NCBI GenBank assembly: GCA_963765575.1
Contig: CAVXWZ010000005.1
Span: 96,001-160,000 of the forward strand
Source of the DNA: an uncultured cyanobacterium
Lineage (GTDB): Bacteria > Cyanobacteriota > Cyanobacteriia > PCC-6307 > Cyanobiaceae
Direction of reading: 5' to 3'
Length of the DNA stretch: 64,000 nt
In this document: positions 1 to 64,000 of the stretch, in pieces
Layout: each line of letters begins with the position of its first letter
Position numbering within the stretch: the stretch's first letter is position 1
Notes under the pieces: generated by a model
Databases searched by the model: none
The model's input: only the letters and a program-made list of their open reading frames with translations
Told to the model about the DNA's origin: nothing
Translations under genes and position numbers: made by a program

Positions 1-243
1 GCCAGCCCCGGCCGCTGGAGCGGTGGAACACCTGGGCCATCAGCACGCCCAGGGCGGCCCAGCTCCCCCCCGTCGGTGCCGGCGGCCCATCCAGGCCAGG
101 ATCCACCAGCACCACGCGGTGGCCGTGGCGCTGCAGCAGCCAGGCGGTGGCGAGACCCACCAGGCCGGCCCCCACCACCAGCACCTGGGCGGGGCAAGCG
201 GCGGTGGTGTCGCTGGTGGTGGTGCTGGGGTTGGCGATCAGCT
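1..243 (-). CDS. FAD-dependent oxidoreductase (glycine oxidase/DAO-like), N-terminal part; runs off window start
   Basis: Manual translation: QVLVVGAGLVGLATAWLLQRHGHRVVLVDPG...SWAALGVLM (Rossmann GxGxxG); start codon uncertain. Confidence 0.8.
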
Positions 244-277
244 CAGCCGGGGGGCAGCGGGGAAGCGCCCAAGGCGC

Positions 278-835
278 TCAGAGCTGCTTGAGGTCTTCCT
301 GCACCTGCACCGGCAGGACCTGGGCGTACTTGCCGAAGCCGCTGGCCACGGCGATGTAGGTCTTGCGCAGGGCGTCGGCGTCCTGCAGGCGGGCGGCCTC
401 ATCGAGCTGGGCCAGGGAGCGCTTGAGCTGATTGGCCAGCCGTCCGGCCTCAGCCTGATCGTCGGGGAGCAGGCGCTGGTTGATGTAGAGCATCTGGCGG
501 CCCACTTCCTGCATCGGCCCGTGAATCAGGTTGCGGGTGAAGATCCAGTCGCGCTTGTTCACCAGATCGGCCAGTTCGGGCAAGCGATCGCGGGCGGCCA
601 GGAAGCCCACCGCCTGGCGTTCGATCGCGGCAATGTCGTCGCTGCTGAGGGTGGGTGGCTGGGCCTGGGCGCCGCCGCAGGCGGCGAGGTTGAAGCAGAG
701 CATGGCCGCCAGGGCGACCATCAACAGCCGGCGCAGGGACTGCCGCAGGGCCGACATGGGCGCAACGGACTCACCGGTGGCAGGTGCGGCGGCAGCCGTG
801 GTGGCAAAAGGGGTGGGGTCGAGCACGGAAGACAT
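278..835 (-). CDS. psbQ: Photosystem II extrinsic lipoprotein PsbQ (CyanoQ)
   Basis: Lipobox LAAC, DWIFTRNLIHGPM motif; start uncertain (758-865). Confidence 0.9.
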   Translation of the reverse strand: MSSVLDPTPFATTAAAAPATGESVAPMSALRQSLRRLLMVALAAMLCFNLAACGGAQAQPPTLSSDDIAAIERQAVGFLAARDRLPELADLVNKRDWIFTRNLIHGPMQEVGRQMLYINQRLLPDDQAEAGRLANQLKRSLAQLDEAARLQDADALRKTYIAVASGFGKYAQVLPVQVQEDLKQL

Positions 836-1000
836 CTCGGGAGCCATCACGGTGGCCATCGGCGGCGCGCAGCAACGGCTGCAGGGCCTGACTGTATCGG
901 TGTGGGCCGGGCCGTCCGGCGTGGTTGTCGCCTCCCGCAACCTGCCCACCCCTTGCGCGGCGCCAGGGAGCTACAACAGAAAGCCGTTGCGGCTTGAGCC

Positions 1001-1261
1001 ATGCGGCACGCCGTGTTGCCCCTGGCCGCCATCCGCCGGCCCCTGGAGCGGGTCCTTGATGAAGCCAAGGTGCGCAGCCTGATGGCGGCGATTGCGGCCG
1101 ACGGTCAGCAGGAGCCCATCGACGTGCTTGAAGTGGAGGGCGAGTTGTGGGGCTTCAACGGTTGCCACCGCGTGGCGGCCCATGAGCGTCTCGGCCTCAC
1201 CACGATCCGCGCCCGGGTGCGGCGGGCCAACCGCGAGGTGCTACGCATGCATATGCGCTGA
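1001..1261 (+). CDS. srx: Sulfiredoxin (ParB/Srx domain)
   Basis: 86 aa, PIDVL...GFNGCHR matches Srx FxGCHR catalytic motif. Confidence 0.85.
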   Translation: MRHAVLPLAAIRRPLERVLDEAKVRSLMAAIAADGQQEPIDVLEVEGELWGFNGCHRVAAHERLGLTTIRARVRRANREVLRMHMR

Positions 1262-1283
1262 GCGCCCCTGCGGCCGCTGATCG

Positions 1284-2156
1284 ATGCCGCCTGCCACCGC
1301 CATCCTCCAGGTGATCTGTCCGGATCGGCCGGCGCTGGTGAGCGAGCTCTCGGGCTGGGTGGCCGCCAACGGCGGCAACATCCGCCACGCCGACCACCAC
1401 ACCGATGCCGGCGCCGGCCTGTTCCTGAGCCGCATCGAATGGCAACTGCAGGGCTTCGGCCTGCCGCGCGCCGCCATCGCCCCGGCCGTGGCGGCCCTGG
1501 CCGAGCGCCTCGGCGGCGAGGGCCAGGTGCATTTCTCCGATGAGCTGCCGCGGGTGGCGATCTTCGTGAGCCGCCAGGAGCACTGTCTGGTGGACCTGCT
1601 CTGGCGCACCCGCGCCGGTGAGCTGCCGATGACCGTGCCGCTGGTGGTGTCCAACCACCCGCAGCTGCGCTCCACGGCCGAGGACTTCGGCGCCAGCTAC
1701 GTGCATCTGCCCGTGACTGCCGCCACCAAGGCGGAGGTGGAAGAGACGCAGCTGCAAGTGCTGGCCCAGCACGACATCGAGCTGGTGGTGCTGGCCAAGT
1801 ACATGCAGGTGCTCAGCGGCGACTTCCTGGAGCGTTTCCACGCGGCCGCCGCAGATCACGGTGTGATCAACATCCACCACTCGTTCCTGCCCGCTTTTCA
1901 GGGAGCCCAGCCCTATCACCGGGCCTGGGAACGGGGGGTGAAGCTGATCGGCGCCACCGCCCACTACGTGAGTGAGGAGCTCGACGCCGGACCGATCATC
2001 GAGCAGGCCACCGTGCACGTGGGCCACCGCGACGAGGTGGACGACCTGATCCGCAAGGGCCGCGACACCGAGCGCCTGGCCCTGGCCCGGGCCCTGCGCC
2101 TGCACCTGCGCCGCCAGGTGATGGTGTACCGAGGCCGCACGGCGGTGTTCGACTGA
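1284..2156 (+). CDS. purU: Formyltetrahydrofolate deformylase
   Basis: ACT domain plus VLAKYMQVLS, INIHHSFLPAF, GVKLIGATAHYV. Confidence 0.97.
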   Translation: MPPATAILQVICPDRPALVSELSGWVAANGGNIRHADHHTDAGAGLFLSRIEWQLQGFGLPRAAIAPAVAALAERLGGEGQVHFSDELPRVAIFVSRQEHCLVDLLWRTRAGELPMTVPLVVSNHPQLRSTAEDFGASYVHLPVTAATKAEVEETQLQVLAQHDIELVVLAKYMQVLSGDFLERFHAAAADHGVINIHHSFLPAFQGAQPYHRAWERGVKLIGATAHYVSEELDAGPIIEQATVHVGHRDEVDDLIRKGRDTERLALARALRLHLRRQVMVYRGRTAVFD

Positions 2157-2173
2157 GGCTCAGGCCATGGGGT

Positions 2174-3832
2174 TCAGGCCACGGCTGTGGGGACGCCTGC
2201 CGCCAGGGCCTCCTGGGCGTGCTTGAGCAGGGTGGCCGGGGGCAGCGGCCCCTCCAGGTGCTGCCAGGGCAGCACGCGCTCCGGGCTCCAGGTGGCGTGG
2301 ATCACCTCCTCCCAGGGGGGTGGCGGCGGCAGCGCAGTGTCCGCGCTGCAGGACGGCGCCGGATCGTGCTCGCCGGCCAGCACGGCCCGGTAGGCCTGCT
2401 TCCAGCCCCCGAGGCTTTCGTGACGGCTGCGGGCGGCGGCGATCACCGGTGCCAGGCGCCGGTCGCTGCGCGAGATCAGGGCCTGGATCACGCTCCAGCC
2501 ATAGCTCTCGGGCCGCAGTTCGATGCCTTTGGGCCTGAGCCGTTTGGCCAGCAGTTTGAGGCGCTTGTCGGCCTCCGGTCGCACCCCCTGCCACTGGAAG
2601 GGGGTATGGGCCTTCGGCACAAAGGTGCTCACCCCCAGTGACAGCCGCAGACCCGGCGTGGCTTTCTTCAGAGCCAGCAGCAGGGCGGCGGTGGCCTCCA
2701 CATCGGCCTCCTCTTCGGTGGGCAGGCCCACCATGCCGTAGAGCTTCAGGCCGCTGAGACCTCCCTCCTTGGCATAGCGGGCGGCGGCGTAGATCTCCTC
2801 GCTGGCGAGCTTCTTGTTCACCACCTGGCGCATGCGTTCGCTGCCGCTTTCGATAGCGATGGTGAGCGACTTACTGCCCCGTTTGGCCAGGATCCGGCCC
2901 AGTTCGGGGGTCACGGTGGCGGCGCGCACCGAGCTCACGCTCACCCGCGTGTCCTCGAAGCGGTCCTGGTCGAGCCAGCCCAGCAGCTCCGCGAACTGGG
3001 GGTGCTGGGTCACCGACGCCCCCAGCAGCCCCAGGCGCTGGGTGGCGGCCAGGCCCTTCTCCACTGCCGGGATCAGACCGTCATCGAGGCTGGGGGTGCG
3101 GAAGGGCAGGGTGAGGTAGCTGGCCAGGCAGAAGCGGCACAGCTCCGGACAGCTGCGCACCACCTCCACCATGTGGATCGACGGCCAGGCCGCCGCCGGG
3201 GTGATCACCGCCGAGTGGCTGAGGGTGTTGCCCCGCCAGGTCTGCTTGGCCACGGTGGCCGGGATGCCCGGCTCTTTGGGCTCCACGGCCAGCAGTTCGC
3301 CCTCGCTGCCGTAGCGGGGGGCGTAGAGGCTGGGCACATACACGCCCGGCACCTGGGCCAGTTGGCGCAGCCGTTCAGGGCGCGGGGCCTCCCGGCAGGC
3401 CTGGAGGGCATCGAGGAAGGCGGGCAGCAGCAGTTCGCCATCGCCGAGCAGCACCACGTCGAAGAAGGGCGCCAGCGGTTCGGGGTTGGCGGTCAGCACC
3501 GGGCCCCCACCGAACACGATCGGGTCGCCGTCGCCCCGTTGCTGGCTCCACAGGGGGATGTGCTGGCGCTCCAGCAGCTCCAGCAGCACCGGTCCGTCGA
3601 GCTCCCAGCTCAGGGACAGGCCGAACAGATCGAGCCTGCGGTGGGGCGGATCGCCCTGGTCGGTGAACAGACGGCGCACATCCACATCGGGCCGCTGGGC
3701 CAGGGTGGCCCACACCACCTGGTAGCCCAGGCTGGTGATGCCCACCGAATAGGTGCTGGGGAAGGCCAGCACGGTGCGCAGTGCCCAGGGCTGGGGCACT
3801 GCGGGCGTGAACAGCAGCGTTTCCTGATCCAG
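2174..3832 (-). CDS. B12-binding-domain radical SAM protein
   Basis: CPELCRFC (CxxxCxxC), GGPVLTANPEP; frame extends upstream to LDQETLLFTP (CTG), start uncertain. Confidence 0.9.
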   Translation of the reverse strand: MDQETLLFTPAVPQPWALRTVLAFPSTYSVGITSLGYQVVWATLAQRPDVDVRRLFTDQGDPPHRRLDLFGLSLSWELDGPVLLELLERQHIPLWSQQRGDGDPIVFGGGPVLTANPEPLAPFFDVVLLGDGELLLPAFLDALQACREAPRPERLRQLAQVPGVYVPSLYAPRYGSEGELLAVEPKEPGIPATVAKQTWRGNTLSHSAVITPAAAWPSIHMVEVVRSCPELCRFCLASYLTLPFRTPSLDDGLIPAVEKGLAATQRLGLLGASVTQHPQFAELLGWLDQDRFEDTRVSVSSVRAATVTPELGRILAKRGSKSLTIAIESGSERMRQVVNKKLASEEIYAAARYAKEGGLSGLKLYGMVGLPTEEEADVEATAALLLALKKATPGLRLSLGVSTFVPKAHTPFQWQGVRPEADKRLKLLAKRLRPKGIELRPESYGWSVIQALISRSDRRLAPVIAAARSRHESLGGWKQAYRAVLAGEHDPAPSCSADTALPPPPPWEEVIHATWSPERVLPWQHLEGPLPPATLLKHAQEALAAGVPTAVA

Positions 3833-3880
3833 GGCAAGGCTGGGGGCGGTGTCGCCCCCAGCGTGTCACCCAGGGCAGGT

Positions 3881-4348
3881 CTACTGACCGATGAGGCCGC
3901 TGAGGGGACCGATGAGGCCGCTGATCGCCGAGCTGGCGGCGCCCGCCGCCGGAGTGCCACCGTCGAAGGTGCTGATCACGGTGTTGGCGGCCGACTCAAT
4001 CGCGGGCCACTTGTCACCGGCCAGGGGGCGGATCACCGGGGCGGAGCGGTCCCAGAGCGACTTGAAGCCACCCATCGTGACGTCGGCGGTTTCGAGATTG
4101 CCGTCCTCCACCTGTGCCTGGCCTTTCTTCAGCAGATCGAGCACGGGATTGACAGCCTGGGCCAGTGCGGCTTGGCCAGTGGCCGTAGCGGCGTCCTGGG
4201 CGGCATCGCCCATACCGGTAGCGGCATCGTCCACGGTCTGCTTAGCCTGCTGGCAGCCACTGAGGGTGAGCCCACCGGCCACCGTCAGGGCCATGGCGGC
4301 GCCGAGAAAGCGGCTGCTGCGCCAGCGGCGAGGGTGTTGTGAAATCAT
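3881..4348 (-). CDS. Hypothetical lipoprotein
   Basis: Basic N-terminus, hydrophobic stretch, lipobox LSGC; helical Ala-rich body. Confidence 0.7.
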   Translation of the reverse strand: MISQHPRRWRSSRFLGAAMALTVAGGLTLSGCQQAKQTVDDAATGMGDAAQDAATATGQAALAQAVNPVLDLLKKGQAQVEDGNLETADVTMGGFKSLWDRSAPVIRPLAGDKWPAIESAANTVISTFDGGTPAAGAASSAISGLIGPLSGLIGQ

Positions 4349-4430
4349 CACGATGATCCTTGGTTTCTCGTAAAAGGTAGCCCTGGACACCAGTCCTGCC
4401 CATGGCCGGTGCGCCCGCCCGCCCGCCCCT

Positions 4431-5903
4431 TCAGGGCTGACCGCTCTCGGGGCCTGCTCCAGCGGCATTGGCATGTCCCAGCCGCGGCCGCAGCGGCACC
4501 GAGCTGGGGGCCGGCCCTGGGGAGGGGGCATCGCCCGCCCAGGCCTGGTGGCCGGGGGGAGCCAGCTGGATCAGCCGCTCGAACAGCGACTCGCTGGCCA
4601 GCAGCCGCGACACCACGATGCTGCCGAGGCAGGCACTGAGCACTGGCTTGAGCAGCAGCCACTCCTTGCTGAGGGCGAACACCAGAAACAGGGCCGTGAT
4701 CGGCGTGCGGGCCGTGGCGGCGAGAAAGGCTCCCATGCCGGCGAACACGGCAGTGCTGGGGGCCTGGATGCCAACCAGCTCCACGAGTTTCACGGCCACC
4801 AGCCCAAGGGCGCCACCGAGGGTGAGCATGGGGGCGAACAGGCCCCCCGGTGCCCCCACCGCCGCGGCCAGCCCGGTGGTGAGGAACAGCACCACGGCCA
4901 CGCTCACTGCCATGGCCACGTCCACATCACCACTGGCCACCGCCAGGCGGATGCCGGCGTCGTTCACGAAGGCATCGGGCAGAGCGGCGTCGATCAGGCC
5001 CAGCACCGCCCCGGCCAGGGCCAGCTTCACGGCCAGGGAGCTGCGCCAGATGTTGGTGAGCCGCTGAAGAGCCAGCAGGAAGCGGCAGTAGGCCTCGGCC
5101 ACCACTGCCACCAGGCCGCCGAGACCGAACAACAGGATCAGATCAATGGGCAGCACCTGCACGAACACCGACACGGTGCGTTTGAGCTGCAGGGCCCCGC
5201 TGTCGATCACCTGGGTGCTGTCCACGCCCAGGCCTGCCAGCCCCAGCAGGTCGGCCCAGATGTCGGCCCAGAAGGTGAGCGTCAGCACGATCAACATCAC
5301 CACCGGTCTGCCGCCGCGCAGCAGCGACTCCAGGGTGTAGAAGAAGCCGGCGATCGGAGCGTTGAACACGGCGGTGATCCCGGCGCCACCGCCGGCGGCC
5401 ACCAGCACACGCACGAAGGCCCGCGGCGCCTTCAACAGCCGTCCCAGGCTCCAACCCATCGAGCTGCCCATCTGGATGGCCGGGCCGGAGGGGCCGAGGG
5501 GAAAGCCGCTGCCGATGGCCAGGATGCCGGCCACCAGCTTCACCACGGCGATGCGCAGGCCGATCGGCACCCCCCGCCTGCGCAGAAACAGCATCACCTG
5601 GGTGATGCCGGACCCCGATGCTGCCGGTGCCAGGGTCTGAATCAGCAGCCCCGCCAGCAGGCCGCCGGCGCTGCCGAAGGCGGGAAGCAACAGCCAGGCC
5701 GGGCCGGTGGTCAGCAGCCGGATGCGCCAGCTGCCCAGGGCGTCGATGCCGACGGCGAACACCAGCACGGTGGTGGCCACCGCCAGGCCCGTGAGGGCCA
5801 GGCCCAGCACCACCCCCCCACCGCGCTGCTCGAGCAGCTGGCGGATGGCCCGCAGCTGCAGCCATTCGTCGTGATGGATCGGGGTGCCGGCCTTCTTGAC
5901 CAC
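4431..5903 (-). CDS. ClC family chloride channel/transporter with atypical coupling residues
   Basis: GSGIT, GPSGP, FNAPIAG, GGLFAP motifs; many TM helices. Confidence 0.92.
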   Translation of the reverse strand: MVKKAGTPIHHDEWLQLRAIRQLLEQRGGGVVLGLALTGLAVATTVLVFAVGIDALGSWRIRLLTTGPAWLLLPAFGSAGGLLAGLLIQTLAPAASGSGITQVMLFLRRRGVPIGLRIAVVKLVAGILAIGSGFPLGPSGPAIQMGSSMGWSLGRLLKAPRAFVRVLVAAGGGAGITAVFNAPIAGFFYTLESLLRGGRPVVMLIVLTLTFWADIWADLLGLAGLGVDSTQVIDSGALQLKRTVSVFVQVLPIDLILLFGLGGLVAVVAEAYCRFLLALQRLTNIWRSSLAVKLALAGAVLGLIDAALPDAFVNDAGIRLAVASGDVDVAMAVSVAVVLFLTTGLAAAVGAPGGLFAPMLTLGGALGLVAVKLVELVGIQAPSTAVFAGMGAFLAATARTPITALFLVFALSKEWLLLKPVLSACLGSIVVSRLLASESLFERLIQLAPPGHQAWAGDAPSPGPAPSSVPLRPRLGHANAAGAGPESGQP

Positions 5904-5910
5904 CCCCGGC

Positions 5911-8532
5911 TCAGCCCACTTCCGCCAGCATCCGGGCCTCCTCCTCGGCGCTCACCACCCGACCCTGATCCTCGAAGCCCTCGATCTGATCGAAGTTGAG
6001 GTAGCGGTAGAGCTCCTCGCCGAAGGGATCGATCTTCTCGGCGGCGATGGCCAGATACTCCTGCTTGCTGGGGATGCGGCCCAGCTGGGCGCACACCGCC
6101 GCCAGTTCAGCGCTGCCCAGGTACACCTGGGCGCCGTTGCCGAGGCGGTTGTTGAAGTTGCGGGTGCTGGTGGAGAACACGGTGGTGTTGTCGTCGACCC
6201 GGGCCTGGTTGCCCATGCACAGGGAGCAGCCCGGCATCTCCATGCGTGCGTCGGTGGACTCGAAGATGGCGTAGTAGCCCTCCTCCTTGAGCTTCTCCTC
6301 GTCCATGCGGGTGGGCGGACACACCCACAGACGCGCCTTGTTGCTGCCCTGCCCCTTGAGCACGTTGGCGGCGGCGCGGTAGTGGCCGATGTTGGTCATG
6401 CAGGAGCCGATGAACACCTCATCGACGCGATCACCGGCCACCTCGCTGAGGGCCTTGACGTTGTCGGGGTCATTGGGGCAGGCCAGGATTGGCTCGCCGA
6501 TGTCATCAAGGTTGATGTCGATGATCTCCGCATACTCGGCATCGGCGTCGGCCACCATCAGCTGCGGGTCGGCCAGCCAGGCCTCCATCGCCTGGATGCG
6601 GCGGGCCAGGGTGCGGGCATCGCCGTAGCCGCGGGCGATCATGTTTCTGAGCAGGGCCACGTTGCTGCGCAGGTATTCGCTCACGGTGTCGACGCTGAGC
6701 TTGATCGTGCAGCCGGCACAGGAGCGTTCGGCGGTCGCGTCTGTCAGTTCAAAAGCCTGCTCCAGCTTCAGGTCCGGCAGGCCCTCAATCTCCATGATGC
6801 GGCCGTTGAACACATTCTTCTTGCCCTCCTTGGCCACGGTGAGCAGTCCCTGCTGGATGGCCACCCAGGGAATCGCGTTGACCACATCGCGCAGGGTGAC
6901 CCCGGGCTGCAGGGAGCCGCTGAAGCGCACCAGCACCGATTCGGGCATGTCCAGGGGCATGGCGCCGATGGCGGCGGCGAAGGCCACCAGCCCGGAGCCG
7001 CCCGGGAACGAAATCCCCAGGGGGAAGCGGGTGTGGCTGTCGCCGCCTGTGCCCACCGTGTCGGGCAGCAGCATGCGGTTGAGCCAGCTGTGGATGATGC
7101 CGTCGCCCGGTTGCAGGGCCACGCCACCACGGGAGGCCATGAAGTCGGGCAGTTCGGCGTGGGTCTTGAGGTCGACGGGCTTGGGATAGGCGGCGGTGTG
7201 GCAGAAGCTCTGCATCACCAGATCGGCGGAGAAGCCCAGGCAGGCCAGCTCCTTCATCTCGTCGCGGGTCATTGGCCCGGTGGTGTCCTGGGAGCCCACG
7301 GTGGTCATCAGCGGCTCGCAGCTGGTGCCCGGGCGCACGCCGGCCAGCCCGCAGGCCTTGCCCACCATCTTCTGGGCCAGGGTGAAGCCCTTGCCGGTGT
7401 CTGTCGGCGGGGTGGGGCGGATGAACAGCTGCGAGGCCGGCAGGTCCAGCTGGGCCCGCACCTTGTCGGTGAGGGCGCGGCCGATCATCAGGGGGATGCG
7501 GCCGCCGGCGCGCACCTCATCGGCGATGGTGCTGGGCTTGAGCTCGAAGCGGGCCACGATCTCGCCGGCACCGGGCTCGCCGGCGGCGCGCTCGATCGTG
7601 CCCGCGGCGGGACGGATCGTGATCACGTCGCCGCTGGCCAGGCCGGTGACGTCGCACTCGATCGGCAGGGCACCGGAATCCTCGGCGGTGTTGAAGAAGA
7701 TCGGCGCGATCTTGCCGCCCAGAATCACACCGCCGCTGCGCTTGTTGGGCACGTGGGGGATGTCGGTGCCGATGTGCCAGAGCACCGAATTGATGGCGGA
7801 TTTCCGCGAACTGCCGGTGCCCACCACATCGCCCACGTAGGCCAGCGGATGCCCCTTGCCCTTGAGCTGCTCGATCAGCTCCAGGCCACCCGGCATGCGG
7901 GTCTCCAGCATCGCCATGGCGTGCAGGGGGATGTCGGGTCGGGTGGTGGCGTGGGTGGCGGGGGAGAGGTCGTCGGTGTTGGTCTCGCCCTCCAGCTTGA
8001 ACACCGTCACGGTGATCTCCTCGGCCAGGCCGGGACGGGCGGTGAACCATTCGGCGGCGGCCCAGCTGTCCACCACCTGCTGGGCCCAGGGGTTGGTCTC
8101 GGCCAGCTCGAGCACGTCGTGGAAGGCGTCGTAGACCAGCAGGGTGCGGCTGAGGCCGGCGGCGGCCGCACCGGCCACGGCGGCATCGGCATGGCCCAGC
8201 AGCTCGATCAGGGCGCCGACGTTGTAGCCGCCGATCATGGTGGCCAGCAGTCGCACCGCCTCAAGGGCATCCACCAGGGGGCTGGTGACCTCGCCCTTGG
8301 CCACGGCCAGCAGCCAGCCCGCCTTCACGTAGGCCGCCTCGTCGACCCCGGGCGGGATGCGCTCGCGCAGGAGGTGCAGCAGAAACGCCTCCTCGCCGGC
8401 CGGCGGTGCCGCCAGCAGTTCGCTGAGGGCTGAGGTCTGAGCGGCCGTGAGCGGCAGGGCCGGAACTCCCAGGGCCTCGCGCTCGGCGGCGGCGGCGCGG
8501 TAGTCGGCAAGGACGGTGGTGGTGGCACACAT
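5911..8532 (-). CDS. acnB: Aconitate hydratase 2 / 2-methylisocitrate dehydratase
   Basis: TNTDDLSP, GSSRKSA, SQDTTGPMT, FIGSCMTN, PGCSLCMGNQ; start approximate. Confidence 0.98.
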   Translation of the reverse strand: MCATTTVLADYRAAAAEREALGVPALPLTAAQTSALSELLAAPPAGEEAFLLHLLRERIPPGVDEAAYVKAGWLLAVAKGEVTSPLVDALEAVRLLATMIGGYNVGALIELLGHADAAVAGAAAAGLSRTLLVYDAFHDVLELAETNPWAQQVVDSWAAAEWFTARPGLAEEITVTVFKLEGETNTDDLSPATHATTRPDIPLHAMAMLETRMPGGLELIEQLKGKGHPLAYVGDVVGTGSSRKSAINSVLWHIGTDIPHVPNKRSGGVILGGKIAPIFFNTAEDSGALPIECDVTGLASGDVITIRPAAGTIERAAGEPGAGEIVARFELKPSTIADEVRAGGRIPLMIGRALTDKVRAQLDLPASQLFIRPTPPTDTGKGFTLAQKMVGKACGLAGVRPGTSCEPLMTTVGSQDTTGPMTRDEMKELACLGFSADLVMQSFCHTAAYPKPVDLKTHAELPDFMASRGGVALQPGDGIIHSWLNRMLLPDTVGTGGDSHTRFPLGISFPGGSGLVAFAAAIGAMPLDMPESVLVRFSGSLQPGVTLRDVVNAIPWVAIQQGLLTVAKEGKKNVFNGRIMEIEGLPDLKLEQAFELTDATAERSCAGCTIKLSVDTVSEYLRSNVALLRNMIARGYGDARTLARRIQAMEAWLADPQLMVADADAEYAEIIDINLDDIGEPILACPNDPDNVKALSEVAGDRVDEVFIGSCMTNIGHYRAAANVLKGQGSNKARLWVCPPTRMDEEKLKEEGYYAIFESTDARMEMPGCSLCMGNQARVDDNTTVFSTSTRNFNNRLGNGAQVYLGSAELAAVCAQLGRIPSKQEYLAIAAEKIDPFGEELYRYLNFDQIEGFEDQGRVVSAEEEARMLAEVG

Positions 8533-8692
8533 CGCGATTCGTTGCACAGTTCACCCATTGTTCTTGGCCAGGGGCCTGGTTGGTGGTGACAATCGCTGCC
8601 ATCACCCGATCCGCCGGGTTGCGGCCAGGTGGCGATGGCGCTCTGATTAGGGTGAAAGGCTGAGCGCGGCACCCGACGGCAGCCTGTTTCCC

Positions 8693-9817
8693 ATGCACGC
8701 CACCACCAGCGACCTCCATGTGGTGGAGACACGGCCGCTGGTGCCGCCTGTCGTGTTGCACCGCGACCTGCCGATCAGTGAGCGTGCCACCGCCATCGTT
8801 CAGCAGACCCGCCAGCGCATCCAGGAGATCCTGCACGGCCGCGATCAGCGCCTGCTGGTGATCGTGGGCCCCTGTTCGGTACACGACGTGGCAGCGGCCA
8901 AGGACTACGCCAGCTTCATCGCCGAGGCCCGGCAGCGTCACGCCGGCGAACTCGAATTGGTGATGCGGGTGTACTTCGAGAAGCCCCGCACCACCGTGGG
9001 TTGGAAGGGTCTGATCAACGACCCCCACCTGGACGGCAGCTACGACATCAACACCGGCCTGCGGCTGGCCCGCTCGCTGCTGTTGCACGTGTCGGAACTG
9101 GGCCTGCCGGCGGCTACGGAGCTGCTCGATCCGGTGGTGCCCCAGTACATCGCCGACCTGATCAGCTGGACGGCCATCGGCGCCCGCACCACCGAGAGCC
9201 AGACCCACCGCGAGATGGCCTCGGGCCTGTCGATGCCGATCGGCTTCAAGAACGGCACCGACGGCAGCGTCGCCACAGCGGTGAATGCCATGGAGGCCGC
9301 GGCGCGGCCCCACCATTTCCTGGGCATCAACAGTGACGGCCACGCCGCGATCGTGACCACCAGCGGCAACCCCGATGGCCACCTGGTGCTGCGGGGTGGC
9401 AAGCACGGCACCAATTACCACCCGGAGGCGATCGAGGCGGCGGCCGCGGCCCTGGAGAAGGCTGGCCTGCCCTCACGGCTGATGGTGGACTGCAGCCACG
9501 GCAACTCCAACAAGGACTACCGCCGCCAGAGCGAGGTGGTCGGCCAGGTGGCGGAGCAGGTGCGGACCGGGTCGCGCCAGGTGATGGGGGTGATGCTCGA
9601 AAGCCACCTGGTGGCGGGGAACCAGAAGCTGCCCGCCGACCTCAGCCAGCTCCGCTACGGCCAGAGCATCACCGATGCCTGCATCGATCTGGCCACCACC
9701 GCCGAGGCGCTGGCCACCCTGGCCGAGGCGGTGCGGGCCACGGCCGCCGGGCCCGATGGCAGGACTGCTGATGGAGCTGCCGCCGACTCTGGCGGCCGCC
9801 CGGCCCTGACGGTGTGA
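8693..9817 (+). CDS. aroF: 3-deoxy-7-phosphoheptulonate (DAHP) synthase, class I
   Basis: GPCSVHD, YFEKPRTTVGWKG, IGARTTESQ, DCSHGNS. Confidence 0.95.
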   Translation: MHATTSDLHVVETRPLVPPVVLHRDLPISERATAIVQQTRQRIQEILHGRDQRLLVIVGPCSVHDVAAAKDYASFIAEARQRHAGELELVMRVYFEKPRTTVGWKGLINDPHLDGSYDINTGLRLARSLLLHVSELGLPAATELLDPVVPQYIADLISWTAIGARTTESQTHREMASGLSMPIGFKNGTDGSVATAVNAMEAAARPHHFLGINSDGHAAIVTTSGNPDGHLVLRGGKHGTNYHPEAIEAAAAALEKAGLPSRLMVDCSHGNSNKDYRRQSEVVGQVAEQVRTGSRQVMGVMLESHLVAGNQKLPADLSQLRYGQSITDACIDLATTAEALATLAEAVRATAAGPDGRTADGAAADSGGRPALTV

Positions 9818-9993
9818 GCCCTGGGGGATCGGCACCACGACGATGGCGATCGCAGGCCAATGCCTGTGCCGATTGGCACTCGAGTAGCAAGAGTGCCAGT
9901 CAACGAATACGGCAACATCGTGCAACGAACTGTTCTTCATGAACAGCTTTATTTGGCTGGCCCCATAACGTGCGCCCATCTCACGCGAGCTGG

Positions 9994-10320
9994 ATGATGA
10001 GTTATCTGCTGCAGTTCTGCGGGCTATCTGATCCCTTGCAGCTCTTTTATCTTGAGCAGAGCGAGGGCCCCGCGTTCGCGGGCTTCCGCCCCGTGCAACT
10101 CGATGGACTGCTGGGCTGGGCCCAGGCCATCGGACATCAGCGCCACTGGGATCTGGAGGTGATCCACCAGGCCGTGATCGAGGTCTGGATGGAGCGCGCC
10201 GATGTGATCCGGCAGTGGCAGTTGCGCCTCCGTCACGAACCTGACGATTGGCTGCTGGTGGCAGGCCTGGGCACGCCCCGGGACTGGGAGCGCCGTTGTG
10301 AGCAGCTGCTGCGGGCCTAG
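9994..10320 (+). CDS. Hypothetical protein (Trp-rich)
   Basis: ORF with ordinary protein composition in an otherwise unoccupied gap; no family recognised. Confidence 0.65.
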   Translation: MMSYLLQFCGLSDPLQLFYLEQSEGPAFAGFRPVQLDGLLGWAQAIGHQRHWDLEVIHQAVIEVWMERADVIRQWQLRLRHEPDDWLLVAGLGTPRDWERRCEQLLRA

Positions 10321-10341
10321 GGCGGTCGCCAAGGTGGCGGC

Positions 10342-11046
10342 TCAGCTGAGTTGCTGCCAGAGCCAGGCCACCCCCAGCGGCACGCTGAGGTTGTCGATGC
10401 CGCCGATGCCCACCTGCTCCAGCGCGGTGGCGGCGGCGGCGATGCTCACCAGGGTGGGCCAGGAAGGTGCTCCCGTCTCCACACCCAGCCCCATCAGCAC
10501 CAGGCGCAGCAGCACCAGCACCAGCAGGCTGGAGCCGCCCATCACGGCCGTGCCCAGCAGCGAGCGGCGCTGGCCCAGCACCCGCCAGCTGGGACTCTCC
10601 AGCAGCGGCCCCACCAAGCCGGCCAGGCCGTCGCCAACGGCCATCACCAGCACTCCGGCGCAGACGGGGGCTGGCTGCAGCGGCCAGTACTGCCACAGCA
10701 ACAGCGTGATCGAGGCGCCATAGGCCACGGTGCCGTAGCTGGCGCGGCCCACGTCCTCCACCGCCGGCAGCAGCCGCAGCCTGTGGTTCAGGGCCGCCAC
10801 CACGGTGATGGCAGCGGCGGCCGGCACGGCGATCAGGCGATCGATGCCCACCATCCAGGCCAACGGCACCACGGCGCCGCTGCCGATGTGCACCAGCTTG
10901 CGACTCCATTCCCGTTGGGACGGGCTGGACGATCCGTCCCAGCGCCGGCGCAGCGCCACCGCCAGGGCCGCCAGCAGGGCGAGCCAGCAGGCGATCACGG
11001 CCACCGCCAGAGCCTGCTGGGGCCAGTTCAGCCCGGGCCAGGTCAA
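10342..11046 (-). CDS. Phytol/dolichol kinase family (CTP-dependent) membrane protein
   Basis: SRKLVHIG, GDGLAGLVG, DNLSVPL motifs. Confidence 0.88.
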   Translation of the reverse strand: MTWPGLNWPQQALAVAVIACWLALLAALAVALRRRWDGSSSPSQREWSRKLVHIGSGAVVPLAWMVGIDRLIAVPAAAAITVVAALNHRLRLLPAVEDVGRASYGTVAYGASITLLLWQYWPLQPAPVCAGVLVMAVGDGLAGLVGPLLESPSWRVLGQRRSLLGTAVMGGSSLLVLVLLRLVLMGLGVETGAPSWPTLVSIAAAATALEQVGIGGIDNLSVPLGVAWLWQQLS

Positions 11047-11065
11047 CGCTGCAACCAGGTGACGT

Positions 11066-12100
11066 TCAGGCCGCTTTGTGCACGTTACTGAGCAGCCTCA
11101 GCTTCATGATCGCCTTGGCCTCCAGCTGCCGTACCCGTTCCCGGGAGACATGGATCAGCCGTCCGATCTCGGCCAGGGTGAGCGGTTCGCTGCCCTCCAG
11201 GCCGAAGCGCAGCCTGATGATCGTCTGCTCGCGCTCATTGAGCTGGGACAGCCACGTCCCCAGGTGCTCCTTCTGCAGATGGCGATCCATCGCGTCGAAG
11301 TGCTGATTGCTGGCGGGATCGGCAATCAGCTCGCCCAGGGTGCTGCGGTCCTCTTCGCCGCGGGCGTGGGCGTCGAGGGAGGTGCAGGGGGCGCTCTGGG
11401 TGATCAGGTCATCCAGTTCCTCCGGTTTCATGCCCAGGGCATGGGCCAGTTCCAGGCGGTTGGGCTGGCGGCCGAGGCGGTGGGAGAGTTCCCGGCTCAC
11501 GCGCCGCATCTTCGAGAGCTTCTCGCTCACGTGGATCGGCAGGCGGATGGTGCGGGCGCTGTTGTCGATCGCCCGGGTCATGCCCTGGCGAATCCACCAG
11601 TAGGCATAGGTGGAAAACTTGTAGCCCATGGCCGGATCAAACTTGTCGACCGCCCGCTCCAGGCCGATGGCCCCTTCCTGAACCAGATCCAACAGTTCCA
11701 GGCCCTGATGTTGGTATTTCTTGGCCACGCTCACCACCAGCCGCAGGTTGGCGGACATCATCCGCTCGCGGGCCCGCCGGGCCATGCGCAGCTGTCGCTG
11801 CTGCTGGGGTTTGAGCTGTTCGGCCGGCAGTTCCTGCAGCCGCTTGCCGGCCTGAACATGGTGGGCCAGCTCGATTTCCTCGGCCGGGGTGAGCAGCGGC
11901 ACGCGGCCGATGTTGCTCAGATACCAGCCGATCGAGTCGGCGTTGATGCGGGTGGTGGGCCGGGAGGCGCTGCGGGCTCGACTGGAGCTTGATCGAGCCG
12001 TGGTCGAACTGCCGGTTTTTGATCTGGCTGTCTTGGATGGCTTCATAACGTCACTGGAAGCAACGTCGGAAGCGGATTGCGAAGGCGTCCCCACACCCAT
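11066..12100 (-). CDS. Group 2 sigma-70 factor (RpoD/SigA family)
   Basis: ANLRLVVSVAKKY, KFSTYAYWWIRQ, SRERVRQLE; short N-terminus. Confidence 0.95.
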   Translation of the reverse strand: MGVGTPSQSASDVASSDVMKPSKTARSKTGSSTTARSSSSRARSASRPTTRINADSIGWYLSNIGRVPLLTPAEEIELAHHVQAGKRLQELPAEQLKPQQQRQLRMARRARERMMSANLRLVVSVAKKYQHQGLELLDLVQEGAIGLERAVDKFDPAMGYKFSTYAYWWIRQGMTRAIDNSARTIRLPIHVSEKLSKMRRVSRELSHRLGRQPNRLELAHALGMKPEELDDLITQSAPCTSLDAHARGEEDRSTLGELIADPASNQHFDAMDRHLQKEHLGTWLSQLNEREQTIIRLRFGLEGSEPLTLAEIGRLIHVSRERVRQLEAKAIMKLRLLSNVHKAA

Positions 12101-12322
12101 GCCCTCCGAAATTAATTGTGCGCGGAATGTAGCACCAGGGTGATCGGTTCAGAGGCTTGATCTTGACGATTTTCTGGATTGGAGATGCGCTGTGATGATC
12201 TTCGCCATCAACAACGTCAATCTGGTGTCAACTGATGCCAAGAGTCCAAGGGTGGGGGCTTTTGTGGCGAAAGCCACAAACCCGCAGCGCCAACGCCCGG
12301 CAGCCATCCCGAGCAACAGCCA

Positions 12323-12378
12323 TGACCAAGCAACTGGTTGACCAGGTCTCGGGTTGACCAAGTCTTGGGTTGACCAAG
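12323..12378. repeat. Four-copy 16-bp-period array with core TGACCA(A/G)G
   Basis: tgacca at 12323, 12339, 12355, 12371; three copies read GGTTGACCA. Confidence 0.8.
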
Positions 12379-12422
12379 AAGTCCATGGGACTTGATCGTG
12401 CAGCCCTGGTGTTGTAGCCCGT

Positions 12423-14561
12423 TTAGCCCGCCACTGGCAGCCCGCCCCGCCAGCGCTCCATCAGCTCCTGCTGCACCAGCTGTTGCTCCCCCCCGTGCTG
12501 GGGCTGGCTGAAGCGGCCGTCCGCGCCCATGTGCCAGGCCCCGGTGTCGCTGAAGTACACATCCAGAAGGCTCTCGAGCTGCTGACGCAGCACCGGATCA
12601 TCCACCGGCGCCACGGCCTCCACCCGGCGGTCGAGGTTGCGCGGCATCCAGTCAGCGCTGCCCAGGAAGATCTCCGGCTCACCGCCGTTGGCGAACCAGA
12701 ACAGCCGCGAATGCTCCAGGAAACGGCCGATCACGCTGACCACGCGGATGTGGTCGCTGATGCCCTCCACCCCCGGCCGCAGGCAGCACATGCCACGCAC
12801 CACCAGATCGATCTGCACTCCGGCCTGGGAGGCCTGGTAGAGCAGGGCGATGATCGCCGGATCCACCAGGGCATTCATCTTCGCCCGGATCTGGCCGCCG
12901 CGACCCGCCTCGGCATGGCTGATCTCCCGGCGGATGAGATCCTCCATGCCCTTGCGCAGGGTGACCGGAGCCACCAGCAGACGCCGGAAGCTCTGCTGTT
13001 TGGAGAAGCCGGTGAGGTAGTTGAACAGCTCCACCAGGTCGGCGCCGAATTCGGGGCGGGCGGTGAGCAGACCGATGTCGGTGTAGAGGCTGGAGGTCTT
13101 GGAGTTGTAGTTGCCCGTGCCGATGTGCACATAGCTGTTGAGACCCTTTTTTTCGCGCCGAACCACCAGCAGGATCTTGGTGTGGGTCTTGAGACCGATC
13201 ACCCCGTAGACCACATGCACGCCGGAGCTTTCCAGCTGCCGGGCCCATTGGATGTTGTTGTCCTCATCGAAGCGGGCCTTGAGTTCCACCAGGGCCATCA
13301 CCTGTTTGCCGTTCTCGGCCGCCCGGATCAGGGCCGCGACCACCGGTGAATCCTTGGAGGTGCGGTAGAGGGTCATCTTGATGGCCAGCACCGAGGGGTC
13401 GTCGGCGGCCTGGTTGAGAAACTCCTCCACCGAAGCGGCGAAGTGGTCGTAGGGGTGGTGCAGCAGCACATCCCCGCGCCGCAGCACCGAGAAGATGCTC
13501 TCGAATTCCTCCTCCTTGATTGAGCCGTCCTGCAGCTGGCTTTTCTGGGTGCGGGCCAGGGCAGGTGGGGTGCGGCCCTTGAAGGACGGGTCCTTGAGCT
13601 GGGGCAGGGGGACGGCCAGCAGGCCCATGAGGTCGTCAAGGCCGAGGGGGCCGTTGACGCGGTAGACGTCCTCAACTTCCACATTGGCGCCCTCCATCAG
13701 CTGGTGCAGCACCGCTTCAGGCATCTCGTCGGTCACCTCCAGACGCACCACTTCGCCACCACGGCGGCGCTTGCGCAGGCCCGCTTCCAGGGCCTCCATG
13801 AGGTCGTCGGCCTCGAGATCACGCAGTTCCAGGTCGGCGTCGCGGGTGACGCGGAAGAAGTAGTGACCCTCCACGCTCATGCCCGGGAACAGCAGGCCGA
13901 GGTTGAAGGCCACCACCTGCTCCAGGGGTACCGCCGTGAACACGGGCACCGGACTCCTGCCGCCCAGGGCCTTGGGGATGGGCACGAAGCGGGGCAGGAT
14001 CTTCTGGGGAACCTTCACCCGGGCGAACTGCTGCCGGCCGCTCTCGGGGTCGCGCACCAGCACCGCCACATTGAGGCTGAGGTTGCTGATGTAGGGGAAG
14101 GGGTGGGAGGGATCCACCGCCAGCGGCGTGAGCACCGGGAAGACGGCGTTGCGGAAGTAGTCGTCCAGCCACTGGCGCTGCTCCTGGTGGAGGTTGGCGT
14201 AGTCGATCAGGTGAACGCCATGCTCGGCCAGCTGGCCCTTGAGCGAATGGCGGTAGTGCTGTTGCTGCAGATCCAGCAGGGGCCTCAGCTTCTCCTGGAT
14301 CGCCTCCAGTTGCTGCAGGGGGGCGAGGCCGTCGTCGCTGAGGGCGGAGACACCGGCCTCCAGCTGGCTCTTGAGGGAGGCCACCCTCACCATGAAAAAT
14401 TCGTCGAGGTTGTTGCTGAAGATGGCGCTGAACTTCGCCTGCTCCAGCAGCGGGGTGTGCTCGTCGAGGGCCTGGGCCAGCACCCGGTAGTTGAAGTCGA
14501 TCCAGCTGAGCTCCCGGTTGATGTAGAGCTCGGGGGAGACCTTGGGTGCGGCTTTGCTCAT
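12423..14561 (-). CDS. ppk1: Polyphosphate kinase 1
   Basis: NRELSW, NLDEFFMVRV, ELKARFDE, KTHTK, GTGNYN, SADWMPRN. Confidence 0.98.
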   Translation of the reverse strand: MSKAAPKVSPELYINRELSWIDFNYRVLAQALDEHTPLLEQAKFSAIFSNNLDEFFMVRVASLKSQLEAGVSALSDDGLAPLQQLEAIQEKLRPLLDLQQQHYRHSLKGQLAEHGVHLIDYANLHQEQRQWLDDYFRNAVFPVLTPLAVDPSHPFPYISNLSLNVAVLVRDPESGRQQFARVKVPQKILPRFVPIPKALGGRSPVPVFTAVPLEQVVAFNLGLLFPGMSVEGHYFFRVTRDADLELRDLEADDLMEALEAGLRKRRRGGEVVRLEVTDEMPEAVLHQLMEGANVEVEDVYRVNGPLGLDDLMGLLAVPLPQLKDPSFKGRTPPALARTQKSQLQDGSIKEEEFESIFSVLRRGDVLLHHPYDHFAASVEEFLNQAADDPSVLAIKMTLYRTSKDSPVVAALIRAAENGKQVMALVELKARFDEDNNIQWARQLESSGVHVVYGVIGLKTHTKILLVVRREKKGLNSYVHIGTGNYNSKTSSLYTDIGLLTARPEFGADLVELFNYLTGFSKQQSFRRLLVAPVTLRKGMEDLIRREISHAEAGRGGQIRAKMNALVDPAIIALLYQASQAGVQIDLVVRGMCCLRPGVEGISDHIRVVSVIGRFLEHSRLFWFANGGEPEIFLGSADWMPRNLDRRVEAVAPVDDPVLRQQLESLLDVYFSDTGAWHMGADGRFSQPQHGGEQQLVQQELMERWRGGLPVAG

Positions 14562-14633
14562 TGTTGAACCGTAGCAATCACAGGGGAACTCCCCTGTGCC
14601 GGGTTTGCTTGACGCCCCCTGGGCAGCCTGCCT

Positions 14634-15896
14634 TCAGGTGCCGGCATTCATGCGCCGGGCACCGCCTGCCACCACCGCGGCCACGCCCAGCAGCAGGCTG
14701 AGGCCAAGCCAGAAGGGACTGGTGCGGCCGAGGGTCTCGTAGGCCAGCCCCGCCAGGGCGGGGCCGATGAAACTGCCCAGGCTCTGCAACCCCTGCAGGC
14801 TGCCCAGGGCGGCCCCCTGGCCGCTGTCGTCGAGGCGGCGCGACACCTGGGCGCGCAGGCAGGGGGTGACCAGGCCGGTACCCAGGGCCAGGATCGCCAC
14901 CGCTGGAAACACCACGCTGCGGGAATTTTCGGCCGTGGCCAGGAGGATCAGGCTGCAGCCGCTGATCACGAAGCCGATGCCCGCCAGGGTGAGACGCCAC
15001 TCCCCGAAGCGTGCCACCAGCGGACCGATCAGGCCCCCCTGCACCAGCGTGGCCACCACCCCCACGACCACGAAGGCGGCCCCGGCCAGCCCCGGCCCCC
15101 ACCCGAACTCCTGTTTGAAGTAGAGGATCAGCACGGCAGCGAAGCCGTTGAAGGCGAGGAAGAAGAGAAAGAAGGCCGCGCACAGACGCCGCACCTGGGG
15201 ATTGGCAAACACCCGGGACAGCTGGGTGAAGGGCTGCAGTTCGCGCTTGCGGGGCAGTGGGATGCGGGACTCGATCGGGTGGGTTTCCGGCAGCAGGGTG
15301 ATCACCAGCACCAGATTGAGCACCGCGATGGCCACCGCCACCAGCATCGGCAGGTTCACGTTCAGCTGCCCCAGCAGACCGCCGAGGGCGGGGCCGAGGA
15401 TGAAGCCGAGCCCGAAGGCCACACCGATCAGGCCGAAGGCCTTCGCCCGCTGCTGCGGTGGCGACACGTCGGCCAGCACGGCGCCGGCGGTGGCGGCCGT
15501 GCCGCCGCTGACGCCGTCGATCAGCCGGGCGACGAACAGCAGGGCCAGGGGCAGGCTGGAGCCGGCGGCCCAGGGCAGGCGTTGCCAGTCGGTGGCGATC
15601 GTGAGCGCGAACAGCCCCAGACCCACGACCGAGCCGGCCACGCACAGGGCGATCACCGGCCGGCGTCCGTAGCGATCACTGAGGGCGCCGATCAAGGGGG
15701 TGGCGGCGAACTGGGCGAAGGCATAGCTGCCGGTGAGCAGGCCCAGCACACGCCCGTCGCCGGTGAAGCCAGCCAACAGGAACGGCAGCAGCGGAAAAAT
15801 CAGCGTTTCGCTCAAGCGGTCGTTGAGCAGGGTGAAAAAGGCGCAGAGGAAGGCCGCGCGGCGACGGGCCGGGCTGATCTGGGGCTGCACGGTCAA
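14634..15896 (-). CDS. MFS transporter, TetA/DHA1-like
   Basis: Motif A GALSDRYGRRPV, GFILGPALGG; TTG/GTG start overlapping upstream stop. Confidence 0.9.
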   Translation of the reverse strand: MTVQPQISPARRRAAFLCAFFTLLNDRLSETLIFPLLPFLLAGFTGDGRVLGLLTGSYAFAQFAATPLIGALSDRYGRRPVIALCVAGSVVGLGLFALTIATDWQRLPWAAGSSLPLALLFVARLIDGVSGGTAATAGAVLADVSPPQQRAKAFGLIGVAFGLGFILGPALGGLLGQLNVNLPMLVAVAIAVLNLVLVITLLPETHPIESRIPLPRKRELQPFTQLSRVFANPQVRRLCAAFFLFFLAFNGFAAVLILYFKQEFGWGPGLAGAAFVVVGVVATLVQGGLIGPLVARFGEWRLTLAGIGFVISGCSLILLATAENSRSVVFPAVAILALGTGLVTPCLRAQVSRRLDDSGQGAALGSLQGLQSLGSFIGPALAGLAYETLGRTSPFWLGLSLLLGVAAVVAGGARRMNAGT

Positions 15897-16861
15897 TGGG
15901 CCACCAGCACGCGGTGGCGGTGGTCGGAGGCGACGCAACGGATGTGGCTGAAGCCCGCCTGGCGCAGGGCGGCCTCCATATCGAGGGCGAAATAGTCGCC
16001 CAGGTAGGGCTCGGTGCTCTTGAGCAGGGTGGCCAGGGGGGCCGGCATGGCGCGGATGCTGGGCGAGCGGGGATCCTGGTCGACCATGGCCAGCACCCCA
16101 CCGGGACGCAGCAGCCTGGCGGCCTCCTGGAGCACGGCGATGGTGGCTCCGGCCGGCAGCTCGTGGCACACGAACTGCAGGGTGATCAGGTCCACACTGG
16201 CGTCCGCCAGGCCGCTGGCCTCGGCCGCGGCATGGTGCCAGCTGGCGATACGGCCCTGGCGGTCGCGCACCCTGGCCACCGCCAGCATGTGGGGGGAGAG
16301 GTCGAGGCCGCTGACGCGCACGGGATGGCCCTGGTGGGCCTCGATCCAGTCCTTGAGCAGCAGGGTGCTGATGCCCACCGAGCAGCCCAGATCGAGGGCC
16401 TCGTGCACCGGCCCCGTGAGGCTGGGCTCGATCGCCGCGAAGATGGCGTCGCGCATGCGGGCCTGGGCAGCCTCGGGGCTCAGCGGCTCCTCCTTCCACA
16501 CCCGCAGCGCCACCGAGGCCGTGGCCTGCTCCGCCTCGCAGGCCGCCTGCCAGCAGAGGTTGCCCTCGTCGTAGGCGTGGAAGCGGGCCCGGTAGTAGGC
16601 CGGGGTGGTGGTGAGCGGATTGATGCAGGCAGCCAGCAGCGGTTCGGCCCGGCGCTGCAGTTCATCGCGGCGGGCCCGCCAGGGGATGCCCCGCTGCTCG
16701 GCCGTGCGGATCATCATCCGCCGCGCCTGCTGGAACAGCAGCTGGCGCAGGGGCTCCACCGCCAGCACGGCGGCGATCAGCCGTCCCAGGGGGCTGGCAT
16801 CGTTGGCCCAGTTGGGCGGGGCGGCGACGGTGGCTGCGGGCGGGGTGCCGGCGGCGGGCAT
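15893..16861 (-). CDS. Class I SAM-dependent methyltransferase
   Basis: LDLGCSVG, GLDLSPHML, LLRPGG; the N-terminal extension to 17275 in the ORF track is not part of the gene. Confidence 0.9.
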   Translation of the reverse strand: MPAAGTPPAATVAAPPNWANDASPLGRLIAAVLAVEPLRQLLFQQARRMMIRTAEQRGIPWRARRDELQRRAEPLLAACINPLTTTPAYYRARFHAYDEGNLCWQAACEAEQATASVALRVWKEEPLSPEAAQARMRDAIFAAIEPSLTGPVHEALDLGCSVGISTLLLKDWIEAHQGHPVRVSGLDLSPHMLAVARVRDRQGRIASWHHAAAEASGLADASVDLITLQFVCHELPAGATIAVLQEAARLLRPGGVLAMVDQDPRSPSIRAMPAPLATLLKSTEPYLGDYFALDMEAALRQAGFSHIRCVASDHRHRVLVAH

Positions 16862-16924
16862 GGGGTGGCGCTGACTGGGGGAGCAGGGGGCATCATCGCG
16901 CCGCCGCCCAGGGCCTGAGGGCTG

Positions 16925-17005
16925 CAGGCTGAGGCCGAAGGGCTGATCGCCATGGCGCCGCAGACCCTGGCGCTGGTGCTCGCCAGGGAGGCCCCGAAGG
17001 GTGAT
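16925..17005 (+). pseudogene. moaC: moaC fragment (cyclic pyranopterin monophosphate synthase)
   Basis: QAEAEGLIAMAPQTLALVLAREAPKGD resembles MoaC segment A.AEG.I.M...TL......KGD. Confidence 0.7.
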
Positions 17006-17008
17006 GGG

Positions 17009-17075
17009 CTCGGTTCTCTCGCCGGAGCCGATCTGCTCCCGGGGAGCGCGGCCGCGCCGGGGCCGCTGGAGGCCG
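17009..17075 (+). pseudogene. moeA: moeA C-terminal fragment, fused in frame to the moaC piece
   Basis: LGSLAGADLL...GPLEA resembles MoeA C-terminus (GSL..AD.LL.......L.AG). Confidence 0.55.
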
Positions 17076-17165
17076 CCGCCATCGGCCAGCCACGCCCGAT
17101 TCCAGAAGGGCGCCCGGGGGACGCGTAACAGGTTGTGCCAGGTCTCCAGAGCCTGCAGCGGCTGG
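17071..17165 (-). pseudogene. moaE: moaE fragments (molybdopterin synthase large subunit), internal deletion
   Basis: QPLQALETWH (cf. L.ALELEHY) joined to APFWNRAWLADGGG (cf. APFWKRE/KE...DG). Confidence 0.7.
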
Positions 17166-17178
17166 GAGGGCCCTGGTC

Positions 17179-17232
17179 CCAGCCGGACCGCTCGGGCAGG
17201 GCGGCGCACAGCAGCACGCGCAGCTCCGGGGT
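17179..17232 (-). pseudogene. moaD: moaD N-terminal fragment
   Basis: LRVLLCAALPERSGW resembles MoaD N-terminus V.VL.FA.LRE.AG; C-terminal GG part absent. Confidence 0.65.
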
Positions 17233-17299
17233 GTGGCCCGTGGCCCGTGGCGGCAGGGGTGGCGGTGGCCTCCACAATGGCTGCAGCGTCCGCGAAGCG

Positions 17300-17447
17300 G
17301 TGGCAGTGGCGGTGGCGTTGCTCACGGTGTCGGACAGGCGCACCCGGGCCATCGCGGGGTTGGGCGAGCTGTCCCTGCTGCTGTCGTTCGAGACGGTCGG
17401 CACGAGCAGTCTGCGGAGCCGCGGCTGCCGCGGCTGGGAGAGCCTGT
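17300..17447 (+). pseudogene. moaB: moaB/mog fragments, large internal deletion
   Basis: VAVALLTVSDRRT joined directly to IAGLGELSLLLSFETVGTSSLRSR (cf. I.GFGELFR.LS...IGTS..QSR); central TGGTG motif missing. Confidence 0.8.
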
Positions 17448-17508
17448 GGATCAGCCGGCGGGACGGGGTTGATCCAGGGCCTCGTTTGCGGCTGGAGCCC
17501 GAGGGCCG

Positions 17509-18783
17509 ATGAACCCCGTCGTCTCGCTCACAACCATGGCCCTCTCCCTGCGCCGCAGACTTGCTGTGGTGCTGGTCGGCGTTGGGCTGGCCCTGGCCCT
17601 TGCGCTTCCCAGCCCCGCTCCTGCGCAGACTGAAACCCCGGGAAACGACCCGGTGCTGCATGTGTTCTGGAGCCTCGGCTGCCCGGTGTGCATCCGGCAG
17701 AAGCCGTGGATCGAGGAGCTGGAAGCACGCTTCCCCGGCCTGGAGGTGGAGCAGATGGAGTTGTCACAGACGCCGCGTTTTCGGGCGCGGTTTGAGGAGA
17801 TGGCCGCAGAGCGGGGCGTGAGCGCCAGCTATGTGCCCACGCTGATGCTCGGTCCGCGCGCCTGGGTGGGGGACACCCCCGCCCAGCGCGCCGAGATCGA
17901 GACGGCGATTGCGGCGCTGCTGGCGGGCCAGGACCCAGCGCCCGACGCGCGCGAAAGCCTCACCCTGCCCCTGCTGGGCGAGGTCGACCCTGCCGCCGCC
18001 TCGCTGCTGGGGCTCACCGCGCTGATCGCCGTGGTGGATGGCTTCAACCCCTGCTCACTCTGGGTGCTCACCCTGCTGCTGGGCATGGTCCTCGCCTCGG
18101 GGTCGCGTCAGCGGCTGGCCGTTGTGGGCATCACCTTTCTGCTCACCACCGCCCTGATCTACGGCGCGTTCATCGCCGGGCTGTTCAGCGTGCTGGCTTT
18201 TGCCTTTGCCCTGCCCTGGGTGCGCTGGATGGTGGCCCTGTTCGCGCTTGGCTTCGGGCTGGTGAACATCAAGGATTACGTCTGGTATGGGCGAGGGGTC
18301 AGCTTTTCGATTCCCGAGCGCGAGAAATCCGGCATCTATCAGCGCCTGCGCCGCCTGCGGCAGCAGCCGATGACCATGCCCGTGCTGATTGGCACCACCG
18401 TGGCCATGGCGGCGGGCATTTCGCTGGTTGAACTGCCCTGTACGGCGGGATTTCCCGTGCTCTGGTCGGGGATCCTGGCCGAGCGGGATGTGAGCCGGGC
18501 GGGGTTTGTGGCCCTGCTGGCGGTGTATGTGCTGATCTATCTGATCGACGAGTTGGCGATCTTTGCGATCGCCGTCACCACCATGAGCCTGGGGCGGATG
18601 GGCGAGCGCCATGGCCGGGCGCTGAAGCTGGTGGGTGGCACGGTGATGGTGGCCCTGGCCGGGGCGCTGGCGCTGCGGCCCGAGCTGATGGACGATCTGG
18701 GCGGGACGCTGGGGCTGTTCGGTTCAGCCCTCGCCCTGGCGGCGCTGATCCTGATCGCACAACGCCCCACGACAGCGGCCTGA
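17509..18783 (+). CDS. Signal peptide + thioredoxin/glutaredoxin-like domain fused to CcdA/DsbD-like membrane domain
   Basis: CPVC and VPT (cis-Pro) in N-domain; DGFNPC and ELPCTAG Cys motifs in multi-TM C-domain. Confidence 0.8.
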   Translation: MNPVVSLTTMALSLRRRLAVVLVGVGLALALALPSPAPAQTETPGNDPVLHVFWSLGCPVCIRQKPWIEELEARFPGLEVEQMELSQTPRFRARFEEMAAERGVSASYVPTLMLGPRAWVGDTPAQRAEIETAIAALLAGQDPAPDARESLTLPLLGEVDPAAASLLGLTALIAVVDGFNPCSLWVLTLLLGMVLASGSRQRLAVVGITFLLTTALIYGAFIAGLFSVLAFAFALPWVRWMVALFALGFGLVNIKDYVWYGRGVSFSIPEREKSGIYQRLRRLRQQPMTMPVLIGTTVAMAAGISLVELPCTAGFPVLWSGILAERDVSRAGFVALLAVYVLIYLIDELAIFAIAVTTMSLGRMGERHGRALKLVGGTVMVALAGALALRPELMDDLGGTLGLFGSALALAALILIAQRPTTAA

Positions 18784-18852
18784 GGGGCCCCTCACCCCTC
18801 CCCTCCTCCAGGCAGGACCCTGCCCGACCTGCCGAGGCGGTGGTGGCTGCGT

Positions 18853-19113
18853 GCGCATGTTTTTCGCGAGGACCGGAGCCGCGCGGAGCGGAGCACCCGC
18901 ATCGTGATGCTGTCACCGCGGTCACGATGGTTGCCGGGATCGTGGCCGGCAGCGTCTACGGCTCCACGGCCCTGCCAGCCATCGGCATCACGATCGTCGC
19001 CTACCGCTGAGAGCGCCGGCACGCCGCCGATCCGCGCTTCAGCTTCGGCACCGGCAAGGTGGGCGTTCCGGGCGGCTACACCAGCGCAGCAGCAGGCTCA
19101 CTACAAGGCCCTG
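18853..19113 (+). pseudogene. dmeF: Collapsed CDF-family Co/Ni efflux transporter (DmeF-like) remnant
   Basis: AHVFREDRSRAERSTRIVML / frameshift / TAVTMVAGIVAGSVYGSTAL / deletion / AIGITIVAYR*ERRHAADPRFSFGTGKVG..GGYTSA / HYKAL. Confidence 0.8.
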
Positions 19114-19173
19114 CCGCGGCGCCGGCTCACGCCCGCAAGCCCTGGCCGCATCGCGATCCGGCTCGGGGTGGCA

Positions 19174-20274
19174 TCAGCGATCCACGTCTTCGCCACCGGC
19201 CATGAGCCCCTGGCGCCAGGTCAGCAGCTTCAGCAGCGTGGCCTTCACCGCTCCAGTGGCGATCAGCTGCCGGGCCTGCTGCACAGCTTCCGCCTGCGTG
19301 CAGCTGCGATCGCTGAACCAGAGGTAGCAGCCGCCATTCCAGATCAGTTGCTTGGCCAGCGGGCCGTTGCCTTCGAGTGCCTCGGCGGCCGCGCCAACCC
19401 AGGCCCGTTCACTCTCCCAGGCCAGATCAGGGCCGTAGCAGTCGTGGTCGCGGGGGTGCAGGATCAGCCGCTGGCTGCCGCTGTTGTCCACCATGGCGGT
19501 CACACAGGCACGGCTGGTGGGCAGGTCGGTGCTGCCCTCGAGGCCCTTCACCGTGACGATCTGATCTTCGCCCGCGAGCTGCAGGGCCTGCCAGGCCCGG
19601 GCTTCGGTGGGTGGGTGAACGAAGCCGCTGATCAGAAGATGCTCGCCCTGGTGTGCTGTCCAGAGCAGCTCCAGGCTGGCCACCGGCGGCCGTTTGCCCA
19701 GATCCTCCCGGTAGGGGATCAGTGACTGGGCCAGGGGGAAGTGATCGGGCTGGTGCAGCAGGGCCAGGCCGTGGGTCTGGAAACCCTCCTGCACCCTCTC
19801 GATCGGCAGGCCACCGAGATCGAGACCGAGCGCGGCGAACAGCTCCCGTGCCGTGACGCCGTATTTCACGGGCATGCGCTCGCCGCCGGAGAGCACCACC
19901 GGCCGCCCGGCCGCCAGCAACAGCAGCGCCGTGAGCGGAAACACCGGCGCGGTGCGGCTGCGCCCATCGAAGGGCATCCCGAAGCACAGGGGCGGGGACG
20001 ACGCTCCTGCAGGGCCGGCGCCAGTGAGCTGGGGGCCCAGCAGCCGGTAAGTGTCGAGCATGCCCGCCAGCTCCTGCGGCTCGGGCCGGCGGATGCGATG
20101 GGCGATCAGAAAAGCGCCGATCTGGGCTGGGGTGGCGCCACCGTTGAGCATCAGGTCCAGCGACTCGGCCGCCTCCTGGCGGCTGAGGCCCTTGCTGGTG
20201 TGTTCGCCACTGCCGATCTTGCGCAGCAGCTGCTTGAAGCGTTGCCGTTGGTCGTCGCTGACGGCCACCGCCAT
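19174..20274 (-). CDS. Anthranilate phosphoribosyltransferase-like / glycosyltransferase family 3 protein (CnaT/YbiB-like)
   Basis: [33 protein letters not shown]; located in nitrogen cluster. Confidence 0.85.
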
Positions 20275-20480
20275 GGCCGCCGGCAGGGGGAACGTCCCGG
20301 GCAGCGACCCGACGGAGCCCTGGCCTGTCTGCGCTGTTGAGGGCCCCATGGTCAACGCTGACGCTCCCGAAATCCAGGCAATGCGGTGGCCATGACCTCC
20401 TGGGGCCAGCCTGGCTTGCCGGACTGGAGTTTCGCGGAAAGCACCGAATTCATCGTGGACCAGCGCCCGCCCGGCATCCT

Positions 20481-20522
20481 GTAGCGGTTGCTGCCGGAAG
20501 GCCTGGCCTGCCGGGGAAGACT
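20481..20522 (+). promoter_or_regulatory. Putative NtcA-type promoter of cynS
   Basis: GTA-gcggttgc-TGC, 22 nt, AAGACT (both elements one mismatch from consensus). Confidence 0.5.
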
Positions 20523-20549
20523 CCTGTTCGCACCTTGAACACCTCTTCG

Positions 20550-21008
20550 ATGGCCGACTCCCTTCCCTCCTCCCAGGCTGTGACAGCTGCCCTGATGGCC
20601 GCCAAGAAGAGTCGTGGCCTCAGCTTTGTTGAGCTGGGGGAAGCGCTGGGCCGCCATGAGGTGTGGGTGGCCTCGCTGTTCTATCAACAGGCGACCGCCT
20701 CCGCCGATGAGGCCGCCCGGCTGGCGGAGGTCCTGGGTCTCGATGCCGGCACCACCGCAGCCATTCAGGAGTTTCCCACCAAAGGATCCCTCGATCCCGT
20801 GATCCCCACCGACCCGCTGATCTACCGCTTCTACGAGATCATGCAGGTGTATGGCATGCCGATGAAAGATGTGATTCAGGAGAAGTTTGGCGATGGCATC
20901 ATGAGCGCTATTGATTTCACCCTTGCTGTGGACAAGGAATCGAATCCTGCTGGTGACCGCGTGAAGATCACGATGTGCGGGAAGTTCCTTCCCTACAAGA
21001 AATGGTGA
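20550..21008 (+). CDS. cynS: Cyanase
   Basis: [30 protein letters not shown]. Confidence 0.97.
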
Positions 21009-21055
21009 TCCAGCTCTGAGTTTCTCTCAAGTCTGAGTTTGCCACAGATGGCAGA

Positions 21056-21084
21056 AGCCGGACCCAGCATGACTGGATCCGGCT
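21056..21084. terminator. Stem-loop between convergent cynS and focA
   Basis: agccggacccag-catga-ctggatccggct, 12-bp stem with one mismatch; no U tract. Confidence 0.45.
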
Positions 21085-21181
21085 GACAGACGATCCATGA
21101 TCGCTAGGGATATCGAGGAGTATGGGAAACGGCATGGCGGAAAGCCCACTTCAGGGGGCCCCAGCTTGAGCCGGCCCAGCC

Positions 21182-22063
21182 TCAGCGGGCACCCAGCTCT
21201 GCAGCCAGTTCCCGCTCCAGCTTTTCATCATGCTTCAGAGGCAGCACGTTGCTCATCGGTGAGCGGTGCGTGCTGTAGAAGAGCATGCCGATGAAGACCA
21301 TTCCACCCACGATGTTGCCGAGGGTGACGGGAAGATAATTCCAGAAGACGATCTGTCCGAACCCCACCCCGGAGCCCAGCAGTGGCCCAGTGGTGTGCAG
21401 AAACATGTTGACAACGATGTGCTCCATGCCGAGGGCTTGGAAGGCGGTGATCGGTAGCCAGCAGGCCATGATCTTGCCGGGGACACTCTTGCTCACCAGA
21501 GCCAGGGTGACGCCGAGGCAGACCAGCCAGTTGGCGATTACGCCGCGCAGGAAGGCTAGGAAAAAACCCAGTACGCCCAGGTCCTGATACTTGACAATCA
21601 CGTTGGCCTTGTTGAGGCCAATGATCTTGTTGGCAACGGCGACCCAGTCTCCTGTGCCGGCAGCCAGGTCTGCTGTGCCGCCACTGGTGAGGCTGATGGC
21701 AAAGAGGATGCCCACAAGGCCGGTGCCGAGAAAATTACCGATCCACACCCAGATCCAGTTGCGGATGGTTTTGCTCCAGGTGGTCTTTCCGGCCCAGACC
21801 GCCATGGGAAGCAGGGCAAAATTGCCGGTGACCAGCTCCATGCCGAAGAGCACAATGCTGGCGAATCCAAATGGGAAGATGAAGGATCCGATCCACGGAA
21901 TCCCGGTCTGATGCATGATTGTGAGGGCCAGGCACAAGGCCAGCCCAAGGGCTGATCCAGAGTAAAAACCGCGAATCAATAGATTCTTGGTGCTGACACT
22001 GGACTTCTTGCCGCCGGCGGCAATCATGCCCTCGACAAGCTCATTGGGTAAAACGTAATCCAT
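21182..22063 (-). CDS. focA: Formate/nitrite transporter family nitrite channel (FocA/NitM)
   Basis: ELVTGNF, GNFLG, ANWLVCL, EHIVVNM, TLGNIVGG. Confidence 0.93.
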   Translation of the reverse strand: MDYVLPNELVEGMIAAGGKKSSVSTKNLLIRGFYSGSALGLALCLALTIMHQTGIPWIGSFIFPFGFASIVLFGMELVTGNFALLPMAVWAGKTTWSKTIRNWIWVWIGNFLGTGLVGILFAISLTSGGTADLAAGTGDWVAVANKIIGLNKANVIVKYQDLGVLGFFLAFLRGVIANWLVCLGVTLALVSKSVPGKIMACWLPITAFQALGMEHIVVNMFLHTTGPLLGSGVGFGQIVFWNYLPVTLGNIVGGMVFIGMLFYSTHRSPMSNVLPLKHDEKLERELAAELGAR

Positions 22064-22108
22064 CAAACAGGAGGGGAAGAGGTTGCTGGCTGTGTCGCTG
22101 GTTCAGCC

Positions 22109-22279
22109 TTAACGGCTGATGCGATTCATGAATCGGCTGAAAGGATCGTCCTGGCGTGCTTCCAGGGGCTGCAGGCGATCTGAGACCGTGGCTGATGGCG
22201 GCGCGTCAGGTTGGTCGCTGCCCTGGGTGCTCAGCCAGTTCATGAGGCGAGAAAAGGAATCCTGTTTTGGTGGGGTCAT
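22109..22279 (-). CDS. 56-aa small protein with duplicated FSR(L/F)MN motif
   Basis: MTPPKQDSFSRLMNWLS...RQDDPFSRFMNRISR; co-oriented immediately upstream of focA. Confidence 0.7.
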   Translation of the reverse strand: MTPPKQDSFSRLMNWLSTQGSDQPDAPPSATVSDRLQPLEARQDDPFSRFMNRISR

Positions 22280-22486
22280 GGTGGGTGCGCTGTGCTGGCA
22301 ACGGTGCGATCGCAGGCCAAGCGATCCGTCCCTGTGGACAAGGGATGGGTGGCAGGGGTGCTGGATGGGGTCAACCGATGCGGCAGGAACAAGCGGCGCG
22401 ACGGTCAACGGGAGACTGACTCAGCGCTTCAAAAGAACAGCGTCGCTGAGTGTGTCTATTGATGGCTGAAAGGTCACGACGTTGTT

Positions 22487-22500
22487 GTGCTGACCGTTAC
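22487..22500 (-). promoter_or_regulatory. Putative NtcA box upstream of small ORF-focA
   Basis: Minus strand GTA-acggtcag-CAC. Confidence 0.55.
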
Positions 22501-22530
22501 GAAACTCCGAATTCCCGTGGCTGCCAGCCC

Positions 22531-22752
22531 TCAGCCGGCGCCCACCAGCGTTTTCCACCAGCGCCGGGCCCCCTGGCGCAGCATCCGACCCACGATTGTC
22601 ATGGCTTGGACATCACGCTCGATCCCCTCGCCGCGGGGCACGTTGGCTGCACGGCTGCGCGGCGCCGGGCCGGGACCGAGTGGACAGCTCGCCTGCAATT
22701 CGGGGTGGCCTGCCCGTCTGGAGCGGGGCAGAACGCGATCAGGCGGTGCCAT
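22531..22752 (-). CDS. Possible small hypothetical protein
   Basis: ATG-initiated 73-aa ORF ending in an amphipathic-looking tail EGIERDVQAMTIVGRMLRQGARRWWKTLV. Confidence 0.3.
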   Translation of the reverse strand: MAPPDRVLPRSRRAGHPELQASCPLGPGPAPRSRAANVPRGEGIERDVQAMTIVGRMLRQGARRWWKTLVGAG

Positions 22753-22859
22753 TGATGGGATCGGGACAGAGGCAAGCCTGACTACAGCAGCTCTGGGTGA
22801 GATGCTGGGGTGATCGTTGTAACCGCTGGGTCCACCGGCGGGCGGCCTTGAAGGGCATT

Positions 22860-22895
22860 CCGGCGCTGTTGCCGGTGCTGTTGCCGGCGCTGTTG
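22860..22895 (+). repeat. 12-bp tandem repeat x3 (ccggYgctgttg) abutting nirA NtcA box
   Basis: ccggcgctgttg ccggtgctgttg ccggcgctgttg. Confidence 0.75.
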
Positions 22896-22937
22896 GTAGT
22901 GCTTGCCACACGGAAGCGCAGCAGCCCCGATCAGCAT
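22896..22937 (+). promoter_or_regulatory. Putative NtcA-type promoter of nirA
   Basis: GTA-gtgcttgc-CAC, 22 nt, CAGCAT; 32 nt before ATG. Confidence 0.65.
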
Positions 22938-22969
22938 CAGTGCCCGCTTCCCGTGCTCGGAACCTCCCC

Positions 22970-24529
22970 ATGGACGACAAGACGCTGCCGGTCCCGGGCA
23001 CCCCGGCCCTGAGCAAGGTTGAGCAGGCCAAGGCCGAGCTCTGTGGCCTGGACCTGGAGCCCAGGCTGGCGAATCTGGCCGCCCAGGGCTGGCAGGCCCT
23101 CGATGAGGCCACCCTCACCATCCGCCTGAAGTGGTTGGGAATCTTCTTCCGTCCCGTGACACCCGGGCGGTTCATGCTGCGGCTGCGGACGGCCAACGGT
23201 GTGATCCGATCCGAGCAGTTGGCGGTGCTGGCTGAGGCCGTGGACCGCTGCGGGGAGCATGGCAGCGCCGACATCACCACCCGTCAGAACCTCCAGCTGC
23301 GGGGCCTGTTGCTGGAGGACATGCCTCCCCTGCTGGCGGAGATGGAGCGGGTGGGGCTCACCTCACGGCAGTCGGGCCACGACAACCCGCGCAACATCAC
23401 GGGCAATCCCCTGGCGGGCATCGACCCGGAGGAGATCGTGGACACCCGGCCGCTGGTGCAGGCGATCCAGAACACCCTGCTCGGCGCCGGCGGGCCCCGC
23501 AACCTGCCTCGCAAGTTCAATGTGGCGGTGGGCGGAGCTGCCGACAGCTTCCTGCTGCACAACGACCTGGCCTTCCTCCCCGCCGAGCGCGATGGAGAGC
23601 AGGGCTTCACGGTGATGGTGGGCGGCTTTTTCTCCGCCCAGCGCAGTGAGCTGGCCATCCCCTTGGGCCTGTGGCTGCGGGCTGAGCAGTTGCCAGGGTT
23701 CACCCTGGCGTTGCTGTTGCACTACCAGGAGCACGGCAACCGCCAGCAGCGCAACAAGAGCCGTCTGATGTATCTCATCGACCAGCTCGGCCTGGAGAGC
23801 TACCGCGAAGCCGTGCTGGCGGCCTGGCGGCAGCAGGTGGGTGACGGGGCCGTGGCGCCTGCCCATGACGGCTCCCACCGGGTGAATCGCGCCCCGCGGG
23901 ATGGCCTGGGGGTGAACGCCCAGAAACAGGCGGGCCTGCACTGGCTGGGGCTGCACGTGCCGATGGGACGGCTGGATGCCGCCGCCATGGCGGAGTTGGC
24001 GCGCCTGGCCCGCACCTACGGCAGCGGCGAACTGCGCTTCACCGAGGCCCAGAACGCCCTGATCGTGGACGTGCCCAGCGAGCAGCTGGGCGCATTGCTG
24101 GCGGAGCCCCTGCTGCAGGGTCTGCGGCCCGAACCGTCCGCCCTGCAGGCGGAGGCGGTGAGCTGCACCGGGAATGCCTACTGCGGCTTTGCCCTGATCC
24201 CCACCAAGGGGAAGGCCCAGGAGGTGCTGGAGCAGCTGGAGCAGCGGGTCGAGCTGCCCCATGCCGTGCGCATGCACTGGACCGGCTGCCCCAATGCCTG
24301 CGGCCAGCCCTTCATGGGCCAGATCGGACTGATGGGCGCCAAGGCACGCAAGGACGGCGAGATGGTGGAGGCCGCCAAGATCTTTCTGGGCGGATCGATG
24401 GGAGCCGAGCCGAAGCTCGCTGAACTCCATGGCCAGGCGGTGCCCCTCAGCGACCTGCCCGATGTGCTCGAAGCGTTGCTGGTGGAGCGCTTCGGGGCAC
24501 GGCGCCTGATCAGCGCTCCCGTCAGCTGA
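22970..24529 (+). CDS. nirA: Ferredoxin-nitrite reductase
   Basis: DITTRQNLQ, LPRKFNVA, CTGNAYC and GCPNAC siroheme-[4Fe-4S] ligands. Confidence 0.97.
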   Translation: MDDKTLPVPGTPALSKVEQAKAELCGLDLEPRLANLAAQGWQALDEATLTIRLKWLGIFFRPVTPGRFMLRLRTANGVIRSEQLAVLAEAVDRCGEHGSADITTRQNLQLRGLLLEDMPPLLAEMERVGLTSRQSGHDNPRNITGNPLAGIDPEEIVDTRPLVQAIQNTLLGAGGPRNLPRKFNVAVGGAADSFLLHNDLAFLPAERDGEQGFTVMVGGFFSAQRSELAIPLGLWLRAEQLPGFTLALLLHYQEHGNRQQRNKSRLMYLIDQLGLESYREAVLAAWRQQVGDGAVAPAHDGSHRVNRAPRDGLGVNAQKQAGLHWLGLHVPMGRLDAAAMAELARLARTYGSGELRFTEAQNALIVDVPSEQLGALLAEPLLQGLRPEPSALQAEAVSCTGNAYCGFALIPTKGKAQEVLEQLEQRVELPHAVRMHWTGCPNACGQPFMGQIGLMGAKARKDGEMVEAAKIFLGGSMGAEPKLAELHGQAVPLSDLPDVLEALLVERFGARRLISAPVS

Positions 24530-24571
24530 GGTCCCTTGTCCGCCAGGCTGGCCTGGCTGGAGCTTTCGAGC

Positions 24572-26012
24572 ATGGCCATCGGCCCCCACCCTGATTGCCG
24601 TGGTTCGAGGCTCAAGCCCGCACCGACAGCCCCCGCCGTCCCCCTCCAACACCCCGCCCCCCCCGGTGTGGACCCCGGTGATCTGCCCAGCGGCACCGAT
24701 CCCTTGCGCTGGCCGTGGCTGCAGCGGCTCAGACGCTGCGAGAACCTCGATCTCGAATCCTGGCTGCAGGCGCTGGAAACCGGGACGCTGGAGCTGCAGA
24801 GCGATCTGCTGGCGGTCCTGGCCGAGCGCCTCGATGGTCCGGCCGAGCTGAGGCTGCTGCGCTGCTGGGCCCGCCAGGCGGACTCCGACCCCGGGCTGCT
24901 GGCTCTGCTCGGCCGCCATCGCCATCCGGCCACCGCCGCCTGGCTGCTGGAGCAGCTCAGCCCCGGCCCGGCAGCTCAGGCCGGCGGCTTCCGCCCGCAG
25001 AGCGCCGCAGCCCTGCTGCCACTGCTGGGCCATCAGCGCCGGCGCGAGGCCTGGCCGGTGCTGAACAGCTGGCTGCAGGCCCCCCTGGCCCGTGGCCTGC
25101 GGCGCTCGGCCCTGGAGGGCCTGGCCGTGGGCCTGCCGGCCTGGCCCCGGCGCCCCCTGGCCCTCTGTCTCGAACGGCTGGCCGGCGACCTCGATGGACA
25201 GTTGGCGGCAGCGGCGGTGGATCTGCTGGCACGGCTGCCCCGGGCGCGCCGGCACCTGGTGCCACTGGCCCGTCGCCCGCTCGAGCCGGCGGTGGAGCTG
25301 CGCCTGCGGCGCCGCCTGGCCGCCACACCGGCCCAGCCCCTGCTGCTCGTGGTGCATGGCCGGGCCGGTGGCGAGATTCCCGCCGAGCTGGCCGACCTGG
25401 CCGCTGCGCTGGAACAGCGGCGCCGGGCAGCGGTGAGGATCCAGGCGCTGACCGCGGCGGCACCGCCCGCCAGCCGCTGAGCTGCTGGGGGCCTCCCGAG
25501 GCCTCACCCTGGTGCCCCTGCTGCTGCTGCCGGGCGGCCACGTGCGCCAGGACCTGCCCGCCATCGTGGGCCACTGGTGCGGTCTCACCGCCGTGCAGCG
25601 TCTGCCCTTTCTGGGGGCGTGGCCCAGCTGGCAGCGAGCGCTGCGGGGGGAGCTGCAGGCTCTGGCCACAGCCACCTCCACAGCCACCTCCACAGCCACA
25701 AACAACGCCACCGGAGCCCCATCAGCCGCGACGCAGAAGCCGCCGCTGCTGCTGCACCACCCCATCGAAGGTCGCCTGGCCGAGCGCTTCCTGGCCCAGC
25801 TGGAGCGGGCCGTGGGCGGTCGCTGCCTCGCCACTCCATACAGTGCCGACCACCTCGCGGAACTGGCGCTGACCCTCGCGGCCCCGGCCCTGCCCCTGGC
25901 GCTGGCGACCAACCGGCTCACGGATCGGCTCTCCTCTCTGGTGGGGCCGCCGCTGCTGCAGCGGCCCAGCCTGCGTCAGCTGCTCCTCGATGAGCTGGAG
26001 GCCCTGCCGTGA
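24572..26012 (+). CDS. HEAT-like repeat + CbiX/SirB chelatase-like protein, split by +1 frameshift near 25472
   Basis: First frame ends with LLLVVHGRAGG; second frame has VPLLLLPGGHVRQDLP; removing one base at ~25472 joins them. Confidence 0.75.
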
Positions 26013-26833
26013 CCAACGGCCTCGGCCCGGCTGGCCTGGCGTCCCTTGGCACTCTGGAGCCTGTGGGCACGGTGTATCTGGTGGGCGCCGGCCCCGGCGA
26101 TCCGGAGCTGCTCACACTGCGGGCCCATCGCCTGCTCACCCAGTGCGACGCCCTGGTGCACGATGCCCTGGTGCCCCCGGTCCTGCTCAACCTGGTGCCC
26201 GCCGGCTGTGAGCGGCACTTCGTGGGCAAGCGCCGCGGCCACCATGCGTCACCCCAGCCCAGCACCAACGCCGTGCTGGTGGCGTTGGCCCGTCGCCACC
26301 GCTGCGTCGTGCGCCTCAAGGGTGGCGACCCCTTCCTGTTCGGCCGCGGCGGCGAGGAGGCCGCCCACCTGGCTGCCAATGGTGTGCCGGTGGAGGTGGT
26401 GCCGGGGGTCACGGCGGGCATCGCCGCCCCCGCCTACGCCGGCATCCCGGTCACCCACCGCAGCGCCGGCTCCAGTGTCACCTTCGTGACCGGCCATGAG
26501 GAGGTCGACAAGCAACGTCCCGGTGTCGACTGGCGCGGGCTGGCCCGCAGCAGCGACGGTCTGGTGATCTACATGGGTCTGCACAACCTGCGCCGCATCG
26601 CCGAGGAGCTGTTGGCGGGGGGACTGGCCGACGACACGCCGGCCGCGATCATCCAGCAGGGCACGGTGCAGGGCCAGCGGCTGCTGCTCAGCCCCCTGGC
26701 CCAGCTGGCCGAGCGGGCGCTGGCGGGGGGGTTCGCCTCCCCCTCGATTGTGGTGGTGGGCAAGGTGGTGGCCCAGCGGGTGGGCGCCTGCGCCCCCGTG
26801 CCGGCGACGGTGGAGATGCCGATTCCTCTCTGA
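26009..26833 (+). CDS. cobA: Uroporphyrinogen-III C-methyltransferase
   Basis: VYLVGAGPGDPELLT, RLKGGDPFLFGRGGEE, GIPVTHR. Confidence 0.96.
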   Translation: MTNGLGPAGLASLGTLEPVGTVYLVGAGPGDPELLTLRAHRLLTQCDALVHDALVPPVLLNLVPAGCERHFVGKRRGHHASPQPSTNAVLVALARRHRCVVRLKGGDPFLFGRGGEEAAHLAANGVPVEVVPGVTAGIAAPAYAGIPVTHRSAGSSVTFVTGHEEVDKQRPGVDWRGLARSSDGLVIYMGLHNLRRIAEELLAGGLADDTPAAIIQQGTVQGQRLLLSPLAQLAERALAGGFASPSIVVVGKVVAQRVGACAPVPATVEMPIPL

Positions 26834-26958
26834 ATGCCGCCCGATGCCGCCCGCGCTGAATCGTCCTCGCTGTGGCGCTGAGCGCCGTTGAGCAACCAGG
26901 GCCTGATGAACAGAACCTGATCACGACAGTGAAATACGCTGGACCAGTGTCGGCTTTG

Positions 26959-26972
26959 GTAGTTCTTGCCAC
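26959..26972 (+). promoter_or_regulatory. Putative NtcA box upstream of cupin gene
   Basis: GTAGTTCTTGCCAC, 13/14 identical to the nirA box. Confidence 0.6.
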
Positions 26973-27036
26973 GGTCGCAGAGGCCGGCTCTTCGGTTCAC
27001 TTAGGTATCTCCACCCACGGCTTCCGGGCCTCCCCC

Positions 27037-27594
27037 ATGGCTGCCATCCCCCTGCGCCGCAACCCCGAGTTGGGCGACAGTCAACCTCCGGCGCCGGCCC
27101 ACCCCGTGCGGCCGGCGCCGATGTTCGAGTTGATTCCCTACGAGCGCTTCCGCGATACCCCCAGCGTGCGCTTCTTCGACATCACCGTGGCCGCGTCCAA
27201 CGCCCGCGACCTGGTGGTGCATTCCGGCCCGGCCGTCTCCCCCCCTGACGCCGACACCGGGGCCTGGCAGTTCTATCTGCATCCCCACCAGGAGGACAAC
27301 CTGCTGGCCCTGCATGGCGGCCGCACCTTTTTCCTGGTGAACTTCGGCTGGAACTACCCGTTCCACATCGTGAGGCTGGACACCGGCGGCGACATCCTGC
27401 GCATCCCCCCCGGCACCTTCCACCGCTCCGTGTCCGACCCGGAGGGTTCGGTGGTGCTCAACCAGGCGGTGCGGGAGGAGAACGCCAGCCTGGTGCGGGA
27501 ATTCCGGGTGTACAACAGCAGCCGCATCCCGCGGCTGTTCGCCACCACCTGCAACACCGCGCCGCTGCCGAAGCTGCACGGGCTCAACTGGTAA
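27037..27594 (+). CDS. Cupin-fold protein of unknown function
   Basis: FYLHPHQED and LRIPPGTFHRS cupin motifs 1/2; alternative start 27121. Confidence 0.8.
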   Translation: MAAIPLRRNPELGDSQPPAPAHPVRPAPMFELIPYERFRDTPSVRFFDITVAASNARDLVVHSGPAVSPPDADTGAWQFYLHPHQEDNLLALHGGRTFFLVNFGWNYPFHIVRLDTGGDILRIPPGTFHRSVSDPEGSVVLNQAVREENASLVREFRVYNSSRIPRLFATTCNTAPLPKLHGLNW

Positions 27595-27622
27595 GACCCC
27601 CGCGACTTCAGGGGCCGGGCGT

Positions 27623-28552
27623 TCAGGGGCTGGTCTGGAAGGCCGTGACGTCCACCCCATGACCTGCCGACACCACACCGGTGACGTTGTGGGCGGCATC
27701 GAGCATGTCGGCTTCGATCGTCCAGTCGAGCGTGCTGTGCACCCCCGGTGGCCCGGAGAAGCTGCCGGTGACCGCGGCGGTGAGCTCGGGCTTGGATGAG
27801 GTGGCCAGGGTGATGTAGCGGTCGTCAATGATGCCGATGCCGCTGGGGTCGACCCCGCGCCAGCCGGCGCCTGGCAGGTACACCTCGGCCCAGGCATGCA
27901 GGTCGTAGCGCTGCGGCTTGGGCTCCACCAGGTGGTAGCCACTCACGAAGCGGGCGGGCAGCCCCACACAGCGGCAGGCTTCCACCATCAGCATCGCCAG
28001 GTCGCGGCAGGAGCCCACCCGCTCTTTCAGGGTGCGGCCGGCGGGCCAGGCCGGACCGGTATGGCGCTGGGTGTACTTGACCCGATCCTTAATCATCTCC
28101 ACCAGCTGTTGCAGGAACAGCAGGGCCCGCTGATCGCTGCCCATCAGCGCCTCCTGGGCCAGGTCCACGGCCGCCGGATCGTGCTGGCCGTTGGGTAGCC
28201 AGCCGTTCAGGGATCCCATCAGGTCACCGTTGAGGTGGCCCACCGGATAGGGCAGATGGGGTTCGTTCTCCTCCAGGCAGGCCTGCAGCAACGGCGGCGT
28301 GTCCGTCTCCACCACGCTGGTGGAGCGCACCTGGAAATCCTGGTTGTCGCCCTGGAAGCGGGCCCGCAGGATCTCGTCACCGCTGGCGGCCACCAGCGGA
28401 TAGAGGCGTGACGGCTCTGGGCTGATCTGCAGCTGGAAGTCCACCAGCTTCTGGAAGCCATGGCCGCGGGGCTTGAGGCAGAAGCGGTGGGGGCCGAGCA
28501 GCACCGGGGCGCTGTAGTGGTAGGTGAAGGTGTGGGTTACGCGAGCACGCAT
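27623..28552 (-). CDS. Transglutaminase-like protein
   Basis: GSCRDLA, ARFVSGY, LHAWAEVYLPGAGWRGVDP (Cys-His-Asp triad). Confidence 0.93.
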   Translation of the reverse strand: MRARVTHTFTYHYSAPVLLGPHRFCLKPRGHGFQKLVDFQLQISPEPSRLYPLVAASGDEILRARFQGDNQDFQVRSTSVVETDTPPLLQACLEENEPHLPYPVGHLNGDLMGSLNGWLPNGQHDPAAVDLAQEALMGSDQRALLFLQQLVEMIKDRVKYTQRHTGPAWPAGRTLKERVGSCRDLAMLMVEACRCVGLPARFVSGYHLVEPKPQRYDLHAWAEVYLPGAGWRGVDPSGIGIIDDRYITLATSSKPELTAAVTGSFSGPPGVHSTLDWTIEADMLDAAHNVTGVVSAGHGVDVTAFQTSP

Positions 28553-29538
28553 GCCGGATCGGTACTGGCCGGTTGGAGGGAGACCAAGTCGTCGTCGCCG
28601 GTGGCGATGAAGTAGCGCCGCTCAATCAGTTCATGCAGCCGGTTGAGGTCGCCCTGGAGGGCATCGATCGACTCGTGCAGACCGCTGGCGATCAGATCCT
28701 CAATGTGGGTGTAGCTCCAGCGGCCCAGGGTGATGCCGCTGAGGCATTCCAGGTCGTCGGGCACCGCCGGCACCGCCTGCCCGCGCACGATGTGCAGGGT
28801 TTCGTGGATGCGCTGCAGGCAGTAGCGCACCGAGCGGGGGAAGATCGGATTGAGCAGCAGGAAGGCGGCCACCTCCTGCGGTTCGATCGCCTGCTGGCGG
28901 GCCTGCCGGAACATCTGGTAAGCGCCGGCGCTGCGCAGCAGGGAGATCCATTGCAGTTCATCCAGCACGCCACCCACCTCATCGGGGGAGGGCAGCAGCA
29001 GGAAGTACTTCACATCCAGGATCCGGGTGGTCTTGTCGGCCCGCTCCAGCAATCGCCCCAGGCGGCTGAACTGCCAGGAGAGGTCGCGGCTGAGGGTGGC
29101 ATCGGTGATGCCGTAGAAGAGCTGGCAGGCCCGGCGGATCTCGCGCAGCACCTCCTGGGGCTGCTGGCGCCAGAAGCCCTCGTTCTCCTGCAGGGTCCAG
29201 TAGATGTCGTTGATCTGCTCCCACATCTCCGTGGTGATCACCTCACGGATCTGGCGGGCGTTCTCGCGGGCGTGACGGATGCAGTTCATCACGCTGCTGG
29301 GGTTGGCTTCCGCCGACACCAGGAACTCCACCACCTCGTCGGGCGTGCCGCGGGGATAGAGGGTGTCGAACAGTTCGCGGTCGCCGCTGGCATCGATCAG
29401 TGGCAGCCAGGGCTCGGCGCTGCCCGGTGGGCAGTCGAGGGCCATGGCCTCGCTCACCTCCACGAAGCGGGAGATGTTCTCAGCCCGCTCCACATAGCGG
29501 TTGATCCAGTAGAGCGAATCGGCGACGCGGCTCAGCAT
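28537..29538 (-). CDS. Alpha-E domain protein (DUF403)
   Basis: MLSRVADSLYWINRYVERAEN, ARENAR, LERADKT, FPRSV. Confidence 0.93.
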   Translation of the reverse strand: MLSRVADSLYWINRYVERAENISRFVEVSEAMALDCPPGSAEPWLPLIDASGDRELFDTLYPRGTPDEVVEFLVSAEANPSSVMNCIRHARENARQIREVITTEMWEQINDIYWTLQENEGFWRQQPQEVLREIRRACQLFYGITDATLSRDLSWQFSRLGRLLERADKTTRILDVKYFLLLPSPDEVGGVLDELQWISLLRSAGAYQMFRQARQQAIEPQEVAAFLLLNPIFPRSVRYCLQRIHETLHIVRGQAVPAVPDDLECLSGITLGRWSYTHIEDLIASGLHESIDALQGDLNRLHELIERRYFIATGDDDLVSLQPASTDPACVLA

Positions 29539-30971
29539 GAGGGCTCTCCCACGATCCAGGTGTCCTTGCAGCCTCCGCCCTGGGAGGAGTTCACCACCAG
29601 TGAACCGCGCCGCAGGGCCACCCGGGTGAGGCCCCCCGGGCTGACCCACGACCCCTTGCCCCGCAGCACGTAGGGCCGCAGGTCCACGTGGCAGGGGAAC
29701 AGCTCGCCCTCGCTCAGGGATGGCACGGTGGAGAGCTCCAGGGTGGGTTGGGCGATGTAGTTGCGCGGCCGGGCCTTGATCTTCTCAGCAAACTCGGCGA
29801 TCTCCTCCGCTGCGGCATGGGGGCCGATCAGCATCCCGTAGCCGCCGGCCTCCGCCACCGCCTTCACCACCAGGTCCTTGAGGTGGGCCAGCACGTAGGC
29901 CTGGTCGTCGGGCCTGGAGCAGATGTAGGTGGGCACGTTCTCGATGATCGGCTCCTGGCCCAGGTAGTAGCGGATCATCTCCGGCACATAGGCGTAGATG
30001 AGCTTGTCGTCGGCCACGCCGGTGCCGGGGGCGTTGGCGATCGCCACCCGGCCGGTGCGGTAGGTCTCCATCAGCCCCGCCACCCCCAGCACCGAGTCGC
30101 TGCGGAACACGGTGGGATCGAGGAAGTCGTCGTCGATGCGCCGGTAGATCACATCCACCAGCTCCAGGCCGGTGGTGCTGCGCAGCCACACGCGGCCGTC
30201 CTGCACCACCAGGTCACGGCCCTCCACCAGCTGGATGCCCATCTGCTGGGCCAGGTAGCTGTGCTCGAAGTAGGCGCTGTTGTAGACCCCGGGGGTGAGC
30301 AGCACCACGTTGGGGGTTTCGGTCCAGGGGGCCAGCTCGCGCAGGGACTGCAGCAGGTGCGAGGGGTAGTCGTCGATCGGCTGCACCGTGCGCCCGGTGA
30401 ACAGGCTGGGGAACATGCGCTTCATCACGCGCCGGTTCTCCAGGAAGTAGGCGACTCCCGAGGGGCAGCGCAGGTTGTCCTCCAGCACCCGCCAGGTGCC
30501 CTGGCCGTCGCGCACCAGGTCGAGGCCGGAGACGTGGCACCACTTGCCCAGGGGCGGCTTGAACCCCAGCAGCTGGGGACGCCAGCCCTGGGAGCTGACC
30601 ACGTCCTCCCGCGGCAGTACGCCGTCGTTGAGGATGCGCTGATTGCCGTAGACGTCAGCCAGGAACAGGTCGATGGCCTCCAGTCGCTGGACCAGGCCGC
30701 GCTCGAGGGTCTGCCAGTCGGCGCTGCTGATCAGGCGCGGCAGCGGATCGAAGGGCAGGATCCGCTCCACCCCCCGCTCGTCGGAGTCGTTGAGGCGGAA
30801 GGTGGCCCCCAGCCGCTTGAGCAGGTTGCTGGCCGCGGCGTGGTTGCGGTTGAGCTCGGCCAGCCCCAGCTGGCCGAGGGAGGTGAGCAGTGGCCGCAGG
30901 GTGCTGCGCGGCTCGTCGAAGGCGCTGAAGTACTCGTCGTAGCCGCGGCGGGGGCGATAGTCGGTGAACAT
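29532..30971 (-). CDS. Circularly permuted type 2 ATP-grasp protein
   Basis: VLEDNLRCPSG, NSAYFEH, YRRIDDDFLDP, PGGLTRVAL, NSSQGGGCKDTW. Confidence 0.95.
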   Translation of the reverse strand: MFTDYRPRRGYDEYFSAFDEPRSTLRPLLTSLGQLGLAELNRNHAAASNLLKRLGATFRLNDSDERGVERILPFDPLPRLISSADWQTLERGLVQRLEAIDLFLADVYGNQRILNDGVLPREDVVSSQGWRPQLLGFKPPLGKWCHVSGLDLVRDGQGTWRVLEDNLRCPSGVAYFLENRRVMKRMFPSLFTGRTVQPIDDYPSHLLQSLRELAPWTETPNVVLLTPGVYNSAYFEHSYLAQQMGIQLVEGRDLVVQDGRVWLRSTTGLELVDVIYRRIDDDFLDPTVFRSDSVLGVAGLMETYRTGRVAIANAPGTGVADDKLIYAYVPEMIRYYLGQEPIIENVPTYICSRPDDQAYVLAHLKDLVVKAVAEAGGYGMLIGPHAAAEEIAEFAEKIKARPRNYIAQPTLELSTVPSLSEGELFPCHVDLRPYVLRGKGSWVSPGGLTRVALRRGSLVVNSSQGGGCKDTWIVGEPSC

Positions 30972-31024
30972 GGCTGGCCAGGGCGGCACCTGGGGATCAT
31001 CCGAGAGCGGCCGGGGGCCGACTG

Positions 31025-31038
31025 GTGTGGGTTGTTAC
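31025..31038 (-). promoter_or_regulatory. Putative NtcA box upstream of ATP-grasp operon
   Basis: Minus strand GTA-acaaccca-CAC, GATGAT 23 nt downstream, in the 83-nt ureC/ATP-grasp gap. Confidence 0.55.
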
Positions 31039-31054
31039 GAAACCCGCATCCCCC

Positions 31055-32776
<1,722 letters not shown>

Positions 32777-32839
32777 GGGGTGGGCGGCGGTGAGTCGCGG
32801 CGGGCGTGGGGGGCAGGCGAGCGGGCTGATGCGGCGCAG

Positions 32840-33157
32840 TCAGTCGAGGGGACCGTTCACCAGGCCGTTGAACCCCACCACCCGACGGGCGCCGGCGAAG
32901 GGCACCAGATTCACGCTGCGGCTGTCGCCCGGCTCGAAGCGGATCGCCGTGCCGGCCGGGATGTCCAGCCGCAGCCCGCGCGTGATCTCGCGGTCGAACG
33001 CCAGGGCGCTGTTGGCTTCATGGAAGTGGAAGTGGGAGCCCACCTGCACCGGCCGGTCGCCGGTATTGGCCACCACCACGCTGGTCACCGGGCGGCCGGC
33101 GTTGAGCTCGATCTCGCCGGGCTCGGGGATCAGTTCGCCTGGGATGAGGGGCGGCAT
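32840..33157 (-). CDS. ureB: Urease beta subunit
   Basis: [32 protein letters not shown]. Confidence 0.98.
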
Positions 33158-33192
33158 CGGTGCGGTGCAGCGGTTGGGGCCTGGAGGGGACG

Positions 33193-33495
33193 TCAGCGGA
33201 TCGGCTCGTGCAGGGTCACCAGCTTGGTGCCGTCGGGAAAAACGGCCTCGATCTGCACCTCCGGCACCAGCTCAGGCACCCCCTCCATCACCTGCTCGCG
33301 GCCCAGCCAGCCACTGCCCTCCTCCATCAGCTGGGCCACGGTCTTGCCGTCGCGGGCACCTTCCAGCACCTGGAAGCTCAGCCAGGCCACCGCTTCCGGG
33401 TGGTTGAGCCGCAGGCCGCGGTGGAGCCGGCGCTCCGCCAGCAGGGCGGCGGTGACGATCAGCAGCTTGTCCTTTTCCTGGGGTGAGAGGTGCAA
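33193..33495 (-). CDS. ureA: Urease gamma subunit
   Basis: (TTG)[29 protein letters not shown]. Confidence 0.97.
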
Positions 33496-33556
33496 TCGTC
33501 CTGGGGTGAGAAGTGCATCCTGGACCAGCCTGGCAGCGCCGCCGGGCCCGGCCGGT

Positions 33557-34492
33557 TCAGAGCGAACCACCATGACTCCAGGGATCCTCCTGGAACGGCC
33601 ACACCCGTGGCAACTGGGGTGGGCTGAGCCGGCGGCACTGGCGGGTCAGCGCCCACAACCGCGTGAACCAGTAGCGGGCAGCCTGGCTGGAGTCGCCGCG
33701 GTAGCGGGCGATCAGGCCCTGGTCCAGGCAGCCCACCGCCATGTCACCCTCCAGCCCCTCGCGGGCGTGGCGGCCCGCGACGGCCAGCGCCGCCAGCTGC
33801 TGGGCCGGCAGTCCATCGGGGGCGGCCCACACCAGCGAGCCCAGCACCGGCTGGCCGCCCATGCCGTGGGGACTGGCCAGGGCCTCGCCGTCCAGGCTGA
33901 GGTGGTCCACCAGCTCCCAGCGGCGCTGGCCGTGGGGCCCCAGCCGCTGGATCTCCAGGCTGGAGCGCCAGCAGCCCGACCCCAACCCCTCGCCGGCGGC
34001 ACTGCGGCCCAGCCGCACCACATCCACCCCCAGCCAGCTCGCCCCAGCCGCCAGCTGCACCCGGCAGCTCTGCTCAAACAGGCCATCGGCGTAGAGCACC
34101 AGCTCCTGGGGCAGCCACTCCAGATCCGCCCCCTCCTGCAGGTCCACCCGCAGGCTCTGGCGGGCCCAGCGCGGCCTGGTGTGCTCGCTGCGGAAGCGGC
34201 CCACCGAGCCGTAGACCTTCTGGGCGGCCACGGTGGTGAGCAGGCCGCGGCTGTCGGCGAGAGCCTCCAGCGTCAGGTCGAGGTCGTCGCCGCCCACCAG
34301 GCCCCCGGCCGTGTGCAGCAGGGGAAGTTGCAGGCGCCGGTCGGGGCCGGGGAAGGCCCGCTGCCACTTCAGGGGCGCCGTGGCGCCAGCGCGGTAGCGG
34401 CCCGGTTGCGGATCCAGCCGCAGCCAGGCGCGGGCTTGCCAGCCGGCGAGCGCTTCAGGCGACGGCATCGGCAGGCACGGGCGCTGATCCAC
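33557..34492 (-). CDS. ureD: Urease accessory protein UreD
   Basis: [27 protein letters not shown]. Confidence 0.93.
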
Positions 34493-34569
34493 TCTTCCAG
34501 ACCCTGGCAGAGCGGCGCGGCCCCATGCTGAGATCGGGGCCCACGGCCTGCGTCCGTCCCGGCAACGTC

Positions 34570-35046
34570 ATGACCCCTCCCGTGTTCAGCCGCCGCCACC
34601 CCGGCCCGCCGCCCGCGGCCGCCCTGCGCTGGCAGCTGCCGCTCACGGCCGAGGAGCGCAGCCGCTTCCGGGGCCGTCGCCGCAGCGCCCATGGAGAGGA
34701 GGTGCTGCTGCAGCTGCCCCGGGGCGAGGCCCTGCGGCCGGGCGAGTGGCTCTGCGGCGACGACCCCCGGCCCCTGTGGCTGCAGGTGCAGGCGGCCCTG
34801 GAGCCGCTGCTGCGGGTGCGGGCGGCCGACGGGCCGGCCCTGCTGCAGGCGGCCTACCACCTGGGCAACCGACACGTGGCCCTGGAGATCCGCGCCGCCG
34901 AGCTGCTGCTGCTGGACGATCCCGTGCTGGCCGAGCTGCTGCTGCACCGCGGGCTGCAGGTGGAGACCATCACGGCGCCGTTCCGGCCGGAGGCCGGTGC
35001 CTATGGCCATGCCCACAGCCATGACGTCCACGCCCCGGAGGCCTGA
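34570..35046 (+). CDS. ureE: Urease accessory protein UreE
   Basis: AAYHLGNRH, FRPEAGAY, His-rich tail. Confidence 0.93.
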   Translation: MTPPVFSRRHPGPPPAAALRWQLPLTAEERSRFRGRRRSAHGEEVLLQLPRGEALRPGEWLCGDDPRPLWLQVQAALEPLLRVRAADGPALLQAAYHLGNRHVALEIRAAELLLLDDPVLAELLLHRGLQVETITAPFRPEAGAYGHAHSHDVHAPEA

Positions 35047-35049
35047 GCG

Positions 35050-35805
35050 ATGCCGATGGGTCTGGAGTTGCTGCGCCTCTTCCAGCTGGTGAGCCCGGCG
35101 CTGCCGGTGGGCGCCTTTTCCTACTCCGAAGGCCTGGAGGTGTTGGTGCAGGCTGGCCGACTCCCTGACGCCCCGGCCGTGAAGGCCTGGCTGGAGGCGG
35201 AGCTGCGCCGGGGGCTGGTGGCCGTGGAGGCCGCCGCCCTGCCGGCCCTGATGGAGGCGCTGGCCAGCGGGCAATGGGCTGCCGCCGGCGACCACGACGG
35301 CTGGCTGCTGGCCCAGCGCGAGGCCCCCGAACTGCGGGTCCAGCAACGCCAGATGGGCCGCTCGTTGCTGCAGTTGCTGGCCGATCTGGGCTGGCCCCAG
35401 GTCCCGTTGCCCCTGGGCTGGAGCGGGGCCTGGGCCTGGGCCGGCGTCTGCCTGGAGCTCTCCCCCCAGCCGCTGCTCGAGGCCTATCTCTACGGCTGGA
35501 CGGCCAGCCAGCTCAGTGCGGCGGTGCGGCTGGTGCCCCTCGGCCCCACCGAGGCCCAGCGCCTGCAGCTGTCCCTGGGACCCCTGATTGCCGAGCGTGC
35601 CTGTGCGCTGCTGGCGATCGCCAGCCAGGCCGCGGCATCCGCTACTGAGGCTGAGGCTGAGCTGGGGGCAGGGGCAGGGGCTGAGGCCACTGGTCGCGAT
35701 GTCGCTGGCGTGGGCAGCTGGAGGCTGCTCTGGAGCGCTGGGGTGGGTGCCGCGGGGGCCCAGCTCCGCCATGCTGAGCTCTACACGCGGCTGTTTCGCA
35801 GCTGA
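35050..35805 (+). CDS. ureF: Urease accessory protein UreF
   Basis: SPALPVGAFSYSEGLE, RLFRS C-terminus. Confidence 0.95.
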   Translation: MPMGLELLRLFQLVSPALPVGAFSYSEGLEVLVQAGRLPDAPAVKAWLEAELRRGLVAVEAAALPALMEALASGQWAAAGDHDGWLLAQREAPELRVQQRQMGRSLLQLLADLGWPQVPLPLGWSGAWAWAGVCLELSPQPLLEAYLYGWTASQLSAAVRLVPLGPTEAQRLQLSLGPLIAERACALLAIASQAAASATEAEAELGAGAGAEATGRDVAGVGSWRLLWSAGVGAAGAQLRHAELYTRLFRS

Positions 35806-35832
35806 GTTTGCAGCTGAGGAGAGCGGGCGTCG

Positions 35833-36432
35833 ATGAGCAAATTGCGGGTGGGGGTGGCCGGACCGGTGGGCTCCGGCAAGACGGCCCTGGTGGAAGCGCT
35901 CTGCCGCCGTCTGCGCCAGCGCCTGCAGTTGGGGGTTGTCACCAACGACATCTACACCCAGGAGGACGCCCAGTTTCTGACCCGCGTCGGTGCCCTGGAG
36001 CCGGAACGCATCCGCGGGGTGGAAACCGGTGGCTGCCCCCACACGGCCATCCGCGAGGACTGCTCGATCAACCGGGCGGCCGTGGCCGAGCTGGAGCAGG
36101 CCTTCCCCGATCTCGATCTGGTGTTCGTTGAGAGTGGTGGCGACAACCTGGCAGCGAGCTTCAGTCCCGAGCTCGTGGATCTGTGCATCTACGTGATTGA
36201 TGTGGCCGCCGGTGACAAGATTCCCCGCAAGGGCGGTCCGGGGATCACCCGCTCCGACCTGCTGGTGATCAACAAGATCGACCTGGCACCAATGGTGGGG
36301 GCCAGCCTGGAGGTGATGGAGCGCGACACCGAACGCATGCGCGGTGGCCGGCCCTGGTGCTTCACCAACATTCGCAGCGGCGAAGGGGTGGAGGCCGTGG
36401 AGGATTTTCTGTGGCGACAGCTACCAGGCTGA
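35833..36432 (+). CDS. ureG: Urease accessory GTPase UreG
   Basis: [25 protein letters not shown]. Confidence 0.98.
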
Positions 36433-36496
36433 GCATCGGCCTGCGCCCAGGTCATCAGATCGTCAGCGACTCAAGTTGTCAGCGAGTCAAGAAAGG

Positions 36497-36538
36497 GTGC
36501 CTGTTGCTACAGGGTTGAGCTCTGGCTCTGAATACCGT
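36497..36538 (+). promoter_or_regulatory. NtcA class II-type promoter of urtA
   Basis: GTG-cctgttgc-TAC, exactly 22 nt, TACCGT (TAN3T). Confidence 0.75.
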
Positions 36539-36617
36539 CCCAACGACCGCTCAGAAGCAGCGGACCATCCACAGGTTTTTCAGAGTGTCGATGTATCCCT
36601 CCTTCCTGCGTGGCGCC

Positions 36618-37907
36618 ATGGCTCGCCGCTCTCCCCTGCGCGTGGTCGCCGGCACCACCATGCTGGCGATGTCCTTCTCGCTGGTGGCCTGTGGATCGGG
36701 CGGCGGCGATGAAGCCGCCGGAGACTTTGACGGTGAAGTGAAGGTGGGGATTCTGCATTCCCGCTCCGGCACCATGGCCATCTCCGAGAACACGGTGGCC
36801 GAAGCTGAGTTGATGGCCATCGCTGAGATCAACAAGGCCGGCGGTATCACGATCGGTGAGGAGCAGCTGAAGATTGTTCCGATCGAGGAGGATGGTGCTT
36901 CTGATTGGCCCACCTTTGCCGAGAAGGCCCAGAAGCTGATTGACCAGGATGAGGTGGCCGTGGTCTTCGGCGGTTGGACCTCTGCCAGTCGCAAGGCGAT
37001 GCTGCCGGTGTTTGAAGCCGCGAATCACTTCCTCTACTACCCGATTCAATACGAGGGCCAGGAGTGCTCCGCAAACATCTTCTACGCCGGTGCCGCCCCC
37101 AACCAGCAGGCCGAGCCTGCCGTGGAGTGGTTGCTGGAGAACAAGGGCAAGGACTTCTTCCTGGTGGGATCTGACTACGTCTATCCCCGCACCGCCAACA
37201 CGATCATGAAAGAGCAGCTCGCGGCCTCCGGTGGCACCGTGGTGGGCGAGGACTATCTGCCCCTGGGCAACACCGAGGTGGCGCCGATCATCTCCAAGAT
37301 CCGTCAGGCACTGCCCGATGGCGGCGTGATCGTGAACACGCTCAACGGTGACAGCAACGTTGCCTTCTTCAAGCAGCTGCAGGCCGCCGACATCACCCCG
37401 GCAAACGGCTACACGATCATGAGCTTCTCGGTGGCGGAGGAGGAAGTGGCCGCCATTGGTCCGGAGTACCTGGAGGGCACCTTTGCCGCCTGGAACTTCT
37501 TCCAGACCCTCGACACTCCTGAGTCGACTGAATTCACCAAGGCCTTCCAGAAGAAGTATGGCGACAACCGGGTCACCAACGATCCCGCCGAGTCTGCCTA
37601 CAACATGGTCTATCTCTGGGCGGCTGGTGCCGAGAAAGCTGGCACTGTCGAAAACGAGGCCGTGCGCGAGGCCCTGATCGGCGTCAGCTTTGATGCGCCC
37701 CAGGGCACCGTCACCGTGCAGCCCAACCACCACCTCGAGAAGCGGGTGTTGATTGGCGAGGTGAAAGACGATGGCATGTTCGAGATCGTCGAGGACAAGG
37801 GCTTCGTCAAGCCGATTGCCTGGAACCAGTTCGTGCCGGAGACCAAGGGTTACACCTGCGACTGGACACGCACCGATGTGCCCAACCCCGGCAAGTTCCA
37901 GATGTGA
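36618..37907 (+). CDS. urtA: Urea ABC transporter substrate-binding lipoprotein
   Basis: Lipobox LVAC, SGTMAISE, GGWTSASRK, YPIQYEG, GSDYVYPR; start could be 36585-36660. Confidence 0.97.
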   Translation: MARRSPLRVVAGTTMLAMSFSLVACGSGGGDEAAGDFDGEVKVGILHSRSGTMAISENTVAEAELMAIAEINKAGGITIGEEQLKIVPIEEDGASDWPTFAEKAQKLIDQDEVAVVFGGWTSASRKAMLPVFEAANHFLYYPIQYEGQECSANIFYAGAAPNQQAEPAVEWLLENKGKDFFLVGSDYVYPRTANTIMKEQLAASGGTVVGEDYLPLGNTEVAPIISKIRQALPDGGVIVNTLNGDSNVAFFKQLQAADITPANGYTIMSFSVAEEEVAAIGPEYLEGTFAAWNFFQTLDTPESTEFTKAFQKKYGDNRVTNDPAESAYNMVYLWAAGAEKAGTVENEAVREALIGVSFDAPQGTVTVQPNHHLEKRVLIGEVKDDGMFEIVEDKGFVKPIAWNQFVPETKGYTCDWTRTDVPNPGKFQM

Positions 37908-37998
37908 GTGTGGTCGTGATGCGGTGGCCGTTGCCTGGCTGACCCTTCACGATCCCAGATCTGCTTGTAGCGGCTGCCCTGCATGGGGTTGATGCCAT

Positions 37999-38030
37999 GG
38001 GGGAAGTGCTGGACTTCCCCCTTTTCTTTC
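37999..38030 (+). terminator. Rho-independent terminator-like hairpin between urtA and urtB
   Basis: gggggaagt-gctgg-acttccccc then ttttctttc. Confidence 0.75.
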
Positions 38031-38066
38031 ATTCCATCCTGTCGTTGATCCGCCCTGGGCGGCCGC

Positions 38067-39224
38067 ATGACTCTTCTCTACGAAACGCTCTTCAATGGTC
38101 TGGCGATCGGCTCGGTGCTGATGCTGGCCGCCCTCGGCCTGGCGGTGGTCTTCGGGTTGATGGGCGTGATCAACATGGCCCACGGTGAACTGATGATGAT
38201 TGGTGCCTACACCACCTTTGTGGTGCAGAACCTCTTCCGCAGTGGGCCGCTGGAGGGGCTGTTCCCGATTTACATCCTGGTGGCGATTCCCGCGGCCTTC
38301 TTGGTGAGTGGTCTGGCGGGCCTGCTGCTGGAGAAAACGGTGATTCGCCGCCTCTACGGCCGGCCCCTGGAGACCCTGCTGGCCACCTGGGGAGTGAGCC
38401 TGATCCTGCAGCAGTTCGTGCGCTCGGTGAGCACTGCCTTCGCGCTCGGGCTGGTCACGGCCGTGGTGCTGGGCATTTTGCTGCCGCGCTTCACGCCAGC
38501 CCGCTGGTGGCGCCAGCGCTGGACCCCGCTGCTGGGGGTTGGCAGCTGGGTTGGCGCGGGTGCGCTGGGCATCGCCCTGGCCTCCGCCCTCTCCGCCGTG
38601 CGCGCCTTGCGCCAACCCTGGTTCAGCGCCCGCAACCTGGATGTCACCGCTCCCCAGTGGTTGCGGGGGGCCATTGATCTGGGGGGTGTGAACATGCCGG
38701 TGGGGCGTCTGTTCATCATCGCCTTGACGCTGCTGTCGGTGATCGCCGTCACCTGGTTTCTGCAGAAGAGCGTCTGGGGTATCCGCATCCGCTCGGTGAC
38801 CCAGAATCGGCCGATGAGCAACTGCCTGGGCATCCCCACCGAGGCTGTTGATGCGCTCACCTTTCTGGTGGGATCGGGACTGGCCGGGGTGGCCGGGGTG
38901 GCCGTGAGTCTGCTGGGGTCGGTGGGGCCCAACCTCGGCGGCAACTACATCGTGGACTGCTTCATGGTGGTGGTGCTGGGCGGCGTGGGCAAACTGCTGG
39001 GCACCGTGGTGGCGGCCTTGGGGATCGGCCTGGTCTCCTACATCCTGGGCTCAGGCTCCCTGCTGTTGCTCTGGCCGGCCATGCCGGAAGCGCTCAATCA
39101 GCTGGTGACATTTTTCGCCACGACTTCGATGGCCAAGGTGCTCGTGTTTGCCCTGATCGTGGTGTTTCTGCAGATCAGGCCCGCTGGCATCTTTCCCCAG
39201 AAGGGTCGCCTGGTGGAGGCCTGA
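38067..39224 (+). CDS. urtB: Urea ABC transporter permease
   Basis: GLMGVINMAHGE, RPLETLLATWG. Confidence 0.96.
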   Translation: MTLLYETLFNGLAIGSVLMLAALGLAVVFGLMGVINMAHGELMMIGAYTTFVVQNLFRSGPLEGLFPIYILVAIPAAFLVSGLAGLLLEKTVIRRLYGRPLETLLATWGVSLILQQFVRSVSTAFALGLVTAVVLGILLPRFTPARWWRQRWTPLLGVGSWVGAGALGIALASALSAVRALRQPWFSARNLDVTAPQWLRGAIDLGGVNMPVGRLFIIALTLLSVIAVTWFLQKSVWGIRIRSVTQNRPMSNCLGIPTEAVDALTFLVGSGLAGVAGVAVSLLGSVGPNLGGNYIVDCFMVVVLGGVGKLLGTVVAALGIGLVSYILGSGSLLLLWPAMPEALNQLVTFFATTSMAKVLVFALIVVFLQIRPAGIFPQKGRLVEA

Positions 39225-39227
39225 GCC

Positions 39228-40406
39228 ATGGCTGTTCTGGATCCCGCTGCCAAAGCATCCACTGCTGCCGCCTCCCCCTCGCAGCGCTGGCGTGGCTGGC
39301 TGCTGCTGGCCGTGATCGTGGGGCTGGCGCTGGTGCTGCCGGCGATCCTGCCGGTGTTTCGCCTCAAGCTGCTGGGGCGCTTTCTCTCCCTGGGCATCGC
39401 CGCCCTGGGCATTGATCTGATCTGGGGCTTCACGGGCCTGCTGAGCCTGGGCCAGGGGATTTTCTTCGCCCTCGGTGGCTATGCGGTGGCCATGAACCTG
39501 CTGCTGATCAACCTGGAGCCGGGACAGCTGCCGGAATTCTTCGGCCTCTACGGCGTCAGCGAACTGCCGGCCTTCTGGCAGCCCTTCAATTCTTCGCTGT
39601 TCACGCTCTTCGCCATCTGGCTGATTCCGGCTCTGGTGGCTGGATTCCTGGGCTATCTGGTGTTCCGCAACCGCATCAAGGGTGTCTACTTCTCGATCCT
39701 CACCCAGGCGTCGCTGCTGGTGTTCTTCAACCTCTTCAATGGCCAGCAGCGGCTGATCAATGGCACCAACGGCCTCAAGACCCAAACGGCCCTGATCTTC
39801 GGCCAGCAGGTGGGCAGTGACCCGATGCAGCGCTACTTCTTCTGGCTCTCGGTGCTGCTGGTGGTGCTGGCCTTTCTGCTCTGCCGCTGGCTCACCCGCG
39901 GACGCTTCGGTGATGCCCTGATCGCCATCCGCGACGATGAGCCGCGCATGCGCTTCACCGGCTACAACCCCACGGCCTACAAGACCGTGGTCTTTGCCAT
40001 CGCCGGTGCCCTGGCCGGTATCAGCGGCGCTCTTTATACGGTCCAGTCCGGCATCGTATCGCCGCAGTTCATGGCGGTGCCCTTCTCGATCGAGATGGTG
40101 ATCTGGGTGGCGGTGGGGGGCCGGGGCACCCTGATCGGGGCCGTGCTCGGTGCCCTGGTGATCAACTTTGCCAAGAGCCTGGTGAGTGAGGCCCTGCCGG
40201 AAACCTGGCTGTTCATCCAGGGGGCCCTGTTTCTGCTGGTGGTCACGGCCCTGCCGGACGGCCTGGTGGGCTGGTGGCGCCAGGGTGGTCCGCGCAGCAT
40301 CCAGGCGATGGTGGGGTGGCCGCCCCTGGCGCCCACCTATCCCGCCCTCGACCTCGATCCCGCCGTCCAGGCCGAGAAAGCAGAGCTCAAAGGGGGTCGG
40401 CGATGA
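39228..40406 (+). CDS. urtC: Urea ABC transporter permease
   Basis: GLLSLGQG, GVYFSILTQA, WVAVGGRGTL. Confidence 0.96.
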   Translation: MAVLDPAAKASTAAASPSQRWRGWLLLAVIVGLALVLPAILPVFRLKLLGRFLSLGIAALGIDLIWGFTGLLSLGQGIFFALGGYAVAMNLLLINLEPGQLPEFFGLYGVSELPAFWQPFNSSLFTLFAIWLIPALVAGFLGYLVFRNRIKGVYFSILTQASLLVFFNLFNGQQRLINGTNGLKTQTALIFGQQVGSDPMQRYFFWLSVLLVVLAFLLCRWLTRGRFGDALIAIRDDEPRMRFTGYNPTAYKTVVFAIAGALAGISGALYTVQSGIVSPQFMAVPFSIEMVIWVAVGGRGTLIGAVLGALVINFAKSLVSEALPETWLFIQGALFLLVVTALPDGLVGWWRQGGPRSIQAMVGWPPLAPTYPALDLDPAVQAEKAELKGGRR

Positions 40407-41209
40407 GCTCCGCCACGGCCACCGCCCCAGCTTCAGGGGCCGCCGACCAGCCCGGCACCTACCTGCTGGAGCTGCGCGGCGTGAGTGTCAGCTTTGATGG
40501 CTTTCTGGCCCTCAACGATCTCAACCTCCAGCTCGCCCCCGGTGAGCTGCGCGCCGTGATCGGTCCCAATGGCGCCGGCAAGACCACCTTCCTCGACGTG
40601 ATCACCGGCAAGGTGCGGCCCACCAAGGGCGAGGTGCTGTTCCATGGCCGCTCCCTGGTGGGCATCCCCGAGCACCAGATCGCCCGACTCGGCATCGGCC
40701 GCAAGTTCCAGACACCGCGGGTCTACCAGAACCTCACACCACGTCGCAACCTGGAACTGGCCGTGAGCCGTCGCGCCTCGCCCCTTGATCTGCTGTTGTC
40801 CCGCCTTGATTCCAGTGCCCGCGATCGGGTCCAGCACCTGCTGGGGGTTGTGAGTCTCGAAGCCCAGGCCAACCTGCCCGCCGGTGGCCTCTCCCACGGC
40901 CAGAAGCAGTGGCTGGAGATCGCCATGCTGGTGGCCCAGGATCCCCAGCTGCTGCTGGTGGATGAGCCGGTGGCTGGCCTCACCGATGAGGAGACGGAGC
41001 GCACCGCCGATCTGCTCAAGGAGCTGGCCGGTGACCACACGGTGCTGGTGATCGAGCACGACATGGAGTTCATCCGCGATCTGCAATCGCCGGTCACGGT
41101 GCTGCACGAAGGCCATGTGCTCTGTGAGGGGTTGATGGATGCGGTGCAGGTGGATCCGCGGGTGATTGAGGTGTATCTCGGCACTGAAGCCGATGGGGAG
41201 TTCAACTGA
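40403..41209 (+). CDS. urtD: Urea ABC transporter ATP-binding protein
   Basis: GPNGAGKT, LSHGQKQWLE, DEPVAG. Confidence 0.96.
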   Translation: MSSATATAPASGAADQPGTYLLELRGVSVSFDGFLALNDLNLQLAPGELRAVIGPNGAGKTTFLDVITGKVRPTKGEVLFHGRSLVGIPEHQIARLGIGRKFQTPRVYQNLTPRRNLELAVSRRASPLDLLLSRLDSSARDRVQHLLGVVSLEAQANLPAGGLSHGQKQWLEIAMLVAQDPQLLLVDEPVAGLTDEETERTADLLKELAGDHTVLVIEHDMEFIRDLQSPVTVLHEGHVLCEGLMDAVQVDPRVIEVYLGTEADGEFN

Positions 41210-41211
41210 CG

Positions 41212-41928
41212 ATGGCCATGCCTCCAACTCTTCAGGTGCAGGGACTCAATGTGTTTTACGGCGAGAGCCACATCCTGCGCGATGTGGATCTGAGCGTGCA
41301 GGCAGGTCAGATGGTGTGCCTGATCGGCCGCAACGGGGTGGGCAAGACCACCCTGCTGAAGACGGTGATCGGGCTGCTGCGCCAGCGCAGCGGCGCCGTG
41401 GAGCTGCTGGACCGGGAGGTGTCGGCGCTGCCGCCCCACGCCCGCGCCCGTGGCGGCATCGGCTACGTGCCCCAGGGGCGGGAGATCATCCCCCAGCTCA
41501 CCGTGCGTGAAAACCTGATGCTGGGCATGGAGGCCCTGCCGGGCGGTCTGGCCAAGAACCGCCACATCGATCCGGTGGTGTTCGAGCTGTTTCCGGTGCT
41601 GGAGAAGTTTCTGGCTCGCCGCGGAGGCGACCTCTCCGGAGGGCAGCAGCAGCAGCTGGCCATCGCCCGGGCGCTGCTGGGCAAACCCAAGCTGCTGTTG
41701 CTCGATGAACCCACGGAAGGCATCCAGCCCTCGGTGGTGCTGGACATCGAGCGGGCCGTGCGGCGCATCATCGAAACCACCGGCATCAGCGTGCTGCTGG
41801 TGGAGCAGCACCTGCACTTCGTGCGCCAGGCCGACTGGTATTACGCCATGCAGAAGGGTGGGGTGGTCTCCAGCGGGCCCACCGGCGACCTCAGCAAAGA
41901 TGTGGTGGAGCGTTTCCTGAGCGTCTGA
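41212..41928 (+). CDS. urtE: Urea ABC transporter ATP-binding protein
   Basis: GRNGVGKT, LSGGQQQQ, DEPTEGIQPS. Confidence 0.96.
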   Translation: MAMPPTLQVQGLNVFYGESHILRDVDLSVQAGQMVCLIGRNGVGKTTLLKTVIGLLRQRSGAVELLDREVSALPPHARARGGIGYVPQGREIIPQLTVRENLMLGMEALPGGLAKNRHIDPVVFELFPVLEKFLARRGGDLSGGQQQQLAIARALLGKPKLLLLDEPTEGIQPSVVLDIERAVRRIIETTGISVLLVEQHLHFVRQADWYYAMQKGGVVSSGPTGDLSKDVVERFLSV

Positions 41929-41958
41929 GCATCTGTGTCTGCGCAGGGGTCTTCGGTC

Positions 41959-42873
41959 TCAGGCCTCCAGCAGCCGGCGCCAGAGCGCCTCGGCCACCCC
42001 CGCCATGGCAGCGGCCCCAGAGTGGGCCCCCCAGGACAGGGGGTGCCCCGCCAGGTGGCTGATCGGCCGGCAGCCGAGGCTGTTGATCAGCACCGCCCCG
42101 CTGCTCCCCGCCAGATCCCGTAGCCCAAGCCCCACCTCCCGGGCCAGCCCCAGCTCCAGGGCACGGGCGCGCATCACCCCCGGCAGGCAGCCGCTGGAGA
42201 GCGGCGGCGTGAGCCAGCTGCCGCCCCGACGCACGAGCAGGTTGGCGCTGGTGCCGCAGCACAGGCCGCCGGCGTCACTGGTCAGCAGGGCGTCGTCGGC
42301 CCCGGCCGCCTGCGCCTGGCGGTGGGCCTGGATGGCGCCGCCGTAGGCGAAGGTCTTGCAGCGGCTGAGCAGGCTGGTGGGGCTGCGGGTCTCGCTGGGG
42401 CTGACGATCACCCCCAGCGGCTCGAAGCAGGGGCTGCTGGGGCTGAGCTGCAACCAGAAGCGGTGCCGACAGTGGCCGGGGGGTGCGATCCCTGCGGTTG
42501 CGACTGGGGCGCTGGTGGTGGCGGCGGCCGGGGTGCCCCGGCTCCAGTTGAGGCGCAGGCGGCCGCTGTGGATGGCGCTGCGGGCGATGGCCCCACGCGC
42601 CAGCGCTGCCGCCTGACCCGCTGGCGGCGGCTCCAGGCCCAGCAGGGCGGCGCCGCCCTGCCAGCGGGCCAGATGCTGCGCCAGCAGCCGCGGGCGACCC
42701 TCCAGCACCAGCACGGTTTCGAACAGCCCGTCGGCGAGCAGCAGACCCCGGTCACTGAGGGGCACGGCCAGGGTGTCGGGGTGACCCCAGCGGCCGGCGG
42801 GGGCGGGGGTGTCGATCCAGGCGATCGCGCTCGGGGTGCCCTGTGGCGCGGCCGGGTCTGCCTGCGTCGTCAT
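41959..42873 (-). CDS. pabC: Aminotransferase class IV / aminodeoxychorismate lyase
   Basis: DRGLLLADGLFET, CLPGVMR; downstream of pabB. Confidence 0.8.
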   Translation of the reverse strand: MTTQADPAAPQGTPSAIAWIDTPAPAGRWGHPDTLAVPLSDRGLLLADGLFETVLVLEGRPRLLAQHLARWQGGAALLGLEPPPAGQAAALARGAIARSAIHSGRLRLNWSRGTPAAATTSAPVATAGIAPPGHCRHRFWLQLSPSSPCFEPLGVIVSPSETRSPTSLLSRCKTFAYGGAIQAHRQAQAAGADDALLTSDAGGLCCGTSANLLVRRGGSWLTPPLSSGCLPGVMRARALELGLAREVGLGLRDLAGSSGAVLINSLGCRPISHLAGHPLSWGAHSGAAAMAGVAEALWRRLLEA

Positions 42874-42886
42874 GGTGAAGCGGCCC

Positions 42887-44218
42887 TCATGGCGCCTCCC
42901 CGGCCAGCGCCGCCAGCAGGGGCTCCAGCTTCCAGCCCATCTCGTTCGCCTCCGACTCGGGATCGGAATCGGCCACCACGCCGCAGCCGGCATGGGCGCG
43001 CAGGCGCCGTCCCTGCACGAACAGGGAGCGGATGAGGATGCTGCTGTCCAGGCCGCCGCTGCCATCGAGCCGGAACAGGGAGCCGCAGTAGGGGCCGCGG
43101 GGTACCGGTTCGAGCTCGGCGAGGCGCTGGCAGGCGCGGACCTTGGGGGCGCCGGTGATTGACCCCCCAGGCCAGCAGGCCCGCAGCAGGTCCGCCGCCC
43201 CCAGGCCCGGCCGCAGCCGGCCCCGCACCACCGAGGTGAGGTGGTGCACCTGGCGGTAGCTCTCCAGCCCCACCAGCTGGGGCACCTGGATTGAGCCAGG
43301 CCGGCACACCCGTCCCAGGTCATTGCGCAGCAGGTCCACGACCATCACGTTCTCGGCCCGGTCCTTGGGGCTGGTGACCAGCTCGGCGGCCGCATCGGCA
43401 TCGGCGGCCCCATCGTCGTGGCGGGGGCGGGTGCCCTTGATCGGGCGGGACTCCACCTCGCCCTCGGCGTTGAGCTGCAGGAAGCGCTCCGGTGAGGTTG
43501 AGAGCACCGCCTCGCCGGGCGCCGCCGCCCCGCCGATCGCCAGCCCGGCGAAGGGGGCCGGGCAGTGGCGCCGCAGCCGGCCATAGAGCGCCAGCAGCTC
43601 GGCGGCCGTGGGCGACTCGTCCAGCTCCTGATCACAGCAGGCGCTGAGGTTGGCCTGGAACAGATCGCCGCTGGCGATGCGCTCCCGCACCACCTGGACC
43701 TGGGCGGCGAAGGCGCGGCGGTCGGTGTGCCAGTGCCAGCCGGCAGCGGGCAGCACCGGGGCGGCCTGGGGCTGTGCCGCGGCGTGCTCCAGCCGAGCCG
43801 CCAGGGCCTGCAGCCGTTGCCGGTCGTGGCCCTCCAGCCACAACTGCTGCCGGTGGTGATCGGCGATCAGCAGCGGATCGGCCTGGACCGCCCAGAGCAG
43901 GGCCATCTCCGGCTGCTTCCAGTGCTCTGCTGGCTCCAGCCAGGCGCCCGCCTCGTAGGCCAGCCAGCCCAGCCAGGGCCGTCCGCTGGCCGCCAGTTCG
44001 GCGAGCACCGCGAAGGGGTCCTCGGCCCCGGGCTGGCCCGGCAGGCCGCGGCAGACGCGCTCGGCCAGGGGGTCGAGGGCCAGCACGCTGAACCGTCCCA
44101 GGGCCGAGCCATCCCCGTCCAACCACACCAGTCCCGGCCGCTGCAGATCGCCCAGCAGCCGCGGCAGCAGGTCCTGGGGCTCACACCAGGCCAGCGGCCA
44201 GCGCAGGGCCGCGGTCAT
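42887..44218 (-). CDS. pabB: Aminodeoxychorismate synthase component I
   Basis: [39 protein letters not shown]. Confidence 0.88.
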
Positions 44219-44916
44219 GGTGCTGGAGGCGGGGCCGCCCCACTGGCCAGATCGGCGCGGCCGGCTTCGATCAGGGCGGCATCGCGGATGCGGCAGCTGT
44301 CGCACACCCCGCAGGGCCGCTCGCCGCCGCTGTAGCAGCTCCAGGTGTGCTCGAGCGGTACCCCCAGCCGCAGGGCCTCCAGCACGATGCGCGTCTTGTT
44401 CCAGTGCACCAGCGGCGCCCACAGCCGCGCGCCCTGGCCATCCCGTCCTGCGCGGCTGGCCAGATCCGCCAGGGTCTGAAAGGCGTCCAGGTAGTCGGGT
44501 CGGCAGTCGGGGTAGCCGGAGTAGTCCACGGCGTTCACCCCCAGCACCAGCCGCTTAGCGCCGCGGGCCTCGGCCAGGCTCAGGCCCAGGGCGATGAACA
44601 CCGTGTTGCGGCCGGGCACGTAGGTGCTGGGAATCACCCCCTCCACCACGCCGTCGCTGGGGATGGCCTGGCCCGGATCGGTGAGGGCCGAGCCGCCCCA
44701 GGCCGCGAGGTTGACGGCGATGGTGTGGTGCTCGGCCAGCCCCAGCGCCGTGGCCAGGGTGGCGGCGGCGGTGAGTTCGCGGCGGTGGCGCTGGCCATAG
44801 TCGAACGACAGGCCGATCACCCGGTAGCCGGCCTCGATCGCCAGGGCGGTGGCGGTGGCGGAATCGAGGCCGCCCGAGAGCAGGGCGATGGCGGTGGCAG
44901 GGGTGGCCTGGCTCAT
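44215..44916 (-). CDS. queC: 7-cyano-7-deazaguanine synthase
   Basis: SGGLDS, YVPGRN, YPDCR, CGVCDSC. Confidence 0.97.
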
Positions 44917-44921
44917 CGACC

Positions 44922-45548
44922 TCAGGGCAGCCCCAGCAACTTGTGGCTCTGCAGGCTCAGGCGCCACTGCGGGTGGCGGCGCACATGGGCGATCGCCAGC
45001 TCCTGGCCGCTGCCGCTCTGCCACCCCGGCTGGAGCAGCAGGGCGGGGTGGTTGCCGGCGGCGGCGGCGGCGGCGGCCATGGCCTCGGCGAAGGCCAGAT
45101 CGCTGGGCTCGTGCACCACCGGTTTGAGTTCCTGGCAGGCGGCCAGCAGCGCGGGCCGCGGCGGCCGGTGGCGTTTGGGGGAGAGCGTGATCCAGTCGAA
45201 GCGGCCGCTGAGCGGATCCACGCCGCTGGTCTCCAGATGCAGCGGCAGGCCGGCCGCGTCCAGGGCCCGGCAGAGGGCGCTGAGGTCGTGGTGCAGCGGT
45301 TCACCGCCGGTGACCACCACGAAGGCGGCGCCGGCGGCGGCGGCGACCCGGGCCTGGCGGGCAATGTCGTGCAGCTGGCGCTGCGGGTGGGGCTCCAGTG
45401 GCCAGGAGTGCTTGGTGTCGCACCAGGGGCAGCCCACCGCACAGCCAGCCAGCCGCAGGAAGAAGGCGCTGCGCCCCGCGTGCATCCCCTCTCCCTGCAG
45501 CGAGTGGAAGGTTTCCACCACGGGGATGGTGGCGGCGGCTGCCGGCAT
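44922..45548 (-). CDS. queE: 7-carboxy-7-deazaguanine synthase
   Basis: [29 protein letters not shown]. Confidence 0.95.
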
Positions 45549-45646
45549 GGATCGGGCTGCACCGGAGCTTGCAACCAAATCTAGGGAGCGGCCGGCGGCG
45601 GTTGTTTGGCCGATGAAACAGGGCAGGATGGGACCACGCAAGGCCT

Positions 45647-46363
45647 GTGATGCTCACCCCGGACCCGGCCCGCCTGGCTCGCTATGGCCTGTTGCGCAGC
45701 TATCTGCGCCAGACCCTGCTCGAGGAGCATCTGGCCTCCGTGGAGCTGGATGACGAGGAGATCGAGGCGGCCAGGGCCCAGTACATGGAGGAGCGAGAGA
45801 TCACCGATGGCCAGGAGCTGCAGGCCTACGCCCGCAGCGAGGGTCTGGCAGCGGACGATCTGGACTACCGCATCACCTACCCGGTGCGGGTGTGGAAGTA
45901 CTGCCAGCAGCACTTCGCCCCCAAGGCCGAATCGCGCTTCCTGGCCCGCAAGCAAAGCCTTGACCAGGTGGTCTATAGCCTGCTGCGCACCAGGGATCCG
46001 GGTCTGGCTCGGGAGCTGTTTCTGCAGGTGAGCGAGGGCGAGGCCGACTTCGGCGATCTGGCCGTCCGCTACGCCGAGGGCCCGGAGCGGGCCACGCGGG
46101 GCATCGTCGGCCCGGTGCCCCTGGACCAGGGCCATCCCGAGCTGGTGGGGCGCCTGCGGGCGGTGGAGCCGGGGGTGGTGCTGGAGCCGTTTGCGATCGA
46201 ATCCTGGTGGCTGCTGGTGCGCCTGGAGAACCTCGTGCCCGCCAGCTTCGGGCCTGATGCCGCTGATGTCATGACCCAGGAGCTGCTCAACGAGTGGCTG
46301 GAGGACGAGGTGGACCGCCGCCTGCAGGACCTGGCCCCCGGCCTGGTTCCGCTGCAGGCCTGA
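45647..46363 (+). CDS. PpiC/parvulin-type peptidylprolyl isomerase associated with T1SS
   Basis: LDQVVYSLLR, FGDLAVRYAEG, GIVGPV; first gene of T1SS cassette. Confidence 0.85.
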   Translation: MMLTPDPARLARYGLLRSYLRQTLLEEHLASVELDDEEIEAARAQYMEEREITDGQELQAYARSEGLAADDLDYRITYPVRVWKYCQQHFAPKAESRFLARKQSLDQVVYSLLRTRDPGLARELFLQVSEGEADFGDLAVRYAEGPERATRGIVGPVPLDQGHPELVGRLRAVEPGVVLEPFAIESWWLLVRLENLVPASFGPDAADVMTQELLNEWLEDEVDRRLQDLAPGLVPLQA

Positions 46364-46380
46364 GTTCGCCAGCGCCGCCC

Positions 46381-49310
46381 ATGCCCGCCCTCGATCCCGC
46401 CACGGTTCTGCCCACCCTTGAGGGGCTCAGCGCGGGCCTGTGCGAGCGCCTGCTGGCCAGCGGCGAGCGGCGCCTTTACGCCCTCGGCCAGGCGCTCTGC
46501 CATGACGATCTGATTCCCTCAGACATCCTGCTGCTGCTCAGCGGCTCGGCCCGCCTGCTGGTGCGCGACGCCGGCGCCCTGCGCACCGCCGAGAAGCTGG
46601 GGCCGGGGGCCTGGGTGGGGCTGGCCTCGCTGCTGCGGGCCGCCCCCTGTGAGGAGGTGGCGGCGGCGGCTGAGCTTGAGGTGCTGGCGATCAGCGACGC
46701 CCGGGTGCTGGCCCTGCTCCAGGAAGAGCCGGAGTTTGCGGCCTGGTGCGCCGCCCGGCTGTTCGGCGCCGAGCTGCTGGCCCTGCTGGCGCTGCTGCTG
46801 GAGCGGCGGGCCCAGGCCGATGTGTCGCTGCTGAGCCTCTGGCGAGAGCTGGCACCGGCGGCCCGTTTGGTGCAGCCCACCCCCGAGGGCCTGGGCAGCC
46901 TCGCGCCCGAGGAGCGGCTGTTCGCCGCCAGCCACAACCTGGCGGAACACCCCCTGGCCAGTGAGCTGGATCGCCACCTGGCCGTGCCCAGGTCCAGGCC
47001 GCCGCTGCCGCCCCGGATGATCGCCCTGCCCGCCGGGCCGCTGCAGGCGGTGCTGACGCCGCTGATACCGCCGCAGGGCCAGCCCCAGGCCGCCGCTGGA
47101 TCCCAGCTGGTGCCCGCTGCCGCAGCGCCGCTGGCCAGCGGCCTGGACCTGGGCCAGCGCGACCGCCCCGAGCTGGTGCTGGTGAGCGGCAACGGGCCGC
47201 TGGAGGAAACCCTGGCCTGCTTCCAGATGCTGGCGGCCCAGCTGAAGCTGCCCTTCCGCCGCGACGCCATCGAGAAGATCCTGCGCGACGTGGTGCGCCG
47301 CGGCCAGACCCCGGACCTGCAGCTGTGCGGCAACATCGCCGCCATGATGGGCCTGCACGTGAGTGGCGTGCGCGTGCCGCCCCAGCTGGGCACGCGGCTG
47401 CAGGTGCCGGCCCTGGTGAACTGGAAGGGGGGCTTTGCCCTGGTGCGCGCCGCCGACGCCCGCGGCCTGGTGCTGGCCTCGCCGGTGGAGGGTTGGGTGG
47501 AACTCTCGCCGGAGGGGATCGAGGCAGCCTTCCCAGATGGCATCGACGTGTTGCTGCTGGAGCGCAGCAACACCACGCCTGAGCAGCGCTTCGGCTTCGG
47601 CTGGTTCTGGCCAGCGCTGCAGCGCTACCGCGGCATTCTGCTGCAGGTGCTGCTGGCATCGTTCGTGGTGCAGCTGTTCAGCCTGGCCAACCCACTGCTG
47701 ATCCAGGTGATCATCGACAAGGTGATCAGCCAGCGCAGCCTCGACACCCTGCAGGTGCTGGGCATCGCCCTGGTGGTGGTGACATTGATGGAGGGGGTGA
47801 TCAGCGCCCTGCGCACCTTCCTGTTCACCGAAACCACCAACCGCATCGACCTGCGCCTCGGCGCCGAGGTGATCGATCACCTGCTGCGACTGCCGCTCAG
47901 CTACTTCGACCGCCGACCGGTGGGGGAGCTGGGCACCCGCGTGGCGGAGCTGGAGAACATCCGTGAATTTCTCACTGGCCAGGCCCTCACGACCCTGCTG
48001 GACACCGCCTTCTCGGTGATCTACATCGCCGTGATGCTGATCTACAGCTGGCTGCTCACGATCATCGCCCTGTGTGTGCTGCCGATCCAGGTGGGGCTCA
48101 CGGTGCTGGGGGCGCCCCTGTTCCGGCGCCAGTACCGCGCCTCCGCCCAGGAGAACGCCCGCACCCAGAGTCACCTGGTGGAGGTGCTCACCGGCATCCA
48201 GACGGTGAAGGCCCAGAACGTGGAGATGATCAGCCGCTGGAAGTGGCAGGACCTCTACACCCGCTACATCGCCCGCAGCTTCGAGAAGACGATCACCGGC
48301 ACGGCGCTGGTGGAAACCTCCCAGGTGCTGCAGAAGCTCTCCCAGCTGCTGGTGCTGTGGGTGGGGGCCTCCCTGGTGCTCAACGCCGAGATGACCCTGG
48401 GCCAGCTGATCGCCTTCCGGATCATCTCGGGCTATGTCACCCAGCCGCTGCTGCGGCTGTCATCGATCTGGCAGAACATCCAGGAGCTGAAGGTGTCCTT
48501 CGAGCGCCTGGCGGATGTGGTCGACACACCGGAGGAGAGCAACGAAGCCGACCGCCAGAAGATCCCCCTGCCACCGATCGTCGGAGAGGTGGTGTTCCAG
48601 AACGTCACCTTCGCCTTTCCCGACACCAGCACCCAGGTGCTGCAGCACATCGACCTGCGCATTCCGGCCGGCACCTTCGTGGGGGTGGTGGGTCAGAGCG
48701 GCAGTGGCAAGAGCACGCTGATGAAGCTGCTCTCGCGCCTCTATGCCCCCAACGAGGGCCGGATCCTGATCGACGGCTGCGACATCGACAAGGTGGAGCT
48801 CTACTCCCTGCGCCGCCAGATCGGCATCGTGCCCCAGGAGCCGCTGCTGTTCAGCGGCAGCGTGGCCGAGAACATCGCCCTCACCGATCCCGATGCCGGC
48901 AGTGAGGCGATCATCCACGCCGCCCGCCTGGCCTGCGCCCACGACTTCATCATGGAGTTGCCGGGTGGTTACAGCGCCCCGGTGGGGGAGCGCGGGGCCG
49001 GACTCTCGGGCGGGCAGCGCCAGCGCCTCGCCCTGGCGCGCACCCTGCTCAGCCAGCCCCGGCTGCTGGTGCTGGATGAGGCCACCAGCGCCCTCGATTA
49101 CGACACCGAACGGCGCGTCTGCAACAACCTGCTCGACAACCTCAGCGACTGCACGGTGTTCTTCATCACCCACCGGCTGTCGACGATCCGCCGCGCCGAT
49201 CTGATCGTGATGCTGCACGAGGGCGCCATCGCCGAGGTAGGCCGCCACGATGAGCTGATCGAGCGGCGCGGTCGCTACTACGCCCTGTACCGCCAGCAGG
49301 AGGCCGGCTG

Positions 49311-49311
<1 letters not shown>
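46381..49311 (+). CDS. Type I secretion ABC transporter (cNMP-like + C39-like + TMD + ATPase; HlyB family)
   Basis: GQSGSGKS, LSGGQRQR, DEATSALD; LIQVIIDKV TMD start. Confidence 0.93.
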
Positions 49312-52134
<2,823 letters not shown>

Positions 52135-52264
52135 TCAATTTACTGAGCACTTTCAAGGCCTGCCCACCGGCCCTGGGGGATGCGTTGGGGGACCCCTGTG
52201 GGTTTCAGACCCGTCTTCCTGATGGGTCCGTCGCTGCTCCTGCTGAGAGGCCGGTGTCGCCCGC

Positions 52265-52753
52265 TCAATCCTCCAGCAGGCTGCGCAACATCCAGGCCGT
52301 TTTTTCGTGGATCTGCAGCCGCTGGGTGAGCAGGTCGGCGGTGGGCTGGTCGTTGGCCTGCTCGGCCACGGCGAACACGCTGCGGATGGTGCGGGACACG
52401 GCCTCATGGCCTTCCACCAGCTCGCGCACCATCTCCAGGGCGGTGGGAATGCCGCTGCTTTCGGGCACCGACGACAGGCCGCTGTAGGTGCTGCCACCGA
52501 AGGGGGCGGGGCAGCCGAGGGCGCGGATGCGCTCGGCGATCTCGTCGAGGGCGTTCCAGAGCTCGGTGTACTGCTCCATGAACATCAGGTGCAGGGTGTT
52601 GAACATCGGCCCGGTGACGTTCCAGTGGAAGCCGTGGGTTTTGGCGTAGAGCACGGTGCTGTCGGCGAGCACGCGGCCGAGGCCTGAGGCGATCTGCAGG
52701 CGCTGGTCTTCGGGGATGCCGATGTCGATCGGGGGGGCGGTGACGGGGGCCAT
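52265..52753 (-). CDS. dps: Dps family DNA protection protein
   Basis: HWNVTGPMFNTLHLMF, DEIAERIRALG, EKTAWML. Confidence 0.95.
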   Translation of the reverse strand: MAPVTAPPIDIGIPEDQRLQIASGLGRVLADSTVLYAKTHGFHWNVTGPMFNTLHLMFMEQYTELWNALDEIAERIRALGCPAPFGGSTYSGLSSVPESSGIPTALEMVRELVEGHEAVSRTIRSVFAVAEQANDQPTADLLTQRLQIHEKTAWMLRSLLED

Positions 52754-52819
52754 AGCTGGCTAACTCGTAGTGATTCCGTTTTAGCGCGTCAGGGGGGAAT
52801 CGGTAAAGCTCCCTCCCGC

Positions 52820-54647
52820 TCAGGCCTCCTCCTCCTCCACCCAGGTGCTGGCCACGTGCAGCTCCTGCAGCTGCTGGTCGGCCACCCCGGCGGGGGCCTG
52901 GGTCATCAGGCAGCGGGCCTGCTGGGTTTTCGGGAAGGCGATGGTGTCGCGGATCGACTCCTCCCCCGCCAGCAGCATCACGATGCGGTCGATGCCGTAG
53001 GCCAGGCCTCCGTGGGGCGGGGCGCCCAGGTCGAGGGCCTCCATCAGGAAGCCGAACTGGCGCTCGGCCTCCTCCAGGGGCAGGCCGATCGTCTGCAGCA
53101 CCTGGCGCTGCAGGGCCGAATCGTGGATGCGCAGGGAGCCGCCGCCCAGCTCCAGGCCATTGAGCACCAGGTCGTAGGCCTGGGCGCGGGCGCCGGGCAG
53201 GGTGGTGGCCCAGGCGGCGGGGTCGTCGCCGAGGTCGGCGCTGTTGGGGGCGCAGAAGGGGTGGTGCAGGGCTTCGAGGCGGTTTTCGCCGGCGTTGAAC
53301 TCGAACATCGGGAAATCCACCACCCAGAGGAAGTTCCAGCTGCTGTTCTCCCGCTCGGGCTGCACCAGCTCCAGCTCGCGGGCCAGGAACTGGCGCACCC
53401 GATCGAGGGCCTTGTTCACCGTGGCGGTGTCGCCGGCGCCGAACAGGATGAGGCTGCCGGGTTCCGCACCGGTGCGCTGCAGCAGCTCGGCCTTCTTGTC
53501 CTCGCTGAGGTTGTCCTTGATGGCGCCGATGGAGTCGATCTCGCCGCCGTCGCGCACGCGGATGAAGGCCAGGCCGCCGGCGCCGGCCTTCTGGGCTTCG
53601 CTGAACACATCGCCGCCCGGCTTGATGCGCACGTTGCTGATGGCGTCATTGCCGCCGGGCACGGCGATGCACTTCACGGCGCCGCCGGCGGCCACGGCGC
53701 CGGAGAACACCTTGAAGCCCATGTCGGCCACCAGATCGCTCACGTTGGTGAGCTCCATGCCGTAGCGGGTGTCGGGCCGGTCGGTGCCGTAGCGCTCCAT
53801 GGCCTCGTGCCAGCTGAGGCGCGGGAAGGGCCGGGGCAGCTCCACGCCCTTCACGGCCTGCCAGATGGCTGGCGATCAGGGCTTCGTTGAGCTCGAGGAT
53901 CTCCTCCTGGCCCATGAAGCTCATCTCGATGTCCAGCTGGGTGAACTCCGGCTGGCGGTCGGCGCGCAGGTCTTCGTCGCGGAAGCAGCGGGCCACCTGG
54001 TAGTAGCGCTCGAGGCCGCCCACCATCAGCAGCTGCTTGAACAGCTGGGGCGACTGGGGCAGGGCGAACCACTCGCCGCCGCAGACGCGGCTGGGCACCA
54101 GGTAGTCGCGGGCGCCCTCGGGGGTGGAGCGGGTGAGCACCGGCGTTTCCACCTCGATGAAGTCCTGCTCTTCGAGGAAGCGGCGGGCGGCCTGGATCGT
54201 GCGGGCGCGCAGGCGCAGGTTGCCGTTCATGCGCTCGCGGCGCAGATCCAGATAGCGGTGGCGCAGGCGCAGCTCCTCGCGGGTGTTCTCCTCGTCGTGC
54301 ACCGACACGGGGAAGGGCAGGTTGGCCTTGACGCTGTTGAGCACGGTGATGGCGCCTGCCAGCACCTCCACCGCGCCGGTGGCCAGCTTGGTGTTGACCG
54401 ATTCGGGCGGCCGCTGCCGCACCCGGCCGCTCACCTGGATCACGGTTTCGTTGCGCAGGTGCTCGGCCGCGGCGAAGGCCTCAGCCCCCTGGTCGGGGTC
54501 CACGGTGATCTGCACCGTGCCGCTGCGGTCGCGCAGGTCGATGAAGATCACACCGCCGTGGTCGCGGCGCCGGTCCACCCAGCCGCAGAGCTGCACCTCC
54601 TGGCCGCTGACGTTCTGGAGCAGGTCGCCGCACCCGTGGCTGCGCAT
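52820..54647 (-). CDS. aspS: Aspartate-tRNA ligase, split by +1 frameshift near 53870
   Basis: [27 protein letters not shown] in one frame; GTDRPD, PPHGG, FPKT in the next. Confidence 0.95.
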
Positions 54648-54695
54648 GCCGAAGATCCCTGAGCAATCGGCGATTTTCCCATCCGGTCGCCCGGA

Positions 54696-54753
54696 GCGCG
54701 TCAGGCGCGGCTGTTCTGCGCGTCAGGCGCGGCTGTTCTGCGCGTCAGGCGCG
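54696..54753. repeat. 22-bp tandem duplication (2.6 copies) spanning gcvT stop codon
   Basis: gcgcgtcaggcgcggctgttct x2 plus gcgcgtcaggcgcg. Confidence 0.85.
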
Positions 54754-55854
54754 CCGATAGAAGGGCCGCTTCACCACCAGGGCCGGTTCGGCCTTGCCGC
54801 GGATCTCCACGGCCAGCTCGGTGCCGGGGCGGGCGGCATCCGTGGGCACGTAGGCCAGGGCGATCGCTTCGCCCAGGCTGGGCGACCAGGTGCCGCTGGT
54901 GACCTCCCCCACCGGCTCGCCATCCCGCAGCACCGGGTAGCCGTGGCGGGCAATGGCGCGGCCCTGCAGCTTCAGGCCCACCAGCCGGCGGCTCACGCCT
55001 GCGGCGCTCTGGTGCTCCAGCACGGCCCGGCCCACAAAGGGCTTGGGCATTTCCAGGTGCACCAGCCAGCCCAGCCCCGCCTCCAGGGGAGTGGTGTGGC
55101 TGTCCATCTCCTGGCCGTAGAGGTGCATGGCGGCCTCCAGGCGCAGGGTGTCGCGGGCGCCGAGGCCACAGGGGGTGACACCGCTCTCCAGCAGTTGCTG
55201 CCAGAGGGCGATGCCCGCGGCGCGGCTCAGCAGCAGCTCGAAACCGTCCTCGCCGGTGTAGCCGGTGCGGCCCACGAAGGCGGTGCAGCCGGCGAGGTTG
55301 AGCTCCCGGTGGCCGAAGCGGGGCAGGCTTTGCAGGCTGGTGCCGCTCAGGGCCTCCAGCCGCGCCTGGGCCTCCGGGCCCTGCAGGGCCAGCAGCACGC
55401 CGTCGCCCTTGCGGTCGGTGATGCTGATGCCCTGGGGTTCGAGCTGGCTGCGGATCCAGGCGGTGTCCTCAGCGGCGCAGGCGGCGTTGATCACCAGCAC
55501 CAACTCATCGCAGGTCTCAGCGGCGGCGTCAGCCTGGCGGCCCCGGTCGTAGACGATCAGGTCGTCGCGGATGCCGCCGGCCTCGTTGAGCAGCACCGTG
55601 TAGCAGGCCTCGCCGGGACCGATGCGGAACAGGTCGGTGGGCACCAGGCCCTGCAGGGCGTCCTTGGCGCCGTCACCGCGCAGGGTGAGCACGCCCATGT
55701 GGGAGATGTCGAACAGCCCGCAGTGCTGCCGCACCGCCTGGTGTTCGGCCACCAGACCCGAGAACTGCACGGGCATCTCCCAGCCGGCGAAGGGCACGAG
55801 CCGGCCCCCCGCGGCCTGGGCGGCCTCAAACAGGGGAGTGCGCAGGAGGGCCAC
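54745..55854 (-). CDS. gcvT: Glycine cleavage system aminomethyltransferase T
   Basis: FAGWEMP, FDISHMG, RTGYTGEDGFE, GLGARDTLRLEA. Confidence 0.97.
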   Translation of the reverse strand: MALLRTPLFEAAQAAGGRLVPFAGWEMPVQFSGLVAEHQAVRQHCGLFDISHMGVLTLRGDGAKDALQGLVPTDLFRIGPGEACYTVLLNEAGGIRDDLIVYDRGRQADAAAETCDELVLVINAACAAEDTAWIRSQLEPQGISITDRKGDGVLLALQGPEAQARLEALSGTSLQSLPRFGHRELNLAGCTAFVGRTGYTGEDGFELLLSRAAGIALWQQLLESGVTPCGLGARDTLRLEAAMHLYGQEMDSHTTPLEAGLGWLVHLEMPKPFVGRAVLEHQSAAGVSRRLVGLKLQGRAIARHGYPVLRDGEPVGEVTSGTWSPSLGEAIALAYVPTDAARPGTELAVEIRGKAEPALVVKRPFYRRA

Positions 55855-56039
55855 GGTGCCGGAAGGCGGTTGGGCCGAGGTTATTGGAGCTGCTGGGCCG
55901 GAGTCTGCCGGCGCTGGATGACGGGAAAACGGGTCTGGAGCGAAAACAATTGGAAGAAAGGGGTGAGCACGGCAGCAGACCCCTGTCAAGACCCCTATGG
56001 TTTGCGGCCTGGGTCACACCGTCCGGTTCCAGCCCTCCG

Positions 56040-56294
56040 ATGCCCCACCGCCCCACTTGCCGCAGCTGCACCCATTGCGCCGTCCCCCAGGGCAGCGGTG
56101 GCGGGTGGTGCCGGCTGCGGCAGTTGGCGATCCACGCCGAGATCGCCGGTGAGCTGTGGTGCCACCACTGGACCGCGCGCTCCCCGCGGCTTCCCGCCAC
56201 CCAGTCCGCCGGTGGCGCTTCGGGTGGTTCAGAGGCTCCGGGCCGCTGCCGCCAGCTGAGCCTGGAGATGGTGCTGCCCCAGCTTCAGGACTAA
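56040..56294 (+). CDS. Small Cys/His/Trp-rich hypothetical protein
   Basis: MPHRPTCRSCTHC...GWCRLR...WCHHW. Confidence 0.7.
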   Translation: MPHRPTCRSCTHCAVPQGSGGGWCRLRQLAIHAEIAGELWCHHWTARSPRLPATQSAGGASGGSEAPGRCRQLSLEMVLPQLQD

Positions 56295-56431
56295 ATCGGG
56301 GGCCCGAGTCTGCCGTCGCCAGCCGTGCTCATGATTGGGCAGAGCGGCTGGTTGTTCCTAACATTCGGCACAGCCCATTCGCCGCCGCCCGACTTGCTCA
56401 TCACCCCTGTGCTCAATGCCGCCGTCGATCT

Positions 56432-56792
56432 GATGGCCATACAGGTGGAGACTGAGCGCCTCACCCTGCCCACCGGTGCCTGCGTTTTCGAGCAGGGCAT
56501 GGGTGCCGACTCCATCTATGGCATCCGAAGGGGCATCGTCGAACTGATCGGCACTGAGGGCGAGAAGCTCAGCTACCGCCCCGGCGAGCTGTTCTGCTAC
56601 CAAGACATTGTCTGGGGCCTGGGCCAGCACCGCAGCACCGCCATCGCCCGCACGCCGATTGAGATTGTGCGGTTGGAGCGGCTCTGCTTTCTCAACCTGC
56701 TGCACAACCACCCCACCCTGGCCGTGCTGTTGATCGGCCAGCAGCACGAGCGCCTGCGGGAGCAGCGCACCAGCGGCACCTGTTGCTACTGA
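56432..56792 (+). CDS. Stand-alone cyclic nucleotide-binding (Crp-like effector) domain protein
   Basis: VFEQG...IYGIRRGIVEL...PGELF...RSTAIA; no HTH; start approximate. Confidence 0.8.
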
Positions 56793-57661
56793 GCTCCCAG
56801 CAACAGCAGCAGGCTGCGCGCCACCTTGGCGGCCAGCACACTGCTCACCCCGCTGGGGTCGAGCTGGGGGGCCAGTTCCACCACGTCGGCAGCCACCAGG
56901 TTGTGGTGGCGCAGCTCCTTCACCAGGGCGGCGAAATCGCGCCAGTGGAAGCCGCCCGGTTCGGGGGTGCCGGTGCCGGGCATCACCGCCGGATCAAACC
57001 AGTCCAGATCCACGGTGAGATAGAGGGGCTGGCCGCGCAGGGGACGCAGGGCTTCCGCCAGGCGCTCGATCGCCACCAGCCGGCCGCTCTGGCGCAACTC
57101 GCCAAACTCGTCGCGGCTGCCGCTGCGGATGGCGATCTGCAGCAGCCGGCCGCTGGGCAGCACCTCCAGGCAGCGGCGCATGGCGCAGGCATGGCTGTGG
57201 TGGGCGCCGAGCCACTCCTGGCGCAGGTCGGCGTGGGCGTCGAGCTGCACCAGCACCAGATCGGGGTGCCGCTGGGCCACCGCCGCCACGGCGCCGGAGC
57301 TGATCGAGTGCTCGCCACCCAGCATCAGGGGCTTCAACCCCAGGGCCAGCACGGCCTCCGTAGCCCGGCGCACGGCCGCCACCACGGGCTCCGGGGCGCC
57401 GAAGGGAATCGCCACAGCGCCCAGATCGGCGAAGGCCAGATCTTCCAGGTCCAGATCCAGCTGGGGGCAATAGGTTTCCAGGCCGCTGCTCACCTCGCGG
57501 ATCGCCGCCGGCCCGAAGCGGGTGCCGGGGCGAAAGGAGGTGGTGCCGTCGTAGGGCACTCCGAACAGGCCCACCCGGCAACCGGCCGGATCGCGGCGGC
57601 TGGCCATGTAAATGGCGCCGTCGGTGTCGAAGCGATCGGGGCTGGGATGGTGCTCGCTCAT
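56786..57661 (-). CDS. speB: Agmatinase
   Basis: GGEHS, DAHADL, SHAC, DLDWFDP, DVVEL. Confidence 0.93.
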   Translation of the reverse strand: MSEHHPSPDRFDTDGAIYMASRRDPAGCRVGLFGVPYDGTTSFRPGTRFGPAAIREVSSGLETYCPQLDLDLEDLAFADLGAVAIPFGAPEPVVAAVRRATEAVLALGLKPLMLGGEHSISSGAVAAVAQRHPDLVLVQLDAHADLRQEWLGAHHSHACAMRRCLEVLPSGRLLQIAIRSGSRDEFGELRQSGRLVAIERLAEALRPLRGQPLYLTVDLDWFDPAVMPGTGTPEPGGFHWRDFAALVKELRHHNLVAADVVELAPQLDPSGVSSVLAAKVARSLLLLLGAQ

Positions 57662-57685
57662 CAAGCCAGTCTCCGCCCGGGACCC

Positions 57686-59077
<1,392 letters not shown>

Positions 59078-59097
59078 ATGGTTCCCCACGTAGTCCC

Positions 59098-59427
59098 ATG
59101 ACCCGTCGCTTGCACCTGGCCCTCGGCGTTCACGACATCGCCGCAGCGGTGGACGACTACTGCAGGCGGCTGGGCTGTCCGCCCGAGGTGCACGTGATCG
59201 GGGAGTACGCCCTCTGGCGCACCCCGGCCCTGAATCTCTCCATTCGCCGCTGCGAGCCGGAGCTGGCTGGTCGGCTGCGCCACCTCGGCTGGGAGGACCC
59301 GGCCGCCGAGTCCTTCTCCCAGGACGTGGATGCCAACGGCATTGTCTGGGAGCGGTTCAGTGCCGAGCAGCAACGCCAGGAGATCAGGGAGCTCTGGCCT
59401 GAGGCCCTTCCCGATCAGGAAGGCTGA
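59098..59427 (+). CDS. VOC/glyoxalase-like protein
   Basis: RLHLALGVHDIAAAVDDY, LRHLGW, DANGIVWE. Confidence 0.75.
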   Translation: MTRRLHLALGVHDIAAAVDDYCRRLGCPPEVHVIGEYALWRTPALNLSIRRCEPELAGRLRHLGWEDPAAESFSQDVDANGIVWERFSAEQQRQEIRELWPEALPDQEG

Positions 59428-60287
59428 GGGCCCTGGTGAGGCCCCTGGCCGGCTTTGGCTTCCGCCTCGGCGCGGATCGCGGTCTTGGCCTGCCGCCACA
59501 GAGCCTCCAGTTCAACGATGTTGCGGCCGCCGAGATCACCGCCCAGGGCGGCTTCGACGCGGGAGAAGCGATCCAGAAAGCGCTGGTTGGTGCCGGCTAG
59601 GCCGGCTTCCGGATCGAGCTCGCACCAGCGGGCCACGTTCACCAGGGTGAACAGCACATCGCCGAGCTCCTCCTGGGCGTGGGACCGGTCGCCGCTGGCC
59701 ACGGCCTCCTGGAGCTCGCCCAGCTCCTCCTGCACCTTCTCCCACACCCCGCCCAGGTCGTCCCACTCGAAGCCGGCGGCGGCGGCCTTTTTGGAGATGG
59801 CCATGGCGCCGGCCAGGGCGGGTTGGCCGCGCACCTTGCTGGCAAGGCGATCGCTGAGTGGGCTTGCCGTTGCGCTGGCCTGGGCTGCTGCCCTGGCGCT
59901 GGCCTCCTCGGCCTTGATCGCCTCCCAGCTGGCGCGCACGGCGGCGCTGTCGCTCGCCTCGGCGCCGGCGAACACGTGGGGATGGCGGCGGATCAGCTTG
60001 GCGCTGAGGCCCCGGGCAATCACCCCCAGATCGAAGCGGCTGGCCTCGCTGGCGATCTGGGCGTGCAGCACCACCTGCAGCAGCAGGTCGCCCAGTTCTT
60101 CGCTGAGGTGGGTGTCATCGCCGTGGCGGATGGCATCGGCCACCTCATGGGCCTCCTCCAGCACGTAGGGCACCAGGGAGGCGTGGGTCTGCTCGAGGTC
60201 CCAGGGGCAGCCGCTGGCGGGATCGCGCAGCCGCGCCACCACGGCGATCAGCTCGGCCAGGGCGCGCAGGGTGGGATCGGCGCTCAT
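59415..60287 (-). CDS. mazG: Nucleoside triphosphate pyrophosphohydrolase
   Basis: GCPWDLEQT, EELGDLLLQV, KLIRRHPHVF, second EELGD. Confidence 0.95.
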   Translation of the reverse strand: MSADPTLRALAELIAVVARLRDPASGCPWDLEQTHASLVPYVLEEAHEVADAIRHGDDTHLSEELGDLLLQVVLHAQIASEASRFDLGVIARGLSAKLIRRHPHVFAGAEASDSAAVRASWEAIKAEEASARAAAQASATASPLSDRLASKVRGQPALAGAMAISKKAAAAGFEWDDLGGVWEKVQEELGELQEAVASGDRSHAQEELGDVLFTLVNVARWCELDPEAGLAGTNQRFLDRFSRVEAALGGDLGGRNIVELEALWRQAKTAIRAEAEAKAGQGPHQGPQPS

Positions 60288-60808
60288 CGGCCGGGGCCTC
60301 GGGGGCGGAACTGGGAGCGGCGACGCCGCAGCAACCTGGGCAGCCGCGGCATCGGGTCGCCATCCTGGATCAGGTGCAGCCAGCTGCTGGCCTCCAGCCC
60401 CACCAGCGCACTCAGCACCAGCGGGCGCTGCTCGCGCCACAGGTGCCCGGCCCAGCCCAGCAGCTCCTGGGGCGGTGGCCCCCCGAAGGGAGACAGCAAC
60501 GCCGCCAGGCCCAGGGCCAGCAGCGCCAGGTAGGCCAGGCGTCCAGCCGTGCCCAGCAGCGGACTGTGGGAGAGCAGTGAGCGGTGCGCCAGCCCCTTGC
60601 GGTAGGGCCACCAGAGCAGCCGCAGCGGGCCCCAGCGACGGGTGGCGTTGGAGCGGGTGTCGAGGTCGGGGGAGAGCAGCAGGCCGCCCACCAGAAAGCT
60701 GAGCCCGGCGCTGCCCATCCCCGCCAGGCCCAGACCCGGCGCCCACAGCAGCGCGAAGGGCAGGGCCAGCAGCCAGGTGGCGCGGTCGTGGCTGCGGCCG
60801 CTCGCCAC
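60284..60808 (-). CDS. Metal-binding membrane protein (DUF2227-like)
   Basis: SGRSHD, LSPDLD, HRSLLSH. Confidence 0.85.
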   Translation of the reverse strand: MASGRSHDRATWLLALPFALLWAPGLGLAGMGSAGLSFLVGGLLLSPDLDTRSNATRRWGPLRLLWWPYRKGLAHRSLLSHSPLLGTAGRLAYLALLALGLAALLSPFGGPPPQELLGWAGHLWREQRPLVLSALVGLEASSWLHLIQDGDPMPRLPRLLRRRRSQFRPRGPGR

Positions 60809-60811
60809 CGC

Positions 60812-61720
60812 TCAGCCCCGCCGGGTGGCCGCTGCCAGGGCCCGGGGAGCCGGTGGGGGCAGCTGGCGCAGCCGCTCGCCGCTGCCATCGCCGGCCCGCC
60901 AGCGGCGCTGAATCCAGTAGGACTGCTCGGCGTAGGCCTGGATCCAGGGCTCCTGCCAGCGGGCCAGGGCCAGGGCCTGGGCCGTCAGGCCCGCCTCAGC
61001 TGGCTGGGGTGGCAGGGGCGGGCCGCAGATCAGCCGGAAGCGGCCATCGTCCTCGCGCACGTGGGCCACGGGAAACAGCACCGCCCCGGTTTTCTGCGAC
61101 AGCGCCAGGGGTGTGCGCAGCACCCGCGTGCTCAGGCCCAGCACGTCCACCGGCAGCGGGTTGCGCTGACCGTAGAGATCGGTCATCACCACCAGCGCCC
61201 CACCCCCGTGGAGCCACTCCAGCATCGAGCGGGCATCGAACTGGGAGATCCAGTGGCAATCGCTGTTGGCACTGCGGGCGGCGTTCAGCAGCCGGTCGGC
61301 TTCGGGGTTGTGGGCCGGCCGGTAGATCACCGCCAGCTCGCCCAGGTGCTCGCTCAGCCAGCGCAGGCCCAGGTCCCAGCAGCCCAGGTGCAGGGAGGCG
61401 ATGATCACGCCCTGATCGCGGCGGCGCGGCGCCAGCAGTTGGGCCAGTCCCTCGCCTTCGGCCTGGATCCGTTCCGCTGCCACCGGCTCGATGATCGATT
61501 CCAGGCAGGAGAGCAGAAAGCCCTCCAGCGACCGCTCTGCCAGCCGCCGCCGCTGCAGCGGCGTGAGCCCATCGCCGTACACGCGCTTGATGTTGGCGCG
61601 GGCGGTCGCCAGCTGGCGGTTCAGCAGCGGCCGGCCCCATTGGACCACCCGGCGGATGCCGCGGCGGATGGTGGCGTGACGGCGGCCGTGGAGCAGCTGC
61701 AGCAGCAGCTTCAGAAGCAT
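60812..61720 (-). CDS. Lipid A lauroyl/lysophospholipid acyltransferase family
   Basis: HLGCWD (Hx4D/E), IYRP..NP, WIQRRW; start uncertain (61720 or up to 61828). Confidence 0.8.
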   Translation of the reverse strand: MLLKLLLQLLHGRRHATIRRGIRRVVQWGRPLLNRQLATARANIKRVYGDGLTPLQRRRLAERSLEGFLLSCLESIIEPVAAERIQAEGEGLAQLLAPRRRDQGVIIASLHLGCWDLGLRWLSEHLGELAVIYRPAHNPEADRLLNAARSANSDCHWISQFDARSMLEWLHGGGALVVMTDLYGQRNPLPVDVLGLSTRVLRTPLALSQKTGAVLFPVAHVREDDGRFRLICGPPLPPQPAEAGLTAQALALARWQEPWIQAYAEQSYWIQRRWRAGDGSGERLRQLPPPAPRALAAATRRG

Positions 61721-61828
61721 GGCCTCGGCCTGCCAGCGCAGCCGCTGCCAGCGTGAGGCCTGGGTCCAACGGCGCCGCCGGCGTGGCGTGCGGGAGCGTG
61801 GGATGGGCTGGGTTAGCGTCTCGATCAC

Positions 61829-61900
<72 letters not shown>

Positions 61901-62152
61901 TCCTGGTTGATCGCGCGGTTTGCGCTGAGGCATCGCCAGGCTTCGGGCCTGAGCCATCCAGCTTGGCATCGCCGGGTTGGCCGGCTGGCGCGACCCTCCA
62001 CCGCCATCTCCTCAGCCATGTTTGATCCCGTGTCCGCTGCTGTTGCGTTGCTGCCAGTTCGGTTTGAGGTGCCAGTATCTATGGCCAGCCTGTTTCAGAG
62101 GGCGAGTGTGTCTCGAACAGGCAATCTGAATCAACCCGTGGACTGACGAGCG

Positions 62153-62665
62153 ATGGCCATTGCTGTTGATAAAATTACGGACAAGCGCTGGGCCCGAAAG
62201 CTGTGGAAGTTTTCGGGAAAGGATGGGGTTGTTGACTATTGGATCAATGATACGGGTCGATTTGACATGCTCGAGATATCCCGCAAGGAGTCTCGTTTTG
62301 TGCGCAAGACCCTTGATCGCCTCGACACCATCACAGGGCTGCGATTCAAGGAGCGGTCGGGCCCCCGAAGAACCGATCTCGACATCCACAGTGCCGAGAA
62401 CCTGCGCTCCAATGTCGTGGGGTCTGCATCGTTAAGAAATGGCTGGTTTGATGTGCTCTGGAAGGATCGGGGCGGCCGGGATCTGACCCGGCGAGAAAAG
62501 TCCACCATTCGCCACGAGCTGGCCCATGTGCTGGGGCTCGATCATCCCGATGGCAATGGATTCAACCGCCGCTATGACTCCAGAGACACCATCATGTCCT
62601 ACAACAAAGATGGTTTCTCCAATTACACGGCTTCAGACATCAAGGCGCTTCAGGCCCTCTGGTAA
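62153..62665 (+). CDS. Metzincin zinc metallopeptidase (matrixin/M10-like)
   Basis: HELAHVLGLDH (HExxHxxGxxH) and Met-turn TIMSY. Confidence 0.88.
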   Translation: MAIAVDKITDKRWARKLWKFSGKDGVVDYWINDTGRFDMLEISRKESRFVRKTLDRLDTITGLRFKERSGPRRTDLDIHSAENLRSNVVGSASLRNGWFDVLWKDRGGRDLTRREKSTIRHELAHVLGLDHPDGNGFNRRYDSRDTIMSYNKDGFSNYTASDIKALQALW

Positions 62666-62704
62666 CGCCGGAGCCATCAGCCGTTGGCCGTCGGCCACAA
62701 GCCA

Positions 62705-63511
62705 TCACCAGCCCAGCAGCTCCTCCAGGCCGCGGATATCGCTGAGCAGCCCCGCACCCGGCGGTAGCAGGGCCTGATCGCTGGGGCGGTACTTGCCGGT
62801 CTGCACCAGTGCCGCCTGCAGGCCGCAGGCCATGGCCCCGGCCACGTCGGCCTCCACGTCGTCGCCCACCATCAGGCAGCGCTCGGGGGGCAGCCCCAGC
62901 GATTGCACCAGCTCCCGGTAGAAGGCAGGCGCAGGCTTGCCCATCACGGTGGCGCTGCAGCCGGCGCCGTATTCCAGTGCCCGGATGAAGGCGCCGGCAT
63001 CGAGCAGCCAGCGGCCGCCCTCGCGGAAGCGGCGGTTCATGCCGATGCCGATCAGGGGCGCCCCTTCCAGCAGCAGCTCCAGGGCCCGGGAAAGGTTGGC
63101 GTAGGAGAGCTGGTCGCGGGCATCCCCGATCAGCACGCAGTCGGGGCGGTTGCCGGCGAGGGGGGCGTAGAGGGGCGCGATCGCCTCATGCACGAGGCAG
63201 AAGGGCTGCCGCTGCTGGCGCTGCAGCCAGCCCAGGGCCGCCAGCGGGGCGGTGAACAGTTCACCGGCCTCCACCGCGAAGCCCATGGCCTGGAGTTCGC
63301 GCTGCAGCGTGTCGTGGTGGCGGGTGGCAGTGTTGGTCACGTAGCGCACGGCCAGCCCGCGCCGGCGCGCCTCGGCCACCGTGGCCACTGCCCCGCCCAC
63401 CACGCCGCCCTCGTCGTAGAGCACGCCGTTGAGGTCGAGCAGCAGGGCCGCGGGCACCGTCGCCTTGCTGTCCACGCCGGCGCCAGTCCCGGCGGCGATC
63501 CCAGCGCCCAT
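62705..63511 (-). CDS. HAD-IIA hydrolase (LHPP/HDHD2-like)
   Basis: LLDLNGVL, VTNT, GKPAP, MVGDDVEADVAGA, QTGKYR. Confidence 0.9.
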   Translation of the reverse strand: MGAGIAAGTGAGVDSKATVPAALLLDLNGVLYDEGGVVGGAVATVAEARRRGLAVRYVTNTATRHHDTLQRELQAMGFAVEAGELFTAPLAALGWLQRQQRQPFCLVHEAIAPLYAPLAGNRPDCVLIGDARDQLSYANLSRALELLLEGAPLIGIGMNRRFREGGRWLLDAGAFIRALEYGAGCSATVMGKPAPAFYRELVQSLGLPPERCLMVGDDVEADVAGAMACGLQAALVQTGKYRPSDQALLPPGAGLLSDIRGLEELLGW

Positions 63512-63669
63512 CGGCTGTCACCTTCTGCGTGGCTGGCCCCAGCCTGGCGGGGCTGGGCGGTGAAGGTTGTGATGCTGTTGTCGACCGCTGATTTGCCGCA
63601 TCGATGCCGCCGGCCGGGTGGCGATTGCCGAGGCAATCGCTAGGCTCAAGTTGGCAACATTTGGATGCC

Positions 63670-64000
63670 ATGTCCCACCCCACCGCTGCCAGTGTCGGCG
63701 GCTGCCCCTGGGAGCTTGTGGAGCATGCCCTGCAGCGGGAACAGGAGCACCGGCAGGCGCCGTTGTTCGGCAGCTGGCGTCAGGTGGACGCCATCCGCAA
63801 CGGCACGGACGCCCAGGGCAACACCTTCATCGAATGGGTGGTGTTGGAGGTCGACCTGCTGGGTCTGGAGCGCCAACGGCGCCACATCGCCTATCGGGTG
63901 GCGTGCCCCGAATGCGGCCAGCCGATGGCCTCCGGTCCGCGCCGCTGCCGCCACTGCGACAGCCGCCAGGACCAGGCCGCCCGCCAGCGGCATCCGCGCT
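63670..64000 (+). CDS. Hypothetical protein with zinc-ribbon motif; runs off window end
   Basis: Manual translation MSHPTAASVGGCPWELVEHALQRE...FIEWVVLEVD...CPECGQPMASGPRRCRHC; open to the window end. Confidence 0.65.
   Translation, partial: MSHPTAASVGGCPWELVEHALQREQEHRQAPLFGSWRQVDAIRNGTDAQGNTFIEWVVLEVDLLGLERQRRHIAYRVACPECGQPMASGPRRCRHCDSRQDQAARQRHPR

Follow-up and report, generated by a model that had tools for sequence, protein, structure and literature searches.

A short remnant of a molybdenum-cofactor (moa) gene cassette at 16920-17483 very probably records how a nitrate cluster of the freshwater type gave way, by horizontal transfer, to one of the marine type, after which the native, and by then redundant, moa cassette decayed neutrally over a long time. 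As read from the sequence, this scar would mark a swap of genes and not a loss of nitrate use. The window, i.e. the whole stretch of DNA that was analysed, comprises 64,000 nucleotides (G000:C5:96001-160000) of a 2.71 Mb genome (G000) in 11 contigs, which is 99.97% complete with 1.08% contamination.

By jump alignment, the scar is collinear with the intact moaC-moeA-moaE-moaD-moaB cassette of close relatives, and its pieces lie on the same strands as the native genes (moaC, moeA and moaB plus; moaE and moaD minus). The alignment scored 612; 40 shuffled sequences averaged -32 and reached at most -12, and the best of 40 stretches taken elsewhere in the window scored 22. At least seven deletions of 107-1519 bp each shrank a cassette of approximately 3.16 kb to approximately 0.54 kb, 17% of its length, and this number is a minimum since nested events can hide in one junction. 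With G011 as the reference, the deletions measure, in order, 118, 1519, 107, 297, 230, 219 and 133 bp (2623 bp in total), leaving pieces of 90, 61, 44, 62, 174, 69 and at least 42 bases; an identical set of seven sizes was obtained with G010. There is at most one small indel, and it adjoins a junction.

The left anchor is an intact gene for a SAM-dependent methyltransferase (15893-16861, minus strand; Pfam Methyltransf_11), identified also by synteny as the gene that adjoins moaC in intact relatives. It is followed by the native spacer upstream of the methyltransferase (16862-16919) and by the 118-bp deletion, which took the moaC start. An internal piece of moaC (16920-17009, plus strand; 79/90 identical to G011, Pfam MoaC profile positions 13-42) leads into the 1519-bp deletion, and a near-3' piece of moeA (17010-17070, plus strand; 51/61 identical, approximately codons 394-414 of 429) into the 107-bp one, at the junction of which a 5-nt repeat is found. 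On the minus strand lie a 3' piece of moaE (17071-17114; 40/44 identical, approximately codons 132-146), the deletion of approximately 297 bp, a 5' piece of the same gene (17115-17176; 48/59 identical, approximately codons 14-33) and, past the 230-bp deletion, codons 1-22 of moaD (17177-17241), with the start codon changed from ATG to ACG. The native divergent moaD/moaB spacer (17242-17299) lies within the largest surviving piece (17177-17350), which spans the 5' ends of both genes and is identical to G011 at 157 of its 174 positions. On the plus strand, moaB codons 1-17 (17300-17350) retain their GTG start and end at the 219-bp deletion, possibly two nested events; a middle piece (17351-17419; 59/69 identical, approximately codons 91-113) ends at the frameshifting 133-bp deletion, and the 3' end of moaB (17420-17483) still carries the native stop codon at 17470-17472.

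The initial annotation had described a moaC-moeA-moaE-moaD-moaB cassette eroded by many internal deletions, and the tiling, its controls and the substitution pattern (see below) agree with that description. All eight peptide motifs searched were present where, and on the strands on which, it had placed them, and the breakpoints that it proposed to map on intact relatives gave the same seven deletions with either reference. Its inventory was right for the pieces listed but overlooked the 118-bp deletion at the moaC start and the third moaB piece. The annotation hazard to which it pointed is real, as a minus-strand frame of 460 aa (15893-17275) crosses the scar into the methyltransferase. Profile methods recover little of the remnant: its moaC piece gave the single Pfam match over the scar (E 0.041), permissive MoaE and MoCF_biosynth searches of the genome did not retrieve it, and tblastx against its own genome returned only low-complexity noise among the matches listed.

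In a DNA search of 32 genomes of the genus the scar matched intact moa cassettes, with 81-93% identity in the best relatives. The neighbourhood is the same as well, as moaC directly follows the ppk-MFS-methyltransferase genes on one contig in G011, G010, G007, G041 and G045. Among named records, the nearest ones to share the native moa genes carry the label Cyanobium or Synechococcaceae. The titles of two further records (L105 and L127), Chitinophaga pinensis and Asaia bogorensis, look wrong; both have the gene order of picocyanobacteria and cluster with Cyanobium and Vulcanococcus.

An assembly artefact is extremely improbable as the source of these junctions. Among metagenome contigs of four (X1, X2, X3 and X7) of 14 runs, from three studies, six of the seven junctions are bridged (junction 2 in X3; 3, 4, 6 and 7 in X1; 4 and 5 in X7; 7 in X2), the exception, which speaks for an artefact, being junction 1 (16919/16920), for which no bridge was found among the contig pieces listed. 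The bridging contigs differ from the scar by 2-7 letters per piece, and for this reason point to other strains, although a relation between one of the runs and the source sample is conceivable; the run labels are marine, marine sediment and freshwater sediment. Furthermore, the scar pieces are about one-third different from the second moa copy of this genome on contig C11, discussed below.

The pattern of substitutions is that of a sequence released from selection. Changes specific to the scar affect 9/141, 20/143 and 13/122 of codon positions 1, 2 and 3, respectively, whereas only 1-5 position-2 changes were counted in the eight intact relatives. Position-2 changes in the G000 genes flanking the scar were 4/390 for the MFS gene, 12/692 for ppk and 9/320 for the sigma factor, and a Fisher test of the scar against these three genes only gave P 2.5e-10; the methyltransferase (22/303) and the membrane protein gene (8/365), which stood outside this test, are still below the value of the scar. 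Position-3 change was 11-13% in the four flanking genes with 8-9 rows. Since all positions of the scar are as changed as the third positions of working genes, the data suggest that it has been without constraint for most of the terminal branch of G000, third positions not being fully neutral. As to working genes, the remaining 17% of length, the changed second positions and the lost moaD start are not what such genes show. The scar (16920-17461) is still 75% G+C, and, with 18 A/T-to-G/C changes balanced by 19 G/C-to-A/T changes, it has not drifted towards A+T.

It might be argued that the remnant was kept for the sake of the downstream membrane protein gene (17509-18783, plus strand), to which it would supply a promoter in the moaD/moaB spacer and a 70-codon frame beginning at the old moaB start. 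The largest surviving piece does cover the spacer, the frame (17300-17512) stops in an ATGA overlap with the start of the membrane protein gene, as intact moaB does in G042, and the sister genome G008 lost the membrane protein gene together with the whole stretch. However, conservation of the spacer piece does not significantly exceed that of the rest (14/174 versus 39/357 changes, P 0.36); a frame has one chance in three of ending at that place, and in this sequence of 75% G+C each of the six frames contains long open stretches; the native moaB stop in this lineage lies 36 bases before the start of the membrane protein gene, with no overlap; and there is no promoter consensus, a scan of 16800-17600 for promoters and terminators having found none, with no sigma-70-like site in the 17242-17299 spacer. 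Such a role, which would account for no more than one or two pieces out of seven, is considered unlikely. The membrane protein itself, an intact native product which we take to be thioredoxin-like, has 424 aa, a signal-peptide-like start, a CPVC (CxxC) motif and a multi-pass membrane part, and gave weak Pfam hits only, with no Pfam or NCBIfam family over cut-off. Its gene lies 3' of moaB in G041 and G042 and, among the loci mapped, was found only in G000, G007, G041, G042 and two named records.

From the scar the initial annotation had concluded that nitrate utilisation was lost, and this conclusion is contradicted by the rest of the genome. A search of the whole genome for intact moa and narB genes, which had been suggested there, returned the full set, so that the pathway loss fails while the scar stands. 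On the 801-kb contig C11 (415,240-425,630), full-length moaA, moaB, moaC, moaD, moaE, moeA, mobA, narM, narB and nrtP are present without internal stops; the MoaB, MoaC, NarM and NarK-family transporter products pass the NCBIfam cut-offs, the others matching their families below cut-off. The nirA, focA and cynS genes are intact within the window, and contig C1 carries the gene of a second molybdoenzyme (FdhF/YdeP type). Judged by these features, the C11 nitrate genes would be working ones. The absence of native mobA, narM, narB and nrtABCD from the locus, along with the failure to find any remnant of them in the genome, would suit a lineage that had ceased to make the molybdenum cofactor and to use NarB; with a complete second set at hand and another molybdoenzyme gene on C1, that the scar marks such a loss is very improbable.

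The block on C11 occupies an interval of 15.3 kb, bounded by a hydrolase-like gene on one side and by the 3' end of a tRNA-Arg(TCT) gene (C11 430,498-430,571; also L182) on the other. The corresponding gap is less than 1 kb in G010 and G007, while G008 has an unrelated island of approximately 15 kb there, so that this tRNA gene is a site of islands, the contents of which are unrelated in the two genomes. A search for an att repeat at the C11 island was negative, the last 10-18 tRNA bases being without a second copy. G008 carries a related block (77-84% DNA identity) at another site and without moaA, and its moaA falls outside the group of the G000 gene. Next to the imported moaA, a tauE/safE-like gene (G000:C11 ~425,600-426,200; L023:5600-6200) has a deletion of approximately 255 bp and ends early, the G008 product being of 248 aa.

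Trees and identities tell which of the two copies is the native one. Over 454 coding columns, identity of the scar with the eight native rows in its clade lies at 82-87%, compared with 67.5% for the C11 copy of its own genome; the scar falls inside the native clade with support of 99/99, and a tree in which it was constrained with the C11, G008 and L154 sequences was rejected (p-AU 0.024). The reference tree was built from five conserved genes beside this locus, and as a test it is limited because all five are linked and flank one locus. It places G000 and G008 as sisters (99/99), in a clade with G011, G045, G010, G007, G020, G042 and G041 (100/100). With moeA, moaB, moaC, narB, nirA and the trpD-like gene, G000 again pairs with G008, but outside the native groups; cobA and cbiX do not place the pair there, and look native. 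Among the best 80 of 432 loci the closest match is that of a metagenome-assembled genome (L154: NarB 85%, NrtP 88%, FocA 90%, MoeA 75%), in which moaA-mobA-nrtP-narB-nirA-narM-moa-trpD-cynS-focA-cobA lie in one piece; nirA does not group with L154.

These relationships also bear on whether an old duplication within the genome, followed by differential loss and with no horizontal transfer, could have left one decayed and one intact copy. Duplicates of the cassette do occur in this clade, as G007 and G041 have two native copies around the membrane protein gene, and G042 has a remnant beside an intact copy. However, the duplicates of the relatives belong to the native clade; the C11 copies, approximately 67% identical, group with G008 and L154 instead, and paralogy would call for repeated losses of nrtP and focA in seven relatives. 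It is therefore quite improbable, and horizontal transfer would be the cause of the discordance.

The transporters agree with a replacement by horizontal transfer. Across the 32 genomes of the genus, nrtP turned up in 7, namely G000, G008 and five more distant ones, and in none of the seven closest non-sister relatives; NrtC/D over cut-off was found in 23 of the 32, including all these seven clade-mates (86-100% complete) but not G000 or G008. Thus, the seven closest non-sister relatives have nrtABCD, while G000 and its sister have nrtP and focA. At the native site, beyond the membrane protein gene, a second scar (18818-19162, plus strand) consists of pieces of a gene for a DmeF-type CDF metal exporter, which sits between moaA and mobA in several relatives. 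This exporter gene has undergone three deletions (33, approximately 550 and approximately 65 bp) and the loss of a single base, and has gained a TGA at 19008-19010; the second scar may also include a 26-30-bp piece of the 5' end of native moaA on the minus strand; no intact copy of the exporter gene was found in the G000 genome. Then follow, at 19174-24529, the trpD-like gene (minus), cynS (plus), focA/nitM (minus) and nirA (plus), of which trpD-like and nirA fall outside the native clade and focA was found, among the loci screened, only in G000, G008 and L154. In G008 the methyltransferase gene abuts the trpD-like gene, with no moa remnant found at this junction.

With replacement followed by erosion as the preferred reading, the ancestor would have been a Cyanobium-like picocyanobacterium with a vertically inherited, freshwater-type cluster beside ppk-MFS-methyltransferase, in the order moaC-moeA-moaE-moaD-moaB, membrane protein gene, moaA, dmeF, mobA, narM, narB, nrtABCD, trpD-like, nirA. 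The lineage of G000 and G008 would then have gained a marine-type cluster from a more distant picocyanobacterium, presumably in one acquisition shared by both. The imported trpD-like and nirA genes, with focA, would have taken the place of the native genes in situ, and the nrtP-narB-narM-moa-mobA block would have been placed elsewhere, in G000 within the 15-kb insertion described above for tRNA-Arg(TCT). With selection on the spare native moa genes thereby lifted, the cassette would have been trimmed in G000 by seven or more deletions, which were probably distinct events and frequently lay at 3-6-nt repeats, and G008 would have lost the whole moa stretch. Because the sites of the block differ in the two genomes and the G008 moaA groups apart, the cluster may have been acquired once and moved later, or acquired twice, from related donors.

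A role of microhomology in the deletions may be proposed, and its apparent strength depends on the way of counting. A strict count gave 9 bases versus 6.4 expected (P 0.22) with G011 and 8 versus 6.5 (P 0.34) with G010, while a looser, post hoc count (the longest run at most 8 bases from each break) gave 22 versus 14.7 (P 0.014) and 25 versus 15.1 (P 0.002), the two references not being independent. In the moaB remnant of G042, an independent deletion ends at the same base as deletion 7 of the scar, at a repeated 8-nt word. This remnant is part of a small independent scar (L070, G042:C76, ~2835-3145) in which deletions of 102 and 219 bp have split moaB into three pieces; apparent (by eye) starts of the membrane protein and methyltransferase genes come next, and then intact moaC. 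In G041 (C109, C194; L064, L065) and in G007 (C12, C42; L061, L063) two native moa cassettes flank the membrane protein gene. One copy of G041 lacks moaC-moeA (1369 bp) and the other moaE-moaD and the moaB 5' end (1037 bp, a deletion common to G007), and, given this reciprocal loss, each gene survives once. A further case, L087 (G006:C104), has moaE and moeA split by apparent frameshifts, which may reflect assembly errors since the nearby acnB is likewise split and the genome is 78% complete.

With deletions of 1369, 1037, 102 and 219 bp, the spare native copies of G041, G007 and G042 have each undergone one or two such losses, and this favours stepwise erosion over a single catastrophic repair or replication event with several jumps. 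The latter would account for the presence of at most one small indel beside seven large deletions, and for the lack of intermediates (none in two exact-pattern scans of metagenome contigs and none among the bridging contigs listed). However, all jumps are forward and collinear, and the dmeF remnant and the tauE-like gene of G000 have been eroded in the same style, so that a single event is quite improbable. As no intermediate form was found, the order of the deletions is something that we can only infer.

Xenologous gene displacement means that orthologous genes gained by horizontal transfer take over from a native set, and here the intact copy is discordant with the tree of the neighbouring genes while the native copy has decayed at its ancestral site. 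Unlike such displacements in general, a whole pathway would have changed along with its transporter, partly in place and partly as an island, and the displaced cassette is still readable. In the portions of the cited work taken into account here, the Prochlorococcus nitrate cluster, which adjoins ppk, is described as shaped by vertical descent, loss and recombination among close kin, with non-homologous acquisition being rare, and one cell is described that had lost the transporter and molybdopterin genes by deletion (Berube et al. 2019, PMC6370341). The scar locus resembles that cluster in its position beside ppk and in its set of moa genes; it differs in that the working copy of G000 is discordant in the trees and lies in a tRNA-linked insertion, with the native copy persisting as a remnant.

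As regards transporters, nrtP and focA (nitM) are classed as marine or brackish genes and those of the ABC transporter nrtABCD as freshwater ones in the relevant parts of PMC4390861 and PMC9361551, the reason for the split being called unknown in the latter; it may not be absolute, as nrtABC is found in marine clade III (PMC9948718, in the part considered). The nrtP and focA of G000 and G008, and the nrtABCD of their seven closest other relatives, follow this split. As far as these sections go, the two papers describe a distribution, whereas G000 shows a swap within one clade, with the remains of the displaced cluster present. In the mainly open-access literature searched, no report of the scar or of the swap was found, though supplementary gene tables could already show the nrtP/nrtABCD pattern for these strains.

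A survey of indels in bacterial pseudogenes reports, in the part considered, a power-law distribution of sizes, a small number of indels longer than 15 nt, and 171 deletions out of 396 with microhomology (Danneels et al. 2018, PMC6054270). The scar shares with that set the bias to deletion, and microhomology may likewise have acted at part of its junctions, but it differs in having seven deletions above 100 bp and at most one small indel; it is one locus, picked because it had collapsed, and the two sets are not directly comparable since the published method left out multi-gene deletions. The same choice of collapsed loci applies to the ratio of the seven deletions to approximately 42 substitutions in the coding columns scored. 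The event is of a known kind, and what is unusual about it is the swap of transporters and the excess of mid-sized deletions.

A more far-reaching reading, which is tentative and on balance doubtful, takes the scar as a dated fossil of a freshwater-to-saline swap (nrtABCD out, nrtP/focA in) and also as a sign of a general clearing of redundant DNA in free-living picocyanobacteria, by 30-300-bp deletions at very short repeats, at approximately one per 6-8 point substitutions and far commoner than 1-15-bp indels. If true, this would speak for selection for DNA loss or for an end-joining repair route, unlike the small-indel spectrum of other bacterial pseudogenes. Such remnants offer a means of measuring deletion sizes in a free-living, high-G+C bacterium. 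For annotators, it is evident that a scar at an ancestral site does not prove the loss of a pathway, and that an open minus-strand frame can append approximately 140 false residues to the methyltransferase. Above all, the locus would provide a step-resolved and readable case of a picocyanobacterium going from freshwater to marine nitrate uptake, in contrast with Prochlorococcus, in which, by the portion of PMC6370341 considered, non-homologous acquisition of the nitrate pathway is rare.
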